64,000 bases of DNA from an uncultured Candidatus Peribacteria bacterium (GTDB lineage Bacteria > Patescibacteriota > Gracilibacteria > UBA4473). Made by a program: the position numbers and the translations under genes. Location: assembly GCA_964344775.1 (NCBI GenBank), contig CAYFOO010000001.1, positions 13,087 through 77,086 on the forward strand, given 5' to 3'. The notes under the pieces were generated by a model. It did not search any database, had not been told where the DNA came from, and saw only the letters and a list, made by a program, of their open reading frames with translations. Positions 1 to 64,000 of the stretch are shown piece after piece (the stretch's first letter is position 1; each line of letters begins with the position of its first letter).

Positions 1-203
1 GTGTTTTTGGCCATCATGGGAGCACGAGCAAAGTCCATGGCAGACTCTTCCATTTCCATACGAGCGTAGTTCTTGGATTCCATGATCACCGGACCATCGT
101 CACAAAAAAAGATCCACCATCCAGCTCCCAGGACGATGATGATCAGGAGCAAGTTCTCACGAAACAAGGCATTGGCCGAATGCCAGAGATTTTTGATTTT
201 CAT
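1..203 (-). CDS. hypothetical membrane protein, N-terminal part (gene runs off the window)
   Basis: ATG at 203..201 opens a minus-strand frame that stays open to the window edge (MKIKNLWHSANALFRENLLLIIIVLGAGWWIFF...). It has one hydrophobic helix. It is truncated, so it is absent from the ORF track. Confidence 0.4.
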   Translation of the reverse strand, partial: MKIKNLWHSANALFRENLLLIIIVLGAGWWIFFCDDGPVIMESKNYARMEMEESAMDFARAPMMAKN

Positions 204-237
204 ATTTAGGGGGTTAAAAAATTAGAAGTCTCCCTTG

Positions 238-256
238 CTCCCCTTTATAAGGGGAG
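238..256. repeat. hairpin CTCCCCTT-TAT-AAGGGGAG
   Basis: Same type as TCTCCCCT-GTTA-AGGGGAGA at 28849..28868, which overlaps the tilS stop. Confidence 0.6.
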
Positions 257-428
257 GCACAGTTGATTTACTGGGATAGAGGGGTTTTGGGAGATTTAGA
301 GGGTTTCGAGCACAAACAAAGGTCGTGCAAGAAATCCCCCAACCCCCTTTAACAAAAGGGGGCACTTTCTGAAACCTACGCTTTCAGATGTTTTTTGTCA
401 AAAAAAACTCAAGCCCCCAAAATCGGAA

Positions 429-450
429 GGCGAGGTTTCCCAACCTCGTC
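429..450. repeat. GGCGAGGTTTCCCAACCTCGTC hairpin module
   Basis: Reverse-complement copy, with one mismatch, of 33233..33254. Confidence 0.7.
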
Positions 451-511
451 GAGAAGCAACTCAAAATTTATACCCGGCAAAGATATGGATCTTTGTCTTC
501 CTGGAATAACA

Positions 512-545
512 TAAAAAACAGGCCGAAGAATTATCTCCGACCTGT
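512..545 (-). terminator. intrinsic terminator of 571..864
   Basis: Minus-strand ACAGGUCG ... CGGCCUGU (8 bp including one G-U) followed by UUUUUU. Confidence 0.6.
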
Positions 546-570
546 TTGTGATTTTTTAACTTTTGAATAA

Positions 571-864
571 TTATGCAGCTTTTCCTAGTACATCTATCAT
601 ATCATGAACATCTTCGGAAACGAGTCCTGCTACAGCTAAAACGTCAGGGGCAACTTCAATCATAGTTAATCCTTCAAATCCACTCATTCCATCATCAATG
701 ATATCAGCTAGATCTTCTCCTGGAAAAATTTCTTCCAAAGAAACAAGGCTTCCATCATAGCGAGAAAGAGCAATTCCTTTACTTGAACAAACTTCAGTTT
801 CATCGTTGTGTGCTGTAGCTTTTCTACAACCGTTTTCTACAAAGGGTGCTTTATAAGTTTCCAT
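571..864 (-). CDS. hypothetical small acidic protein
   Basis: 97-aa ORF with no overlapping competitor, followed by a hairpin plus T-run terminator (512..545). No recognisable domain. Confidence 0.5.
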   Translation of the reverse strand: METYKAPFVENGCRKATAHNDETEVCSSKGIALSRYDGSLVSLEEIFPGEDLADIIDDGMSGFEGLTMIEVAPDVLAVAGLVSEDVHDMIDVLGKAA

Positions 865-958
865 TTTTAAAAGGGTTAAAAAATAAAAATGTGATGTATT
901 TATAACTATTTATTAATTTTTGTCAAGCATTTTTCTAAAAAAACAAAAACTGCTCCTA

Positions 959-993
959 TTTTGTTCTCTGTTAGTTGTTCGCTGTTCACTGCA
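959..993. repeat. heptamer array TTTTGTT CTCTGTT AGTTGTT CGCTGTT CACTGCA
   Basis: 5 in-phase 7-mers spanning the aroD stop codon. Confidence 0.75.
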
Positions 994-1648
994 AAACCGG
1001 CTGCCCCTCCGCTGTCCGACTATCTTCATCCAAGGCATAAAACCTCCCCCAGATTTCTTTGATCTGCTCAATTCGCTCTCTCCCCTCCGCTCCATACTTC
1101 CCCATCGTAGTAAAAATCCCCTTTTTGTCAGCCGGAAAGTTTTTGGCAAACCAGACAAATTCTCCTAACTCTTCTTCTGTCTTTGGAGTCACCGCAAATT
1201 TATAAATTTTTGGACTAAATTTTTGTTCACGAACAAAATAATTATTCAAATTTCCAGGCATTCCTTCAAAATCATGATAACTACAAATCAGCTTATCTGA
1301 TGGGATTTTTTGGATGTGTTCTTCAGAGTTCAAGGTTACATCCAGATCTACATAGTGTCCTCCCGCATCTAAAAACTTTTGTAGGATTTCTACTCTCTCC
1401 GTCTCCGTCCCATCAAAATTCCCCTTCTCTGCCGGACATTTACAAACACCGAGGAATTTTAGCTTTTTGGGAATTCTCGCTCGGTAAGACAGTTCATCAA
1501 AAAAATCTTTTAATTTTTCAAAAAAATCTGGTTCTTTGTGGGCTTCATCCAACCAAACCTCAATCACATCGGCTCGATAATTTACCTGCTCTACAAGCCT
1601 TTTTAACCGTTCAAATGTTTTTGTTTTGATCGGAGTAATTATTTTCAT
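986..1648 (-). CDS. aroD: 3-dehydroquinate dehydratase, type I
   Basis: 220 aa with type I dehydroquinase-like blocks: ADVIEVWLD, SYHDFEGMP and TMGKYGAEGR. The stop codon lies inside a heptamer array. Confidence 0.7.
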   Translation of the reverse strand: MKIITPIKTKTFERLKRLVEQVNYRADVIEVWLDEAHKEPDFFEKLKDFFDELSYRARIPKKLKFLGVCKCPAEKGNFDGTETERVEILQKFLDAGGHYVDLDVTLNSEEHIQKIPSDKLICSYHDFEGMPGNLNNYFVREQKFSPKIYKFAVTPKTEEELGEFVWFAKNFPADKKGIFTTMGKYGAEGRERIEQIKEIWGRFYALDEDSRTAEGQPVLQ

Positions 1649-1699
1649 TTCGTTTTTAAAAATTTAATTCTTGTAATTTCTGAGCTTTGAGCTACTCAA

Positions 1700-2119
1700 C
1701 TATCTATCCAAAGCCGTAAGTATATCTCTTTTGTGTTCCTCCTCTTGCATGAGAATATCTTCAAGCACTCTCCGAAGCCCATATTCTCCCAGCTCTTCTG
1801 CTTGTTTGATGAGGGCTTTGTACATAGTTATCGCCAAATCCTCTCCTGCCAGATCTTGTTCGAGCATCGTCACCGCATCTTCGGCAATATCTCGTTTTTC
1901 CACATCAATCGAAGGGGTCCCTCCGAGAAAAGCTATTTGTTCTGCCACTGCTACCGCATGCTGAAGCTCTTCTTGAGAGTGCACGACAAGTTCTTTTGCA
2001 ATTCCATCATACTGTGGTCCGGTCATCACGGCCGCATGCTGCACATATTGCACCGCTGCCGCATACTCCCATTCGAGAGCTTTATTGAGGCCGGCGATGA
2101 GTTGATCTTTGTTGGTCAT
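1700..2119 (-). CDS. ferritin/bacterioferritin-like four-helix di-iron protein
   Basis: 139 aa with paired E / ExxH-type ligand blocks: EWEYAAAVQY, SQEELQHAV, EDLAITMY and QEEEHKRD. Confidence 0.65.
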   Translation of the reverse strand: MTNKDQLIAGLNKALEWEYAAAVQYVQHAAVMTGPQYDGIAKELVVHSQEELQHAVAVAEQIAFLGGTPSIDVEKRDIAEDAVTMLEQDLAGEDLAITMYKALIKQAEELGEYGLRRVLEDILMQEEEHKRDILTALDR

Positions 2120-2195
2120 TTTTTGTGATTAAAAAGTACACACCTAGAATTACAAATTAACAATAAAGAATCAAGAAAAATCACTAAATATTTTT

Positions 2196-2804
2196 TCATT
2201 CTACATTCCGCATTCCGAGTTCCGCGTTTAAAAAATTTTCCATTTCCCTCGCTGCTTTCCCCCGATGCGACACCGCATTTTTTTCAAATTTCGTCATCGC
2301 CGAATAAACCTGATCTGATCCTTCTGGCACAAAAACCGCCGAAACCGGAATCCCTGGCTCCATCTCTGTAGCCAAATCCTCCAAAATCACTCCCGAAGTA
2401 GTTCCCAACACCACATTTTCAATATTTCGTACGGGATCAAAAAAAGCCATCGCAGAATAAAAGGTTGCTCGACGGTTTTCGACGCCATCCATGAGATTCA
2501 TAAATTTTTCCAGCCATTCTTCATCCGTACCAGAAGGAATCTCTCGCCGCGTCCGGAGTCCAAACTTCTCCGGAAAGGCCTCCAGAATAATACCAGAATC
2601 CTCCCCCAGCGTAGGCACCTGAAATTGGCGACCAAAATACTGAGCTTTCAAAAGTGCATTTGCTTCAAAAGTCATACCATCCTCCTCCACATCTGGAACA
2701 GAGGGAAAATCAGAAAGCAGTAAAAACTCAAAATCATCCCCAAAAAATTCCAGCATTTCTTGAGCCTTCCCTGTGTTTCCAGTAGCGAGAAGTATTTTTT
2801 TCAT
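2196..2804 (-). CDS. rdgB: non-canonical purine NTP pyrophosphatase (RdgB/Ham1 family)
   Basis: N-terminal LLATGNTGKAQEM motif and SHRGKA near the C-terminus. The last ~11 codons (NAELGMRNVE) are encoded by the heptamer array 2197..2231. Confidence 0.85.
   Translation of the reverse strand: MKKILLATGNTGKAQEMLEFFGDDFEFLLLSDFPSVPDVEEDGMTFEANALLKAQYFGRQFQVPTLGEDSGIILEAFPEKFGLRTRREIPSGTDEEWLEKFMNLMDGVENRRATFYSAMAFFDPVRNIENVVLGTTSGVILEDLATEMEPGIPVSAVFVPEGSDQVYSAMTKFEKNAVSHRGKAAREMENFLNAELGMRNVE
2197..2231. repeat. heptamer array CATTCTA CATTCCG CATTCCG AGTTCCG CGTTTAA
   Basis: Same family as 15360..15387, 15812..15839 and 42526..42560. This copy encodes the RdgB C-terminus. Confidence 0.75.
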
Positions 2805-3002
2805 AATTTTTTTGAAAAATTTTTAATTTTGTAATTTTTAATTTTATAAATAATTTTTTAAATCTTAATTTTTAAAGAAGAGTTTTAATTTAAATTTGTT
2901 TAGAATTTAAAAATTAGAGTTTATTTGACCATCGCCATTTGGCGAGGTTAGTCCGCCTCAAAGAGAGCGGTAGTAAAAATTTGTGCTTAAAAATTAAAAA
3001 TT
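2805..3002. repeat. AT-only composite heptamer repeat, copy A (contains a GC-module insertion)
   Basis: Shares an exact 38-mer (2816..2853 = 38095..38132) with copy B. Shares an exact 29-mer (2974..3002 = 36974..37002) with copy C. Confidence 0.8.
2927..2974. mobile_element. 48-nt GC-rich two-hairpin module inserted into AT-rich repeat copy A
   Basis: Copy C reads ...AAAAATTAGAAATTATTT|AAAAATTTGTGCTT... uninterrupted. Copy A has GACCATCGCCATTTGGCGAGGTTAGTCCGCCTCAAAGAGAGCGGTAGT at that junction. A sibling lies at 58617..58661. Confidence 0.6.
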
Positions 3003-3308
3003 CAACCCTTTTGATTTCTTGATACTTTGATCCTCTTTAAATATGAACTTCAGAGTTCGCCTCGATTCCACTTCTTTAGCCAACTCATGACTAATTTTAC
3101 CAGATACTCCATTGAGTTTATCAAGCCATCCTTTTTTTGCTCCGATGGAAGAAAGAAAAATATGTCCCCACTCTAGATCTCCAGAGATTTCCACTGCCGT
3201 TATCGTCAAAAATCCAATCTCGTCTGGAGATAAAAACTGCTGAATAATCGGACCAATCTTTTCCTGAACCACGCCGGCTAGTTTTTGACTGCGAGGAGAG
3301 ATTTTCAT
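2994..3308 (-). CDS. rbfA: ribosome-binding factor A
   Basis: 104 aa, RbfA-like (SQKLAGVVQEKIGPIIQ, LTITAVEISGDLEWGHIFLS). Its start forms an ATGA overlap with the stop of the upstream toxin gene. Confidence 0.8.
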   Translation of the reverse strand: MKISPRSQKLAGVVQEKIGPIIQQFLSPDEIGFLTITAVEISGDLEWGHIFLSSIGAKKGWLDKLNGVSGKISHELAKEVESRRTLKFIFKEDQSIKKSKGLNF

Positions 3309-3550
3309 CGCAATCCCTTATACGTTTTCTCACCTCTTTTGGCTACCTTTTTTACAAAAATCTTATTATTTTTAAGTGCAAAAATAACACGATAATCCCC
3401 TTTTCTTACTCGATACAAATCGTCCTTGCCTGTAATTTTTTTCACTTCCAGAGTTTTTAAATTCTCTGGTGTTATTTCCTTCAAAAAAGCCAAAATATTT
3501 TCTCGTTCTTTTTTGGATATTTTTCGCAATAACTTTTCCAAGTCATTCAT
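3305..3550 (-). CDS. RelE/ParE-family toxin (type II TA)
   Basis: 81 aa with the signature LYRVRKGDYRVIF. ATGA overlaps with the antitoxin gene upstream and with rbfA downstream. Confidence 0.65.
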   Translation of the reverse strand: MNDLEKLLRKISKKERENILAFLKEITPENLKTLEVKKITGKDDLYRVRKGDYRVIFALKNNKIFVKKVAKRGEKTYKGLR

Positions 3551-3774
3551 TTGAGTGAATTTTCCAAAGCCGCAACAAAATCATCAATTTTCACCCCTTT
3601 CCCGGCATTAAATTCATCTGCATCAAATATCACTTCTTCATTTTGCACAGGTTCTAAAACTATTTTTTCTCCTTCTTCATGGGCGAAATACATTTTTGCC
3701 TTCCTTTTTTCACGCCATTTTTTGGGGATTGTCACCTGCCCTGTCCCAAAAATTTTTAAAACTGTTGAACTCAT
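3547..3774 (-). CDS. AbrB/MazE/SpoVT-type antitoxin
   Basis: Start moved to ATG 3774. MSSTVLKIFGTGQVTIPKKWRE is the swapped-hairpin DNA-binding motif. The ORF-track start at 3855 adds only an AT-rich, non-protein-like leader. Confidence 0.6.
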   Translation of the reverse strand: MSSTVLKIFGTGQVTIPKKWREKRKAKMYFAHEEGEKIVLEPVQNEEVIFDADEFNAGKGVKIDDFVAALENSLK

Positions 3775-3884
3775 ATTTATATAATTTGTAAATTTATATA
3801 AATTATATAGTATAAAGTATTCTCCGTCAAGACATTTTTCCTCAAAAATTGACACTCATCCCACTTCCCGCCATAATTTAAACA

Positions 3885-4277
3885 ATGCTGAGATGGATCG
3901 TCTACATCCTCGCCCTGATTTCTGCCAATGCAGCGATTTTTTATTTTCTTGCCACCGAACTTTTTCCGGCTGAATTTGTAGTGCATGGCGGCATAAAAGG
4001 CTATCTCATTATCGCTGCCATCTTCAGTGCAATCAACACTTTTATCAAACCAATCCTCAAAATTATTACCCTCCCAATTCGTTTTTTTACGCTCGGAGCC
4101 TTTTCTTTGGTTTTGAACGGAGTAGTTCTCTGGATGATGGAAGCAAGTGTCAATTTCCTCGAACTAGAAGGCGTAGAAACACAAATCGAAGGCTGGATTA
4201 TCTACCTCGGTGCCGGATTGATTTTAGCTATTTTCAATACGGTACTTCATTGGTTCATCAGCCCTATCAGGGATTAA
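3885..4277 (+). CDS. small integral membrane protein, DUF360 / holin-family-4-like
   Basis: 130 aa with 4 hydrophobic helices. The block IKPILKIITLPIRFFTLGAFSLVLNGVVLWM is typical of the YvlD/DUF360 family. Confidence 0.55.
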   Translation: MLRWIVYILALISANAAIFYFLATELFPAEFVVHGGIKGYLIIAAIFSAINTFIKPILKIITLPIRFFTLGAFSLVLNGVVLWMMEASVNFLELEGVETQIEGWIIYLGAGLILAIFNTVLHWFISPIRD

Positions 4278-4299
4278 TCAAAAAACTAACAATGGTGTC

Positions 4300-5238
4300 A
4301 TGAGCACTTACAAAAAAGGAATAATCGCTTGCCTGATCTCTATGTTTTTTCTTTCCACTTATTCTATTTTTGGAAAGATTTTATTATCAAACTTCACTCC
4401 AAAAATTCTAATTGTTTTTTCTCAAGCAACCTCTACGATCATACTACTATTTTTCTTAGGATTTTTTCCAGAAGCAAAAAGAATATATCGTCTACCAAAA
4501 AAAGATCTTTTTATACTGATAATAGTGGCCATCCTCTCGGCTGTTATCTTTCCTTTGTTAGTTTTAAAAGGGTTAAAAATAACAAGTGCTACTAATTTTA
4601 TCATCATAGGACGGCTAGAGCCTGTTTTGGCAGGAGTTATCTCCTTCCTCTGGCTCAAAGAAAAAACTTCGCTTCATCAAATCCTCGGTGTTATTTTTAT
4701 GATGTTTGGTATATTTTTTATTGTCACAAAGGGAGACTTTTCTACACCCAACCTTGATGCTGGAAGTTTATTTATCATGGGTGGTGCCACAGCAGGAGCT
4801 TTTTCGACTAATATTTTTAAAAAATACCTCTCTCATATTTTACCAGAATTAGTGGTTTTACTAAGAAATTTGGTCGGAGCAATTGTGCTTTTTGCCGTAA
4901 TTTCCTTCTTATTTAGCACAAAGTATGACACTACGCTTTTGTTCGAAAAACAAGTGCTCATTCCTCTTCTTCTTTTTGCGGTGTTCACCATGATCTTCGC
5001 ACAGTTCTTTTGGTATAAGGCATTGGAACTAATCCCTGCTCATACAGCCGCTTCTTTGGCCCTGTCCCCCATCTTTTTTGGAGTAATTTTAGCCATTATT
5101 ATTCTGAAAGAAGAAATTTATAGTTATCACCTCCTGGGAGGAGCTTTTGTGATCGTAGGATTAATCTTCACTATCTTTCACCAAAAAGAACATCCAAAAC
5201 ATCATTTGTTGGAAAAAGTGAAACATTGGTTCCACTAA
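4300..5238 (+). CDS. EamA/DMT-family transporter
   Basis: 312 aa with about ten hydrophobic helices in two similar halves, the usual EamA architecture. Confidence 0.7.
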   Translation: MSTYKKGIIACLISMFFLSTYSIFGKILLSNFTPKILIVFSQATSTIILLFFLGFFPEAKRIYRLPKKDLFILIIVAILSAVIFPLLVLKGLKITSATNFIIIGRLEPVLAGVISFLWLKEKTSLHQILGVIFMMFGIFFIVTKGDFSTPNLDAGSLFIMGGATAGAFSTNIFKKYLSHILPELVVLLRNLVGAIVLFAVISFLFSTKYDTTLLFEKQVLIPLLLFAVFTMIFAQFFWYKALELIPAHTAASLALSPIFFGVILAIIILKEEIYSYHLLGGAFVIVGLIFTIFHQKEHPKHHLLEKVKHWFH

Positions 5239-5254
5239 AAAAGCCTTAAAAAGT

Positions 5255-5283
5255 TTGATTTAGAGGGGTTTTTTTGGTATAAT
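5255..5283 (+). promoter_or_regulatory. sigma70-like promoter TTGATT-17-TATAAT (TG-extended)
   Basis: Counted spacing is 17 nt. It lies 21 nt upstream of the ATG at 5304. Confidence 0.5.
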
Positions 5284-5303
5284 AAAGGGATAGTTATAAA
5301 AAA

Positions 5304-5954
5304 ATGGATAAAAATTCATTCAAAAAAATCTACCAAAAGGAAAAATTGCAGCTGCATGTGAGGAATTCTGATGCCAGAAGTTTCTACATCATCTCTGTTT
5401 CTAGCTTTGTAGGGTTGGCTATTGCCATCGCCTGGACGGACCTCGTTTCTCTGTTTTTTGATGTACTCAAAGAAGATTTTCCAGTCCTCTCTCTCTTCGG
5501 AGGATTGATTGCCTCTGTAATCGTCACAGCAGTAGCTCTTTTGATCGGACTGATCCTCGTAAATCGTCTCGAAACGGACCTCCAAAAAGCCGAGAAAATG
5601 GTGGATGGAGCAGAATTCTGGCGGGCCATTTACTTCGATGCAGACAATAACTTCTTTGGAAAAATCAGATATTTCACACTGGCAGATCTAGAAAAAAGAG
5701 TACTCAAAAGAGTGGTCATCAATAAACTCAAAAAAGACGGCCAGGATGTGGAACTCGATATCGATAGTGAAGACGGCATAGAAAAAGTACTCCTCTCTCC
5801 GGTGCCAAAATCAGAATATGAAAAAGAAATAGAAACTCCGATGCAAGAACAGGAAGAACTAAAAGAAGACATGCTCCCAAAAAACAAACTTTTTTTTCAG
5901 CCAAAATTAGCTACGGAACCTGCCGAAATTCCTAATGAAGAAGGCGAAAAATAA
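5304..5954 (+). CDS. hypothetical membrane protein with acidic tail
   Basis: 216 aa, two adjacent TM helices then a charged C-terminal half. Preceded by a TTGATT-17-TATAAT promoter. Confidence 0.55.
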   Translation: MDKNSFKKIYQKEKLQLHVRNSDARSFYIISVSSFVGLAIAIAWTDLVSLFFDVLKEDFPVLSLFGGLIASVIVTAVALLIGLILVNRLETDLQKAEKMVDGAEFWRAIYFDADNNFFGKIRYFTLADLEKRVLKRVVINKLKKDGQDVELDIDSEDGIEKVLLSPVPKSEYEKEIETPMQEQEELKEDMLPKNKLFFQPKLATEPAEIPNEEGEK

Positions 5955-5994
5955 AAATTCATTTTTAAATCCAAAACTTTAAGATTTGAGCTGT

Positions 5995-7419
5995 TTAGCT
6001 CGCATTCTCACGCTTCAACACCACCAAAACACTCTTTACAAAAATCACCGTATCGAGCCACAAACTCCAATTTTTGAGGTAAAAAAGTTCGTATTTCATT
6101 TCTTCGGTATAGCTCAGGCTGGATCGTCCTTTTATCTGAGAAAAACCGGTTATCCCTGGTTTTATGGAAAGAATTCGACGATCACTAGCTCTATATCTCC
6201 TCACTTCTTCGGGTAAATGTGGCCGAGGACCAATCAAACTCATTTCTCCACGAAGCACGTTGAAAAGCTGCGGCAACTCATCCAAGGACCATTTCCGTAA
6301 AAAATCTCCAAGCGGTGTGATCCGAGGATCCTTTTCTAGTTTGAAAAACACCCCACCTTTTCGTTCATTTTTTTGTATGAGTTCTTTTTTCATACTTTCA
6401 GCCTCCGGCACCATCGTACGAAATTTGAAACAATAAAAAAGCTTCCCATCCTTCCCTACCCGACGAGAGCGAAAAAGTACCGGGGCTTTGCGATTAGAAA
6501 TCCAAATCTCAAAAGCAATGGCCAAAAGAATGGGGGAAATACAAATCAAAGCCACACTTGCCAAAACATAATCAAAAACAGCTTTCAAAATAACTCGCCA
6601 CCCCTGCATCTGCGTATTGTGCAACATGAGCACCGGCCAGTTATTGAGGGTGGAAACTTCTACCGCTGCCAGATCTAATCCCAACTCATCCGGAATGAGA
6701 TGAAATTTCACATTGGCAATGTGGGCAATCTGAACTAGTTTTTCCGTAGTTTTTTCCGAAGGATTTTCTGTTACGAGTAATATTTCTTCTACGGAAAAAT
6801 CTTGAAGAATTTTTTCTAGGTCAGCGAAACTCCCCAAGATCTCTACCCCACGAAAGTTCTTTATTTTGGATTCTTCCTCGGTCAGAAGTCCTACTATCTG
6901 AAAATTCACAGAATTTTTGAGATGCTCCAAAACACCTTCTGAAATTTTCCCAGTTCCAAGTACGAGAACTTTCCGACGGCCAATCCCATAATTTCGAAGA
7001 CCCCAACGGATAATTCTCAGCCCCAAACGTCCAATAAAAACAAAAGAAATCGCCGCTACCCACGCTCCTCCGAAGATAAATCGGGAAAAGAAGGTAAATT
7101 TTTCGAAAAAGAAAAACACCAAAATCAATGCCATTCCCGCAGAAAGTGCCCACAAGAGGTGAAATAGCTCATCCATTATTTTTTCATCCGCACCGAGCTT
7201 GTACCGCCCATCAATTCCAAGGACGAAAACTAAAAACAAAGTAATCTTGAGGGCCCAAGCCAAAAAAAGCTGAAAAGAAAAAACGGACACCGGCATTTCT
7301 AAACCAAAAGCATCAAACCACACCATTCGGATCAAATAAACCAGGATGAGTGAAAAAAAGATCATCACCGCGTCACTCAAAATCCGACACAAGGAAAAAA
7401 GAATTTCCGATTTTTTCAT
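5995..7419 (-). CDS. polyprenyl-phosphate hexose-1-phosphate transferase (WbaP/CpsE-type bacterial sugar transferase)
   Basis: N-terminal TM helices plus a C-terminal sugar-transferase domain with FYCFKFRTM and DELPQLFNVLRGEMSLIGPRP. Confidence 0.85.
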   Translation of the reverse strand: MKKSEILFSLCRILSDAVMIFFSLILVYLIRMVWFDAFGLEMPVSVFSFQLFLAWALKITLFLVFVLGIDGRYKLGADEKIMDELFHLLWALSAGMALILVFFFFEKFTFFSRFIFGGAWVAAISFVFIGRLGLRIIRWGLRNYGIGRRKVLVLGTGKISEGVLEHLKNSVNFQIVGLLTEEESKIKNFRGVEILGSFADLEKILQDFSVEEILLVTENPSEKTTEKLVQIAHIANVKFHLIPDELGLDLAAVEVSTLNNWPVLMLHNTQMQGWRVILKAVFDYVLASVALICISPILLAIAFEIWISNRKAPVLFRSRRVGKDGKLFYCFKFRTMVPEAESMKKELIQKNERKGGVFFKLEKDPRITPLGDFLRKWSLDELPQLFNVLRGEMSLIGPRPHLPEEVRRYRASDRRILSIKPGITGFSQIKGRSSLSYTEEMKYELFYLKNWSLWLDTVIFVKSVLVVLKRENAS

Positions 7420-7523
7420 CTAGGGCATCCTAGCAGAATTTCAGAAAAATTGTAAAATCTATCTTTGGCGAATTGACTTTTTGGTATTATTTACTATTTT
7501 AAAATAACTAAAAATTGGGGAAA

Positions 7524-8435
7524 ATGGTTGAATCTGAAGTTTTTGACTGGGGGAATATTGATTTGGACAGAGTCGATCAAGTAACTTCATGGCCAGAAAA
7601 AGCTATTGGCTCTGAAAAACCGCTCGTAGAAGAATCGGAACTTCCCTATTCCAATACTTTTGAGGTCCCAAATTATAATTTAGAATTTGTAGAACAAAAA
7701 TTTCGGCAAGAAGTTATCGTACGAACAAATCTTTTATACACTCAACAAGAAGTTGACTGGATTCTTCAGATTCTCGAAATTGCAAAAGAAAGGCATATTA
7801 ATGGGGAAAGAAAAGAAACTGATAAGAATGGAGTTCCACTCCCTTACGTAATTCATCCTATTGAAACAGCCCTTGATGCTGTACTTGCAGGAGAAGATGC
7901 GGTTGAAGTTTGTATTTGTCTCCTGCACGATACCCGGGAAGACACAGACTTACAAGATTGGCAGTATTTAGTACTTCAAGATAGATTTAAAGGGGGACAT
8001 GATGATGAAGGCCACACAAGAAGAAACGGAATTAGAGTAGAAAAAGGAACCTACTGGCTCACAAATGTAACCCTCGGTGAACCAGATGGAAAAAATGGTG
8101 GTTTCCTCGATCGAGGAGAAAAATTAGATGATGAAAAATACATAGCAAAATCGGAAGAAGCTATAACAGAAGGAGAATTTGGAGTGGTACGTGCAAAAGG
8201 TCGTGATGTAAAAGCAAATCTACTTTCTTTTGGAAGGCTGGTAGAAAATCTGGATCAAGAAATGGCTGATCGAATTACAAGATATATGGTTGGAGCTCAA
8301 ACGAAAATTTTACCACTTTTGGAAAAACTAGAAAACGATTATAGAGCTAAACAATTAGTTATAGAGATAAAAGAAATTTTAAAAAAACTAGAAACACGTT
8401 TGAAAGTAGCTATCTTGTTGTCAGAAAATTTTTAA
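7524..8435 (+). CDS. HD-domain protein, RelA/SpoT-type (p)ppGpp-hydrolase-like
   Basis: Start set to the first ATG (7524); the track uses TTG at 7515. HD motif context: PYVIHPIETA ... CICLLHDTREDT. Confidence 0.6.
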   Translation: MVESEVFDWGNIDLDRVDQVTSWPEKAIGSEKPLVEESELPYSNTFEVPNYNLEFVEQKFRQEVIVRTNLLYTQQEVDWILQILEIAKERHINGERKETDKNGVPLPYVIHPIETALDAVLAGEDAVEVCICLLHDTREDTDLQDWQYLVLQDRFKGGHDDEGHTRRNGIRVEKGTYWLTNVTLGEPDGKNGGFLDRGEKLDDEKYIAKSEEAITEGEFGVVRAKGRDVKANLLSFGRLVENLDQEMADRITRYMVGAQTKILPLLEKLENDYRAKQLVIEIKEILKKLETRLKVAILLSENF

Positions 8436-8452
8436 ATCTTAAACTTTTAGCA

Positions 8453-9013
8453 ATGAAAAAAAGTCTTTTTACTCTTTTAGCTCTCTTTTTCTCTATCCTG
8501 CTCACCGCCTGCCACAGTGACATGGAACAAAAAAAATTACTAAAAAATGAGGATGTTGGATGCCCAGAAATCTACCAACCGGTTTGTGGAAAAATAGAAG
8601 TGCAATGCATCACCACTCCCTGTGATCCAGTAGAACAAACATTTGAAAATGATTGTTTTGCAAAAAAAGCTAAAGCTACAGACATCCAAAAAGGTGCCTG
8701 TAAAACACAAGAGCAAACCTCAACAGAAGATTTAAACACAACTCTAAAAAATGCTCTAAAGGAAAAAATGAAAAGTCTTTCAAAAATAACTGATTTTGAA
8801 GTGAAAGAAATCACCCATCAGACCGACACCCACATCCGAGGAATTGTAAAACTGACCGATGTCCCGGGACAAGGTCCTTTTTTAGCAGTTAAAAACGATG
8901 GACGATGGAAGGTAGTTTTTCAGGGAAATAAAAAAATTATTTGTAGCGAAATGCTCGCTTTTGAATTTCCGGCAGAAATGCTTTTTGATTGTGTGGAAGA
9001 GGTAGAAATCTAA
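8453..9013 (+). CDS. lipoprotein with Kazal-like cysteine module
   Basis: Signal peptide with lipobox LLTAC. The segment CPEIYQPVCGK..C..C..NDC..GAC resembles Kazal spacing. The domain call is tentative. Confidence 0.55.
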   Translation: MKKSLFTLLALFFSILLTACHSDMEQKKLLKNEDVGCPEIYQPVCGKIEVQCITTPCDPVEQTFENDCFAKKAKATDIQKGACKTQEQTSTEDLNTTLKNALKEKMKSLSKITDFEVKEITHQTDTHIRGIVKLTDVPGQGPFLAVKNDGRWKVVFQGNKKIICSEMLAFEFPAEMLFDCVEEVEI

Positions 9014-10017
9014 TTACTATTCTGATTCACCAGCTCTATCCAATCAATCTTCGTCGGACAGCCTCTGATACACCGTCCACACCCCGTACACATCAGCTCT
9101 CCAAACTGTGCTCGAAAGTACTCTAACTTGTGAAATATCCGATGCTTAAACCGATTCACCAGCGTGTTTCGGAAAACGTGTCCTCCCGCGACCAAAGTGA
9201 AGTCCTTGTACATACAAGAATCCCATTTCGCACATCGCGTCCCACAACTCCCCGATAAATCGGTCTCATCCTCAATGTCAAAACACAAGCACGTCGGACA
9301 GAGCGTCGTACAATCCGCACAACTGAGACAATCATCCGCTCCTTTTTGCCAGACTTCATCTTTTTTCCACAACTTCTCGATCTCATGTGTTTTCAACTTT
9401 CGCTCACAATCGGCTAACTCCGCCTCATAATTTTCCAATGTTCCAATCTTCAAATCATCCAAAATCTTCTCCCCCTTCTTTGACCCACTTTTCACATGCC
9501 ACCGATCTCCTCGATCAAAAAGCATCAAATCATACCGATGCGTTAAATTCATCGAATCACAAAAGCAGTATTCGTCCTGCTGCTGGTCGCACCAGAATCC
9601 AACCAAAGTGAGACTCTCACGAAAAGTTTTATAAAAATCCATCGCCGGATCTGACTTGAGAAAAAGATGATCATTCACCGCAAAAGCATTGAGATCACAA
9701 AATCTCAATCCAAAAAGTACTCGTTTTTTTGACTTTTCCTTCGTCACCTTGATCTTTTCTCCTTTGAAACTAAAAAGCTCCTGCGTCTCGGGAAAAACAT
9801 ACTTCTTGCTCGTAAACCAAGAAATCCCCTCAAAACAAATTTCTTCCACTCCCTCCACTGGCAGCATTCGCAAGAATTGATCATCCTCTTTTTTCGCCGG
9901 GGCAATGATCTCCTCGTTCTCCTTTTGCAAAAGTGCAAAGAGATCTTTTAGATTTTGTTTTGGAAAAGAAATGCCTTTTTTATTCATTTCATCCCCATTG
10001 TAAAAAAACTTTTGCAC
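9010..10017 (-). CDS. 4Fe-4S dicluster protein, HydB (group 3b hydrogenase beta) / AsrA-like
   Basis: 335 aa with C-terminal cluster motifs CADCTTLCPTCLCFD and CTGCGRCIRGCP. It lies directly downstream of a hydrogenase endopeptidase gene. Confidence 0.6.
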   Translation of the reverse strand: MQKFFYNGDEMNKKGISFPKQNLKDLFALLQKENEEIIAPAKKEDDQFLRMLPVEGVEEICFEGISWFTSKKYVFPETQELFSFKGEKIKVTKEKSKKRVLFGLRFCDLNAFAVNDHLFLKSDPAMDFYKTFRESLTLVGFWCDQQQDEYCFCDSMNLTHRYDLMLFDRGDRWHVKSGSKKGEKILDDLKIGTLENYEAELADCERKLKTHEIEKLWKKDEVWQKGADDCLSCADCTTLCPTCLCFDIEDETDLSGSCGTRCAKWDSCMYKDFTLVAGGHVFRNTLVNRFKHRIFHKLEYFRAQFGELMCTGCGRCIRGCPTKIDWIELVNQNSN

Positions 10018-10022
10018 AATGT

Positions 10023-10421
10023 CTAAATCTGTTTGTTGTTTGTTGCTTGTTGTTCGTTGATCAAAACTTCAACTTCTTTTTTCAGTTTCTTGAGGTTTTG
10101 CTCCCCAAAAGGAATTCCAATTATCCTCATCTCATCAATCTTTCCACTCTCCCGCATCAGTTTCAAAAAAAATCCCAAATCCAGATCGTGACACGTCGAC
10201 GATCGGGCCAACTCCAAATCCTCAATCCGATCCAAAATCTGAACCTTATCAATTCCCTGCACCACATCCATGATCCAAATTACCCCAGATTCTGAAAGAA
10301 TCTCATTCGGACTTTCTGCTTTCACAAACTCAAAATCCGGATGATTGATTTTGGCCGCTAAATTTTTAGCCACTTCATCACCGGCTACAAATTCGTTCCC
10401 AAAAACAAATATTTTTTGCAT
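10023..10421 (-). CDS. hydrogenase maturation endopeptidase (HycI/HyaD-like)
   Basis: Start moved to MQKIFVFGNEFVAGDE (the GNxxxxD motif). Further blocks are IWIMDVV and STCHDLDLG. The C-terminal NEQQATNNKQI is encoded by the heptamer array 10030..10064. Confidence 0.55.
   Translation of the reverse strand: MQKIFVFGNEFVAGDEVAKNLAAKINHPDFEFVKAESPNEILSESGVIWIMDVVQGIDKVQILDRIEDLELARSSTCHDLDLGFFLKLMRESGKIDEMRIIGIPFGEQNLKKLKKEVEVLINEQQATNNKQI
10030..10064. repeat. heptamer array TGTTTGT TGTTTGT TGCTTGT TGTTCGT TGATCAA
   Basis: In-phase units that encode the C-terminus of the endopeptidase. Confidence 0.7.
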
Positions 10422-10492
10422 TTTTATCTTTTCTATTGATAGATTATCCTTTAAGAACGCATCTTTCAATAATGAAATTTTTATTCTTCTTT

Positions 10493-10527
10493 ACTTTTGA
10501 CTTTTAACTTTTAACTTTCGACTTATT
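10493..10527. repeat. heptamer array ACTTTTG ACTTTTA ACTTTTA ACTTTCG ACTTATT
   Basis: Non-coding or 5'-coding copy of the ACTTTTG family, sitting exactly where a hypF start codon is expected. Confidence 0.75.
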
Positions 10528-12759
10528 CCCACGTACAAATTTACCATCACCGGAACAGTTCAGGGCGTCGGATTTCGACCATTTATTCTCCGTGAGGCAA
10601 AAAAAGCAGGGTTGGAAGGATATGTAAAAAATACAGGCATCGGCGTAGAAATCGTGGCCAACGATAAAAATAAAATTGCAAAAATCCTAGAGAATCTACC
10701 CCCTCTGGCCAAGATTGATCAAATTAAGATTCAAGAAATCAAAGATGAAAAATTTAAAGATTTTGTAATTCAAAATTCTTCCCGTACAGACGCCCAATTT
10801 GGGCGTCTCCATAATACAAAAACAAATTTTTCCATCCCCCCCGATATCACCACTTGTGATAAATGCCAAAAAGAATTATTTGATCGGGATGATCGAAGAT
10901 TTCAATATTTTTTCACGAGCTGCACCGACTGCGGTCCCAGATTTTCGATTACAGAGCAATTTCCCTTCGATCGGGAGAATACCACCTTGGAAAAATTCCC
11001 TATGTGCCCAGACTGCGAAAAAGAATACAAAAATCCGGAAGACCGAAGATTCCACGCACAAACTATCGCCTGTGAAAAATGTGGTCCTGTATTGTCCTTG
11101 TACTGTAAAGACACGCCACGGCGTGTCTCCACAGGAAAAAATGCCATAAAAAAAACAATTGATCTTCTCAAATCCGGAGAAATCATCGCCATCAAATCGA
11201 TCGGCGGATTTAGCTTGATCTGCCTGGCCGATGAAAAAACGGTCACAAAATTACGATCCCTCACCCACCGAAAAAACAAGCCTTTTGCCCTGATGGCCAA
11301 AGACATAAATATGATCAAAAATATTGTTCATATTTCTAAGAAAGAACAAGAAATTTTGGAGTCACGAGAGCGGCCAATCGTACTATTGCATCGTAAAGAC
11401 GCCCAAATTGGGCGTCTCAATCACATATCAGAAAACAGCTTCCTCGGATTTTGCCTCCCCTACACTCCCCTGCACCACCTAATTTTTGAGCATCTGGATG
11501 AACCCATCATCTTCACCTCATCCAATCTCCCCGGCATCCCAATTACCACAAAAAAAGAACAACAATTTGTCCCCCATGTCCTGGATTATGACCGGAAGAT
11601 CGCGAACTTTTCGGATGATTCGATCGTAAAAGTAATCGCTGATCATCCCCTCCTCATCCGCCGAAGTCGCGGATTTGTCCCCACAGAAATTCAGGTCCCT
11701 AAAAATTATCAAATATTTGAAGATGATATCCTCGCCGTCGGAGGAGAAATGAAAAACACCTTTTGTCTCAAAAAAGGAAACTCACTACTCCTTTCTCAAC
11801 ACCTAGGAAACACAGCCGGACTCGAGAACTTTGAAAATTTTCGCATCACGCTTGATAAATTTCTGAAATTTACTGGTGCCAAACCAAAGGTAATTCTGTG
11901 CGATAAAAATCCCTCCTTCAATACCCATCAATTTGCTCATGATTTTGCGAAGAAAAATAAGATTCAATGTGTGGAAATTCAACACCACGTGGCACACGTT
12001 TTTTCGACAGCACTCGAACACAATCTGACGAACTTCATCGGAATCGCTGCAGATGGCACCGGCTGGGGAGAGGGTAACAAAGTCTGGGGCGGAGAAGTTT
12101 TTCATAATGATCAGAGAATTGGAAAACTCGAAGATCAAACCCTCATGGGCGGGGACATCGCAAATAAAGAACCAGTCCGGATGCTCATCGGAATTTTATC
12201 CAAATTTTTAGATGAAAAAGAAATCATAAACCTGCTTCCAAATTTTAATGAAAAATTAATTAAAAATTGTATCAAACAAAAGAAAGAAAACTTCAACTGC
12301 ATTGAAAGCTCCAGTTGTGGACGGATCCTTGATTGCATATCTATCCTCCTCGGATTGGCGGATAAAAATGATTACGAAGGGCGATGTGCACAGATGTTAG
12401 AAATAAAAAATGACCTTCCAAAATTTAAAATTAAAAATTTAAAATTAAAAATTAAGGGAAAAGATAATTTAAATATTTTAGAAACTACTCCTCTTTTTCA
12501 ATTTCTCATTGAAAAGCTGGATAAAATCCCAAAAGAAGAGCTCGCACATCTAGCCCAACTCTACCTGGCTGAAGGGCTTCTGAAAATCACCCAAGATCAA
12601 AACCTCCCCATCGTCTGGAGCGGCGGCTGTGCTTACAACTCAATCATAACCAGCTTTTTGATTTCAAAAAATGTACTATTCAACAAAAACATTCCTTCTG
12701 GAGATGGGGGAATTTCTGCCGGACAAATTGCATACTTCCTTTGGAAAAAATTTAACTAA
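10525..12759 (+). CDS. hypF: [NiFe]-hydrogenase maturation carbamoyltransferase HypF
   Basis: Contains an acylphosphatase motif (GTVQGVGFRPF), two CxxC zinc-finger pairs, a YrdC-like block (IAIKSIGGFSL, KNKPFALM) and a Kae1-like C-terminus. The track start (TTG 10612) cuts the acylphosphatase motif. The frame is open from 10501 with no ATG/GTG/TTG, so ATT 10525 is a guess. Confidence 0.85.
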   Translation: MPTYKFTITGTVQGVGFRPFILREAKKAGLEGYVKNTGIGVEIVANDKNKIAKILENLPPLAKIDQIKIQEIKDEKFKDFVIQNSSRTDAQFGRLHNTKTNFSIPPDITTCDKCQKELFDRDDRRFQYFFTSCTDCGPRFSITEQFPFDRENTTLEKFPMCPDCEKEYKNPEDRRFHAQTIACEKCGPVLSLYCKDTPRRVSTGKNAIKKTIDLLKSGEIIAIKSIGGFSLICLADEKTVTKLRSLTHRKNKPFALMAKDINMIKNIVHISKKEQEILESRERPIVLLHRKDAQIGRLNHISENSFLGFCLPYTPLHHLIFEHLDEPIIFTSSNLPGIPITTKKEQQFVPHVLDYDRKIANFSDDSIVKVIADHPLLIRRSRGFVPTEIQVPKNYQIFEDDILAVGGEMKNTFCLKKGNSLLLSQHLGNTAGLENFENFRITLDKFLKFTGAKPKVILCDKNPSFNTHQFAHDFAKKNKIQCVEIQHHVAHVFSTALEHNLTNFIGIAADGTGWGEGNKVWGGEVFHNDQRIGKLEDQTLMGGDIANKEPVRMLIGILSKFLDEKEIINLLPNFNEKLIKNCIKQKKENFNCIESSSCGRILDCISILLGLADKNDYEGRCAQMLEIKNDLPKFKIKNLKLKIKGKDNLNILETTPLFQFLIEKLDKIPKEELAHLAQLYLAEGLLKITQDQNLPIVWSGGCAYNSIITSFLISKNVLFNKNIPSGDGGISAGQIAYFLWKKFN
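10788..10808. repeat. 21-nt palindrome AGACGCCCAATTTGGGCGTCT inside hypF
   Basis: 10+1+10 perfect. Translated as TDAQFGRL. Confidence 0.85.
11109..11128. repeat. 20-nt palindrome AGACACGCCACGGCGTGTCT inside hypF
   Basis: 9-bp arms. Translated as KDTPRRVS. Confidence 0.85.
11397..11417. repeat. 21-nt palindrome AGACGCCCAAATTGGGCGTCT inside hypF
   Basis: Same as 10788..10808 with the central base complemented, i.e. the opposite orientation. Translated as KDAQIGRL. Confidence 0.85.
12424..12458. repeat. heptamer array TTTAAAA TTAAAAA TTTAAAA TTAAAAA TTAAGGG inside hypF
   Basis: Translated as KFKIKNLKLKIKGK. Confidence 0.75.
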
Positions 12760-13183
12760 TTGTCCCACCAGCTTTTTCAACCGCTTTTTTTGCAGATTCG
12801 GAAATTGGCACCCCAGCGATCTCTACTTTTTTTGTAATTTTTCCGTTCCCCAAAATCTTAGCCATTTCTTTTTTACTTATTAGGTTTTTTGTCCGAAGAG
12901 AATCAATAGTCACCTTTTCTTTGTCTTTAAAATTTTCTTCCAAAACAGATAAATTAATGGCTCGGACCGCTACACGATTTGGATTTTTGAATCCTCGTAA
13001 TTTTGGCATTCGATCTAGAACTCCAGATTGTCCTCCTTCAAATCCAAGTCGTACACCACCTCCTGCTCGAGCGTTTTGCCCATTCATACCTCGACCAGAG
13101 AAAGTTCCTCTACCACTCCCATCACCTCGTCCAACTCTTTTTCGAGTTTTCCGTGCATTTGGCTTCAATTCATTTAGCTTCAT
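12752..13183 (-). CDS. rplO: 50S ribosomal protein L15
   Basis: RVGRGDGSGRGTFSGRGMNGQNARAGGG and the rest are typical L15. Last gene of the spc-like block. Confidence 0.95.
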   Translation of the reverse strand: MKLNELKPNARKTRKRVGRGDGSGRGTFSGRGMNGQNARAGGGVRLGFEGGQSGVLDRMPKLRGFKNPNRVAVRAINLSVLEENFKDKEKVTIDSLRTKNLISKKEMAKILGNGKITKKVEIAGVPISESAKKAVEKAGGTIS

Positions 13184-13212
13184 TGTTAATTAGTTGTTAG
13201 TTATTATTTTCA

Positions 13213-13240
13213 GGTTGTAGGTTATAGGTGGTAGGTGGGA
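13213..13240. repeat. heptamer array GGTTGTA GGTTATA GGTGGTA GGTGGGA
   Basis: Left arm of the S5|L15 spacer structure. Confidence 0.75.
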
Positions 13241-13275
13241 GGGATTTGTTTAAATTATGCCCTACCCTACTCCGC

Positions 13276-13295
13276 CGTCCCGAGGACTCGGGACG
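13276..13295. repeat. GC hairpin CGTCCCGAG-GA-CTCGGGACG
   Basis: Centre of the S5|L15 spacer. An inverted sibling with a shared flank lies at 54629..54656. Confidence 0.8.
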
Positions 13296-13304
13296 AAGGC
13301 CGGG

Positions 13305-13332
13305 CAACCTACAACTTCCCACTTACAACCTT
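13305..13332. repeat. heptamer array CAACCTA CAACTTC CCACTTA CAACCTT
   Basis: Reverse-complement family of 13213..13240 (right arm). Confidence 0.75.
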
Positions 13333-14265
13333 TTATTTTTTACTTTTAGCTTTCGACTTTTTGCCTGTTTCCTCTTTCTTCTTCGTTGTTTTCGCTTTTC
13401 CCTTGTCCTCCGTAGCTTTAGCGGAGGAGGATTCCTTCTTTACTGGTGCTTTCTTTTTTACTGCCTTTTTTTCCTCTTCTGTAGTTTTTTCACTTTTAAC
13501 TTTCGACTTTTGACTTTTGACTTCTTCACTTTCCACTTCTGCCTTTTTCTTGTTACTTGGTGGTGCTTCTGTTCGAAGTAAATTTAATGCTTCAAAAGTA
13601 GCATAAGCGGTATTCAACCTATTTCGTGAACCATGAGATTTAGAAAGCACATTTTTGATCCCTGCTAGGTCCAAAATAGTTCGTACTGATCCTCCTGCGA
13701 TCACCCCCGTACCTTCTGGTGCTGGAATTAAAATTACTTTGGTTGCTTTGAAGTAAGCTTCAATATCGTGAGGAATAGAATCTTCAAAAATTGGAACCGT
13801 CACTAATTTTTTCTTTGCCGCTGCTACAGCTTTTTGGATCCCTACCATCACTTCTGTTGCTTTTCCTACCCCAAGTCCGACTCGTCCTTTTTTGTCTCCA
13901 ATCGCTACCGTCACTTGAAATCGCATTCGTCGTCCTCCCTTCACCACACGAGTCACCCGAGAAATCCGGAGGATACTTTCTTCAAATTCCTTTTTTTCTC
14001 GTTCTCGTCCACCACCTCGACGACCACCACGACCACCTCTCTGACGTTTATCCTTGTGATCCCGGAGGTCTCTTTGATCTGGCTTCCCTTTTTCATCAGC
14101 CTTTTTTTCCTCTTTCTTCTCAGAAGCTTCCCTGTCGGTAGAAGCTGAAGCAGCGGAAGATTCTTCTGCCGATTTTTCAGTGGAAGCATCTTCAGGCTGT
14201 GTGGCCACCTCTGCTGGTGCAGCAGTTCCTTCTTTTTCCGGTGTTGTAGTAGCGTCTTCAGACAT
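13333..14265 (-). CDS. rpsE: 30S ribosomal protein S5 with long N- and C-terminal low-complexity extensions
   Basis: The core (ISRVTRVVKGGRRMRF...GTGVIAGGSVRTILDLAGIKNVLSKSHGS) is flanked by about 95 aa of acidic/RGG sequence and about 85 aa of Lys-rich tail. The tail is encoded by repeat modules. Confidence 0.9.
   Translation of the reverse strand: MSEDATTTPEKEGTAAPAEVATQPEDASTEKSAEESSAASASTDREASEKKEEKKADEKGKPDQRDLRDHKDKRQRGGRGGRRGGGREREKKEFEESILRISRVTRVVKGGRRMRFQVTVAIGDKKGRVGLGVGKATEVMVGIQKAVAAAKKKLVTVPIFEDSIPHDIEAYFKATKVILIPAPEGTGVIAGGSVRTILDLAGIKNVLSKSHGSRNRLNTAYATFEALNLLRTEAPPSNKKKAEVESEEVKSQKSKVKSEKTTEEEKKAVKKKAPVKKESSSAKATEDKGKAKTTKKKEETGKKSKAKSKK
13342..13362. repeat. heptamer array ACTTTTA GCTTTCG ACTTTTT (last codons of rpsE)
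   Basis: Encodes ...KSKAKSKK. Confidence 0.7.
13401..13431. repeat. CCTTGTCCTCCGTAGCTTTAGCGGAGGAGGA module inside the rpsE tail
   Basis: Family CCTGTCCGCCGTAGCCTTGGCGAAGGAGGA (42178..42210, 33288..33320). Translated as SSSAKATEDKG. Confidence 0.7.
13492..13526. repeat. heptamer array ACTTTTA ACTTTCG ACTTTTG ACTTTTG ACTTCTT inside the rpsE tail
   Basis: Encodes VKSQKSKVKS, the identical peptide to the carA insertion. Confidence 0.8.
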
Positions 14266-14341
14266 TATTATTTAGTTATAAATTTTTTCCTTAATTTTAA
14301 ACTTTGCATTTTAAATTTTTAATTTTGAAATTTTGATGAAA

Positions 14342-14680
14342 TCAAAACTTCAACCCTCCTTCGCGAGCTCCTTCTGCCAAGGCTTTTACTTGGCCATGGT
14401 ATTGATAACCATTTCGATCAAAGGCTACTTCTTCTACTTTTTTGGTCTTTGCCAATTTAGCAATTTCAGTCCCTACTTTTTTTGCTCCTTCGATTCCTGC
14501 TTTTCCTTTTAAGTTTGATGTTCCACAGAGTACTTTCCCAGTGCTGTCATCAACAATCTGAGCATAAATTGCTCGCAGAGAACGAAAAACAATCAGTCTA
14601 TTTCTTTCACTTGCACGAGCCTGTGCATGAGTTCTTCTCGCACGAGCTTGTCTTCTGTTAGCTTTTTCTTGGATATTCAT
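14342..14680 (-). CDS. rplR: 50S ribosomal protein L18
   Basis: 112 aa, typical L18 ([45 protein letters not shown]). Confidence 0.95.
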
Positions 14681-14742
14681 TTGTTCTTATTTACAAGATA
14701 TTTTCGTCACCCTGAGCGAAGTCGAAGGGTCTACCTTAATTT

Positions 14743-15300
14743 TTATGCTGCTTTAGCAGCGGATTTACCGGCTTTTCGAGCAACCTGCTCATCAATGTAC
14801 CGGATTCCTTTTCCTTTGTACGGCTCTGGTTTCCGATATTCACGAATATTAGCCGCTACCTGCCCTACCAATTGTTTATTGATTCCAGAAATCATAACAA
14901 TGTTATTATTTTTCTCATCTGGAAAACTGATTTCGATCCCTTCAGGAATGTTGAAATTGATTGGATGAGAAAATCCCAATTGCATTTCTAGAATTTTCCC
15001 CTTCAGGGCCACTCGATACCCTACTCCTTTGATCTCCAGAGTTTTGCTAAATCCATTTGATACCCCATCAACTAAATTTTGAGCAAGACTTTGATAAAGC
15101 CCATGTCGAGATTTAGCTTCCTTAGAATCATCTTTTCGACTTACCAAAAGTTGTCCATCTTCTATTTTTAGAGAAACATATTCTGGTTCAAATTTTTGGG
15201 TAAGTGTTCCCTTCGCTCCTTTTACAGACAATACATCATCCTGGATGGATATCTCCACTCCTGATGGTACAACTACTGGTTTATTTCCTATTCGAGACAT
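14743..15300 (-). CDS. rplF: 50S ribosomal protein L6
   Basis: 185 aa, begins MSRIGNKPVVVPSGVEI and contains LEIKGVGYRV. Confidence 0.95.
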   Translation of the reverse strand: MSRIGNKPVVVPSGVEISIQDDVLSVKGAKGTLTQKFEPEYVSLKIEDGQLLVSRKDDSKEAKSRHGLYQSLAQNLVDGVSNGFSKTLEIKGVGYRVALKGKILEMQLGFSHPINFNIPEGIEISFPDEKNNNIVMISGINKQLVGQVAANIREYRKPEPYKGKGIRYIDEQVARKAGKSAAKAA

Positions 15301-15303
15301 GAT

Positions 15304-15394
15304 TTAGTTATTAGTGGTTAGTTATTAGTGGTTAGTTTTTAGTTCTTAGTTTTTAATTCCGAAATCCGCATTTCGCATTCCGAAATTGAATTAG
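15304..15394. repeat. 13-unit in-phase heptamer array filling the whole rplF-rpsH spacer
   Basis: TTAGTTA TTAGTGG TTAGTTA TTAGTGG TTAGTTT TTAGTTC TTAGTTT TTAATTC CGAAATC CGCATTT CGCATTC CGAAATT GAATTAG. Confidence 0.85.
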
Positions 15395-15765
15395 CTTATT
15401 TCACATAATATTTCCCCCCCGATCTTCAATGCCCTGGCTTCATATCCCGTCATTACTCCTTTTGAAGTAGAAACGACCAATATTCCAAATCCGTTTGCTA
15501 CTTTCCGAATATCCTCTGCCCCAATGTAAATTCTCTGTCCTGGCTTCGAAACTCTTTTAAGGTTCATTGATTTTTCTGGTAATTCCAACTTGAGCACATC
15601 AAACTTATCAGCCTTTTCTTTTTTCACAGACTTCAAAAAATCATTTTTTTGCATTACTTTTGCAATTCGTTCTTTTGCTTGAGAATAAGGAATTTCTACC
15701 ATCCCCTGCTCAGCCATCTGAGCATTTCTGATTCGAGTGAGAAAATCTGCAATTGGATCGGTCAT
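15391..15765 (-). CDS. rpsH: 30S ribosomal protein S8
   Basis: 124 aa, begins MTDPIADFLTRIRNA and contains STSKGVMT. Confidence 0.95.
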   Translation of the reverse strand: MTDPIADFLTRIRNAQMAEQGMVEIPYSQAKERIAKVMQKNDFLKSVKKEKADKFDVLKLELPEKSMNLKRVSKPGQRIYIGAEDIRKVANGFGILVVSTSKGVMTGYEARALKIGGEILCEIS

Positions 15766-15769
15766 ATTA

Positions 15770-15846
15770 TTAGTTGTTAGAACTTAGAGCTTAGTTATTA
15801 GTTTTTTAATTCCGAAATCCGCATTCCGCGTTCCAAAATCGGATTA
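15770..15846. repeat. 11-unit in-phase heptamer array filling the whole rpsH-rpsN spacer
   Basis: TTAGTTG TTAGAAC TTAGAGC TTAGTTA TTAGTTT TTTAATT CCGAAAT CCGCATT CCGCGTT CCAAAAT CGGATTA. Confidence 0.85.
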
Positions 15847-16068
15847 CCACGATGATTTACGAACTCCTGGGATTTGCCCTTTTTCGGCGAGTTCTCGGAA
15901 GCAGCATCGGCAAATCCCAAAGTCTCGCATAAATCCATGAGGTCTTCCACAGAGTTTACAACGATTGTACGCTCGAGTAGAAAATTTTATCTTCCGCCCT
16001 TCCTTCTTCGCCTGAAGATGTCTGGCTAGAAATTTCTGAGATTTGTGAACGATTGCTTTTCGTGCCAT
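15844..16068 (-). CDS. rpsN: 30S ribosomal protein S14, zinc-binding (type Z)
   Basis: [10 protein letters not shown]...[22 protein letters not shown]. At 74 aa it is slightly longer than the usual type Z form. Confidence 0.9.
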
Positions 16069-16080
16069 TTTTTAAAAAAA

Positions 16081-16635
16081 TTATTCTTTCTTGAAAGGAA
16101 AATTAAAAGATTCAAGAAGTTTCAACGCGTGCTCTGAATTCTCAGAGGTGGTTACAATAGTTACTTGAAATCCAAAAGGTTGATTAAGCTCGTCACTCAG
16201 CTCCACTTCTGGGAAAACAGTATGCTCGGTAAACCCAATAGAACAGTTTCCTTTTTTATCAAAGATCCTTCTAGAAACCCCTCGGAAGTCTCGTACCCGT
16301 GGAAAAACCACATTGATCATCTTGTCGAGAAAATCATACGCTCGATCTTTTCGGAGAGTTACGGCTAATCCTACTGGCATTCCTTCTCGAAGCTTGAAGT
16401 TGGAAACAGAAAGCCGTGCTTTTCTGACAGATGGTTTTTGTCCTGTAATCTGTGTGATCGCGTTAGCCAAAAGTTCTTCGTGTTTTTTTCCAGTTCTGTG
16501 TAAATAAGAGCCCATCCCCACATTGATACAAATTTTCTCAATTCTTGGAACCTCCATTACATTTTTAAGTCCCAAATCCTTTTGCAATTTGGCAATTCCT
16601 GTTTTTCGAAAATCGGTAAGTAGATTTGATTTCAT
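16081..16635 (-). CDS. rplE: 50S ribosomal protein L5
   Basis: 184 aa, typical L5 blocks (NVMEVPRIEKICINVGMG, RDFRGVS). Confidence 0.95.
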   Translation of the reverse strand: MKSNLLTDFRKTGIAKLQKDLGLKNVMEVPRIEKICINVGMGSYLHRTGKKHEELLANAITQITGQKPSVRKARLSVSNFKLREGMPVGLAVTLRKDRAYDFLDKMINVVFPRVRDFRGVSRRIFDKKGNCSIGFTEHTVFPEVELSDELNQPFGFQVTIVTTSENSEHALKLLESFNFPFKKE

Positions 16636-16637
16636 GA

Positions 16638-16979
16638 TTATGCTTTCACAGCAGTTTTAGTTTTTTTAGCGAGAGGTAGGACTTTACCAGAAGATTTTGA
16701 AATACGTGTTTTTTTGCCGCTGTCACTAAGTTTGTATCCAATCCGTGAAGGTTTCTTTGTTTCTGGATCGATGATCGCAATGTTGGAAATATGGATTGGA
16801 GCAAAAAACTCTACTCGTTCTCCCGGCTCTCCACCTCGTGGTTTTACGTGTTTTACTTTCTTATTTATACCTTCAACTTGCACAAGACCTCGATTTTCAA
16901 AAATTTTGAAAATTGCACCTTGTTTTCCTTTGTCTTTACCGGTTTGTACGACTACGTTGTCTCCAATTCGAAATTTCAT
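16638..16979 (-). CDS. rplX: 50S ribosomal protein L24
   Basis: KOW motif (IGDNVVVQTGKDKGKQG). It is the first gene of the block, and no L14 lies upstream. Confidence 0.9.
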   Translation of the reverse strand: MKFRIGDNVVVQTGKDKGKQGAIFKIFENRGLVQVEGINKKVKHVKPRGGEPGERVEFFAPIHISNIAIIDPETKKPSRIGYKLSDSGKKTRISKSSGKVLPLAKKTKTAVKA

Positions 16980-17126
16980 GACGTGTAAAAATTGGCTTAA
17001 ATAAGATAAAAGCCGGCAGATTCTATGAAGAAATAGGTCTTTGTCAAGGAAATTTAGGGAGTAATTGCCGATTTTGGGTTCTCCACAAAAAAATAGTTAA
17101 AAATAAAACCACTTTCCCCTCTTTAT

Positions 17127-18119
17127 TTATCTATTCATTGCCACCCTCGTCCCCGTGAAATTCTTCATCGTCTCATCAATCAACCGGGCCAACTCATTAA
17201 TAAATGGTAAAAAGCTCTCTGATTTTTGTGAGGCTTTTTCTACTTGGCGAGCGGCCAAATAAAGATTTTCGAGTCCTGCTAGATTCCGCCCATGCCGGAA
17301 ATATCGCAAACTCTCTGCCAGATATGTCATCGTCCTGGAAATATATCGTGCCGCCACCGCATCAGCATTATTTTTTGTTCGAGTGAGTTTGTGATTGAGG
17401 CGAACAATTTTTTGGAGGTGGAATTCGGCTTTGTCCGGTTTTCCGGATTGGAGCAACTGAATGAATTGTTTGATTTCTCCCTGGAGCTCAACAAAGGTCT
17501 TGGTCATCTCATCCCCGTGAAAAAGATGAAGCTGTCGATAGGTCATCATGGCCACCTCTCTCCGAGAAAGTGGTTTGTACGGGCGATAAAATTCATCTGC
17601 TGGCAGAGAAGCAATTTGGTACTGCTTCGCGTAGGCAAAATGCGGTGCAAACCAAGCGTCAATCGGAACATCGAGGGCCACACCGGATCGTCGAGAAAAA
17701 TAGGTATCAAAATTCACCTTTGTCGCTCGAAAAAGAAAGGCCAAAAACTCTGCCTTGCTCACGGCATCATGAGGCCGAAAAGAATCACTTTTGTTGATGA
17801 TAATACGTTTTTCTGCAGCCGTTGCCACGACTGGAGCATACCATTCGTTTGGATCTACATCGGTGAAATAGGTTTCTCCCTCAAATCCTGATAAATCAGT
17901 AATCCCTCCCGACCGCATGGCGATCGTGAGTGCTTCGGCCCGAGTGACTATTTTTTCTGGATGGAAGTTCCCATCTCCGTATCCCCTCATAACACCCACT
18001 TCTCCCAGATGAGTAAAGGTGTGAAACTCTGGATCTTCTGGAGAAATATCATAAAAAGCAAATACAGGAGTGACCGTAAAACAAAGTAAAAAGATAAAAG
18101 ATCTCCAGTCACACCTCAT
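17127..18119 (-). CDS. secreted SLH-domain protein
   Basis: Signal peptide followed by two SLH-like repeats (FYDISPEDPEFHTFTHLGEVGVMRGYGDGNFHPEKIVTRAEAL; FTDVDPNEWYAPVV...SFRPHDAVSKAEFLAFL). Confidence 0.6.
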   Translation of the reverse strand: MRCDWRSFIFLLCFTVTPVFAFYDISPEDPEFHTFTHLGEVGVMRGYGDGNFHPEKIVTRAEALTIAMRSGGITDLSGFEGETYFTDVDPNEWYAPVVATAAEKRIIINKSDSFRPHDAVSKAEFLAFLFRATKVNFDTYFSRRSGVALDVPIDAWFAPHFAYAKQYQIASLPADEFYRPYKPLSRREVAMMTYRQLHLFHGDEMTKTFVELQGEIKQFIQLLQSGKPDKAEFHLQKIVRLNHKLTRTKNNADAVAARYISRTMTYLAESLRYFRHGRNLAGLENLYLAARQVEKASQKSESFLPFINELARLIDETMKNFTGTRVAMNR

Positions 18120-18208
18120 TACTTTTGAGTATAATTTTTGTTCTCATTTGGTCAACTTTTTTGTACAAAAAAAGAGTTGCACGTTTTAAAATATATTTCA
18201 AAGAAGTT

Positions 18209-18550
18209 TTAAGCAGCTTGCCTTACTATTTCTTCTTCATCTGCTATCAATGCCTCAACTTCTCCCAAAGTATAATAAGATACTCCATCAATTTCATTAT
18301 TAACTTTGTAGTGAATAACAAGCATAGAAGTTTCTTCTGCAGATCCACCATCCTTCTGTTCTCCTTTATGACGAAACAGAAGTTCAACTTTTTCTCCATC
18401 AGGCCCAATAACACCAATCACCTTGCTCATAACCAATCTTTCCTGGTCGTGTAAAGCTTCTGCTGGTTCCATTTTTTGAAATATATATCCTTTCCTCGCA
18501 AGGTGAGCTCCCAAAGGATCAAAAAGCCTGTTCAATTCAGCTTGTTCCAT
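18209..18550 (-). CDS. hypothetical protein
   Basis: 113-aa ORF with protein-like composition. No recognisable domain. Confidence 0.5.
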   Translation of the reverse strand: MEQAELNRLFDPLGAHLARKGYIFQKMEPAEALHDQERLVMSKVIGVIGPDGEKVELLFRHKGEQKDGGSAEETSMLVIHYKVNNEIDGVSYYTLGEVEALIADEEEIVRQAA

Positions 18551-18653
18551 ATTTTTAATTAGTTAAATAATAAAAGTAAAGCAAATATAATAAAAAAATA
18601 CCTTTTGTCAAGTCTTTTTTAAAACAAATCATATTTTACGCAACACAAAACCC

Positions 18654-18682
18654 TTGTAAAAAAGGTGTTTTTCCGCTATAAT
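18654..18682 (+). promoter_or_regulatory. sigma70-like promoter TTGTAA-17-TATAAT
   Basis: Counted spacing is 17 nt. It lies 18 nt upstream of the ATG at 18700. Confidence 0.5.
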
Positions 18683-18699
18683 TTCCCGATTTTTAGAAA

Positions 18700-19860
18700 A
18701 TGATAAAAAAATTACTACTTATCGGGATTGGACTCTGGATGTGTGTCCTTGGGCAGACGTATGCACAAACTGGTGAAATAAAAGGCAAAAAGCATACCTT
18801 TACTATCACCGGATACTATTCCCCTCTCCCAAACCAAAGCTACTACGTCACCGGCAGCTACACCGGAGATATTCGACTAAATGGACGTGGGATCCGTGGT
18901 GCAGATGGGACGAATGTGTATCCCGGAATGATTGCCGCCCCCACTTCCTATCCCTTTGGGACAAAAATTTGTATTCCAAACTTCGGATGTGGAACCGTCC
19001 ATGATCGAGGAGGTGCGATTGTCGAAAAAGGAAAAAGACAACTAGCCAAACACGATCGGCTCGATCTCTGGATGGGATATGGAGATGAAGGACTCCGTCG
19101 AGCTCTTGCCTGGGGAGTGCCACACCTCGAATGTGAAATGTTTGGATCGGATGCACCAGTCGAGGATTCAGTAAACTTTCAGGTACCACCACAGCTATAC
19201 CAGGTTCTGGATGTCCCAAGCAAACAAAGATTTACAAAAAATCTAAAGCGGGGATACAAAGGCGACCTAGTAAAATCCCTTCAAAAAGCACTGAGAAAAC
19301 TGGAATTTTATAGAGGCCCTGTGGACGGACTTTTTGATTACAATGTAAAAAACAGTGTACTCGCCTTCCAGAAGAAATACTTCGTGGTGTACAGTGAAGA
19401 TGATGCCGGAGCTGGAGTTTTTGGACCGAAAACACGACAAACATTGGAAGAGGAACTCCACCGATTTGAAATTCAAGAAAAAATTCGAAACCTCTGGGAA
19501 GATTTTCATTTCGAAGAAAAGATGAAATTCGGAATGCGAAACCAATCGGTGCTCAAACTTCAAGAAGTCTTGGTCCAAGGAGAATTCCTCGATCACGTAC
19601 CTACCGGATACTTCGGTGAGAAAACGAAGGCCGCACTGATTGAATTCCAATTGGCTCACAACCTCATCAAAAACAAAAATCAAAAAGTAGCTGGCAGGGT
19701 GGGACCGAAAACAACAGAACTCTTGAACAATATTTTAGCTCAAAAAAAGGAAGCTATTGTGGCAGAAAAACCGAAAATCTTGGCGTACAAAAAAACACGG
19801 CTAAAGTTGCAATTCTTTGCGGATAAGTTAGAACCTGAAAATTTGTACGCACAAAAATAA
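18700..19860 (+). CDS. secreted 3D-domain (MltA/RlpA-like) muralytic protein with peptidoglycan-binding repeats
   Basis: Signal peptide and a 3D-type block (YPGMIAAPTSYPFGTKICIP...GTVHDRGGAIV...DRLDLWMG). PG_binding_1-like repeats follow (LQKALRKLEFYRGPVDGLF..., LQEVLVQGEFL...GYFGEKT). Confidence 0.7.
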   Translation: MIKKLLLIGIGLWMCVLGQTYAQTGEIKGKKHTFTITGYYSPLPNQSYYVTGSYTGDIRLNGRGIRGADGTNVYPGMIAAPTSYPFGTKICIPNFGCGTVHDRGGAIVEKGKRQLAKHDRLDLWMGYGDEGLRRALAWGVPHLECEMFGSDAPVEDSVNFQVPPQLYQVLDVPSKQRFTKNLKRGYKGDLVKSLQKALRKLEFYRGPVDGLFDYNVKNSVLAFQKKYFVVYSEDDAGAGVFGPKTRQTLEEELHRFEIQEKIRNLWEDFHFEEKMKFGMRNQSVLKLQEVLVQGEFLDHVPTGYFGEKTKAALIEFQLAHNLIKNKNQKVAGRVGPKTTELLNNILAQKKEAIVAEKPKILAYKKTRLKLQFFADKLEPENLYAQK

Positions 19861-19871
19861 AAAGAATCCTA

Positions 19872-19920
19872 ATTTTCAAATTCGTAATTCGTAATTTGGC
19901 ATTTGTAATTAATTGCTACT
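19872..19920. repeat. heptamer array ATTTTCA AATTCGT AATTCGT AATTTGG CATTTGT AATTAAT TGCTACT
   Basis: Lies between the convergent stops of 18700..19860 and dnaJ. Confidence 0.75.
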
Positions 19921-20981
19921 CACTGCTTTTTCGCACTTTCCAAAAGCTCTTTCAACTTCCCCGAAACCTTTTTTGGCATTTCATACTCCACCTTCACCAG
20001 ATGATCCCCCTTGTGTCCAGAGCGATGCACTCCTTTTCCTTTTATCTGAAGAAATTGCCCATCACGAGTATTTTCTGGAACTTTGAGATCCACCTTCCCC
20101 CAAAAAGTCTCTATTTCAAACGTTCCTCCCAAAATCGCATCAAAGACAGAAATTTTTAGAGTAGAAAGCAGGTCATTCCCTCGACGGTGAAACTTCGAAG
20201 AAGGTTGTACCTGAATGTGTGCATAGAGATCCCCGTGTGATCCTCCATGTCGTCCAGCTTCTCCCTGCCCAGGAATTTTCAAGGTTTCCCCATCATCCAC
20301 ACCGGCAGGGATTTTTATTTTTATATCTTTTTTTTGCTGCACTCTTCCCTCCCCCTGACATTTGGAACACGTCCGTTCGAAGGATTTCCCTCTTCCCTTA
20401 CAGCTCGGACAAGGTGCCTGCTGTGCCACCTGCCCAAAAGGCGTCTGAAATTGCTGGGAAACCATACCACTTCCAGCACATTGTGAACAATTTTTTTGAT
20501 CAAAACCTCCAGCCCCCTTACATTCTTCACAGGTTTCTAGATTTCTGGATGTAAAAGTTTTTGTCACCCCTTTCATTGCTTCGTCAAAATCTAGCTCGAC
20601 GGCCACCTCCAGATCCGCTCCCCGTGTATACTGTGGTCTGGATCGAGCCCCTCCCATGCCACCCCCCCCACCAAAGAAGCTGGAAAAAATATCCTCAAAA
20701 CCTCCAAAATCCTGCGAAGAAAATCCTCCAGAAAAACCTCCTCCTGCAGCACCTCCTCCCCCACCTCCAAATCCAGGGCCTGCTGATCCAAACTGATCGT
20801 ACTGGGCTTTTTTTTGATCATCAGAGAGCACTTCGTAGGCCTGGCTGATCTCTTTGAATTTCTTCTCATCTCCCCCTTTATCCGGATGATGTTCTTTACT
20901 CAGCTTACGAAAAGCTTTTTTTATTTCGTCCTTGGAAGCATTTTTTGAGACCCCCAGGATGTCATAATAACTCTTTGTCAT
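19920..20981 (-). CDS. dnaJ: chaperone DnaJ
   Basis: J domain with HPD (KEHHPDKGG), a G/F-rich linker and four CxxCxGxG repeats. Confidence 0.95.
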   Translation of the reverse strand: MTKSYYDILGVSKNASKDEIKKAFRKLSKEHHPDKGGDEKKFKEISQAYEVLSDDQKKAQYDQFGSAGPGFGGGGGGAAGGGFSGGFSSQDFGGFEDIFSSFFGGGGGMGGARSRPQYTRGADLEVAVELDFDEAMKGVTKTFTSRNLETCEECKGAGGFDQKNCSQCAGSGMVSQQFQTPFGQVAQQAPCPSCKGRGKSFERTCSKCQGEGRVQQKKDIKIKIPAGVDDGETLKIPGQGEAGRHGGSHGDLYAHIQVQPSSKFHRRGNDLLSTLKISVFDAILGGTFEIETFWGKVDLKVPENTRDGQFLQIKGKGVHRSGHKGDHLVKVEYEMPKKVSGKLKELLESAKKQ

Positions 20982-21092
20982 TAGCCGAACTGTATGAATT
21001 TTGGCAATAAAATCAAGAGAGTGCTAAAAATAAATTTGACATTTACACAAAAACAGAGCAAAATAATTTTGTATTTTTAATGTTTTGAAAAA

Positions 21093-21557
21093 ATGACCAT
21101 TGAACAATCACAACCATTTGATCTGGAAGTATTTAAAGCAGAGTTTGCTCAATTAATGAGAGAATATGCTGAATTGTTTTTTAAAAGATCTCACTCGAAA
21201 ATAATACATGAAGATGAATTTGAAAGAGTCGAACGAAAAATTGAAAATTTTTTTGTCGGTCAAGAAGTCCCTTTGAAACAGGAAGGGAGTTTTTTATTGG
21301 CAGCATTCGAAAAAATTGATCAGGATTTTATGAAATTTTGTTTGGAAGAAATCCCTAGAGGGATGAATCTGTGGGATCATTTAGTTGCTCAAAGAATAAA
21401 AAGAAAAATTGAAGAAGCTACTGCACCTTTAAATGAAGGATTAAAAAAAATTGGAAAGAAATTTGAAAAGACGACCGATATGTTATCAAAAAGAAGGGAA
21501 AATATTAAGGTAATGTTAAATGAAATGGATGATGAAAATCCTACAACTCCCGGATAA
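21093..21557 (+). CDS. hypothetical protein
   Basis: 154-aa helical charged ORF. Its 3' end overlaps the carA 3' end convergently. Confidence 0.5.
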   Translation: MTIEQSQPFDLEVFKAEFAQLMREYAELFFKRSHSKIIHEDEFERVERKIENFFVGQEVPLKQEGSFLLAAFEKIDQDFMKFCLEEIPRGMNLWDHLVAQRIKRKIEEATAPLNEGLKKIGKKFEKTTDMLSKRRENIKVMLNEMDDENPTTPG

Positions 21558-22632
21558 ATTCATCAAAAAGATATGCCGCATCCTCCGGCCCCGCACACGC
21601 CTCCGGATGAAACTGTACGGAAAAGATTGGTTTTCCTTTGTGTCGGATACCTTCAACAGACCCATCATTGAGATTTTTGAACCAAACCTCAAAATCAGGC
21701 GGCAAAGAATCCCCATCCACCTCGTATCCGTGATTTTGCGAAGTAATTAAACACCTTTTTGTACCACTTTTGACTTTTGACTTTTGACTTTTGACTTGAA
21801 TTACCGGCTGATTCACCCCCCGATGTCCGTATTTCATCTTTTTTGTTTTTCCTCCCGCAGCAAGTGAAAGAATCTGATTTCCCAAGCAAATCCCAAAAAT
21901 CGGTAATTCCCTTGTCATCGACTGCCGAGCAATTTCGATGGTCTCCACTACTTTTTCTGGATCTCCTGGCCCATTGGAAATGAAAATGCCATCAATCTTC
22001 TCTCCCAGATCAAAAGGTGGATGATTGTACGGCATTCGTAAAATTCGGATTCCTCGCTGAAGAAAATTTCGTAGAATTCCATTCTTCGCTCCACAATCCA
22101 TAAAAGCAATCGTTTTTCCGGTCGGATTTTCCGGTTCCAGAATTTCCATTCCTTCCGGAGAAACAGAGGGGACAAATCTTCCCCCCAGTTCATCTTCAAA
22201 TTTCACTGGTTTTTTGTCGCCCAATTTACCCAAGATTGTTCCCTTTTCTCGTAGAATTTGTGTTAACTCCCGTGTATCAATCCCAGAAATCGCTGGAATA
22301 CCTTGCTCTTTGAGCCAATCCATAAAACTTTTCACTGCTTCGCAATGAGAGAACTTCAACGATTCTTCGGTTAAAATGACTCCTCGAACCCAGATTTTTT
22401 TACTTTCAAATGTTTGATCTACGTTGTCCTGAAAAGACTTTACTTCCGGCACACCATAGTTCCCAATCAGCGGAAAAGTGAACGTCACGATTTGTCCAAA
22501 ATAGCTCGGATCCGTGAGAGTTTCGAGATATCCGGTCATTCCGGTAGTGAAAACAACCTCCCCTTCGGCTTCGCTCTCTGCTCCGAAAGAGGTACCTTCA
22601 AATGTTTTTCCGTTCGCGAGAAAGAGTTTCAT
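21541..22632 (-). CDS. carA: carbamoyl-phosphate synthase small (glutaminase) subunit, with in-frame repeat insertion
   Basis: Typical CarA blocks (GICLGNQIL, GHRGVNQPV, ITSQNHGYEV, FSVQFHPEA). VKSQKSKVKS is encoded by four exact ACTTTTG units at 21766..21793. No carB is adjacent. Confidence 0.9.
   Translation of the reverse strand: MKLFLANGKTFEGTSFGAESEAEGEVVFTTGMTGYLETLTDPSYFGQIVTFTFPLIGNYGVPEVKSFQDNVDQTFESKKIWVRGVILTEESLKFSHCEAVKSFMDWLKEQGIPAISGIDTRELTQILREKGTILGKLGDKKPVKFEDELGGRFVPSVSPEGMEILEPENPTGKTIAFMDCGAKNGILRNFLQRGIRILRMPYNHPPFDLGEKIDGIFISNGPGDPEKVVETIEIARQSMTRELPIFGICLGNQILSLAAGGKTKKMKYGHRGVNQPVIQVKSQKSKVKSGTKRCLITSQNHGYEVDGDSLPPDFEVWFKNLNDGSVEGIRHKGKPIFSVQFHPEACAGPEDAAYLFDEFIREL
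21766..21798. repeat. (ACTTTTG)x4 exact + ACTTG inside carA
   Basis: Exact tandem units counted directly. Confidence 0.9.
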
Positions 22633-22638
22633 AGGATT

Positions 22639-22673
22639 TGGTATCTGGTATTTAGTATATGGTATGTGGGGAA
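22639..22673. repeat. heptamer array TGGTATC TGGTATT TAGTATA TGGTATG TGGGGAA
   Basis: In the carA-gatA spacer. Confidence 0.75.
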
Positions 22674-22689
22674 ATTTTGAAACAAAAAT

Positions 22690-22724
22690 TACTGTTCACT
22701 GTTAGTTGCTAGTTGCTCGTTGTA
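22690..22724. repeat. heptamer array TACTGTT CACTGTT AGTTGCT AGTTGCT CGTTGTA
   Basis: Spans the gatA stop codon and its last codons. Confidence 0.75.
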
Positions 22725-24138
22725 TCTGATGCCCAACCTGCAAAATCCGCTCCTCTGTAAATGCCGCTCCAAGCAACTGTGCCCCGATTGGCAATCCTTC
22801 CTTGGAAATTCCAACAGGAATTGATATTCCGCAAATTCCTGCCAAAGATGCCGGAATCGTGAGAATGTCTTCCAAATACATCTTCAAAGGATCATCGGTA
22901 TTCTGGCCAATTTTGAAAGCTGAAGTTGGTGCTACTGGAGCCAACATCACGTCCACTTTTTTGAATGCGTCATCGAAATCTTTTTTGATCAACGTTCGAA
23001 CTTTTTGTGCTTTTCGGTAGAAAGCATCGTAGTACCCGGCACTCAGTGCATAGGTTCCGATCAAAATTCGTCGTTTCACTTCGTCTCCCAGTCCGGCCTC
23101 TCGGGTCTCGGTATAAATTTCTTGTAAATCTTTTCCTTTTATCCCACTCCCGTACCTAATCCCATCAAATCGGGCCATGTTGGCAGAGATTTCTGATGGA
23201 GCAATGATATAATAAGTCGGCACCGCGTACTTCGTGTGTGGCAAAGAAATATCTATCAACTCTGCTCCCAAAGATTTGAGAACTTCTTTCGTTTTTTCCA
23301 TTTCGGCTAAAACTTCTCCATCAATCGCGTCAGAATAATATTCTTTTGGGATTCCCACTTTGAGCCCTTTGATATCTTTTTCGATGGCGGAAATGTAATT
23401 CGGTACTTCTTTTTCTGGAGTAGTGGCATCTTTCACATCTTTTCCCGCAATGGTTTGTAAAATCAAAGCACAATCTTCAGCCGTGTGTCCCAGAGGCCCA
23501 ACGCTGTCCAAACTGGAGGCCATCGGGATAGTCCCCCAGCGGGAAACTCTTCCGTAAGACACTTTCAAACCTGCCACACCACAGAAGTGTCCCGGCTGAC
23601 GAATAGATCCACCGGTGTCCGTCCCAATTGATCCCGCACAAAATCCCGCCGCAATCGCCGCCGCACTTCCTCCGGAACTCCCTCCGGCCACTCGATCCAG
23701 ATTGTGTGGATTTTTTGTTACGCCGAAGGCCGACGTCTCGGTAGACCCTCCCATCGTAAATTCATCGGTATTTACTTTTCCGAGCAAAACTACGCCAGCT
23801 TCTTTGAGCTTTCGCCAGACGGTCGCGTCGTAGGGTGGGGTGAAATCTTTGAGAATATTGGATGATGCTGTAGTTTTTACTCCCTTAGTACAAACTACAT
23901 CCTTGAGTGCCATCGGCATCCCATCGATCGGAGAAAGCAAATCATCATTGGCTCTCCTCGCATCAGCGGCATCAGCCATCTCTCGAGCCAGATCGAAGGT
24001 GGTTGTGACGAACGCATTGATATCTCCATCTTTTTTCTCAATTTCTGCGATATACGCCTCCGTCATCTCCCGAGAAGACACTTTTCCCTCACAGAAAAGG
24101 GTTGAAAGTTCTGCTAATGTTTTTGTCGTCAGATCCAT
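22702..24138 (-). CDS. gatA: Asp/Glu-tRNA amidotransferase subunit A
   Basis: Amidase signature (GGSSGGSAAAIAAG, GTDTGGSIRQP). The last codons lie in the heptamer array 22690..22724. Confidence 0.95.
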   Translation of the reverse strand: MDLTTKTLAELSTLFCEGKVSSREMTEAYIAEIEKKDGDINAFVTTTFDLAREMADAADARRANDDLLSPIDGMPMALKDVVCTKGVKTTASSNILKDFTPPYDATVWRKLKEAGVVLLGKVNTDEFTMGGSTETSAFGVTKNPHNLDRVAGGSSGGSAAAIAAGFCAGSIGTDTGGSIRQPGHFCGVAGLKVSYGRVSRWGTIPMASSLDSVGPLGHTAEDCALILQTIAGKDVKDATTPEKEVPNYISAIEKDIKGLKVGIPKEYYSDAIDGEVLAEMEKTKEVLKSLGAELIDISLPHTKYAVPTYYIIAPSEISANMARFDGIRYGSGIKGKDLQEIYTETREAGLGDEVKRRILIGTYALSAGYYDAFYRKAQKVRTLIKKDFDDAFKKVDVMLAPVAPTSAFKIGQNTDDPLKMYLEDILTIPASLAGICGISIPVGISKEGLPIGAQLLGAAFTEERILQVGHQIQRATSN

Positions 24139-24208
24139 TTTGTTAGAAGCTTGAATTTTAAAAATTAAAAATTATTTGGAATTTGGAAATTGGTACTTGG
24201 AATTTTTA

Positions 24209-24493
24209 TCACATTATTTTGGGAATCTTAACGGAGTGATCCTCCACCTCATGCGGGACTTCGTCCAAATAATCATCAATATTTTCAGTAATCTCAATTT
24301 CGTCCGGTCGTGTTACATTTTCGAGCCCCGTCACCTGTGAAGTTTCTTCCACATTCTCTGTATTCGCTTCCTGCAATTGTGCAAAAAAATCCAAGATATT
24401 CCCCAGTTGTCCGGTAAATTTTTTTACTTCTGCATCAGTGAGCTTTATTTTCGCCAATTTGGCAATGTGGCGGACTTCATCAGCAGTAATCAT
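24209..24493 (-). CDS. gatC: Asp/Glu-tRNA amidotransferase subunit C
   Basis: 94 aa (VRHIAKLAKIKLTDAEVKKFTGQLGNILDF), directly upstream of gatA. Confidence 0.85.
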   Translation of the reverse strand: MITADEVRHIAKLAKIKLTDAEVKKFTGQLGNILDFFAQLQEANTENVEETSQVTGLENVTRPDEIEITENIDDYLDEVPHEVEDHSVKIPKIM

Positions 24494-24551
24494 GATATTC
24501 TGAAAAAGGTGTGGGCGAGTATAGAAATTTTTGGAAAAGGATCAAATTTTA

Positions 24552-27500
24552 TTAATTCGCCAAAAACGCCCCCCGAAACTTCTGATACTCGGTATTCAGC
24601 TCCGCACAGTGATCCCCCGCCATCTCGATGTAGTCAAAACACTGCCTCGTCGGGACATTATGATTTCTCATAAATTGATCTCTCAAAAGCTCTACCGATC
24701 GCTGACTTTCCTCTCCACACCAAGCCCCTACCTCCTCGATGTAACTTTTTCGAAAATCAGCTCTCACCTCTGGACAATGTGCTTCTACAATCTCTTTTCC
24801 CATGAGAAATTTATCAAAAGAAATCCCCATTCCCATAGCCACGGCCAATTTTTTACGATCTTCATCAGACAAATACCGTTGGTTTTTTCGACCAAAATAC
24901 TCGTACTCCTCCAACTCAGAAAAAAGATCTTCCGCTTTTTGAAAATCAGCATTGGGAGAAACTTCCGACCAATTGTCCCACAACACTTTTAATTTAGTCT
25001 TCAAATCTGCCAAAAATAGTTTTAGATTTCGATCACTGCTACACTGTAATATCTGGCCACATTTATTTTCCAGGTTTTCTACCTCCTGAAGCAAAAGCCA
25101 GATCTTTTTTCGGATAGAGAGTTCTCCTCCACCTCTCCGTTCCTCTATTTCCATCCGATCATCGGCCGTGGCGAGAATGCGAAAAAAATATTTCGAAAGT
25201 TCTGTATCCGCCAGCTTGGCTTCCTGGATGATTTCGTATGCACGGATAAAAATTGTATTGACCGATTTGATCTGATCTTCCTGATACTGCACTTTTTCAG
25301 CCGTAGAAAGTGGAGCCACTTCTTTTTCTGGAATTTCTCGTGCTCGACCAAAAACTTGTACGACATAAAACTCCTTCTTTTTATTTTGGGCCAACCCAAT
25401 TCCCACCCGATTCCACTTCGCACTGAGGAGATTTTGTCGATGGGATGCAGAATTTTCTAGTCCGTTCAGAGCGAGCTCCAGAGTGGTCCCGTAGCCCAGA
25501 TTCTCCCCAAATTCGCCAAACATTTCTGCCATTTTGATCCGATCTTTGAAGCTCAACCCCTCCGGAGTGGTATGGGAAATAAATCCTTCATTAGCCATCC
25601 GCTGAGCATAGTGCTGAGCAAATTTGTCCAACTTTGAATCCTTCGCCAGGGGCGATTTCCGATATTTTTTTCGGAGCTGATTGATCCAGTTTCGGATTCC
25701 CGCCGTGGACTCTGAACGAATAAAAGTTTGTTCCCATTTTGCCACCGGTAACACAATATTTTTGTGAAAATACATCCCTCGGTTGAAAAGAATTTCGCCC
25801 TGGTCAGAAACAATCTCAAGTACATACGTGCCATACTTGTGTGGCTTGAGCGAGAAGAAAAATTTATCGCCGTTTTTTTTGATTGGGATCTGTTCTACCG
25901 TGCCTTCGGTAGAAATCAAAAATACATGATCCGGCAGGTTTATCCCACCCTCCAGGACTTTCCCATTCAGATGAACCATGTCCAAATCCTTGAGAAATCG
26001 AGGAAACTGGTGCACAGAAATCGTATCTTCTTCTTTGTCCGGAAACCCCGGAGTGAGAATGAAATTTTTGTACGATACCTGCTGCCAATTGGTGATTTGG
26101 GATTCTAGATTTCCATCCGATGAATCTGCTTGAAAAACATCAATCGCCAGTTTGCGATCCGGACGAAACTGATCAAAAAATTTATACGGAACAGAAATAT
26201 GATTGAGCCCGTATTCAAAAAGTAAAGCGGATTTATGATTTTGAGAAAAAACAATTTTTGTCAGTCGATCTTCTCCTGCTGCCCAGGAGAAAACTACTCG
26301 CGATTCCTCAGGAATCACGTTCACATCCAGATGGGAAACATAATGTGTTTCAGCCGAACGAAATTTTCTATCTCGAGTGAGTGCAGAAACTTTTATTTTC
26401 CCGACACGAGATCGTCGATCATCGTCAAAAACGATGCCCAGATGAAAATTTCCCGGTTCAAAAAAGATAATCGGCACAGAAAAATTTGCTCCAGAAACCG
26501 CACCTTTAAACTGCTCTTGTGCCTTTGTTTCCAAATTTTGAAGAAAAACGATTACTTTTTTTGCCCCAGGATTTTTTACTGTTCCCTCCACTTCAATTAC
26601 CCGTCCCACGATCACTTCACTCGGAACTCCCCGCCTCAGGGTCAGATTGGGAAAAAAATTCTCGGAGATGTAAGCGATAGTTCCTCTGGTAGGCCGGTTG
26701 GGAATAAGCTCTTTTTTTTTACGAGGAATGGGTTTTTTAGCTCGTTTTTTTACGAGTGCTTTTTTGATATCTTCTGTTGGTTCACCAGAACGAGTTCGTT
26801 TGCTGAGAAATTTATCCGCCAAAACATCCGGTACACTTTTTTCTTTGGCTTCTTCTGTCAGACTTGGACGGATCTGTTCTGGGATAGTTGGCTGTTCGTC
26901 CAGATTATCAGAATACACTTCGAAAACGACATCGATCACCCCTCGAGAAGAAGGGGCTAATCTTTCAAAGGCTTTTCGCGAAAGGTCCAAAATTCGATCC
27001 GAATGATACGGTCCACGATCATTTACTCGTACAATCACATAATCTTTGTCGTCATTACTCCACGCAGGATTCCAATTCCACACCTTCAGCTTGGTCCCAA
27101 AAGGAAGAATCCGGTGGGCCGCGGTCATGTCCATCGGATCATAAATCTCTCCATTGGCTGTAGGTCGCCCAGCAAATCCCTGATCGTAGAAACTCGCCGA
27201 TCCCATCCCCGAGTAGGTGTATTTGGACTCGAATCGATTGGTTGATAAAATATGAGCTCGATAAATGTACTCCGCGATGTCTCCTCGAGAGAGGGATTCG
27301 TACGGAGAGAGCTCCGGTTCATCCAGGATTCGAAATTCTTCTGCCGTATCGAAAAATGGAACAAACCAATCCTCAGATTCCGAATCTTCTGTGAAAGGTA
27401 CATCAAAACTCATCACCAGCATCTTGAGAAACTCCGCTCGAGAAACTTGTTTGCCGGGATGGAAGTTGCCATCCGTGAAGCCTTTTACAATTTTATGAGC

Positions 27501-27800
27501 AGCGGCCGTGTGCACATAGTCGGCGAACCAGTCGTTTTTTCGAATGTCGGGGAAAGATACATCAGATCTGGGGTTCACCGGAATATCTGCCGCCAGTAGC
27601 AACATTTTTAGTGCTTCTGCTCGATTTACTTTTTGCCGCGGACGGAAGTACATCTCTCCTTCTTCCTCATATCCGCTCACCACTTCTTTTTCGCTCAAGA
27701 AATCAATCGGATGAAAGTGTGGATGTGTGGTATCCACATCGACAAAACTTGCGAATGAAAAAGCTGGAAAAAAGAGGAATGTAAAAAATAGTCTTTTCAT
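24552..27800 (-). CDS. large secreted multidomain protein: SLH repeats + RlpA-like DPBB + CAP/SCP (YkwD-like) + Cys-containing C-terminal region
   Basis: Signal peptide and SLH repeats (GFTDGNFHPGKQVSRAEFLKML). DPBB block: SFYDQGFAGRPTANGEIYD...VIVRVNDRGPY...ILDLSRKAFERLA. CAP block: HTTPEGLSF...GENLGYG...SHRQNLLSAKWNRVGIG. Confidence 0.7.
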   Translation of the reverse strand: MKRLFFTFLFFPAFSFASFVDVDTTHPHFHPIDFLSEKEVVSGYEEEGEMYFRPRQKVNRAEALKMLLLAADIPVNPRSDVSFPDIRKNDWFADYVHTAAAHKIVKGFTDGNFHPGKQVSRAEFLKMLVMSFDVPFTEDSESEDWFVPFFDTAEEFRILDEPELSPYESLSRGDIAEYIYRAHILSTNRFESKYTYSGMGSASFYDQGFAGRPTANGEIYDPMDMTAAHRILPFGTKLKVWNWNPAWSNDDKDYVIVRVNDRGPYHSDRILDLSRKAFERLAPSSRGVIDVVFEVYSDNLDEQPTIPEQIRPSLTEEAKEKSVPDVLADKFLSKRTRSGEPTEDIKKALVKKRAKKPIPRKKKELIPNRPTRGTIAYISENFFPNLTLRRGVPSEVIVGRVIEVEGTVKNPGAKKVIVFLQNLETKAQEQFKGAVSGANFSVPIIFFEPGNFHLGIVFDDDRRSRVGKIKVSALTRDRKFRSAETHYVSHLDVNVIPEESRVVFSWAAGEDRLTKIVFSQNHKSALLFEYGLNHISVPYKFFDQFRPDRKLAIDVFQADSSDGNLESQITNWQQVSYKNFILTPGFPDKEEDTISVHQFPRFLKDLDMVHLNGKVLEGGINLPDHVFLISTEGTVEQIPIKKNGDKFFFSLKPHKYGTYVLEIVSDQGEILFNRGMYFHKNIVLPVAKWEQTFIRSESTAGIRNWINQLRKKYRKSPLAKDSKLDKFAQHYAQRMANEGFISHTTPEGLSFKDRIKMAEMFGEFGENLGYGTTLELALNGLENSASHRQNLLSAKWNRVGIGLAQNKKKEFYVVQVFGRAREIPEKEVAPLSTAEKVQYQEDQIKSVNTIFIRAYEIIQEAKLADTELSKYFFRILATADDRMEIEERRGGGELSIRKKIWLLLQEVENLENKCGQILQCSSDRNLKLFLADLKTKLKVLWDNWSEVSPNADFQKAEDLFSELEEYEYFGRKNQRYLSDEDRKKLAVAMGMGISFDKFLMGKEIVEAHCPEVRADFRKSYIEEVGAWCGEESQRSVELLRDQFMRNHNVPTRQCFDYIEMAGDHCAELNTEYQKFRGAFLAN

Positions 27801-27880
27801 GAACTTTCTCAGCTTAAATAAGTAAAAAAATTAAACAATGCTATTTTTGTCATTCCCCCCTCCCCGTTTCCTCTCTCCCC

Positions 27881-27910
27881 GTTAACCCACCAAATATTTG
27901 GTGGGTTAAC
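27881..27910. repeat. 30-nt perfect palindrome GTTAACCCACCAAATATTTGGTGGGTTAAC
   Basis: 15+15 perfect, in the divergent region between 24552..27800 and tilS. Confidence 0.9.
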
Positions 27911-27928
27911 CAGCCGTAGACTGGTAAG

Positions 27929-27956
27929 TTGTGCAAAAAGGTATATCTTGTAATCT
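27929..27956 (+). promoter_or_regulatory. candidate promoter TTGTGC-16-TAATCT for tilS
   Basis: Hexamers were counted directly. It lies just downstream of the 30-nt palindrome 27881..27910. Confidence 0.35.
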
Positions 27957-27964
27957 GTTAAATA

Positions 27965-28861
27965 ATGGAACTCGAAAAAATCGTCACTGATTTTCTAAAA
28001 AAAGAACACCTTACCGATAAAAAACTGCTCTGCATGGTTTCCGGTGGTGTGGACTCCGTCGTGCTGTTAAATATTTTGAATAAAATTTTTGATCAAAAAT
28101 CACTTGCCGTCTTTCATCTAGATCATTCCTCACGAAACAATTCTGACAAAGACTTTCAATTTGTACAAAATTTGTGCTCAAAATTTGGTACTAAATTTTA
28201 TGGGGAAAAATTGGATAAAATCCCTCAAAAAGACAAAGAAAATTTTTGGAGAACAGAACGAAAAAGATTGGCTAAAAAGGCCAAAAAAGACTTCGGAGCA
28301 GAAAGAATCCTCACGGCTCACCATGCCACCGATCTCGTAGAAACGATGCTTTTCAGGCTAACAAAAGGGTGCGGCATCGATGGCCTTTCCCCTTTTGAAA
28401 CCAGCACAAAACCTCTGTGGCAAGTCCCAAAATCAGAAATTGAAAAATATGCACGAGAAAACAAACTCAAATGGATCGAGGATCCCTCAAATGAAAATAC
28501 GGACTTCCAACGAAACCTCATCCGGAAAGAAGTACTCCCCCATCTGCGAAAAATCACCCCCAATCTCGAACAGGTTTTTGTCCGAGAAGCAGAAATTTTT
28601 GGAGAAATGGCGGATTTTTTGGATAAATCTGTTGAAACGGTAGGGACAAGTCGCGACTTGTCCCTACCAGATTTTTTAAATCTCCCAAAAATCCTCCAAA
28701 AAGAGTGGCTCCAAAAAATCGCCAAATCTACTCCTAGTGCTTCAGAGATCGAAGACTGTCTCCGTTGGCTCCACGGCAATCCTCCAGGCAAAAGCAAAAA
28801 AGAAATTGGAGGCACAAAACTTCAGATTGTGAATAATAAAATTCAAATTCTCCCCTGTTAA
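27965..28861 (+). CDS. tilS: tRNA(Ile)-lysidine synthase
   Basis: PP-loop CMVSGGVDS and TAHHATDLVET. Carries a 30-nt perfect palindrome in frame (28639..28668). Confidence 0.85.
   Translation: MELEKIVTDFLKKEHLTDKKLLCMVSGGVDSVVLLNILNKIFDQKSLAVFHLDHSSRNNSDKDFQFVQNLCSKFGTKFYGEKLDKIPQKDKENFWRTERKRLAKKAKKDFGAERILTAHHATDLVETMLFRLTKGCGIDGLSPFETSTKPLWQVPKSEIEKYARENKLKWIEDPSNENTDFQRNLIRKEVLPHLRKITPNLEQVFVREAEIFGEMADFLDKSVETVGTSRDLSLPDFLNLPKILQKEWLQKIAKSTPSASEIEDCLRWLHGNPPGKSKKEIGGTKLQIVNNKIQILPC
28639..28668. repeat. 30-nt perfect palindrome GGTAGGGACAAGTCGCGACTTGTCCCTACC inside tilS
   Basis: Translated as VGTSRDLSLP. A sibling lies at 58206..58233. Confidence 0.9.
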
Positions 28862-29026
28862 GGGGAGACTAAGAGGGGTTTTTCCGAAGGAAAATAATCT
28901 TTTGACACTTCAGACAACTTTATTAACTTACCCACACAGCTTTTTCGGCAGCGTTACTGCTCGACCGATGAACGCTACTGATCTTTATTGTTTTCGTTGT
29001 AACCCAAAAAGGGAGGGCTTAGCCCA

Positions 29027-30202
29027 ATGAACGCGATTGTTCCCGAAAAACCAAAGAAAGGTCCGGCATGTCCGGATTTTTCCTCCGGCCCCTGTGCGAA
29101 ACGTCCCGGATGGACTGTGAAGGTCCTCGAGAACGCACTTACCGGTCGATCCCACCGCTCCAAACCGGGCAAGGCCAAGCTGGCCGAAGCCATCGACCTG
29201 ACCCGGGAAGTCCTCGGCATTCCCGACGATTACCGTATCGGAATCGTCCCAGCATCGGATACCGGTGCGGTCGAAATGGCCCTGTGGTCTCTGCTCGGTG
29301 CCCGCGGCATCGACATGCTGGCCTGGGAGAGTTTCGGCAAGGGCTGGGTGACCGACGTGGCCAAACAGCTCAAGCTCGGCGTCAACATTCTAGACGCCGA
29401 TTACGGTAAGTTACCCGACCTCAAAATGGTGAACTTCGCCAACGACGTGGTGTTCACCTGGAACGGTACTACCTCGGGTGTCCGAGTTCCCAACGGCAAC
29501 TGGATCCCCGCCGACCGCCAGGGTCTCACCATCTGCGACGCCACTTCAGCCGCATTTGCTATGGACCTTCCTTGGAACCTACTAGACGTCACTACCTGGT
29601 CCTGGCAGAAGTGTCTGGGCGGCGAAGGAGCTCACGGCATGATTGTCTTGAGTCCTCGTGCGGTTAAGAGGCTCGAAACATTTACGCCTTCTAACCGTCC
29701 TCTGCCCAAGATCTTCCGTCTGACCAAGGGCGGTAATCTGATCGATGGCATCTTCCGGGGCGAAACTATCAACACGCCTTCCATGATCGCCGTGGAGGAC
29801 GCTCTGGATGGCCTGAAATGGGCACAGTCCATTGGCCTGCAAGGGCTTATCAACCGCTCCGAAGACAACCTTACCGTTGTCGACGAGTGGGTGGAAGTCA
29901 GCGATTGGGCGGCTTTCCTGGCGGAAGTTCCTGAAACCATCTCGAATACCTCGGTCTGTCTGCAGATCAAGGACGAGTGGTTCCTGGGGCTGAACGGCGA
30001 CCAACAGGCCGTCTTCGCCAAACGGATGGTGGCTCTGCTCGACGCAGAAGGTGTCGCCTTCGATATCGGTGCCTACCGGGACGCCCCGGCCGGACTCCGT
30101 ATCTGGTGCGGTCCCACCGTCGAAATCGACGATGTGATCGTGCTGATGCCCTGGCTCGATTGGGCCTTCGCCACCGCCAAGGCGGAATTCGAAACCGCCT
30201 GA
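29027..30202 (+). CDS. serC: phosphoserine aminotransferase (long, proteobacterial-type SerC)
   Basis: [51 protein letters not shown] and [15 protein letters not shown]-rich codon usage unlike all neighbours. AGGGAGGG lies before the ATG, and a stem-loop terminator follows the gene. Confidence 0.85.
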
Positions 30203-30269
30203 CGTCCCAACGAAATCAAGAAAATTCCGTGCTCCCGGAGACAATCTTCCTCCGGCAGCCAACTCTCAA

Positions 30270-30296
30270 GCGGTCCCTCCGGGACCGTTTTCCTTT
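30270..30296 (+). terminator. intrinsic terminator of serC
   Basis: CGGTCCC-TCC-GGGACCG followed by TTTTCCTTT. Like the gene, it is GC-rich. Confidence 0.7.
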
Positions 30297-30316
30297 ATTC
30301 CAAAAAACCCTTGTAT

Positions 30317-30383
30317 GTCATCCTGGCCTGCCCAGGATCCTGACAGTTGTGCACAAGCGACCAGATTCCGGGCAAGCCGGAAT
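30317..30383. repeat. pair of GC hairpins (ATCCTGG-CCTGC-CCAGGAT; ATTCCGG-GCAAG-CCGGAAT) of the GTCAYCC...GAATGAC type
   Basis: Stems were counted directly. They lie at the right edge of the serC island. Confidence 0.7.
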
Positions 30384-30400
30384 GACAAATTTTTCTACTA

Positions 30401-30435
30401 TTTGTTGTTCTTTGTTATTTGTTATTTGTTCTCTG
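30401..30435. repeat. heptamer array TTTGTTG TTCTTTG TTATTTG TTATTTG TTCTCTG
   Basis: Just downstream of the PBP2 stop. Confidence 0.75.
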
Positions 30436-30439
30436 ACAA

Positions 30440-32626
30440 TTACCGATCCGGCGGAATCCCAAAATGTGAAAACAAAAACTTCGCCACTCGACGAAAAGTA
30501 ATCGCCGCGGTCTCAGATCCCCACTGAGAATATCGCGGATGGTCGTATTTCACCAGCACGACAAATTTGGGCTCTTTGATCGGACCAAAACCAGCAAAAC
30601 TGGTGATTGTCGTCCCCTCACCAACCAGTGCCTTCCCTTTTTTATACGTCTGAGAGGTTCCTGTTTTTCCCATTACCGAATACCCCCACACCCGTGCTCC
30701 ACGAGCCACGCCGTTGTCCACGGAGTTCAAGAGCATGGATTTGATTGTCTGATACGTCTTATCAGAAATCACCCGACGCACTCGCTCAGGCTTGAATGTT
30801 TCGGCTTCGCCTCCTGGATAACGAATCTCTTCGACAATCATGGGTTTCATCAGGTATCCACCATTGGCCAGCGAGGTAAAAGCCATCGCCATCTGAAGTG
30901 GCGTAGCCGTAATCCCCTGCCCAAACCCGTAGGTGATCAACTCTGATTCAGCCCATTCACGCCAGGGTTTAATTTTTCCATCTTCTTCTCCGTCGAGCTC
31001 AATATCCGTGTACTGTGCAAAACCAAAGTTTTTGAAATAGTCATATAGCACCTGCCTTCCAATCTTTCGGGTAATGAATGCGATTCCAGTATTCAAAGAT
31101 CGGTTGATCACCTCGATCATAGTCGTCAGTCCAGCGTAAATTTGATCCGCGTTTCGGATTTTGAATTCATCTACCTCCACCGGTCCTGCGTCGTCAAATG
31201 TTGTCTGGGGCATCACCTCATCAGAATTCAAAGCGGCCGACATCGTAAAGGCCTTCATCACGGATCCTGGTTCGTAGGTATCGGAAACAATTTTGTTTCG
31301 AAATACAGCGGGTCCCCAGGAGTTGAAATATCGGTAGTATCGACCATTTTCTATGATGGTGGGGATTCGCTGATTGAAAAGCTCATCCTCCCGGTCAGCC
31401 TCTGCCTGCTCTGGCGATATTTCGTAGCGGAGGAAAGCTTTTCCAAATTCATTGGGATCAAAGGACGGGGCATGGGTCATGGCGAGCACTTTCCCGGTCT
31501 CTGGTTCAATCACGACGATCTGACCGAAGTCCGCACTGTAATTCATCAGATCCTCTTCGAGGATTTTTTCTACAGCATCTTGGATCACCCGATCGATGGT
31601 GAGGACGATATCGGCTCCATCCTGTGCATGAGCAATCCCCAGGCTTTTGCTCAGGATTCGTTGCCCTCGCGTATTGGTCGCTCCGAAAATATATCCCTCT
31701 TTTCCCTTGAGCAGATGATCAAAGTATCCCTCAATCCCATACTGCCCTCCTCCAGACGAATCCACAAACCCGAGAAGCTGGGCGGCCAGTGTTTTTTCTG
31801 GATAGTATCGCCAATATTCATCCGTCAGCTGGACCCCTCGAAGCATTTCTTTGTAGTTTGGATCTCGCTTCATTTCCATAATTTTTTCTGAAACTTCTGG
31901 CACAATCTTATGCGTAATTTCAAGGTATCGCCGTGGTTTCCGATCGATCCATTTGGAAATTTTTCTTTCTTCGATATTGAGGAGTGGAGCTAATTTCTCA
32001 GCTGTTTCTTCGAGAGCAATGATGCGAGTGGGATCTGCCAAAACAGCATTCTCTTCAACCCAGATACCCGGCAAATGCATCTCAGTTATTTTTTCGGCTC
32101 TTTCCTGGGAAATATCGGTCAGCAGTAAAACTCTTTTTCGCTCAATGGAAGAAATCTTTTTTCGCAGCTCCGCCGCATAAGCCATGATCGCCGCTCTCTC
32201 GGTAGTGGTCCAAGTGGATGGTTCGGTTTTTATGTCACATCCCTCAATCTTCTCACAATGAGCATTGATCAGAATCGGTGCCAAAATCTCCGCTACCACC
32301 CCCGGATCTGATTTTTCTTGCTGATTGAGTGGTAATTTGTGATTGTACTTCGGATAACTCAAAATCAAAGGATCCACAAAAAGCATCTTCAGGGTGTTGT
32401 TGGTGGCCACTGGAGTCACTTCCTCCGTCAGTCGATTTTTTCGGACCAGGATCTTTCCACGACGGGCCGGCAAAACGGATTTCTTCTCGTGCTGAGCCTT
32501 CGCTTCTGCATAAAACTCCTGATGCCGAATCACCTGCAGCTCAAAAAGCCGCAATCCAAATATCACAAAAAGGGCCAAAAAACACCATTTGAGGATTCGG
32601 ATGCGGGATTCAAAAGTTACGAGCAT
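30440..32626 (-). CDS. penicillin-binding protein 2 / FtsI-type peptidoglycan D,D-transpeptidase
   Basis: Start moved to MLVTFESRIRILKWCF (TM anchor). Transpeptidase motifs: GSVMKAF (SxxK), RSLNTG (SxN) and MGKTGTSQ (KTG). Confidence 0.85.
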   Translation of the reverse strand: MLVTFESRIRILKWCFLALFVIFGLRLFELQVIRHQEFYAEAKAQHEKKSVLPARRGKILVRKNRLTEEVTPVATNNTLKMLFVDPLILSYPKYNHKLPLNQQEKSDPGVVAEILAPILINAHCEKIEGCDIKTEPSTWTTTERAAIMAYAAELRKKISSIERKRVLLLTDISQERAEKITEMHLPGIWVEENAVLADPTRIIALEETAEKLAPLLNIEERKISKWIDRKPRRYLEITHKIVPEVSEKIMEMKRDPNYKEMLRGVQLTDEYWRYYPEKTLAAQLLGFVDSSGGGQYGIEGYFDHLLKGKEGYIFGATNTRGQRILSKSLGIAHAQDGADIVLTIDRVIQDAVEKILEEDLMNYSADFGQIVVIEPETGKVLAMTHAPSFDPNEFGKAFLRYEISPEQAEADREDELFNQRIPTIIENGRYYRYFNSWGPAVFRNKIVSDTYEPGSVMKAFTMSAALNSDEVMPQTTFDDAGPVEVDEFKIRNADQIYAGLTTMIEVINRSLNTGIAFITRKIGRQVLYDYFKNFGFAQYTDIELDGEEDGKIKPWREWAESELITYGFGQGITATPLQMAMAFTSLANGGYLMKPMIVEEIRYPGGEAETFKPERVRRVISDKTYQTIKSMLLNSVDNGVARGARVWGYSVMGKTGTSQTYKKGKALVGEGTTITSFAGFGPIKEPKFVVLVKYDHPRYSQWGSETAAITFRRVAKFLFSHFGIPPDR

Positions 32627-32785
32627 GTGAGAAAAATGAGCATAGCTGAAACAATAAATTTTTAAATATTGACTTTTTCGTGTTTTTTTATATTGTAAAT
32701 ACAAGTTCTTTCACGTTGGATTAGGAGTTCCAGAAAAGATTAGCTTCCAGAATGGAAGTTCCTAACCGCAGAAAATGGAGAAATT

Positions 32786-33130
32786 TTGATGAGACGAAGT
32801 ATCACAGCTCTACTTTTTTTTCTGGCTCTATGTGCCATCATCACAATTAAGCCAGCTCTCGCCGACATGTTCACCATGGAAGGTACAAGAAAAGAACAAA
32901 GCATCCCCGTAACAGCTGTCATCATTACAGTCCTCACTGAACCCGGCGAAAGAATTTTTGAAGTTGGGGGCGAAATGGCTTTCGGCAAAGAAAGCAATCC
33001 CGTCACTATCATGCCAGGCTTCGCCCTTTGTTTGGTTGGGCTAGCCGAAATGTGGGTCGGCTCTGTAGTCGCTGTTGTTGTCGGAGTCCCCATCGACGGA
33101 ATCACCTACCCTTTCCGCGATACTGACTAA
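32786..33130 (+). CDS. hypothetical secreted/membrane protein
   Basis: GGAGA lies 8 nt before the ATG. Signal peptide ...IKPALA, a C-terminal hydrophobic helix, and a strong terminator at 33140..33174. The antisense ORF 32740..33105 is rejected. Confidence 0.6.
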   Translation: MMRRSITALLFFLALCAIITIKPALADMFTMEGTRKEQSIPVTAVIITVLTEPGERIFEVGGEMAFGKESNPVTIMPGFALCLVGLAEMWVGSVVAVVVGVPIDGITYPFRDTD

Positions 33131-33139
33131 TTTCTCCTC

Positions 33140-33174
33140 CCCCCGGCCTTCGGCCGGGGGACACTTTTTCTTTT
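33140..33174 (+). terminator. intrinsic terminator of 32786..33130
   Basis: CCCCCGGCC-TTC-GGCCGGGGG followed by ACACTTTTTCTTTT. Confidence 0.7.
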
Positions 33175-33232
33175 ACAAAAAAAGACGCACCTCTCAGTAC
33201 GCCTTCTTTCTAATTTTTATCGTTCCCCCCCC

Positions 33233-33264
33233 GGCGAGGTTGGGAAACCTCGCCTACGTTTTTT
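33233..33264 (+). terminator. hairpin GGCGAGGTT-GGGA-AACCTCGCC plus T6 (second terminator-like element; member of a repeat pair)
   Basis: 9-bp stem, then TACGTTTTTT. The same 22-mer occurs inverted at 429..450. Confidence 0.5.
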
Positions 33265-33287
33265 AATAATCTAAGTTCTAAGCTCTA

Positions 33288-33320
33288 CCTGTCCGCCGAA
33301 GCTCGTAGAGCGAAGGGGGG
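33288..33320. repeat. CCTGTCCGCCGAAGCTCGTAGAGCGAAGGGGGG module
   Basis: Non-coding copy, downstream of dnaK, of the family that is translated in rpsE and in the NDP-sugar transferase. Confidence 0.65.
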
Positions 33321-33331
33321 AGTTCTACCAA

Positions 33332-35281
<1,950 letters not shown>

Positions 35282-35327
35282 TTAAAATTAGCACTCGGAT
35301 TATAGGAGTGCTAAAAAAGAAGTCAAA

Positions 35328-36863
35328 TTATTTTTTAACCACAGAATTGATCACCTCCAAATATGCTAAAATCGCCGCCCTCACAATATCACAATCCCCC
35401 ACTCGTGCGGTCAAAATTCGACCGTCATCAGTCTCCATCCGTACCTTTACGATCGCCTGTGCATCAAGCCCCGAAGTCACACTATCCATCTCGAAGTCGG
35501 TGAGTTTTCCGTGTTTGCCACAGAGTTCCTCAATTGCTTGATAGGCCGCATCGACCATCCCAGTTCCAGATTTTTCGGAAGTGACCGTTTTACCACTTTC
35601 GGTATTCTTCAAACTAACTTTTGCCTGCGGTGTCTGATCTTGACCAGAACTGACAGAAAAATCCACCAACTCCCAGAATCCACTTGGCTTTTTTTCACCC
35701 ATCAAAAATACGTCCAAATCTGCGTCCGTAATTTCCTTTTTCATATCCGCTAATTTTTTAAATTTCTCAAAAACCTCATTCAACTTTTCATCGGAAACTT
35801 GATAGCCAAGCTCATTCAAACGACTTTTGAGAGCTGCACGACCAGAATGTTTACCGAGCACGATTTCGGTTTTTTCGACTCCCACGGATTCAGGAGTAAG
35901 AATCTCATACGTTTCTTTGTGAGCCAACATTCCATGCTGATGGATTCCCGATTCATGGGCAAAGGCATTTCGTCCGACAATCGCTTTATTTGACTGCACT
36001 CTTTGTCCCGTGATTTGCTCAAGCAACTTGGAGGTTTTGTAGATCTCCGTAGTTTTGATCCCTGTCTCCAAATCATAAAAGTCCTTCCGAGTTCTCAAAG
36101 TCATCACCACTTCCTCCAGTGCCGCATTCCCAGCTCGCTCCCCTGCTCCATTGATCGTACACTCAATCTGTCGGGCTCCATTTTTGACTCCCGCGAGAGA
36201 GTTCGCTCCCGCAAGGCCCAAATCATTGTGACAATGAGTAGCAAAGATCACCTGGTCTGCATTTCGAACATTTAAAACTAAAAACCCTATCAATTCTCCA
36301 AACTCCTCCGGCGTGAGATATCCCACCGTATCCGGAATGTTGATGGTATCTGCTCCTGCTTCAATCGCCACTTCGATAATTTTTACGAGGAAATCACGAT
36401 CAGATCGTCCCGCATCTTCCGGAGAAAAATCCACTCGATCGCAAAGACTTTTCGCTAATTTCACGCCCTCCACTGCCATTTGCAAAACTTCTTCAGAAGA
36501 CTTCTTCAATTTGTATTCCATGTGGATCGGACTCGTCGCGATGAAGGTGTGAATCCGCGGTTTTTTGGCCAACTTCACTGCATCCCAGGCCGCTCGAATA
36601 TCCTTTTCTATTGTTCGTGCTAACCCACAAACTTCGGTAGTTTCCAAAGTCTTGGCAATCATCTCCACGGCTGCAAAATCATCCGGACTCGCTATCGGAA
36701 ATCCAGCCTCGATCACATCCACGCCCAGATTCTCCAGCTGCACAGCGAGACGAATCTTCTCTTCCAAATTCATAGAGAATCCCGGTGCCTGCTCCCCATC
36801 ACGCAGGGTGGTATCGAAGATTTTTACGTAATTATCGTTGTTCATAGTAGTTAAATTAGGCAA
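35328..36863 (-). CDS. leuA: 2-isopropylmalate synthase
   Basis: IFDTTLRDGEQAPG and HCHNDLGLA, plus a C-terminal LeuA regulatory domain. Confidence 0.92.
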   Translation of the reverse strand: MPNLTTMNNDNYVKIFDTTLRDGEQAPGFSMNLEEKIRLAVQLENLGVDVIEAGFPIASPDDFAAVEMIAKTLETTEVCGLARTIEKDIRAAWDAVKLAKKPRIHTFIATSPIHMEYKLKKSSEEVLQMAVEGVKLAKSLCDRVDFSPEDAGRSDRDFLVKIIEVAIEAGADTINIPDTVGYLTPEEFGELIGFLVLNVRNADQVIFATHCHNDLGLAGANSLAGVKNGARQIECTINGAGERAGNAALEEVVMTLRTRKDFYDLETGIKTTEIYKTSKLLEQITGQRVQSNKAIVGRNAFAHESGIHQHGMLAHKETYEILTPESVGVEKTEIVLGKHSGRAALKSRLNELGYQVSDEKLNEVFEKFKKLADMKKEITDADLDVFLMGEKKPSGFWELVDFSVSSGQDQTPQAKVSLKNTESGKTVTSEKSGTGMVDAAYQAIEELCGKHGKLTDFEMDSVTSGLDAQAIVKVRMETDDGRILTARVGDCDIVRAAILAYLEVINSVVKK

Positions 36864-37003
36864 TTTTTAATTTCCAATTTTTAATTTTTAAATAAATTTT
36901 AAATCTTAATTTTTAAGGTTTTATATTTTAGTGAAGTAATTTTAGTTTAAGATTTTAAAAATTAGAAATTATTTAAAAATTTGTGCTTAAAAATTAAAAA
37001 TTT
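36864..37003. repeat. AT-only composite heptamer repeat, copy C (empty site)
   Basis: CAATTTT TAATTTC CAATTTT TAATTTT TAAATAA ATTTTAA ATCTTAA TTTTTAA ..., ending in the 29-mer shared with copy A. Confidence 0.8.
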
Positions 37004-37007
37004 TCCC

Positions 37008-37069
37008 AAAAAATCGGCCTTTTTTGGCCGAGGTTCATCTTTTATTAATTTAGAAAAATCTACCTCGGC
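37008..37069 (-). promoter_or_regulatory. putative leu attenuator (antiterminator/terminator switch)
   Basis: GCCGAGG (37069..37063) is complementary to CCUCGGC (37033..37027). That segment overlaps the terminator stem UCGGCC-A6-GGCCGA (37031..37014), which is followed by U6 (37013..37008). Confidence 0.55.
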
Positions 37070-37116
37070 TCACGTACAAGTAACAACAGCAAGAAACCAA
37101 GTGTTAGATTTTTCAT
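37060..37116 (-). CDS. putative leucine leader peptide MKNLTLGFLLLLLVREPR
   Basis: 18 codons, 7 of them Leu and 5 consecutive. GGAG lies 4 nt upstream. The last codons form the 5' arm of an antiterminator that competes with a terminator hairpin just upstream of leuA. Confidence 0.55.
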   Translation of the reverse strand: MKNLTLGFLLLLLVREPR

Positions 37117-37124
37117 CTGTCTCC

Positions 37125-37152
37125 AGACTAGTGATTTAGCGTGTTTTGTCAA
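37125..37152 (-). promoter_or_regulatory. candidate promoter TTGACA-16-TAGTCT in front of the leu leader
   Basis: The -35 is at 37152..37147 and the -10 at 37130..37125. It would place the TSS at or within a few nt of the leader AUG. Confidence 0.35.
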
Positions 37153-37158
37153 ACAGGG

Positions 37159-37332
37159 TCACAATCCTAGGCGTAAAACATCATCTACTCCTCCAACAAT
37201 TATAACTCTTTCTGTTTCTGTTGCAGTCTTTTTTCTTGGGCTTTTTCCACTTACACACCCAAGTGCACACACATCTCTTACTACTTCTTTATAAAAACAG
37301 TCATCGCCACCTTTTTCTGCTTCTTCTGCCAT
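37159..37332 (-). CDS. possible unannotated 57-aa protein
   Basis: My own translation: MAEEAEKGGDDCFYKEVVRDVCALGCVSGKSPRKKTATETERVIIVGGVDDVLRLGL. It falls below the ORF-track size cutoff. Its composition is more protein-like than the competing plus-strand ORF 37221..37616. No domain recognised. Confidence 0.3.
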   Translation of the reverse strand: MAEEAEKGGDDCFYKEVVRDVCALGCVSGKSPRKKTATETERVIIVGGVDDVLRLGL

Positions 37333-37393
37333 TTTCAATTGTTTTAAAAAACTCTTGTTTTCCTAATTATATCAAACTTTTCTTCAACTTTTC

Positions 37394-37428
37394 CATCCCT
37401 ACAACTTACAACCTACAACTTTTACATT
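37394..37428. repeat. heptamer array CATCCCT ACAACTT ACAACCT ACAACTT TTACATT
   Basis: ACAACYT family. Confidence 0.75.
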
Positions 37429-37569
37429 CCACAATAAAACCACTCCCTCCGCCACCGATTTTTGTGTTTATAAAACACAAGGGGTATTTTTCCGAAAAAA
37501 GATTTGCACTCTTCATTTTTTCTTCTACAGTCGAAGTTAGTTCTTTTTTATTTCTTAATTTTATCAAAG

Positions 37570-38013
37570 ATGAACTCGTTGAACAAAGCTCAGATCATCG
37601 GAAACCTCACACGTGACCCTGATCTCAGGAAAACTCAGAACGACCAATCCGTATGTACGGTTGGGGTAGCCACTAACCGAAATTGGACGGACTCCAATGG
37701 CTCCAAGCATGAAGAAGCCGAATTCCACAATGTGGTTTGTTGGGGAAGATTGGCAGAAATCGTAGCCGAACGATTGAAAAAAGGCTCAAAAGTATTTTTT
37801 GAAGGACGCCTCAGAACTCGAAACTGGGAAGACGATGCCGGCATCAAACACTACCGAACAGAAATCGTGGCTGATGACATGATTATTCTTTCTCCCAGGA
37901 GTGGAGGAAGTGCTACTGGAGATGACAGTACAACAGAAAGCACGGAAGATAAACCAGTCAAAACAGAAGAACCACCCTCTGACGACATGCCGACGGACGA
38001 GGTGCCATTCTAA
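37570..38013 (+). CDS. ssb: single-stranded DNA-binding protein
   Basis: Start moved to MNSLNKAQIIGNLTRDP. OB-fold blocks and an acidic tail ending DEVPF. Confidence 0.9.
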   Translation: MNSLNKAQIIGNLTRDPDLRKTQNDQSVCTVGVATNRNWTDSNGSKHEEAEFHNVVCWGRLAEIVAERLKKGSKVFFEGRLRTRNWEDDAGIKHYRTEIVADDMIILSPRSGGSATGDDSTTESTEDKPVKTEEPPSDDMPTDEVPF

Positions 38014-38087
38014 TTTTGGTTTTCACCAGAAAAAACAAAGACTGCAGAGAGGGAGGCTCTGTGGTTTTTTGATGGTAAATTCTTGAG

Positions 38088-38215
38088 AAATTAGAAAATT
38101 TTTAATTTTGTAATTTTTAATTTTATAAATAAATCCTAATTTTTAATTTTTAAAAATAGCAAAAAACAGTCTCTAAGAATTTGACTTTAAAAATTTGAGC
38201 ATTAAAAATTCCTTA
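38088..38215. repeat. AT-only composite heptamer repeat, copy B
   Basis: Contains the exact 38-mer AAAATTTTTAATTTTGTAATTTTTAATTTTATAAATAA shared with copy A. Boundaries are approximate. Confidence 0.75.
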
Positions 38216-38263
38216 CAACTTACCACCTCCCACCTACAACTTTTTAAAAAACTAACAACTAAT
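38215..38263. repeat. heptamer array ACAACTT ACCACCT CCCACCT ACAACTT TTTAAAA AACTAAC AACTAAT
   Basis: ACAACYT family, immediately upstream of ndk. Confidence 0.75.
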
Positions 38264-38267
38264 TTCC

Positions 38268-38729
38268 ATGGAACAATCCCTCGTACTCGTAAAACCAGAT
38301 GCCGTCCAACGTGGTCTCATCGGAGAAGCACTTCACCGATTTGAACGGAAAGGGCTAAAAATTGTAGGACTCAAAATGATTCGCCTCAAAAAAGCCATTC
38401 TGCTCGAACACTACGCTCATGTAAAGGATGAACCTTTTTTTGCAGAACTATCACACTTCATGAGTTCCAGTCCTCTAGTAGCCATCTGCGTAGAAGGCAT
38501 TAACGCTGTTGAAGTAGTGAGAAAAATCTGCGGTGTAAAAAATACAGAATTCGGATCCATCCGCGGAGACTTTTCCGTTTCGAGCCAACGAAATCTGGTC
38601 CACAGCTCTGATTCGGTCGAAACCGCCAAACGTGAAGTGCCACGATTTTTTAGTACAGAAGAACTCTTCATATATGACAAAGATGAGTGGAAACAGGTGT
38701 ACAGTGAGGGGGAAAGAGAAAAAAATTAG
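38268..38729 (+). CDS. ndk: nucleoside-diphosphate kinase
   Basis: SLVLVKPDAVQRGLIGE and the active-site His context NLVHSSDS. Confidence 0.9.
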   Translation: MEQSLVLVKPDAVQRGLIGEALHRFERKGLKIVGLKMIRLKKAILLEHYAHVKDEPFFAELSHFMSSSPLVAICVEGINAVEVVRKICGVKNTEFGSIRGDFSVSSQRNLVHSSDSVETAKREVPRFFSTEELFIYDKDEWKQVYSEGEREKN

Positions 38730-38785
38730 TTTTTAGTTTTCTTGATTTATCTCTGTATTAGAAATTAAAAAATCGCTTATTTTAC

Positions 38786-38814
38786 TTGTTGTTAAAGCTT
38801 TTTTGTGATACAAT
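38786..38814 (+). promoter_or_regulatory. candidate promoter TTGTTG-17-TACAAT
   Basis: Upstream of the VirD4-like gene. It would leave a 5' UTR of about 120 nt. Confidence 0.35.
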
Positions 38815-38936
38815 GAATAGATTTATGTCTAAAGTTTTGTGGACAAACAATCTGCAATCATTGATCATACTTGTCGGCTGAAGTTTGTAACTATAGTTAA
38901 AACTAACGAAGGCTGAAATCTACAATTAAAAAATAA

Positions 38937-41762
38937 ATGGAAACAGTGAAAAATCTTCGGGACGCATTTGTAGGAGTCTACGGCACTATGCCGTGGTGGA
39001 TGTGGATTATTGTGATTGTTGGAGGTATCTTGATATTTCTTTTGGGAAGGTTCCTGCTCAGATACTGGCACCGTAGACATGAACGAAATCAACTTGTCCA
39101 CCTACGTGTCACACTCCCCCGAAGTGATTCTAAACTGGATCAAGAAAAAAGAACCGAAAAAGACTTCCGGGAACAAATTGGAAAGGCCGAGCAGTTTTTT
39201 CGAGCACTCCATGAGACACGAGAACTCAACCTCTACAATATCTGGATCAAACGAACTATCTGGAAAAAGCCCCAGCTTTCCTTTGAATTACAGTTTGAAA
39301 AACGAGAATTAAGCTTCGTGATTGTTTGTGACCCGTACTATCAAAAGATTATTGATAAACAGATTACTTCTTTTTATCCGGATGCAGAGATTGAACTACT
39401 AAAACCAGAGGAACAAATAAATCTAAAAACAGAAGGCAGCTACCTAAATGGTTATTATATGTACACGGAGAACCCGTATTGGTTTCCGATCCAGACGTAC
39501 AAAAAAATTGAAGACGATGCCATTAACGATCTGGCCAACTCTTTTTCCAAGCTCACAAAAGAAGAAAAAGCCGTGGTACAGTTTGTAATCCATCCGAAAT
39601 CAAAAAAATGGCAAAAAAAAGCCGAGAAAGTGGCGACAGCCCTCTTCAAAGAAAAAGACACTCCAAGTGGGATTTTTGCCATTCCAGTACTGGGATTTGT
39701 ACTTCGACTCATCTGGTTGCCGTTTAAAATACTAGTTCGAGGATATGATCCACAAACAGACACACTCTCCGGAGAAGAAAAAGATTCTGGCGGCATCGTT
39801 CGAATGCTTGCGAGCAAGGAAGAAACATACAAAGCCATGGGAGAAAAAGCCGCTCAGTCCGGATACGATGCTACGATCCGGGTACTCGCTTCATCTCCAG
39901 ACAAAGCTCGAGTTCAAGAAATTTTGAACGGAATTTTTGTGTCGTTTAACGTATTTAAATCAAAAGGATCGAATCTGTTTGAGAACCGAAGGATTATACC
40001 TCTCAACCTGATTAACGCCCCACTTATTCATCATAATTTTCGTCTTCGACTTTTCTCTTTTTTGGAGAAAAAAAATCTGCTTTGTTCGGAAGAATTAGCC
40101 ACCATGTTTCACTTCCCGGATTCACGGTACAACCGAATCCCTACGATTAAATGGCTCACGTACAAAGTGCTCCCTCCACCAATCGATCTGCCGAAAGAAG
40201 GAGTTGTACTCGGGAATTCGGTTTATCGAGGTATTACCAAACCTGTTCGATTTCTCCGAGACGATCGAACCAGACATCACTACTGTATCGGAAAATCTGG
40301 GTCTGGTAAATCCGTCCTCCTCTGGAATATGGCCGTTCAGGATATTAAAAATGGTGATGGCGTAGGACTGATCGACCCGCATGGAGATCTGGTAGATGAC
40401 GTACTCACCTGCGTACCAAAAGAACGAGCCAAAGATGTCATCGTTTTTGATCCAGGAGATATCCAACGCCCGATGGGCCTCAATATTCTCGAAGCCAAAA
40501 CAGAAGAAGAAAAAGACCGTGCCTCGCTCGATGCGATGGAGATCTTCATTAAACTTTTTGGAAATGAAATCTTCGGACCGCGTATCCAGCACTATTTCCG
40601 AAACGGATGTCTGACACTCATGGACGACGAAGAAGAAGGAGCAAGTTTGATCGATATCCCACGACTTTTTATCGATGATGATTATCAGCAGTATAAAGTA
40701 TCCAAAGTAAAAAATGTAATGGTACGAGCTTTTTGGGAAAACGAAATGGCACAGACCGGAGATCGAGAAAAACAAGAGATGATCCCCTACTTCACTTCAA
40801 AATTTGGACCGTTCGTCACCAACACAACAATGCGTAACATCATTGGACAAACAAAGTCATCTTTCAATATCCGAGAAGCCATGGATAATCGAAAGGTTGT
40901 TCTGATGAACCTATCCAAAGGTAAGATTGGGGATATCAATGCTCAGCTCCTCGGACTGATCCTGGTGGCAAGAATAAACATGGCTGCTATGGGACGATAT
41001 GATATTCCAAAGGAAGAACGTAAAGATTTTTTCTTCTACGTGGATGAGTTCCAAAATTTTGCCACGGATACCTTTGCCGCGATTCTTTCCGAGGCTCGTA
41101 AATACCGACTCTGTCTGATTATGGCTCACCAGTACATCGCCCAGCTCACCGAAGGAGAAGGTGGTGGTGGAGACACAAAAATTAGGGATGCCGTTTTTGG
41201 TAACGTAGGGACAATGATGAGTTTTAAGGTCGGTGCTGATGATGCGGAATATCTCGAAAAAGAATACTCTCCAACACTTTCTGCTCAGGATATTCTCAGT
41301 ATCGCAAACTACAAGGCCTACGTGAAACTGAATATCAAAAACACCACTTCTAGGCCGTTTTCGATGGAGACACTCTACGACCCAAGCATGAAAAATGAAA
41401 AAGTAGCCGAGGTGATCAAAAAATACTCTCGAATGAAATTTGGACGAAAGAAAGAATTCGTGGATGCAGAGATCGAAGCCCGAATGGGAGTAGGTGGTGG
41501 AAATAACGGTGGAAAAAACGTCATGAAACAGCTCGAAGGTGCCCCACCTATTGAAGCACAAATTCCTGCCAAAGAACCCCCTCCTACCGAAACTGAAGTT
41601 CCTCTCACTCTTGCAAACACCGTTTCACCACAAGAAGAACAAATCGTCGCTGAGGAAACTACGGAAAACGAATCAGAAACACCAAATACAGAACTAACCG
41701 AGACGGCAACAGAAACTCCTATCGCAAAAACAGAGGAAAAGAAAACAGAATCTGTGGGGTAA
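38937..41762 (+). CDS. membrane-anchored P-loop ATPase, VirD4/TraD/TraG (type IV coupling protein)-like
   Basis: N-terminal TM helix, Walker A CIGKSGSGKSVLL, Walker B FFFYVDEFQNF, then AHQYIAQL. The T/E/P-rich C-terminal tail has low complexity. Confidence 0.65.
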   Translation: METVKNLRDAFVGVYGTMPWWMWIIVIVGGILIFLLGRFLLRYWHRRHERNQLVHLRVTLPRSDSKLDQEKRTEKDFREQIGKAEQFFRALHETRELNLYNIWIKRTIWKKPQLSFELQFEKRELSFVIVCDPYYQKIIDKQITSFYPDAEIELLKPEEQINLKTEGSYLNGYYMYTENPYWFPIQTYKKIEDDAINDLANSFSKLTKEEKAVVQFVIHPKSKKWQKKAEKVATALFKEKDTPSGIFAIPVLGFVLRLIWLPFKILVRGYDPQTDTLSGEEKDSGGIVRMLASKEETYKAMGEKAAQSGYDATIRVLASSPDKARVQEILNGIFVSFNVFKSKGSNLFENRRIIPLNLINAPLIHHNFRLRLFSFLEKKNLLCSEELATMFHFPDSRYNRIPTIKWLTYKVLPPPIDLPKEGVVLGNSVYRGITKPVRFLRDDRTRHHYCIGKSGSGKSVLLWNMAVQDIKNGDGVGLIDPHGDLVDDVLTCVPKERAKDVIVFDPGDIQRPMGLNILEAKTEEEKDRASLDAMEIFIKLFGNEIFGPRIQHYFRNGCLTLMDDEEEGASLIDIPRLFIDDDYQQYKVSKVKNVMVRAFWENEMAQTGDREKQEMIPYFTSKFGPFVTNTTMRNIIGQTKSSFNIREAMDNRKVVLMNLSKGKIGDINAQLLGLILVARINMAAMGRYDIPKEERKDFFFYVDEFQNFATDTFAAILSEARKYRLCLIMAHQYIAQLTEGEGGGGDTKIRDAVFGNVGTMMSFKVGADDAEYLEKEYSPTLSAQDILSIANYKAYVKLNIKNTTSRPFSMETLYDPSMKNEKVAEVIKKYSRMKFGRKKEFVDAEIEARMGVGGGNNGGKNVMKQLEGAPPIEAQIPAKEPPPTETEVPLTLANTVSPQEEQIVAEETTENESETPNTELTETATETPIAKTEEKKTESVG

Positions 41763-41791
41763 TTTTTCACCCTCTTTACTACTTTATGTCA

Positions 41792-41812
41792 TCCCCAACT
41801 CGATTGGGGATC
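41792..41812. repeat. GC hairpin ATCCCCAA-CTCGA-TTGGGGAT
   Basis: Part of a ~110-nt GC-module cluster (41788..41905) that begins GTCATCC and ends CATGAC. Confidence 0.65.
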
Positions 41813-41917
41813 TATTTGTACGACTGTTCCAATAGATACCTGCTTTCCCCCTACGTAGTTTTGGGCAAAAAATCCCCAAACGGCGGACAGGTCTCAGGCA
41901 TGACAACAGTGATTTTC

Positions 41918-41973
41918 AATTCGTAATTCGTAATTTGTAATTGAAGATTGGTAATTGAATCACTGCTCACTCT
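41918..41973. repeat. heptamer array AATTCGT AATTCGT AATTTGT AATTGAA GATTGGT AATTGAA TCACTGC TCACTCT
   Basis: Runs across the stop and last codons of the NDP-sugar transferase. Confidence 0.8.
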
Positions 41974-43000
41974 CATGCAACCTCGTCCCTCGCCGCACGA
42001 GCTTCCGGTTGAGATCAAGTCCCTCGAAGTCACAACCCTCATCAATCACCGATTGCGAAATAATGCAGTTTTTTAATTTAACATTCGGATAAATGATCGA
42101 ATCCTGAATCCGACAATTTTGGATTTCTGAATCTTCCCCAATAAAAACCTTTCCAGAAAATTTATTCCCTTGATTTTGCCTGTCCGCCGTAGCCTTGGCG
42201 AAGGAGGAAGTTTTAAGTTTTGAGCTTTGAGCTAGTTTTAAATCCTCTTTTTGAAGTTTTCTATGTGCCTCCAGATACGTCTCAAAACTCCCCACATCAA
42301 ACCACTCTCCTCCTACTTTCACGGCTGATAATTTTTTTCCATGAGCTAAAAACTCGGTAAAAACTCCACCGAGAGAATCAGCCTCTTTCTGGGCAAAACT
42401 GTGCAAAATCGGCAATAAATCTTTCCCAATCCCAAAGAATCCAGTCGAAACTAAGTTCGATTTCGGATTCTCCGGCTTCTCCTCAAACCTCTTAATTAAA
42501 AAATCTTTTCTATTTTGATTTTTTAATTCCGCATTTCGCATTCCGAAATCCGAAATCTCCACCACTCCAAACTTCCGTGCTTCATATAAATCCTCCACCT
42601 CTCGCACCGCCACCTTTCCCTCTTTTTCTGAACAAAAAAGTTGATCAATATGTAATTCTGGAAGGAGGTTGTCTCCGGCAATCACCACCAGATTCTCATC
42701 AATAGAAAAATATTTGATCGCCATCGAAAGAGCTCCCACCGCCCCCAGTTTCTCCTGGTCTGAGTGGGCATCCTCACAAAAAATTTCTACATTCTTTCGT
42801 CCTAATTTTTCTAGCTCTTTTTGGAAATCGGCTTCAAATCTTTTGTTTGTAAGCAAAATCACCTCCAGGTCAGCTGGAACCTTCTCGAGAATATGTGTCA
42901 AAATCGTCTGTCCATCGAGAAGCAGGAGCGGCTTCGCTCGGTGCTCAGTCAGCGGCCACAACCGTGTCGCAAATCCGCCAGCTAAAATTAGGACTTTCAT
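41960..43000 (-). CDS. sugar-1-phosphate nucleotidyltransferase with C-terminal left-handed beta-helix, carrying repeat-derived insertions
   Basis: MKVLILAGGFATRLWPLT and an LbH-like C-terminus (IGEDSEIQNCRIQDSIIYPNVKLKNCII). The internal DFGMRNAELKN and KLKTSSFAKATADRQ segments are encoded by repeat modules. Confidence 0.8.
   Translation of the reverse strand: MKVLILAGGFATRLWPLTEHRAKPLLLLDGQTILTHILEKVPADLEVILLTNKRFEADFQKELEKLGRKNVEIFCEDAHSDQEKLGAVGALSMAIKYFSIDENLVVIAGDNLLPELHIDQLFCSEKEGKVAVREVEDLYEARKFGVVEISDFGMRNAELKNQNRKDFLIKRFEEKPENPKSNLVSTGFFGIGKDLLPILHSFAQKEADSLGGVFTEFLAHGKKLSAVKVGGEWFDVGSFETYLEAHRKLQKEDLKLAQSSKLKTSSFAKATADRQNQGNKFSGKVFIGEDSEIQNCRIQDSIIYPNVKLKNCIISQSVIDEGCDFEGLDLNRKLVRRGTRLHESEQ
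42178..42235. repeat. GC module GCCTGTCCGCCGTAGCCTTGGCGAAGGAGGAAG plus heptamers AAGTTTT GAGCTTT GAGCTAG, inside a CDS
   Basis: Translated as KLAQSSKLKTSSFAKATADRQ in the interdomain linker. Confidence 0.75.
42526..42560. repeat. heptamer array ATTCCGC ATTTCGC ATTCCGA AATCCGA AATCTCC inside a CDS
   Basis: Translated as EISDFGMRNAE, in the same frame as the RdgB C-terminus. Confidence 0.8.
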
Positions 43001-43045
43001 CTTCTCAACTTTATAACAAAAACAAAAAAATACAAATCCTTAGAA

Positions 43046-43071
43046 AGAGACGCACCAATGGCGGCGTCTCT
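43046..43071. repeat. hairpin AGAGACGC-(10 nt)-GCGTCTCT
   Basis: An intergenic member of the AGACGC-type palindromes. Confidence 0.6.
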
Positions 43072-43091
43072 ACAAAATTTGTATTTTTTTT

Positions 43092-43140
43092 CTAAAAACT
43101 AAGAACTAAAAACTAACAACTAAACTACTTCCACTTAATC
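43092..43140. repeat. heptamer array CTAAAAA CTAAGAA CTAAAAA CTAACAA CTAAACT ACTTCCA CTTAATC
   Basis: Reverse-complement family of TTAGTTN. It spans the redoxin stop codon. Confidence 0.75.
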
Positions 43141-43664
43141 GAACAGCCCATACTCCCCTCCTGTTCCTCCTCCGGAACAGATCCTCCGGACAAAATAGTT
43201 TCCAAAGCTTCCGCCAAATCTCGCTTCGTCACCGCAGACGCATCATCCCAACTGTCATCAATCCTCCCGTGATAGACGAGTTTCCGATCCGGATCGTAGA
43301 CAAAAATATCCGGTGTGCACACTGCTTGATATTCTTTTGCTACCACTTGAGATTCATCTCGCAGGTATGGAAACTTGATCGGCAGATTTTTCATGTTTTC
43401 AAAAGAATCATCCGGATAATTCACCGCATCATTGGGATTGATACCGATGAACTGTACCCCCCGATCTTTGAACGCTGCTGATAAATCATTAAGCCGATCG
43501 AGCACCGCTAACACATATGGACAGTGATTGCACATAAAAACCAAAACCAAAATCTTCGCCTCAGAAAAAGACTCCAGAGAATGATCCTGACCATCTATCC
43601 CGGGAAGATTGAAATCATGAGCAGAAGTACCGAGCAAACCCTCTTTTGAATGTAATAAAACCAT
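43125..43664 (-). CDS. thioredoxin-fold thiol-disulfide oxidoreductase (AhpC/TSA-redoxin family)
   Basis: 179 aa with LVFMCNHCPYV as the CxxC centre. Confidence 0.7.
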   Translation of the reverse strand: MVLLHSKEGLLGTSAHDFNLPGIDGQDHSLESFSEAKILVLVFMCNHCPYVLAVLDRLNDLSAAFKDRGVQFIGINPNDAVNYPDDSFENMKNLPIKFPYLRDESQVVAKEYQAVCTPDIFVYDPDRKLVYHGRIDDSWDDASAVTKRDLAEALETILSGGSVPEEEQEGSMGCSIKWK

Positions 43665-43673
43665 CTTTTTTTA

Positions 43674-43708
43674 AATTACGAATTACGAATGACAAATTAC
43701 AAATTCTT
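43674..43708. repeat. heptamer array AATTACG AATTACG AATGACA AATTACA AATTCTT
   Basis: At the 3' flank and stop of the four-helix-bundle gene. Confidence 0.8.
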
Positions 43709-44047
43709 TTTAGAAGAAATCTGAATCTTGCTAATTATTTTACAAATTTCATTTACATCCTGCAAATGTTCATCGACTAATTTTTCCTCTAAAATTTTAG
43801 AGTCTTTGAGCAACCTTAACCAAAATCTTGTTTCTCTCGCTTCTCGATAGGAAATAGAAATTTTTGCGATAAAATCTTTTTTGGATTGAGCTCCTTGAGC
43901 TTCTTCAATATTTGCTCCAATACTGGTTCCAGATTTCAAAAGCTGTTTAGACATTACATACTCCTTTTTTTCATTTACAAGATACTGATATAATTTGATT
44001 ATTTTTAGAGCAAAAGCATAGCTTTTAGTTTGAATAATATTTTCCAT
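43697..44047 (-). CDS. four-helix-bundle protein (23S rRNA IVS protein / Avd-like family)
   Basis: SYAFALKIIKLY, SGTSIGANIEEAQGAQSKKDF and REARETRFWLRLL are characteristic of the family. Confidence 0.8.
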   Translation of the reverse strand: MENIIQTKSYAFALKIIKLYQYLVNEKKEYVMSKQLLKSGTSIGANIEEAQGAQSKKDFIAKISISYREARETRFWLRLLKDSKILEEKLVDEHLQDVNEICKIISKIQISSKKNL

Positions 44048-44109
44048 AATTTGTAATTATTAATAATCCAAAACTTGTAATTCGTAATTTGTCACTTGTA
44101 ATTGGCTAG
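44047..44109. repeat. 9-unit heptamer array ... CCAAAAC TTGTAAT TCGTAAT TTGTCAC TTGTAAT TGGCTAG
   Basis: Fills the entire spacer between pyk and the four-helix-bundle gene. It is the reverse-complement family of 43674..43708. Confidence 0.8.
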
Positions 44110-45509
44110 AATTCCCGAATCTGCAACGTCGGCACAAACTTCCCATCCACCATCGAATCTGCGGCCAACACAAATTTCTTCCCTTTCCAATCTGGATTTT
44201 TTTCGAGAAACTCCTCTTTTGCCCGAGCGATGGTTTTTTCTGGATCAGAAGAAAACTGAATCCGATAACTCATCACTCCCCAGAGGAGTTGCATCCGACG
44301 CCTAGTGGAAGGCACATTAGTAAAAGCAAAAATCGGGACTTTCGGACGAAAACTAGAAACCAGGTTTGCCATGTATCCGCTCCGTGTAACAACCACAATT
44401 GCCAATACATCATTCAACGCCGCTGCCAATCGAGTAGAAATTTTGGCAAAAGCACCCCGATCAGAATCCACTGGTAGATCTCGAATCGGACGATCATTAA
44501 TATATTCTTTTTCTGTTTCCTTGATAATTTCTGCCATAGTTTTGACGGCCTTGAGCGGATAAGCTCCTCCCGCTGTCTCACCGGACAACATCACTGCATC
44601 AGTCCGTTGAAAAACCGCTGTGGAAACATCCGTCACCTCTGCTCGTGTCGGAATAGGGTTATAAATCATGGACTCCAACATGTGCGTAGCCACAATCACT
44701 GGTTTTTGGAAATGTTTGGTAGTATCAATAATCTCCCTCTGAAGGCGAGGCACCTGAGAAAAAGGAATTTCTGCTCCCAAATCCCCCCTTGCTACCATGA
44801 TAGCATCTGCTGCCTCGCAAATAGTTCCCAAATGATTTGTAGCCTCAAAACTTTCGATCTTTGCTACTACATCCACGTGTGCTTTTTCTTTTTCGAGAAA
44901 ATCTTTCAGTTCTTTTATTTCATCTGCTCTCCGCACAAAAGAAAGAGCGATGAAATCCACTCCCATCTCCACACCAAACTTAATATCTTTCCAATCTTTT
45001 TTGGTGATGGATGCCAGCGAAACATCTTTCATGGGGAGATTTAAATGCCGCCGAGAAGTTAGTTCTCCCCCGTCCAAAACTTCACAAACGATGTCTGTTT
45101 TTGTTTTTTTCTTCACTTTCAAATTCATAACCCCGTTATCGACCAAAATCTTTTCACCTTTTTCTACATCATTGATAAACCCATCATAATTCACGGCCAC
45201 TTTTTTGGTTTCTTTGGGATCAAACGGTGCCACCGTCAAAATTAATTCTTCTCCTTTTTTGAGTTGAAGTGGAACTTCTATGTCTCCGGTACGAATCTCC
45301 GGCCCCTTTGTGTCCATCATTATCGCCACATTGTGAACTAATTTCTTGTTCAATCTTTTGATCCGTTTTATTACTTCTCCATGCCATTCGTGTGTCCCGT
45401 GAGAGAAATTCAAACGAAAAACATTGACCCCGGCCAGAGCCATCCTCTCGAGTGTTTCAAAATCTTCAGAAACCGGGCCGATCGTGGCTACAATTTTTGT
45501 GTGTTTCAT
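44106..45509 (-). CDS. pyk: pyruvate kinase
   Basis: TKIVATIGP, RLNFSHG, MVARGDLG and the rest are typical. Confidence 0.95.
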   Translation of the reverse strand: MKHTKIVATIGPVSEDFETLERMALAGVNVFRLNFSHGTHEWHGEVIKRIKRLNKKLVHNVAIMMDTKGPEIRTGDIEVPLQLKKGEELILTVAPFDPKETKKVAVNYDGFINDVEKGEKILVDNGVMNLKVKKKTKTDIVCEVLDGGELTSRRHLNLPMKDVSLASITKKDWKDIKFGVEMGVDFIALSFVRRADEIKELKDFLEKEKAHVDVVAKIESFEATNHLGTICEAADAIMVARGDLGAEIPFSQVPRLQREIIDTTKHFQKPVIVATHMLESMIYNPIPTRAEVTDVSTAVFQRTDAVMLSGETAGGAYPLKAVKTMAEIIKETEKEYINDRPIRDLPVDSDRGAFAKISTRLAAALNDVLAIVVVTRSGYMANLVSSFRPKVPIFAFTNVPSTRRRMQLLWGVMSYRIQFSSDPEKTIARAKEEFLEKNPDWKGKKFVLAADSMVDGKFVPTLQIREF

Positions 45510-45558
45510 CCAGCTGATTATCCGGATTGGTGAAAATTTATCAAATTATTTGTTGTTT

Positions 45559-47268
45559 TTAAGCAGCTCTTTTTTCTTTCATTTCAGTGTCAATGCTTTT
45601 TACAGCATTTAATACTTCCATGATAGATTCCGTGGTATCTCTTCTTTGAGTTTCCACATCAATTCCTTCGGTGGCTGCAGCAAGCTCTTCATGTCGGTAC
45701 TGGGAGGGAATAGTTTCAATTCCCGCAGCTGCATTTGCTTTCGGAAACTTATGCGGATTTGCCGTCACAAGAGAAAGGATAGTCACATCGCGTGGGATTT
45801 TTCCATTAGCTAGCCCTGTTCTTATAGCTTTTATTCCAGCCGCTCCATGAGAGTCTGGCATTTTTGTTCCATTTGTTTTTTCATACACCTCTCTCATTGT
45901 ATCAGCTGTTTCTTCATCATTTACTACTCCATCTGCATGGATAATAATACTTCGTAAGAATTCAAGCATTTTGTCGGTTACACCAAATTCTTTGATATCC
46001 ACCCCCTCTTTCATTTTCTTTTTATCCTTAAAAGCATTTTTTATGCCCACATGATCAATTTTTTTCTCTGGATCAGCTTTTCTGCGGGCATAGTCGAGCA
46101 ACCGTTCCATATTACTAGCGTAGGAAATATCCATAGATGGAGAAAGACTTGGGTCTACACCATCATATTGGAGTACCCCCTTGTTTATCAGGCCAGCCAT
46201 AATGTCATTTTGATTGGTAGCCAAAACAAACCCTTGTATCGAAGCTCCCATTTCCATGGCCGTAATTCCCGCCATGATGTGTCCGACATTTCCGGTGGGG
46301 ACAGTGTAGACAACCTTTTCTCCGGGTTGGATGATCTTATTTCTCATGGCCTTTCCGTAGGTATAGAAAAATTGGGTCATTTGCGGACCATAACGAAAAA
46401 AATTGATTGAATTGGCACTCCCTAAATTTAAATCTCTCAATATTTCTTCCATTTCATGAAGCTGATCTCCTGTTAAATTCTCCTTAATCTTTCCCTCTGA
46501 AATATCTTTTAGTACTTCGGCCTCCCCCAATCTTCCGATTACGCCATCTCGAATCTCTTGAAGCATTTTTGAGATAGCCTGACATCGATCAAAATCCCCC
46601 TTTACCGCCAAACACTGTACATTTTCATTTTGTTGATCGGCCTGGATCATTTGTTTTTCTTGTACTTCACTCACTCCTCCCTCTGGATAAAGTACCGTCA
46701 CAGACACCCATTCTGCTCCTTCAAATGCTCGAGCAATCGCCACTCCTGTATCTCCAGAAGTAGCCACAATAATATTAATCGGGCGACCATGTTTTTCGCA
46801 CCACCAATTGAGGAGTTTTCCCATGGCTCGTGCGGCAATATCTTTGAAGCTCGCGGTAGGCCCTCGATCCAACCAAGCCAAAAACACTTTCCCCGGATCA
46901 TCGGCATCCAAAATATCTTCAAAAACCTGTGTAATATCCTCCAACGGAATATCAAAATTGTGTGCCTGCCGCATCATTTCCAGAAGGTCATCATCTGAAA
47001 TATCTGCCCGTGGAATAAATCGACGAAGAAGTAGGGTCGAAACCTGATGCATCTTAAGTTCTGGAAGTGTTTCTGCAAAAAATTCTTCTTCAAAAGGTGG
47101 AGGAAATCCGTCTGGAACAAAAAGTCCTCCATCTGGAGCAAGTCCTGCAGAAAGCGGTTGTTGCCAATCTGTTTTGTTTTCTTCCGCTTCGTCACGAGTA
47201 CTTACAAATTCTACTCCTATCCCATCAGGGGATTCTGCTAAAGTCGTATCAATAAAACTCATAATCAA
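45559..47268 (-). CDS. thrC: threonine synthase (long form)
   Basis: GLAPDGGLFVP, PLP-Lys block PTASFKD, and VATSGDTG. 569 aa. Confidence 0.85.
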   Translation of the reverse strand: MIMSFIDTTLAESPDGIGVEFVSTRDEAEENKTDWQQPLSAGLAPDGGLFVPDGFPPPFEEEFFAETLPELKMHQVSTLLLRRFIPRADISDDDLLEMMRQAHNFDIPLEDITQVFEDILDADDPGKVFLAWLDRGPTASFKDIAARAMGKLLNWWCEKHGRPINIIVATSGDTGVAIARAFEGAEWVSVTVLYPEGGVSEVQEKQMIQADQQNENVQCLAVKGDFDRCQAISKMLQEIRDGVIGRLGEAEVLKDISEGKIKENLTGDQLHEMEEILRDLNLGSANSINFFRYGPQMTQFFYTYGKAMRNKIIQPGEKVVYTVPTGNVGHIMAGITAMEMGASIQGFVLATNQNDIMAGLINKGVLQYDGVDPSLSPSMDISYASNMERLLDYARRKADPEKKIDHVGIKNAFKDKKKMKEGVDIKEFGVTDKMLEFLRSIIIHADGVVNDEETADTMREVYEKTNGTKMPDSHGAAGIKAIRTGLANGKIPRDVTILSLVTANPHKFPKANAAAGIETIPSQYRHEELAAATEGIDVETQRRDTTESIMEVLNAVKSIDTEMKEKRAA

Positions 47269-47395
47269 AAAAGTTAAAAAATAATTTTACTCTTTTTAAT
47301 AAAATGCAAATCAATGTCAAATATTTTTTCTTGTGTTTTATACTTCTTTTCGATATCTAAGGAGACATCTTTCATATTTTTTAACCCCAAAACCA

Positions 47396-48193
47396 ATGAA
47401 AAAATTATTAGCTCTGCTCCTCCTGGGAGCAATCAGCTTCTCTCCCCTCGCTGTCGCAGAAGATGACATGGATAACGACATCATGATGGAAGAAATAGAA
47501 GATGCTGATGAAGAACTCGAAGATGAAGAAGAATCTATCGAAGCTGAAGAAGCAGATATCGAACAAATGGAAAAAGATCTCGAAGAACGAAAAGCTCGAC
47601 TTGCTGAACGTCGAAAAAAAATGAAAGCCATGCGAGAAGAATGGGAATCTCTTTCCGCTGAAGAAAAACAAGAAAAGATTATGGAGTTTCGAAAAGATCA
47701 TCCGCGATTTTTACCGAAGAAAAGACGTCAAAAACGTGAACATTTCGAAGAAAAGCGTGAACAATTCCAAGAAAGATTTGAAGAACAAAAAGATGATATG
47801 CAAGAACGCATGGAAGAAAAAAAAGGAAGATTTCAAAATCGAATGAATGATCGTAGATCAAGATTTCAAAATCGATTTAGCAAAAAAAGAGATCGTTTCC
47901 AAAAAAAGATGGAAAAAACAAAGAGCAAACTCCAAGATCGAAGAGAACGAATGTCAAAAAGAACAAACCTATTCCAAAGAAAACAACCTAGCCGAAGCGA
48001 AAGACGAGCTGATCGAGCCAGAAGAGGTACCTACCGACCTTCTGAACAGGGCGACATCAGACAAGCACCAAGAAAATTCAGTCGAGCTCCTTACAATCGG
48101 TTTTCAAAAAAATCAAGAATGAAAAACGCTGGACGGGTAAATCGATATGGAATACGAAAAAGCACGGCCGTTCCTAGTTCTGAGGAAGAATAA
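47396..48193 (+). CDS. secreted highly charged low-complexity protein
   Basis: Start moved to MKKLLALLLLGAISFSPLAVA (signal peptide). The rest is an E/K/R-rich repetitive region with RFQNR-type repeats. A terminator follows at 48214..48240. Confidence 0.6.
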   Translation: MKKLLALLLLGAISFSPLAVAEDDMDNDIMMEEIEDADEELEDEEESIEAEEADIEQMEKDLEERKARLAERRKKMKAMREEWESLSAEEKQEKIMEFRKDHPRFLPKKRRQKREHFEEKREQFQERFEEQKDDMQERMEEKKGRFQNRMNDRRSRFQNRFSKKRDRFQKKMEKTKSKLQDRRERMSKRTNLFQRKQPSRSERRADRARRGTYRPSEQGDIRQAPRKFSRAPYNRFSKKSRMKNAGRVNRYGIRKSTAVPSSEEE

Positions 48194-48213
48194 ATTTTTG
48201 AAAAACTAAAAAG

Positions 48214-48240
48214 AAAAAGTGCCCACATGGGCACTTTTTT
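48214..48240 (+). terminator. intrinsic terminator of 47396..48193
   Basis: AAAAAGTGCCC-ACAT-GGGCACTTTTT, a perfect stem with flanking A and T runs. Confidence 0.8.
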
Positions 48241-48284
48241 AAAATTTGATTTTTGCACTTTTTGAAATAGGATTCGCCCTGCTC

Positions 48285-49682
48285 ATGCCAAAAAACATCA
48301 TCGACAAAATCTGGTCTTCGCATGTGGTGCATGCAGAAAAAGATGCTCCGGATATTCTTTTTATCGATCTACAACTTCTACACGAAGTGACCACTCCTCA
48401 AGCTTTTGATGTGTTGCGAAAACGAGGACTAAAATTCTTTGATCCAAAACGAAACTTTGCCACCATCGATCACTCCATCCCTACGGATGAAAATCGAAAA
48501 AACTATCCCGATGAAAAAGCTCGAGCACAGGTAGAACAACTGCGAAAAAATTGTGAAGAGTTTGGGATTCAGATTTTTGACACGGATTCTGGTCATCAGG
48601 GTATCGTACATGTGATCGGACCAGAGCTAGGACTCACACAGCCCGGAAGGACCATTGTCTGTGGAGATTCTCATACTTCAACCCATGGAGCCTTCGGAGC
48701 TCTGGCATTTGGGATTGGGACCACGCAGATCTCCCATGTGATGGCAACACAATCACTCCTGCTGGAGAAACCAAAAACGATGAAAGTGACCTTCATCGGA
48801 AATCCATCTGAACATTTCACGGCCAAAGATGCAATCCTTGCTTTGATCAACAAAATCGGCATCCAAGGTGGTACCGAGCACGCGATTGAATTCTGTGGGG
48901 AGTATATTCGGAGTCTCTCGATGGAAGGCCGAATGACGATTTGTAATATGGCGATTGAATGCGGGGCGAAATCTGGACTCATCTCTCCAGATGAAACCAC
49001 GTTTGACTATTTGAGAGAGCGAAAATTTGCCCCAAAAAACTTCGATGCGGCTGTTGAAAACTGGAAAAAACTCGCTTCTGATAAAAATGCTACGTACGAC
49101 ACGGAAGTAGAAATCAACCTGGAAGGAATGAGGCCCATCGTCACTTGGGGAACGAATCCAGAACAATCCGTACAAATCAATGAAAATCTCCCCATTCCAG
49201 CAGAAATGGAAGATTCGGCTAAAAAACTCGCGGCCGAAAAATCCTACGAATATGTACAGCTCAATCCGGGGGATAAAATTGCAGGAACCCCAATCGACTA
49301 TGTCTTCATCGGAAGCTGTACGAATGGAAGAATCGAAGATATGCGAGAAGCCGCAGAAATCCTAAAAAATCACAAAGTACATCAAAATGTAAAATGCTTC
49401 ATCGTGCCGGGATCAGAAGCAGTTCGAGCACAATGTGAAAAAGAAGGATTGAATAATATTTTTGACGAGTCAGGGGCAGACTTCCGGATGCCCGGGTGCT
49501 CGATGTGCCTCGCGATGAATGGCGACTTCGTCCCGACAGGAAAAAGATGTGCTTCTACCTCAAACCGAAACTTCGTCGGACGACAAGGAACCGGCAGCTT
49601 TACCCACCTCATGTCCCCAAAAATGGCCGCCATCTGTGCGGTGACGGGAAAGATTACCGACCCGGAAGAATTTTTAAATTAG
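48285..49682 (+). CDS. leuC: 3-isopropylmalate dehydratase large subunit
   Basis: Start moved to MPKNIIDKIW. Aconitase-family blocks: GDSHTSTHGAFG, CTNGRIED, PGCSMCLAMN and STSNRNFVGRQG. No leuD is adjacent. Confidence 0.92.
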   Translation: MPKNIIDKIWSSHVVHAEKDAPDILFIDLQLLHEVTTPQAFDVLRKRGLKFFDPKRNFATIDHSIPTDENRKNYPDEKARAQVEQLRKNCEEFGIQIFDTDSGHQGIVHVIGPELGLTQPGRTIVCGDSHTSTHGAFGALAFGIGTTQISHVMATQSLLLEKPKTMKVTFIGNPSEHFTAKDAILALINKIGIQGGTEHAIEFCGEYIRSLSMEGRMTICNMAIECGAKSGLISPDETTFDYLRERKFAPKNFDAAVENWKKLASDKNATYDTEVEINLEGMRPIVTWGTNPEQSVQINENLPIPAEMEDSAKKLAAEKSYEYVQLNPGDKIAGTPIDYVFIGSCTNGRIEDMREAAEILKNHKVHQNVKCFIVPGSEAVRAQCEKEGLNNIFDESGADFRMPGCSMCLAMNGDFVPTGKRCASTSNRNFVGRQGTGSFTHLMSPKMAAICAVTGKITDPEEFLN

Positions 49683-50119
49683 GTACTTCGGAAAATTCCC
49701 AATCCCAAAATTCCATCAGTTGTACTTTTTTTAGCCTGTTCCGCTTCTTTACTCACACCAAGCTGTTTTTTAGCACGTTCTTGTTCATTTGCTCCTAATT
49801 CTGCTTCGGCTCTCTCAATTGCCTCTGCTACTTCCGCATCTCCTTCTTTTGTAAGTTCGACAAATTCGTTTACATCTCTAATTGCTGCTTCTTGAGTTTC
49901 TTTTCGGTCCCGGGCATAAGCAACTAATGAGGGAGTTGCTCTATCAAAAGTATTCCCTTCCTTTCCTTTTTTAGAATCAACCTTTTTCACCATTTCGCCA
50001 TGGCTTTTTTGGGGCCTCATCATTGCCTCCAATTCTGCCCTTCCAATCCCAGCTTCCGCCCTTTTTTTATCTTTGTCTTTATTGGGAAATGCATCTGGTG
50101 AATCTTTACGAGCTACCAT
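49679..50119 (-). CDS. hypothetical protein
   Basis: 146-aa charged ORF. Its 3' end overlaps leuC by 4 nt (convergent). No domain recognised. Confidence 0.45.
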   Translation of the reverse strand: MVARKDSPDAFPNKDKDKKRAEAGIGRAELEAMMRPQKSHGEMVKKVDSKKGKEGNTFDRATPSLVAYARDRKETQEAAIRDVNEFVELTKEGDAEVAEAIERAEAELGANEQERAKKQLGVSKEAEQAKKSTTDGILGLGIFRST

Positions 50120-50125
50120 TTTAAA

Positions 50126-50446
50126 TTATTTATTAGTAGAAAAAACTGACTCAAATTCATTATCTATTTGTCGAAGTACATTTTTTTCGTTTATCCTTTG
50201 GATTTCTTCGTTATATTTATTTATAATTTTGGTTCTTTTATAGAGATGTTCATTATTTATATTAATCCTTTTAGTATTTAATTCATAAATTTTAACCTGC
50301 TCTTCCGCTAGAATATTATATAATTTTCGTTTTTTCGCTTCCGGCATTTCTCCTAAATGATTAATCAAATACTCCTTTTGCTCGGCATTTAAAGCCTGAG
50401 AAGCCTCGATCAAGTCCGGAAGGAAATTCACATCGTAGTTAGTCAT
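50126..50446 (-). CDS. hypothetical protein
   Basis: 106-aa helical ORF immediately upstream of 49679..50119. Confidence 0.45.
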   Translation of the reverse strand: MTNYDVNFLPDLIEASQALNAEQKEYLINHLGEMPEAKKRKLYNILAEEQVKIYELNTKRININNEHLYKRTKIINKYNEEIQRINEKNVLRQIDNEFESVFSTNK

Positions 50447-50526
50447 CTTTTTTTGAAAATTTATAATTCTTGTAATTATACCTGAAAAAAGCTAAAAAAA
50501 CAAGGTATTTAGCCTCAAAAACTAAG

Positions 50527-51747
50527 ATGCATCCTCTCCTTTCAAAATTACAAAATTATAATTGGCAAAAATTAGTGGGAAAATATAGTTCCCCACTAGT
50601 ACTCGTAGATGCGGAAATTATTCGAAAAAGAATACAAATCCTGAAGTCTAATTTCCCAAATTGTCATTTTTACTACGCATTAAAAGCAAACTTCAATCCG
50701 CATATTGTTAAAATCATCGTAAATGAAGGATTTGGTATCGATGCGGTTTCACCAAATGAAGTGGAGTTGGGATTAAAATTGGGAATTCCAGCTGAAAAAA
50801 TCGTGTACAACGAGAACAATATGACCGATGACGATATGAATTATTCCGTATCAAAAAAGATAAATCTTACGGTTGGCTCACTTTCTCGTCTGGAAAAATA
50901 TAGTCAGAAATACCCAAATACTGAAATCGGTATCCGAATAAATGGAGACATTGGTGCTGCCCTACACCAAAAAACCTACACCGCCGGCCCAAAATCAAAG
51001 TTTGGAATCCACTACAAACATCTCGAAAAAGCCCTCGAAATTGCAAAAAAAAATAACGTAAAAATCACAACGGCTCATCAACATATTGGATCTGGATGGT
51101 TGAATTCAGAACCTTTTTTTGAAGCAGTAGATATCCTCCTTGCACAAGCAAAAAAAATGCCGGACGTGCGGAAAATAGACTTTGGAGGTGGGTTTGGGAT
51201 TCCATACAAACCGAATCAATCGCATATCGACTATAAAATACTGGGACAAAAGTTTCAGGAAAAAATTGTGAATTTTACAAAAAAAACAGGACGTAATTTT
51301 AAAATTGCTTTTGAACCAGGACGATTTATCGTAGCTGAATCCTCTGTTCTTTTAGCCACTGTAAATACAAGGAAGAAAAATCCAGACGGAAAAATTTTCC
51401 TTGGAACAGATACGGGATTTAATCATCTCGTTCGTCCAGCGATGTACGATAGTTATCACCAGATTTTAAATCTTTCTCGGCTAAAAAATCCCAAAGAAAA
51501 AGTAAATATTTGCGGAAATCTGTGTGAATCGTCTGATTTTTTCGCCAAAGATCGAGAAATTGAAAAAGCTGAAGAGGGAGATATTTTAGCTATTTTTGAC
51601 GTGGGAGCCTACGGATTGGCTCAAGGCTCTCATTACAATCTTCGTGGATATCCAGCAGAAGTTCTGATCGATGGAAATACAGAAAAAATAATTCGAAAAC
51701 GAGAAAATTTTGAAGATTTGATGAAAACATTTGATTATCCGTTCTAA
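50527..51747 (+). CDS. lysA: diaminopimelate decarboxylase (fold-III PLP decarboxylase)
   Basis: FYYALKAN (PLP Lys), DFGGGFGIPY and CGNLCESSD. DAP specificity is inferred from family resemblance and the lysK neighbour. Confidence 0.75.
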   Translation: MHPLLSKLQNYNWQKLVGKYSSPLVLVDAEIIRKRIQILKSNFPNCHFYYALKANFNPHIVKIIVNEGFGIDAVSPNEVELGLKLGIPAEKIVYNENNMTDDDMNYSVSKKINLTVGSLSRLEKYSQKYPNTEIGIRINGDIGAALHQKTYTAGPKSKFGIHYKHLEKALEIAKKNNVKITTAHQHIGSGWLNSEPFFEAVDILLAQAKKMPDVRKIDFGGGFGIPYKPNQSHIDYKILGQKFQEKIVNFTKKTGRNFKIAFEPGRFIVAESSVLLATVNTRKKNPDGKIFLGTDTGFNHLVRPAMYDSYHQILNLSRLKNPKEKVNICGNLCESSDFFAKDREIEKAEEGDILAIFDVGAYGLAQGSHYNLRGYPAEVLIDGNTEKIIRKRENFEDLMKTFDYPF

Positions 51748-51786
51748 TTTGCATTTTATCAGCTTTTTTGCATACTTTCCTCCACA

Positions 51787-54114
51787 ATGTTTTGGGCTGA
51801 CCGCATCGCTGACGAAATTCTTGCCGCACATCCTGACCAGGAAGAATTTATCGTGCGTGACGAAAAAACACTCTCTGGACGAGTACATGTAGGATCCCTG
51901 CGAGGAGTTGTAATCCACGGCCTGATTGCTCAAGTACTGAATGAAAAAGGGAAAAAAGCTAAATTTATTTTTGAGTTTAACGACTTTGATCCCATGGACG
52001 GACTCCCAATCTACCTGGATGAAACAAAGTTCGCCCCAGAAATGGGAAAACCACTCAAAAATGTCCCCTCCCCTGATGCCAACCACAAAAACTACGCCGA
52101 ATACTTTGGAGATGAATTTTTGGGAGTAATTCAAGAGCTTGGCTTTGATCCAGAAATCCCTCGAGCATCTGGACTCTATGAAAGCGGACAAGTGAATAAT
52201 TGGATCCAACTAGCCCTGGAGAAAAAAGATGATATCCGAGAAATCTACCGAGAAGTATCTGGCTCTCAAAAAAGTCCACACTGGTCCCCCGTACAAGTAA
52301 TCTGTGAAAACTGTGGGCGTGTGGGAACTACGGATGTGAAAGATTTTGATGGGAAAGAGGTAACCTACACCTGCGAAAAACATAAAGTAAAATGGGCCGA
52401 AGGTTGTGGCCATGAAGGAAAAGTTTCTCCCTTCGATGGAAATGCCAAACTTCTCTGGAAAGTAGAATGGCCGGCTAAATGGGCAGCTTACAAAGTAGAT
52501 GTAGAAGGGTCTGGAAAAGACCACAATGCTTCCGGAGGAAGTCATGAGATCGGAGAACACATCTGTGAAAAAGTTTTTAACACTACTGTGCCCTTCAACA
52601 TCCCCTATGAATTCTTTTTAATTGGTGGAAAAAAAATGTCCTCTTCAAAAGGATCCGGAGCTACGGCTCGAGAGGTAGCGGATACCCTCCCGCCAGAATT
52701 GTTGAGATTTTTGATGATCCGGACAGAACCGAGAAAACCGATTGAATTTAATCCAGAAGGAGAAACCATTCCCCGACTTTTTGATGAGCACGATCGAGCC
52801 GCAAATGAATATTTTTTGGGTGAAAAAAGTACTTTTCCGGATCTGGGAAGATGTTTCTTTCTTTCTCAAATAGATCTGAATAAAAAGCCGGTAGAAAAAT
52901 ATCTGCCGAGATTTTCAAAGCTCGTTTTTGCGATCCAAATCCCTCGTCTGGATATCCAGAAAGAAGTTGCCGAATGGAAAGGATCACCACTTACAAAAGA
53001 TGACCTCGAAGAATTAGAACTAAGAATAAAATATGCCAAACGTTGGATCGAAGACTTCGCTCCAGAAAACTACCTCTTCAAAATCTCTGACGAAATACCT
53101 GAGAGAGCCGACGAATTAACCGATGCACAAAAAGACGTACTCAAAAAAATGGCCGAACAATTGGCTCGAGTCGAATGGGAAGGCGAAAATATCCATGGTG
53201 CACTACACGGAATAAAAGAAGAATCTGGACTCTCACCACGGGAGTTTTTTGCTACCATTTATTTACCAATTTTGGGACGAGATTCTGGTCCACAAGCTGG
53301 ATGGTTGATCTCTGCTCTAGAAAAAGAGTGGGTACTCAAAAGATTTGAAGAAGTGAGTAAAAAGAGTAAAAAATCAATACTTTCGTCCCTTGAAGAGTTA
53401 GCAGGAAAAACAAAAGATGAAAAAATATTCCATATTGCCCCCGCATTTTTTGAGAAATTCCCAGAAGCTAAATTGGCAATTATTACGGTCAAAAAAACAG
53501 ACAATTCTACAAAAAATCCCGATATAGAAAAATTCCTCCGTGAAACTGAAAAAGCCTTTTCTTTAGAGGGAGAAATTCCTACCCATCCACGAATAGAATG
53601 CTGGAGAGAGGCTTATAGATCTTTTGGGATGAAACCAAGTGAGTTTCGCTCTTCTATCGAAGGTCTAGTAAGAAGAGTAAAAGCAAACAAACCACTCCCA
53701 CTGATTAATCCTCTAGTTGATATTTATAATGCTATTTCAATTAAGCATCTCCTCCCAGCAGGAGGGGAAGATTTGGATAAAATTGAAGGAGCTCTACAAC
53801 TTAATTTTGCTGAGGGGACGGAAGAATTTTTTAGTATTGGAAGTGAAAAAAATGAGCCTCCTAAAAAAGGAGAACTGGTCTATCAAGATGATAAAAATAT
53901 AGTTTGCCGTTCGTGGAATTGGAGGGAAGCAGATAGGACAAAATTAACACCAAAAACAACAGAAGCAGTCTTAATTTTGGAAGCTTTGCCACCAACAAAA
54001 ACATCCGAGCTAGAATCTGCGGCAAAAGAGCTAGAAGAAAAAATAAATAAATTTTTAGGTGGAGAAATCAAAATAGAAATACTTTCTAATCAAAAAAATC
54101 ATTGCTACCTTTAA
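51787..54114 (+). CDS. lysK: class I lysyl-tRNA synthetase fused to a C-terminal B3/4-like domain
   Basis: The HIGH-like GRVHVGSLRG and the KMSKS-like KMSSSKG lie in the first ~520 aa. The last ~230 aa contain SSIEGLVRRV...LPLINPLVDIYNAISIKHLLPAGGEDLDKIEG, which resembles the PheRS-beta B3/4 family. Confidence 0.8.
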   Translation: MFWADRIADEILAAHPDQEEFIVRDEKTLSGRVHVGSLRGVVIHGLIAQVLNEKGKKAKFIFEFNDFDPMDGLPIYLDETKFAPEMGKPLKNVPSPDANHKNYAEYFGDEFLGVIQELGFDPEIPRASGLYESGQVNNWIQLALEKKDDIREIYREVSGSQKSPHWSPVQVICENCGRVGTTDVKDFDGKEVTYTCEKHKVKWAEGCGHEGKVSPFDGNAKLLWKVEWPAKWAAYKVDVEGSGKDHNASGGSHEIGEHICEKVFNTTVPFNIPYEFFLIGGKKMSSSKGSGATAREVADTLPPELLRFLMIRTEPRKPIEFNPEGETIPRLFDEHDRAANEYFLGEKSTFPDLGRCFFLSQIDLNKKPVEKYLPRFSKLVFAIQIPRLDIQKEVAEWKGSPLTKDDLEELELRIKYAKRWIEDFAPENYLFKISDEIPERADELTDAQKDVLKKMAEQLARVEWEGENIHGALHGIKEESGLSPREFFATIYLPILGRDSGPQAGWLISALEKEWVLKRFEEVSKKSKKSILSSLEELAGKTKDEKIFHIAPAFFEKFPEAKLAIITVKKTDNSTKNPDIEKFLRETEKAFSLEGEIPTHPRIECWREAYRSFGMKPSEFRSSIEGLVRRVKANKPLPLINPLVDIYNAISIKHLLPAGGEDLDKIEGALQLNFAEGTEEFFSIGSEKNEPPKKGELVYQDDKNIVCRSWNWREADRTKLTPKTTEAVLILEALPPTKTSELESAAKELEEKINKFLGGEIKIEILSNQKNHCYL

Positions 54115-54175
54115 AGAGAACAAAAAGAACCTCAAACTGTTTGTTCAAGGCTCTCTTTTGATGTGCAAAAATAAA

Positions 54176-54373
54176 TTACGCACCAGCTTCTTCCATCATT
54201 TCCCCTTCTAATTCCATTTCTACTTCGATCGCTTCTGCGTCTTCAGCAGGTGCAGCAGCTTCTTCTGCAGCAGGAACTTCAACAGCTGGAGCTTCAGGAG
54301 CAGGTTCTGTTGGTTTTTGTGGCATACATCCGACCAGGGCAAATGCAAGCACGAGAGCCATAATCTTTTTCAT
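54176..54373 (-). CDS. small acidic lipoprotein
   Basis: 65 aa. Signal peptide with lipobox LVGC, then a P/A/E-rich tail. Confidence 0.55.
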   Translation of the reverse strand: MKKIMALVLAFALVGCMPQKPTEPAPEAPAVEVPAAEEAAAPAEDAEAIEVEMELEGEMMEEAGA

Positions 54374-54638
54374 GATTTAGAGGGTTAGATAATACATTTT
54401 TTCTTATTTTCTCAAGATGGTTAGTTCTTTATCTCACCCCCTGAAAAATTAAGAAATACAAAGATTAGCCAAATTTTACTGATACAACTGGCTTCCGTCA
54501 AATTTTAAAAAATTGGCGAATCATACCAATTTCAACTAGGAAGTATTATATTTCCGTCTACGTAATTTTTAAAAACTAATTATACAAACTTCCCACTACG
54601 CTCTTCTTTCCTTTGTTTACCAGCTTCGCCCGACCTTC

Positions 54639-54656
54639 GTCCCGAGGACTCGGGAC
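54639..54656. repeat. GC hairpin GTCCCGAG-GA-CTCGGGAC
   Basis: Sibling of 13276..13295, with shared flank CCCGRCCTTC in the opposite orientation. Confidence 0.8.
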
Positions 54657-54712
54657 TTCGGTGGGGGGACCAGGACAGGTCGTCGGACAGATGGCGAGAT
54701 CGATTTTTTGAA

Positions 54713-55948
54713 TTATTCTTTGCACGAAACCAGGTTTGCTTGCCGAGCACAGACGATGTCTTTGTAGAGAAGCGTTTCTTCGAGTTGGGCATTGATCTCT
54801 AGGATAGTTTGAAAGGTGTATTCCAATTTTTTCGCAAAGCCGTCGGTTCTGATCCCAGAGATGTGTTTCGCTCGATCGATGAGGTAGTTTCGATCGTTTC
54901 TCCATTTTTGGTGCCGTGTTTCAAAGTGTCGTTCATGAGGCCGAGCTTGAGTCCATTCTTCGATAGTTCTGGTTTCTCCTGCGGTTTCCTTGACCTTGAT
55001 CCCGGCCATCAGCCATTTGATGGGATCGGACAAAAATTTTGTAGCTTTAAATTTTTCCCAAAATCGTTCTCGTTGGAGATAAAATTTTGGCAAAGGGAGG
55101 AGATCTTCGATCAAATAGTAAAAAGGATAAAAATCATCCGTGTTAATGGTTTTGTGCGATCGGGCGAAGGCTTTTTTGAATTCTTGCGATATTTTGAGCG
55201 GGAGAGGAAGAGGTTCGTCTGCGTGACCGTATTGGACGGAATAGTTTTCTGATCGAACATCTGCCGTGTCCTGTTTCTCCAGTAATTCCCGCGAATTTTT
55301 GAGGAGCGGAGGAATAATTTTATCTTTTCTTTGAATTTCTTCATCTTTGCAGATTCTTTGATTTTGTAGATTTAGCTCCAGGTAGAGTTTTTCGGCTAGT
55401 TCTTTGGCACTGGCCGAATTAAACACCACTGATTTTGAGGTCCGGAGTGGCTGGATAGCTGCTGGGAGAATGTTTATCAACATATCTTCATGAAAAGCAA
55501 AAACAGCCTCGGTTTTTTGCTCGAATTCATCAGAAAAGCAGGCTTCGTGGTCTTGCATGCTTGTTTTTCTTCGAAATTCATCAATCCGTGGAAGGACGTC
55601 CAGATATTTATTTAATGCTGCAGGAAATTCATCTGGAAACGCGGCAAAATATTTATCAATCGTTCGGAGTTTTTGAGAGAGGAGGTAGAATCTTTTGAAT
55701 CGAGGAGAGTATTCGATATCACTGATATCTTTTGTAAGTTCTGTGAAAATTGGAACGGGGACACTGGGACATCTGGCTATTTCTTTGGGCAGTTCCACTT
55801 CCTTCAGGTGTTGCAGCTGGAATTCTGCCTGTGGAGTCAGATCTTCCAGAGTTTTTGGTGGTATGCATTTGGGATTACCCACATTTTCCTCTTCTGCGAA
55901 GGTCAATGCTGGAGTAAAAAGAATGATAAAAATAATCAGTTTTTTCAT
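54713..55948 (-). CDS. secreted hypothetical protein (third gene of a three-gene operon)
   Basis: Signal peptide MKKLIIFIILFTPALTFA. 6 Cys. ATGA overlap with the upstream gene. Confidence 0.6.
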   Translation of the reverse strand: MKKLIIFIILFTPALTFAEEENVGNPKCIPPKTLEDLTPQAEFQLQHLKEVELPKEIARCPSVPVPIFTELTKDISDIEYSPRFKRFYLLSQKLRTIDKYFAAFPDEFPAALNKYLDVLPRIDEFRRKTSMQDHEACFSDEFEQKTEAVFAFHEDMLINILPAAIQPLRTSKSVVFNSASAKELAEKLYLELNLQNQRICKDEEIQRKDKIIPPLLKNSRELLEKQDTADVRSENYSVQYGHADEPLPLPLKISQEFKKAFARSHKTINTDDFYPFYYLIEDLLPLPKFYLQRERFWEKFKATKFLSDPIKWLMAGIKVKETAGETRTIEEWTQARPHERHFETRHQKWRNDRNYLIDRAKHISGIRTDGFAKKLEYTFQTILEINAQLEETLLYKDIVCARQANLVSCKE

Positions 55949-57237
55949 AATTTTTTTGGCTTGTGGGCTAGATCTTTAAAAATTTTCTTCAGCTTCACGA
56001 CCTGATCGTACCAGGCAAAGAAATCATCGTTCCAATAATCAATCACTCGGAGAATGCGGACAAAATACTGCTGTTCCGGTTCCATGGTGGCAGCTTTTTT
56101 GATCGCATCCAGGTGTTGTTCCCAATCTTCTGTTCGCATAATTGTACATTCTTCCATTAGTTCGTCACTGTATTTTTTTGTGAGGTTGTATTTTCCTTTT
56201 CTCGCTTCTTCCAGTCGATTGAGGCAGGAAGTTTCCAGGCGAATTCGATCTTCTAGTCCAGCGAACCTTTTTCCGATTAATTCCCGGTTATTTATTTCTA
56301 CTTCTAGATCAGCTTTTTGGATGGGAGCTTTCAGAATTTTCTGACTGTAGAGATCTCCAATATCCGGGAGGTAGTACCAGCCGGACTGCTGAAAAAGGCG
56401 GGTGTTGTTACATTCTGCCACTTGCGAGAGATCAGCGAGTTTATATTCAAGAACATTTTTCATATTGGCAAAATTTCCTGCAATGAATCCATCCTCTTCA
56501 GAATAATCATTTGGATTGGTGGTGAGCTGACTTTCTGTATTACAGTTGCCTTTGTAGCAGGGGAATTTTTCTTTGAATCCATCCATCCAGGTGGGCCAAT
56601 CTCCGGTTTCTATATCTTCCTCTTCATCCCTTTCTTCATCTTTATTTTCGGTATCCTCTTCTCCCTCATCCTCACCTATTCGAGAACGATATTTCTTCGA
56701 TTTTTCATACACAAATTCTGGTTTCGGTTGATCTTTTTTGTAGGCTTTTTCTCCGAAAATGAGTTCATCAATTTCATCTAGATCGTCGATCAGATCGTAG
56801 GGATATTGATCATCAGCTTTTCCCATTTTTCTGTCCGAGTGGATACTCATGTGATTCAATCGTTCTTTGAGATAATCTTCAAACCACAGCAGCTCCCGTT
56901 CAAATTTCATCACATCTTTTGCCCGAGCAGCCCATTCTTGTTGAGATTGTATGCTCCAATGAATTTGTTCAATTTCTTCTAATTTTTTTTCACCTTCATG
57001 ACTTTGTTCCCATCGTTCTAGTGTTTGGAGTTTTGGGCAGGAGATATTCTTAAAAGTATCTTCTTCTAGGGTGTCAGGGTTATCCCAATTGGCTTTTCGA
57101 TTTTGCACTCGCTTACAGACACTTTCTTCGTGTTCCTGAGTCATGGAATTTGTTTTTTCATAGATTCTTTTGTAGAGATCTTGAAAATCCTTGAGAGCGT
57201 TTGTTTCTACGGGAAAAATAAAAATTCCAATTATCAT
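55945..57237 (-). CDS. secreted hypothetical protein (second gene of operon)
   Basis: Start moved to MIIGIFIFPVETNA. The ORF-track N-terminus is translated from the (GAATTTT)4 array. It contains an acidic stretch and 7 Cys. Confidence 0.55.
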   Translation of the reverse strand: MIIGIFIFPVETNALKDFQDLYKRIYEKTNSMTQEHEESVCKRVQNRKANWDNPDTLEEDTFKNISCPKLQTLERWEQSHEGEKKLEEIEQIHWSIQSQQEWAARAKDVMKFERELLWFEDYLKERLNHMSIHSDRKMGKADDQYPYDLIDDLDEIDELIFGEKAYKKDQPKPEFVYEKSKKYRSRIGEDEGEEDTENKDEERDEEEDIETGDWPTWMDGFKEKFPCYKGNCNTESQLTTNPNDYSEEDGFIAGNFANMKNVLEYKLADLSQVAECNNTRLFQQSGWYYLPDIGDLYSQKILKAPIQKADLEVEINNRELIGKRFAGLEDRIRLETSCLNRLEEARKGKYNLTKKYSDELMEECTIMRTEDWEQHLDAIKKAATMEPEQQYFVRILRVIDYWNDDFFAWYDQVVKLKKIFKDLAHKPKKL

Positions 57238-57265
57238 AATTTCTCGGAAAACTTTCCAAATTTTT

Positions 57266-57293
57266 GAATTTTGAATTTTGAATTTTGAATTTT
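57266..57293. repeat. (GAATTTT)x4 exact
   Basis: Lies between the first and second genes of the secreted-protein operon. Confidence 0.9.
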
Positions 57294-58132
57294 TAATCAT
57301 TGGTGGTGATGAGTTCTTCATAATCCTCTCCGGCATGTTGGTCGCAGAGTTCTGAGGCGGCGTAGTTAAATTTGTCCGGGAATTTGTAGATGGCTTTTCG
57401 GAGGATGGTGCTCATGGCATGTGTTTTTTTGAGAGCCTCCCAGATGGTGGTGAGCCACATGTGAAATCGGTAATTTTGTTCCCATTTTTGATAACGATAG
57501 AGAGTTTCGAAGAGGGCTTTTTTTGATTTTTCTAGTTCAGCTCTGTGCTTTCCTTTATTGCCTCGGTCTGCTTCAAAAAAGCCCACGTTAGTTTTTTCTT
57601 CGAATTGTTTTTCTGCATGGGATTCATCCAGGATCTTCCATTCGATGTATTCTTGGTAGGCACAAAACTCGTTCATCACGGTTTCTGTGACATGACAGGC
57701 AGAATAAAATTTATCAATCGTGGGATTATAGTCTTCTGTGGGGCACATGCTCTCGTATCCGTTGTTGATCTGAGATTTTATCGTCTCCTGCATGTTTTCA
57801 GAGGGTGTGCATTCATCGTTTCTTTCGATGTCTTCGAAGTTGGCCGTGCTGGGAATTTCTTTCCAGATACGGGTAAAGTCCGCATTCATATGATTGATCG
57901 ATTGGGCCATGGCGTCATTGAAGAGGCAGTTGATCTTTTTTTGATATTTTTCCTGTGCTTGAACAAGTGGCTCATCTAGTGAATAACTCAAAGAAGAGTG
58001 GCACAGCTGCTTCTGCGTCATTTCTGCGAAGTTGTCTCGGAGCCCACTGTCTAAAGAAAAAGCTGCAGGAACTTGAAAGATGAATGTTCCGAGCAAAAAT
58101 ATGGAAATGACCCTTTTTTTGTTTTTGTTCAC
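57293..58132 (-). CDS. secreted hypothetical protein (first gene of operon)
   Basis: Signal peptide ...FIFQVPAAFS. 7 Cys. No recognisable domain. Confidence 0.6.
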   Translation of the reverse strand: MNKNKKRVISIFLLGTFIFQVPAAFSLDSGLRDNFAEMTQKQLCHSSLSYSLDEPLVQAQEKYQKKINCLFNDAMAQSINHMNADFTRIWKEIPSTANFEDIERNDECTPSENMQETIKSQINNGYESMCPTEDYNPTIDKFYSACHVTETVMNEFCAYQEYIEWKILDESHAEKQFEEKTNVGFFEADRGNKGKHRAELEKSKKALFETLYRYQKWEQNYRFHMWLTTIWEALKKTHAMSTILRKAIYKFPDKFNYAASELCDQHAGEDYEELITTND

Positions 58133-58205
58133 GAGGATATTTTAGAGGATCAATTTGGGTTTTTCAATGAACAATTAAATAATCGAAAACAAAAAATTAA
58201 AAATC

Positions 58206-58233
58206 GTAGGGACGTGTCGCGACACGTCCCTAC
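58206..58233. repeat. 28-nt perfect palindrome GTAGGGACGTGTCGCGACACGTCCCTAC
   Basis: Intergenic sibling of the tilS palindrome. It differs by GT/AC versus AA/TT, changed on both arms. Confidence 0.9.
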
Positions 58234-58256
58234 TGGGGGATTGTTTTTTAATTTTT

Positions 58257-58284
58257 TTGACAACTTGTGAGAAATCCTTACATT
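58257..58284 (+). promoter_or_regulatory. candidate promoter TTGACA-16-TACATT for rpmA
   Basis: Hexamers were counted directly, 30 nt before the ATG at 58314. Confidence 0.45.
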
Positions 58285-58313
58285 GCATTGGCATTTTTAA
58301 CCTAAACTAAAAA

Positions 58314-58592
58314 ATGGCTCACAAAAAAGCAGGTGGTTCCAGTAAAAACGGTCGAGACTCCAACGCCAAAAGACGTGGAGTGAAGAGATTTGGTGGACAC
58401 AAGGTTGAAGCCGGAGAAATCCTCGTACGTCAAAAAGGAACCAAGCTTCGTCCTGGAGAAAATGTAGGAATGGGGAAAGATTTTACGCTTTTTGCAGAAA
58501 TTGCTGGGAAAGTAACCTTTTCAGAAAAAGCAATTCGCCGGTTTGATGGACGGAGATACCCGAAACGGTTTGTGAGTGTGATGCCAGCATAG
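58314..58592 (+). CDS. rpmA: 50S ribosomal protein L27
   Basis: [24 protein letters not shown]... No L21 gene upstream. Confidence 0.95.
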
Positions 58593-58616
58593 GTAGAACT
58601 TAGTTTTTAGAGCTTA

Positions 58617-58661
58617 GCCATCGCCATTCGGCGAGGCTACTACGCTGGAGAGCGTACGTAG
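58617..58661. repeat. GC two-hairpin module GCCATCGCCATTCGGCGAGGCTACTACGCTGGAGAGCGTACGTAG
   Basis: Sibling of the 2927..2974 insertion. It is embedded between two GTAGAACTTAG words (58593..58603 and 58658..58668). Confidence 0.7.
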
Positions 58662-58790
58662 AACTTAGAGAAATTCGAAGTTCTTTTTTTTACAGATTTG
58701 AATAAATAAAATAAATATTTACAATCTTAAAAACTTAATTTTAATATTTAAAACTAAGTTCTAACAACTAATCTCTAAGTTCTAGTAACT

Positions 58791-59387
58791 ATGGTAGAAA
58801 CTTCAGAAAATCTTGATGGTTTGCTCATGGGAGATGTCTCAGAGGAAGTGACTGAGACTGATGAGCAGTTTGCTGCCCGGCTGGCGGCTACTCAGCAAAA
58901 AATCGCACAAGCCAAAAAAGACGAGAAGAAATCAAAAGATTTTGACCAAAAACTTTCCAAAATCATTGCCCAGTTGGCTCACGAACATTTGGATTTTGTT
59001 ATTTTTCTCATCGACAATGAAGTTCCTTCGCTCACGGTACTAGCCTTGATTTCTATCGTAAACGAGGAGGCTGGAAAGATTTGCTTTGTTGAATTTGATA
59101 AATTTATTGAAGAAAAAGCCGATTTTTCCCTGGCAAAATTTAATGACCCAAAGATTGAGGAAAAAATTTCTTATTGGTGGACTTTTATTTTTGCAGCAGA
59201 GCATTGTTCGAAAACTACAAAGCTGAAATCTTTCCGGGGTAAAGAAGATTTTGTAAAAACACTTTCCAAAAACATGGCAGATTTATTGGTGTTTTTCCTT
59301 CAAAAAAACCAAGTAAGAGAATTCGAGAAAGAAAAGCTCGAGCAAGTGCTAGAGAAGTACGAAAAGATGATTTTTACAGAAGATTAA
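58791..59387 (+). CDS. hypothetical protein
   Basis: 198-aa ORF with an acidic N-terminus. No domain recognised. Confidence 0.5.
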   Translation: MVETSENLDGLLMGDVSEEVTETDEQFAARLAATQQKIAQAKKDEKKSKDFDQKLSKIIAQLAHEHLDFVIFLIDNEVPSLTVLALISIVNEEAGKICFVEFDKFIEEKADFSLAKFNDPKIEEKISYWWTFIFAAEHCSKTTKLKSFRGKEDFVKTLSKNMADLLVFFLQKNQVREFEKEKLEQVLEKYEKMIFTED

Positions 59388-60709
59388 TTTTCTGCAGGAA
59401 TAACGGTAAGTTCAACCGCTTCTATTTTTTCGTTTTCTGCTTTTTTTACCAGAAAAATAAACCGAGTGCCATCGTGAGCTTTTATTTCGATCTTTTCCCC
59501 GGTGGTTGGAAAATACTCTAATTTCTCGAGAATCAGATATCCCAAACTTTTATTTTCTGCTTCCAGGTCCCAGGGAAACCTTTCTGGAGCTTCATTATCT
59601 AATTCTTCCTTTAGAAATTCTTCAATTTGTTCCAATTCCACATCGGCTGCACAAAAGAATTTCCTTTTTCCGATTCTGCGAATAGGTGCTTCTGATTCAT
59701 CTTGTTCATCCTGGATTTCTCCAAAGATTTCTTCCAATACGTCTTCCATCGTGATTAGTCCGACGGTTCCACCGTGTTCATCCAAAACCAGAGCCAGGTG
59801 GGATTTCTGTGTTTGGAATTCGTGGAGTAGCGTGTCGATCTTCATTGTCACGGGAATCTTCATTGGTTTCAGTAGACGCAGGTTTGCCACTTTTTTTGAT
59901 TTCACTTCTTTTTCAGCCAATCCATCGGCAATCGCATGAATGGTTAAAATTCCAATTACTTGATCCAGCTCTTCATGATAAATAGGGATCCGTGAAAATT
60001 TATTTTCCGAATTTTTTTTGAGTGCCTCCAGTACCGGGGTATCATCCTCTAGAGCAAAAATTTTTGATCGAGGGGTCATAATACTATCGACTGAGTGTTC
60101 ATTGAATTCCAGTACTTTTTCCACCATTTCTTTTTCTGCAGTTTCAATCTCGCCCTCTCGTTCAGAAAGCTCGATTGCGGCTTTTAGTTCGTCTTCTGAT
60201 AACCCATGTTTTAGTTCTGTGTGTCCAGAAAATTTTGCCACCAGTTTCGAGAGTGGAGAGACAATTGGAAAAAGGAGAAATTGCAAAAAAGAAAGAACTG
60301 GGGTGACAAGCAGAGAAAATCTCACGGCGTGTTTGTGTGCTAGAGCTTTTGGTGTGATTTCTCCGAAAAGGAGTAGCAAAAAGGTCATCACTCCCGTCAC
60401 CACTCCGATAATGAGGGCTGTTTCTTCTCCATATCCTCGATGGTAGGCAATATTAGTACCCATGAGGGTAGCGAGAGCTGAGGCGGCTACGTTTACCACA
60501 TTATTTCCGATCAAGATGGTCACCAGCAGTTTTGACGGATCAGATTTGAGTCTCTCTAGTCGTTCGATTTGGCGTAGTTTCTTCTTCGAATTCGTGTTTT
60601 GCTTGAGGGCATGGATTTTTTCTGATCCCAACGAAAAAAGTGCGATTTCCGCACCAGAAAAGAATCCGGAGAGAACCAATAAAAGTATCAGCAGGGGGAC
60701 TTCGTCCAT
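59384..60709 (-). CDS. CNNM/TlyC-family membrane protein (DUF21 + CBS pair + CorC_HlyC)
   Basis: N-terminal 4-TM DUF21 (FFSGAEIALFSL), a CBS pair, and a C-terminal transporter-associated domain. Confidence 0.85.
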   Translation of the reverse strand: MDEVPLLILLLVLSGFFSGAEIALFSLGSEKIHALKQNTNSKKKLRQIERLERLKSDPSKLLVTILIGNNVVNVAASALATLMGTNIAYHRGYGEETALIIGVVTGVMTFLLLLFGEITPKALAHKHAVRFSLLVTPVLSFLQFLLFPIVSPLSKLVAKFSGHTELKHGLSEDELKAAIELSEREGEIETAEKEMVEKVLEFNEHSVDSIMTPRSKIFALEDDTPVLEALKKNSENKFSRIPIYHEELDQVIGILTIHAIADGLAEKEVKSKKVANLRLLKPMKIPVTMKIDTLLHEFQTQKSHLALVLDEHGGTVGLITMEDVLEEIFGEIQDEQDESEAPIRRIGKRKFFCAADVELEQIEEFLKEELDNEAPERFPWDLEAENKSLGYLILEKLEYFPTTGEKIEIKAHDGTRFIFLVKKAENEKIEAVELTVIPAEN

Positions 60710-60931
60710 AGAAAAAAGTTTTTAGTTTTTCGTTATTTAGTTTTTAGTTATCAACAATTTGAAGTAAACCTAAATTTAGAGACTGCGGCTATTGTGTAGT
60801 AAATCAGCGGAAATTGCAAGGGGATTTTTTTGGACGATTATTAATGACGGAAGAATAGGGGGGCCATCCTACTGCAAACTTTACAAATGAATATGAGCTT
60901 TGGAGGATACGTTAAAAATTACGAGAATTAT

Positions 60932-60959
60932 TTGACAACTCCTTTCATAAACATAGAAT
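60932..60959 (+). promoter_or_regulatory. candidate promoter TTGACA-16-TAGAAT for rpsS-rplV-rpsC
   Basis: Hexamers were counted directly, 26 nt before the ATG at 60985. Confidence 0.45.
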
Positions 60960-60984
60960 CACGCGGCTTTAATCCCTAAATTCG

Positions 60985-61254
60985 ATGACAAGATCCTCAA
61001 AGAAAGGGCCATACGTAGATCCTCGCCTCATGAAAAAGGTGAATGCTATGGAGGCAGCTGGCCAAAAAAAGGTAATCAAAACCTGGTCACGGGCTTGTGT
61101 GATTGCTCCAGAGTTTGTGGGGCACACGTTTGGGGTGCATAATGGGAAGGAGCATATTCCGGTTTTTTGCTCAGAATCTATGGTGGGGCACAGACTGGGA
61201 GAGTTCTCTCCAACTCGTAGATTTAGGAGTCATGGAGGGAAATTAGCGAAGTAA
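60985..61254 (+). CDS. rpsS: 30S ribosomal protein S19
   Basis: SSKKGPYVD...HNGKEHIPV. Has its own TTGACA-16-TAGAAT promoter, and no L2 lies upstream. Confidence 0.95.
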
Positions 61255-61258
61255 AAAA

Positions 61259-61293
61259 GTGGGAAGTTGTAGGTTGTAAGTTGTAAGGCATAA
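61259..61293. repeat. heptamer array GTGGGAA GTTGTAG GTTGTAA GTTGTAA GGCATAA
   Basis: Left arm of the S19|L22 spacer. Confidence 0.8.
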
Positions 61294-61310
61294 TTCAATT
61301 TTTAAAATCC

Positions 61311-61345
61311 CTACAACCTATTACCTACCACTTACAACCTGAAAA
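61311..61345. repeat. heptamer array CTACAAC CTATTAC CTACCAC TTACAAC CTGAAAA
   Basis: Right arm of the S19|L22 spacer, the reverse-complement family of the left arm. Confidence 0.8.
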
Positions 61346-61371
61346 ATTTATAACTCAATTTAAAATTATTA

Positions 61372-61704
61372 ATGAAAGCACATCTGAGAGGAATTCGAAT
61401 TTCACCGAAAAAAGCCAATGTAGTGGCTGGATTGGTTCGTGAGAAGAAAGCTTTGGAAGCTTTGGAAATTTTGAAATTCACTCCCAAAAAAGCAGCAAAA
61501 GTGTTGTACAAAGTACTTCATTCAGCAGTAGCCAATGCGGAAGGAAACGACAAAAAGAAAAAAGAAGACCTGCAAATAAAAGATATCACCGTAAACAAAG
61601 GGCCGGTTTACAAAAGGTATCTTCCTTCTACCCGAGGAAGGGCATTGCCAATTCAAAAACCTACTTCACATATTTCTATTGAGTTGGAAGTACCAAATTC
61701 ATAA
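61372..61704 (+). CDS. rplV: 50S ribosomal protein L22
   Basis: 110 aa (RISPKKANVVAGLVREKKALEAL...). Confidence 0.9.
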   Translation: MKAHLRGIRISPKKANVVAGLVREKKALEALEILKFTPKKAAKVLYKVLHSAVANAEGNDKKKKEDLQIKDITVNKGPVYKRYLPSTRGRALPIQKPTSHISIELEVPNS

Positions 61705-61719
61705 TTTCATCAAAAAAAC

Positions 61720-62364
61720 ATGGGAAAAAAAGTTAGTCCGATATCTCTCCGAATAGGAATCACCCGAACTTGGGATTCTCTCTGGTACGATCGAAAGAAT
61801 TTTGCTCAAAAGTTTCTCCAGGACATCGCTATTCGGAAGTTTCTCAAAGAAAAAGGCAAGGAAGCGGGTATCGCAAAAATAGAAATTCACAGACATCCAG
61901 GAAAAACAGCGATCATCGTCCACTGCGGAAAACCGGGAATTATCATTGGTCGAAGCGGTGAAAATGTAGAATTACTTACCAAAGAATTGCGATCAAAGTT
62001 CGGAGAAGCGTTTGAACTTTCTATTCAAGAAATCCGAAAACCGGATGGGAATGCAGAGCTTGTAGCGGCTTCTGTGGCAGATCAAATCTCTCGAAGGTTC
62101 CCATACCGTCGGGTAGCAAAAATGGCAATAGATCGAGCAAAGGAATCTGGAGCAAAAGGAATTAAAATCACCGTGAGTGGGCGTCTCAATGGAGTGGATA
62201 TTGCCCGAAGAGAAAGTTATGCCTTTGGAACCGTACCGCTTCATACTTTACGGGCAAACATTGATTATGCCACCGCTCGAGCAGAAACTACTTATGGAAC
62301 TATTGGGGTGAAGGTATGGATTTATCAGGGATTGGTTTTTAAAAACGAAAAATTGAACGGTTAA
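61720..62364 (+). CDS. rpsC: 30S ribosomal protein S3
   Basis: MGKKVSPISLRIGI..., a KH domain, and GRLNGVDIARRE. No L16 follows. Confidence 0.95.
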   Translation: MGKKVSPISLRIGITRTWDSLWYDRKNFAQKFLQDIAIRKFLKEKGKEAGIAKIEIHRHPGKTAIIVHCGKPGIIIGRSGENVELLTKELRSKFGEAFELSIQEIRKPDGNAELVAASVADQISRRFPYRRVAKMAIDRAKESGAKGIKITVSGRLNGVDIARRESYAFGTVPLHTLRANIDYATARAETTYGTIGVKVWIYQGLVFKNEKLNG

Positions 62365-62448
62365 TCTTTTTTGAAACGAAGAAATAGTGGGTATGCCAAA
62401 AATGCTCCAGCCTTTTTTGTTTTTTTGCTAAAAAACGCAAGGGGATAG

Positions 62449-62477
62449 TTGCTTTTTTGTTCTATTTATGGTATAAT
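62449..62477 (+). promoter_or_regulatory. sigma70-like promoter TTGCTT-17-TATAAT
   Basis: Counted spacing is 17 nt, 25 nt before the ATG at 62502. Confidence 0.5.
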
Positions 62478-62501
62478 GATTAGATAGGTAGTATCTAAAA
62501 A

Positions 62502-63965
62502 ATGCCCACTCCCTTCACTGGTGACGAAAATGAAGAAACTCAAAAAGGTTCTCAAAACCTCAATGAAGTTCTAAAAAATGATACCCATTTGCAATTGGAG
62601 GCTTTTGAAAGTGGGATGAAAGACTCGGAAAGAAAAACAGCACACCAAGAAAATCGAGAAAAGCGGGAAAGTTTGGCTAGGCTTGTTGAAGGGCATAACA
62701 CTTCTTCTGATTGGGAAAAAATTGATGGTGGTGCAGGAGATAATGAATTAGTTGGAGGAGCAGAAAATGATCGAGCTGAAACTGGAGATTTTGAGAATAT
62801 AAATAAAATAATCAGAGGGGACAGTCCTCAAGAAGGAGGTTGGGAAACAATTGTAGATACTCCACCCCGTGGAGTACGAATTGAATTTGATGAAAATAAC
62901 CCACAAGCTGAAAATATTCTTACTTACACTCAAAAAAGAGTAGAAGAAATTAATCACACCTGGCAATACGGTACATTTGATGAAAAATATCAAATTATAT
63001 TGACCGAAGGTCAAAGATTAGAAAATAAAAAAATTGAAATTGAAACAAGGAAAATAGACCAAAAAAGTAAGCGAAGGAAGGAAACATTAGATAGAAGGAT
63101 ACAAGAGATAAAAAATGATGAAAACAGATGGGATGCAACAAAATGGATTTTAACTACTTGGGAAACACAAGCATTTAACTGGAAAGAAAGCGATCTTATC
63201 GGAGCAGAAAACGCAGAAAAAGCACAATTAATCGCTAGTATAAGAAATGACAGCCATAGACAAAGGGCATGGGAAGCCGAGATACTTCGCAACAGACCTC
63301 CAGAAGAAGCTCATCGACTCATCCTGGCACGGAACCAATGGGTAATCAACGAAGTGGAAAGACATCACCAAGCTTACGTCCAGATTCAAATCAGAATAGC
63401 CAGAAGGGAAGAAGAAAAAAAAGAAACTACCGCACAAACCGCCGCAGATACTACAACTACAATTTCTCCAGATGAAAAAGCTGAAGAAAACACAAAGGAA
63501 AAAGAAGTACTCCCAGAAGAAATTGCAGAATTGCATCAAAAACAAAGAAATAGGGAGGGCACAGACGTACTTCTCGAGTCAAAACACCTCTGTCCTGGCA
63601 CACAAAGTATTAGACCTATCGGCGGGCAGCATTTTTATCGATCAAAAAATCTCTTTGAGTACCCAAATAACCCAAGTCAAACCTGTGCCGTAATATACAC
63701 TAGCACCACCACAGAAACCATCCCTATCGTCTGCTATCGAAAAAATGGCAGATGGATTCCCTCAAAAGGATTTAAAAATGCGGAAAAATACAATTGCTTC
63801 GAAAAAAATGAAAAAGGATTCCAATTGAAAATTGAAATTGCTGATCTACTAGAAAAAGACTACCTCCTCGGAGGAAGTGGAAACATCGTTTCTTCTGAAA
63901 TAGCACAACAAGAGCTGCAAGGTCTGACAACCCGACACAAACTGTACAAACAGTTTTACGCTTAA
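62502..63965 (+). CDS. hypothetical protein
   Basis: 487-aa ORF behind a TTGCTT-17-TATAAT promoter. It has a charged helical middle and a Cys-containing C-terminus. No signal peptide. Confidence 0.55.
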   Translation: MPTPFTGDENEETQKGSQNLNEVLKNDTHLQLEAFESGMKDSERKTAHQENREKRESLARLVEGHNTSSDWEKIDGGAGDNELVGGAENDRAETGDFENINKIIRGDSPQEGGWETIVDTPPRGVRIEFDENNPQAENILTYTQKRVEEINHTWQYGTFDEKYQIILTEGQRLENKKIEIETRKIDQKSKRRKETLDRRIQEIKNDENRWDATKWILTTWETQAFNWKESDLIGAENAEKAQLIASIRNDSHRQRAWEAEILRNRPPEEAHRLILARNQWVINEVERHHQAYVQIQIRIARREEEKKETTAQTAADTTTTISPDEKAEENTKEKEVLPEEIAELHQKQRNREGTDVLLESKHLCPGTQSIRPIGGQHFYRSKNLFEYPNNPSQTCAVIYTSTTTETIPIVCYRKNGRWIPSKGFKNAEKYNCFEKNEKGFQLKIEIADLLEKDYLLGGSGNIVSSEIAQQELQGLTTRHKLYKQFYA

Positions 63966-64000
63966 GTCTTGTAATTTGACTTTCCACAAAAAAAACATGG

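What the first reader, a model, noticed from the sequence alone, without database searches (positions are those of the whole stretch)
50527..54114. Class I LysRS fused to a B3/4 (PheRS-beta-like) domain, directly downstream of lysA
The 775-aa ORF has a complete class I LysRS (GRVHVGSLRG ... KMSSSKG) in about the first 520 aa.

A Lys-rich linker follows. The remaining ~230 aa (about 53420-54111) contain SSIEGLVRRVKANKPLPLINPLVDIYNAISIKHLLPAGGEDLDKIEG...VCRSWNWREADRTKLT. I recognise this as the B3/4 fold, which is found in the PheRS beta editing module and in stand-alone B3/4 proteins.

Class I LysRS normally has no editing or appended B3/4 domain. A fused trans-editing or tRNA-binding module would be novel.

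The gene starts 39 nt after lysA (diaminopimelate decarboxylase). That couples the last step of Lys synthesis to Lys charging.
Basis: partly seen in the sequence, partly recalled or inferred. Interest (0 to 1): 0.6.

Follow-up and report, generated by a model that had tools for sequence, protein, structure and literature searches.

The report
Lysyl-tRNA synthetase with tethered CtdA deacylase
The only lysine-charging enzyme of this tiny uncultured (CPR, Peribacteria-like) bacterium is fused to a complete copy of CtdA, a proofreading enzyme known only as a free-standing protein, so an enzyme thought to have no such proofreading domain probably gained one here.

Summary
ORF 51787-54114 (775 aa) is one uninterrupted gene. 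It has a complete class I LysRS (aa 1-520), a flexible Lys-rich linker (about aa 521-544) and a full B3/4 domain (aa 545-775). lysA ends 39 nt upstream.

The domain is not PheRS-beta-like. It is an ordinary member of the CtdA family (canavanyl-tRNA deacylase). It is 44-51% identical to free-standing CtdA-like proteins and keeps 10 of 12 CtdA pocket residues, including those shown to be essential.

New for this genome:
- The fusion is an independent event. The closest LysRS cores are unfused. Other Peribacteria LysRS-I fusions carry a different B3/4 subfamily with a different pocket.
- lysA plus lysS lie in a slot that the sister species fills with other genes. That species, like 39 of 40 relatives, uses class II LysRS.
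- lysA is an orphan: no dapA, dapB or dapF was found, and the lysA-lysS adjacency is not conserved.

Most likely function: tethered post-transfer editing of a basic Lys/Arg analogue. The substrate is unknown.

I found no paper describing this fusion. This scan has already noted LysRS-CtdA fusions on other DNA (at least 57 genomes).

The parts
50527..51747 (+). lysA, diaminopimelate decarboxylase (406 aa). It is an orphan last step of lysine synthesis.
   Evidence: TIGR01048 scores 360 bits against a cut-off of 298, and PF02784 and PF00278 also match. It is only 34% identical to the lysA of same-genus G001 and at most 45% to any of 40 relatives. No dapA, dapB or dapF was found in the genome.
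51748..51786 (+). 39-nt spacer between lysA and lysS.
   Evidence: It has no + strand terminator-like site and no Shine-Dalgarno-like motif. No Rfam family matches in 49000-55000, so there is no lysine riboswitch, guanidine riboswitch or T-box.
51787..54114 (+). Whole fusion gene (775 aa plus stop): class I LysRS, linker and CtdA-type deacylase.
   Evidence: The exact protein is called on 5 contigs from at least two assemblers. The AF2 model has mean pLDDT 90.7.
51787..53346 (+). Class I LysRS body (aa 1-520): Rossmann catalytic domain with the HVGS and KMSSS motifs, plus the helical anticodon-binding domain.
   Evidence: PF01921 at E 3e-95 and TIGR00467 over aa 1-521. It aligns to 1irx over aa 2-520 at E 1e-74. 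H34, G36, K283, M284, S287, K288 and G289 are invariant in 59 homologues. It is the sole LysRS detected in the genome.
53347..53418 (+). Lys-rich flexible linker (aa 521-544, EVSKKSKKSILSSLEELAGKTKDEK).
   Evidence: Unfused homologues end at about aa 526. pLDDT is below 50 for aa 530-544. The frame stays open across this stretch.
53419..54111 (+). Complete CtdA-type B3/4 deacylase domain (aa 545-775). The Pfam B3_4 core is aa 606-740, which is nt 53602-54006.
   Evidence: PF03483 at E 6.7e-28. CtdA structures 9f7e and 9mkl match at E 1e-30 to 1e-31. It is 44-51% identical to free-standing B3/4 proteins of about 233 aa. pLDDT is 85-97.
53653..53976 (+). Span holding the codons of the predicted aminoacyl pocket: S623, L627, N648, A658, G659, E661, C707, N711, W712, R713, E714, I730.
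   Evidence: These map to S. enterica CtdA S80, L84, N105, V115, G116, E118, C166, N170, W171, R172, Q173 and I189 (residue list from PMC12449066; alignment). Ten of 12 are identical. Q173E is the C. perfringens variant. All 120 closest free-standing proteins keep N, G, E, C, N, W and E at the seven invariant pocket positions, with the other five varying narrowly.
49678..54706 (.). Variable slot between conserved flanks (leuC-like gene on the left, secreted-protein operon on the right). Here it holds two small minus-strand ORFs, lysA and the lysS fusion.
   Evidence: Same-genus G001 has the same flanks: C17:12743-14128 matches window 48292-49677, and C17:15601-16993 matches 54707-56016. Between them G001 has only 1.47 kb with two unrelated ORFs that match no Pfam family.

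Best explanation
The gene encodes the cell's only lysyl-tRNA synthetase (class I). A flexible tether of about 25 residues joins it to a catalytically intact aminoacyl-tRNA deacylase of the CtdA-1 type.

Proposed mechanism. The LysRS body charges tRNA-Lys. The tethered deacylase takes the aminoacylated 3' end. If the amino acid is a non-cognate basic analogue (canavanine-like, or another Lys/Arg look-alike), it hydrolyses the ester bond. This uses the Asn648/Gly659/Cys707/Glu714 pocket inherited unchanged from free-standing CtdA. Lys-tRNA-Lys is spared. This would be post-transfer editing added to a synthetase that normally has none.

Shown here:
- The fusion is real.
- The family assignment is to CtdA.
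- The pocket is conserved.
- The fusion arose independently of other class I LysRS fusions.
- The cassette is horizontally acquired, with lysA alongside.

Inferred:
- That the domain is catalytically active.
- That it acts on tRNA-Lys in cis rather than on tRNA-Arg in trans.
- The identity of the substrate.
For: 1. The architecture is real and complete.

2. The domain matches CtdA and no PheRS-beta structure.
- Ten of 12 pocket residues equal those of S. enterica CtdA. These include N105, G116 and Q173 (here Glu, as in the active C. perfringens CtdA), whose mutation inactivates the enzyme, and C166, where the Gly substitution inactivates it while Ser and Ala are tolerated.
- The 120 closest free-standing proteins share the same pocket signature.
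- 41 columns are at least 80% conserved across both the ArgRS-fused and LysRS-fused relatives.

3. The partners are not random. In the window's subfamily (clade B) the domain is fused to ArgRS (42 rows) and to LysRS of both unrelated classes, at either end (34 rows).
- Three TyrRS fusions branch as the sister group within the same major clade.
- Among the 150 best cluster representatives, 111 are free-standing (300 aa or shorter) and 29 are longer than 590 aa. The 39 that exceed 300 aa sort as 22 ArgRS, 7 LysRS, 2 TyrRS and 8 unassigned, seven of which are 310-433 aa.

4. The fusion arose independently here.
- The LysRS core sits with three unfused proteins (SH-aLRT 96).
- That group lies inside a 60-row clade (SH-aLRT 99) in which the window protein is the only B3/4 bearer.
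- Its domain is 22-30% identical to those of other bacterial-type LysRS-I fusions, but 40-48% identical to clade B domains.
- Those other fusions carry a different pocket, G-F-A-N-[HFY]-x-D.
- Repeated independent fusion to LysRS argues for a functional link with tRNA-Lys.

5. The protein is the sole LysRS, and ArgRS in this genome is plain (563-aa open frame).
Against: - No activity was measured.
- The pocket does not differ between ArgRS-fused and LysRS-fused domains. Only position 626 tends to differ: Ala in ArgRS fusions, Asn in LysRS fusions, Gly here. It also matches that of free-standing proteins. So nothing in the sequence points to a lysine-specific non-cognate substrate.
- The only characterised substrate of the family is canavanyl-tRNA-Arg, and I know of no report (from memory) that LysRS charges canavanine.
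- Placement of the window's domain in the B3/4 tree is unresolved. The AU test does not reject it as sister to clade A (p 0.37). It only marginally rejects nesting it among the other LysRS-fused domains (p 0.034, with the group chosen after seeing the tree).
- pTM of 0.67 gives no reliable geometry between the two domains.
- The genome is 94% complete, so a second LysRS cannot be strictly excluded.
Confidence: 0.5

Rival explanations
1. The tethered domain is simply a canavanyl-tRNA-Arg deacylase acting in trans, as free-standing CtdA does. LysRS serves only as a stable, constitutively expressed carrier, or as a partner within a synthetase assembly. tRNA-Lys is not its substrate.
For: - The pocket is identical to that of free-standing CtdA-1 proteins and of ArgRS-fused domains.
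- The Glu173 variant is the one in C. perfringens CtdA, which clears canavanyl-tRNA-Arg.
- This genome has no other CtdA-like gene, and its ArgRS is plain.
- Most genomes in the phylum sample carry a single copy, whatever the partner.
Against: - A mere carrier would be expected to be a random housekeeping protein. Yet in this subfamily the partners are ArgRS and LysRS, with LysRS of both classes and at both termini, in several independent events.
- In the 401-genome phylum sample, only three of the 21 matching proteins typed by Pfam were free-standing; the other 18 were fused to a synthetase.
Confidence: 0.22
2. The B3/4 domain has lost hydrolysis and serves as an extra tRNA-binding or chaperone module. 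This would be like the tRNA_bind (EMAP/Trbp111-type) domains appended to other synthetases.
For: - Sister LysRS-I proteins in the same clade carry a C-terminal tRNA_bind domain instead (P0080, PF01588 at E 1e-28).
- The B3/4 fold does bind tRNA ends.
Against: - All residues shown by mutagenesis to be needed for CtdA activity are kept.
- The pocket signature is as conserved as in free-standing enzymes.
- A pure binding role would not need Asn648, Gly659, Cys707 or Glu714.
Confidence: 0.1
3. The domain is a general deacylase with broad or different specificity, for example D-aminoacyl-tRNA or several non-cognate amino acids. It would compensate for missing stand-alone proofreading factors in a reduced genome.
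For: - No DTD (PF02580) was found in this genome.
- Across the phylum, B3/4 domains of this superfamily are fused to seven synthetase types: ArgRS, LysRS-I, LysRS-II, TyrRS, MetRS and ProRS, plus an amidase.
Against: - The TyrRS, MetRS and ProRS fusions have different pockets and lie on separate long branches.
- The window's pocket is the narrow, side-chain-specific CtdA-1 pocket, lined by two Glu. That suggests a basic side chain rather than chirality sensing.
- The DTD control search rang in only 8 of 14 reference genomes, so its absence here is weak evidence.
Confidence: 0.1
4. This is an assembly or sequencing artefact: two adjacent genes (lysS and a free-standing B3/4 gene) were merged by an indel in the A-rich junction.
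For: The junction contains short A runs.
Against: - An identical ORF is present in at least two different assemblies.
- There are no alternative-frame remnants, and the linker continues in frame from the normal LysRS end into the normal CtdA N-terminus.
- The same architecture occurs in dozens of independent MAGs.
Confidence: 0.03

Closest known systems
CtdA, canavanyl-tRNA(Arg) deacylase (free-standing B3/4 protein; PDB 9f7e from P. canavaninivorans and 9mkl from S. enterica; PMC10018355, PMC12449066)
   Same: - It is the best and only B3/4 match among solved structures, at E 1e-30 to 1e-31.
- The domain length is the same, about 230 aa.
- Ten of 12 pocket residues are identical, including N105, G116, E118, C166, N170, W171, R172 and I189.
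- Q173 is Glu, as in the active C. perfringens enzyme.
- It is 44-51% identical to free-standing family members.
   Different: - It is covalently joined to a class I LysRS rather than free-standing.
- There is no guanidine riboswitch.
- The host is a CPR bacterium. Neither Patescibacteria nor any fusion is mentioned in the text of the CtdA survey.
- Substrate and tRNA specificity are untested.
PheRS beta-subunit B3/4 editing domain (hydrolyses Tyr- and m-Tyr-tRNA-Phe)
   Same: Same Pfam family (PF03483) and fold class, and the same shared catalytic Asn. It is also an editing module that is part of a synthetase polypeptide.
   Different: - No PheRS-beta chain is matched at E <= 0.001 with the whole protein, or at E <= 1 with the C-terminal piece.
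- The position of PheRS His265 is Gly, and that of Gly318 is Glu. This is the CtdA pattern.
- The genome's true pheT is elsewhere, at C52.
Other class I LysRS-B3/4 fusions of Peregrinibacteria, Peribacteria and Gracilibacteria (e.g. the 769-aa 'Lysine-tRNA ligase' of Peregrinibacteria GW2011_GWA2_47_7, P0167)
   Same: Same overall architecture and length (762-793 aa). The LysRS core is of the same bacterial type, 54-58% identical.
   Different: - Their B3/4 domains belong to another clade, with 22-30% identity and 50-107 bits.
- Their pocket differs: E118 becomes F, C166 becomes A, W171 becomes H/F/Y and Q173 becomes D.
- The window's core groups with unfused proteins, so its fusion is a separate event.
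ArgRS and class II LysRS fused to CtdA-type domains in Microgenomates (Gottesman-, Shapiro-, Collierbacteria) and DPANN archaea
   Same: The B3/4 subfamily and pocket signature are the same as in the window, at 40-48% identity.
   Different: The synthetase partner differs, and the domain is often at the N-terminus. None shares the window's Peribacteria-type class I LysRS core.
Pyrococcus horikoshii class I LysRS (PDB 1irx)
   Same: Full-length homology over aa 2-520 at E 1e-74, with the same catalytic motifs.
   Different: 1irx is 523 aa long and ends where the window's linker begins. It has no appended domain.

Membership tests
Class I lysyl-tRNA synthetase (TIGR00467 / PF01921) | Whole-protein match above the curated cut-off, covering the full model | tested here: met
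   TIGR00467 scores 360 bits against a cut-off of 148, over aa 1-521 of a 515-position model. PF01921 matches at E 3e-95. 1irx aligns over aa 2-520.
Class I lysyl-tRNA synthetase (TIGR00467 / PF01921) | Class I signature motifs (HIGH-like HxGS and KMSKS-like KMSSS) | tested here: met
   HVGS lies at aa 34-37 and KMSSSKG at aa 283-289. H34, G36, K283, M284, S287, K288 and G289 are invariant in 59 aligned homologues.
Class I lysyl-tRNA synthetase (TIGR00467 / PF01921) | Serves as the housekeeping LysRS (no class II enzyme present) | tested here: met
   The best class II hit is 95 bits against a cut-off of 428, so it is another class II enzyme. Only one PF01921 gene is present. Caveat: the genome is 94% complete.
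CtdA family (canavanyl-tRNA deacylase, CtdA-1 clade) | B3/4 fold of about 230 aa, closer to CtdA than to the PheRS-beta editing domain | tested here: met
   PF03483 matches at E 6.7e-28. Only 9f7e and 9mkl are matched among PDB B3/4 chains. The AF2 model is confident over aa 545-768.
CtdA family (canavanyl-tRNA deacylase, CtdA-1 clade) | Pocket residues N105, G116, E118, C166, Q173 (or E) and I189. C166 is the mark of CtdA-1 as against CtdA-2. | tested here: met
   N648, G659, E661, C707, E714 and I730. In all, 10 of 12 pocket positions are identical.
CtdA family (canavanyl-tRNA deacylase, CtdA-1 clade) | Free-standing single-domain protein | tested here: not met
   The domain is the C-terminal part of a 775-aa LysRS.
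CtdA family (canavanyl-tRNA deacylase, CtdA-1 clade) | Hydrolyses canavanyl-tRNA-Arg and spares Arg-tRNA-Arg | not testable with these tools
   This needs a deacylation assay.
PheRS beta-subunit B3/4 editing domain | Embedded in PheT, with pocket residues His265, Gly318 and Glu334 (E. coli numbering) | tested here: not met
   It is not in PheT, which lies at C52. Only two positions were mapped, through CtdA: the His265 position is Gly659 and the Gly318 position is Glu714; Glu334 was not mapped.
Diaminopimelate decarboxylase LysA (TIGR01048), for the upstream gene | Equivalog-level match | tested here: met
   360 bits against a cut-off of 298.
Diaminopimelate decarboxylase LysA (TIGR01048), for the upstream gene | Part of a complete DAP pathway | tested here: not met
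   dapA, dapB and dapF were not found in the 94%-complete genome.

The most novel reading that the evidence does not exclude
CtdA-type deacylases are not only canavanine guards for tRNA-Arg. They also form a previously unrecognised post-transfer editing system for tRNA-Lys. Both unrelated LysRS classes, long taken to need no such editing domain, would then mischarge a natural basic analogue often enough in CPR and DPANN habitats for a proofreading module to be captured repeatedly. That capture happened at least twice on Peribacteria-type class I LysRS alone, with two different pocket types. The thousands of free-standing Glu173-type CtdA proteins may then serve tRNA-Lys as well.
Probability: 0.35. 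Interest if true: 0.8.

Novelty: new variant of a known kind. Interest (0 to 1): 0.6.

Why it matters
LysRS is a textbook example of a synthetase without a post-transfer editing domain, and CtdA has been described only as a free-standing guard against canavanine on tRNA-Arg.

A CtdA module has been captured again and again by LysRS of both classes and by ArgRS. In this genome the capture is independent and recent. This is a natural 'Rosetta-stone' link, and it makes a concrete question testable: which basic amino-acid analogue threatens tRNA-Lys, and does the CtdA family proofread it?

It also shows how ultra-small genomes rebuild translation quality control. They swap whole synthetase genes (class II to class I) and bolt on editing modules.

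Tried and rejected
I used identical ORFs from different assemblies instead.
The sequence search against PDB chains stands in for it.

Negative results:
- Literature. Six searches and four paper look-ups found nothing on LysRS, ArgRS or other synthetases fused to CtdA or B3/4.
- Operon-coupling idea. It is rejected because the lysA adjacency is not conserved and the DAP pathway is absent.
- Riboswitch or T-box control. None was found in 49000-55000.
- Compositional sign of transfer. GC is 0.33-0.43 across the cassette against about 0.40 in the flanks, which is not informative.
- Partner-specific pocket residues (ArgRS-fused against LysRS-fused). None was found except a weak tendency at position 626.
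- Co-occurrence of ArgRS- and LysRS-fused copies in one genome. The sample is too small to say anything: 6 and 9 genomes out of 401.

Inconclusive:
- Single origin with the other class I LysRS fusions. The AU test gives p 0.034 for nesting the window inside that group, but p 0.37 for placing it as sister to the whole of clade A. The domain tree alone therefore does not settle it. The core tree and the pocket signatures do.

Full report
**1. What is there**

The flagged span holds two + strand genes: 50527-51747 (406 aa) and 51787-54114 (775 aa).

The first is lysA. TIGR01048 scores 360 bits against a cut-off of 298.

The second has these matches:
- PF01921 (class I LysRS), aa 2-350, E 3e-95.
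- TIGR00467, aa 1-521.
- PF19269 (anticodon-binding domain), aa 440-522.
- PF03483 (B3/4), aa 606-740, E 6.7e-28.

Against solved structures, aa 2-520 align end to end with Pyrococcus class I LysRS 1irx. Aa 600-759 align with the two CtdA structures.

An AlphaFold2 model built on 59 homologues has mean pLDDT 90.7. Both halves are confident, and only aa 530-544 (the linker) and 769-775 fall below 50. Unfused homologues end at about aa 526. So the Lys-rich stretch aa 521-544 is a true tether.

**2. Is the fusion real?**

- The frame is open through the junction.
- The identical 775-aa product is called on five contigs. These include a MEGAHIT and a Logan assembly of run ERR2281802.
- The same architecture recurs in many independent MAGs.
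- I put the artefact reading at about 3%.

**3. What the C-terminal domain is**

It is not a PheRS-beta-type domain.
- The only solved B3/4 chains it matches are CtdA, the canavanyl-tRNA-Arg deacylase: 9f7e at E 6e-31 and 9mkl at E 3e-30.
- The genome's real pheT lies on another contig.

I mapped the pocket defined for S. enterica CtdA (PMC12449066) through the printed alignment and checked it in a script.
- CtdA has S80, L84, N105, V115, G116, E118, C166, N170, W171, R172, Q173, I189.
- The window has S623, L627, N648, A658, G659, E661, C707, N711, W712, R713, E714, I730.
- Ten of 12 are identical.
- In that paper N105A, G116H or G116W, Q173G and C166G each inactivate CtdA. C166 marks clade CtdA-1.
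- Glu in place of Q173 is the variant in the active C. perfringens enzyme.

A search restricted to short proteins shows the domain is 44-51% identical to free-standing B3/4 proteins of about 233 aa. These come from Patescibacteria, Clostridia and Nanoarchaeia. All 120 best hits carry the same signature: S-L-N-[ACV]-G-E-C-N-W-[RK]-E-[VCI].

An exhaustive HMMER search of 1.84 billion cluster representatives gave:
- 3435 relatives at E <= 0.001, and 253 at E <= 1e-30.
- Of the best 150, 111 are free-standing (300 aa or shorter) and 29 are longer than 590 aa.
- The 39 that exceed 300 aa sort as 22 ArgRS, 7 LysRS, 2 TyrRS and 8 unassigned (seven of these are 310-433 aa).

So the appended module is an ordinary CtdA-1-type enzyme that appears catalytically intact.

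**4. Who else has it**

With the length filter set for fusion-sized proteins, the domain's closest relatives (40-50% identity) sit in these places:
- at the N-terminus of ArgRS (Gottesman-, Shapiro-, Collierbacteria);
- at either end of class II LysRS (including Diapherotrites);
- on archaeal-type class I LysRS.

In an even sample of 401 genomes of the phylum, 23 carry a relative, nearly always one per genome. Only three of the 21 matching proteins typed by Pfam are free-standing. Partners identified by Pfam are:
- ArgRS (6 genomes);
- class II LysRS (4, one with an extra HD domain);
- class I LysRS (5, counting this one);
- TyrRS (3, one with an extra YbaK-type editing domain);
- MetRS (2);
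- ProRS (1).

**5. What is particular to this genome**

*(a) Class switch.*
- 39 of 40 relatives, including same-genus G001, have class II LysRS.
- Only this genome and one other (G033) lack class II and have class I.

*(b) Independent fusion.*
- In a tree of 126 LysRS-I cores, the window groups with three unfused 526-aa proteins that are 69-72% identical to it (SH-aLRT 96).
- That group lies inside a 60-row clade (SH-aLRT 99): 52 members are unfused, 7 carry HD or tRNA_bind extensions, and the window protein is the only B3/4 bearer.
- The many Peregrinibacteria, Peribacteria and Gracilibacteria LysRS-I-B3/4 proteins have cores only 54-58% identical.
- Their B3/4 domains belong to another clade, with 22-30% identity to the window's domain. 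ArgRS- and LysRS-II-fused domains are 40-48% identical to it.
- Their pocket also differs: G-F-A-N-[HFY]-x-D in place of G-E-C-N-W-R-E.
- The domain tree splits the two clades with SH-aLRT 97, but it leaves the window near the base of its clade.
- AU tests give p 0.37 for the window as sister to the other clade, and p 0.034 for the window inside the other LysRS-fused group. That group was chosen after seeing the tree.
- The case for independence therefore rests mainly on the core tree and the pocket signatures.

*(c) Acquired cassette.*
- G001 shares both flanks. The leuC-like gene is 79% identical at protein level, and the downstream secreted protein is 55% identical.
- Between those flanks G001 has 1.47 kb with two unrelated ORFs. 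The window has 5.03 kb with two small ORFs, lysA and the fusion gene.
- G001's own lysA lies elsewhere and is only 34% identical.
- G001's class II lysS sits next to rpsC. In the window's genome a 488-aa ORF of unknown family follows rpsC, and then the contig ends.
- In the genomes that encode the closest unfused class I enzymes, lysS also sits next to rpsC.

**6. The lysA neighbour**

- The 39-nt gap has no terminator-like site, so co-transcription is plausible.
- The pairing is not conserved. It is missing from the closest relatives.
- Only 1 of 80 related LysRS-I loci has a related decarboxylase within the fetched flanks (up to 3 kb each side), at 26% identity.
- dapA, dapB and dapF are not found in the genome.
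- So lysA can only convert scavenged diaminopimelate into lysine.
- The two genes most likely arrived, or were kept, together as a lysine-supply and lysine-charging pair.
- No riboswitch or T-box is present.

**7. How it most likely works**

Shown:
- a sole LysRS;
- a flexible tether;
- an intact CtdA-1 pocket;
- repeated, independent capture of this module by LysRS of both classes and by ArgRS.

Inferred: the tethered domain hydrolyses a non-cognate basic aminoacyl-tRNA made or held by the synthetase body.

I favour action on tRNA-Lys (confidence about 0.5). In this subfamily the partners are synthetases for the two basic amino acids, not random housekeeping proteins.

The main rival (0.22) is that it is still a canavanyl-tRNA-Arg deacylase working in trans. 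The pocket is indistinguishable from that of free-standing and ArgRS-fused members, and this genome has no other copy and a plain ArgRS.

Other rivals are a hydrolysis-dead tRNA-binding role and a broad or D-aminoacyl deacylase role. Both are less likely given the conserved, side-chain-shaped pocket.

The substrate cannot be read from the sequence.

**8. Novelty**

- The two CtdA papers and the related preprint do not mention fusions or lysine.
- Full-text searches that combined LysRS, B3/B4, editing, CPR and DPANN returned nothing relevant.
- The proteins are in public databases under plain 'lysine--tRNA ligase' names.
- This scan has already reported LysRS-, ArgRS- and TyrRS-CtdA fusions on other DNA: 60 notes in at least 57 genomes.
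- Those notes agree with my reading.
- This window adds an independent fusion event, a second pocket type on the same LysRS scaffold, the class switch within a genus, and the empty-site comparison.

Noticed in passing
P0087, P0094, P0112, P0113, P0123, P0126 (736-742 aa); L031:609-3467 (G134): Class I LysRS proteins of Patescibacteria carry a C-terminal HD (phosphohydrolase) domain instead of B3/4. One class II LysRS carries B3/4 plus HD. The HD module's role is unknown; LysRS-made dinucleotide polyphosphates such as Ap4A would be an obvious thing to test.
   Followed up: partly
P0080 (659 aa), P0194 (696 aa): Sister class I LysRS proteins carry a C-terminal tRNA_bind (PF01588, EMAP/Trbp111-type) domain. 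So this LysRS clade has acquired at least three different C-terminal modules.
   Followed up: partly
L041:1666-3924 (G156); L040:2726-4864 (G090); L038:2550-4925 (G380); L010 (G021): Other B3/4 fusions in the phylum: TyrRS with both a YbaK-type tRNA_edit domain and a B3/4 domain, ProRS with an N-terminal B3/4, and MetRS with a C-terminal B3/4. Their pockets differ from the CtdA-1 signature.
   Followed up: partly
P0002 (1021 aa): Triple fusion: archaeal-type class I LysRS, a CtdA-type B3/4 domain and an AlaX-like editing domain (tRNA_SAD). That is two different editing modules on one LysRS.
   Followed up: no
P0025 (427 aa, 2.8-kb contig): B3/4 domain followed by a GatA-like amidase. Its B3/4 part is nearly identical to that of the ArgRS fusions P0003 and P0011, so it may be a chimeric or truncated contig rather than a real architecture.
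   Followed up: no
window 50527-51747 and whole genome G000: lysA is present, but dapA, dapB and dapF were not found. This looks like an orphan diaminopimelate decarboxylase that salvages DAP, perhaps from peptidoglycan fragments of other cells.
   Followed up: partly
window 61705-63962; G001:C46:859-3476; L043, L046: In relatives lysS lies convergent to rpsC, whether it is class II (G001) or class I (the genomes of P0076 and P0078). This suggests in-place replacement of one class by the other. In this genome a 488-aa ORF with no Pfam match follows rpsC instead.
   Followed up: partly
window 49679-50446 (minus strand); G001:C17:14187-15597: The slot between the leuC-like gene and the secreted-protein operon differs between the two congeners. 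Both versions include small ORFs with no Pfam family. No leuD-like gene follows the leuC-like gene in either.
   Followed up: no
genome G000 (aragorn on /data/genome.fa): Only tRNA-Lys(CUU) was found among 39 tRNAs. No tRNA-Lys(UUU) is present in the 94%-complete assembly. No DTD (PF02580) was found either.
   Followed up: no
window 54122-54158: A 16-pair hairpin lies 8 nt after the lysS stop codon. The scan scores it as a minus-strand terminator-like site. It may end transcription from both directions.
   Followed up: no
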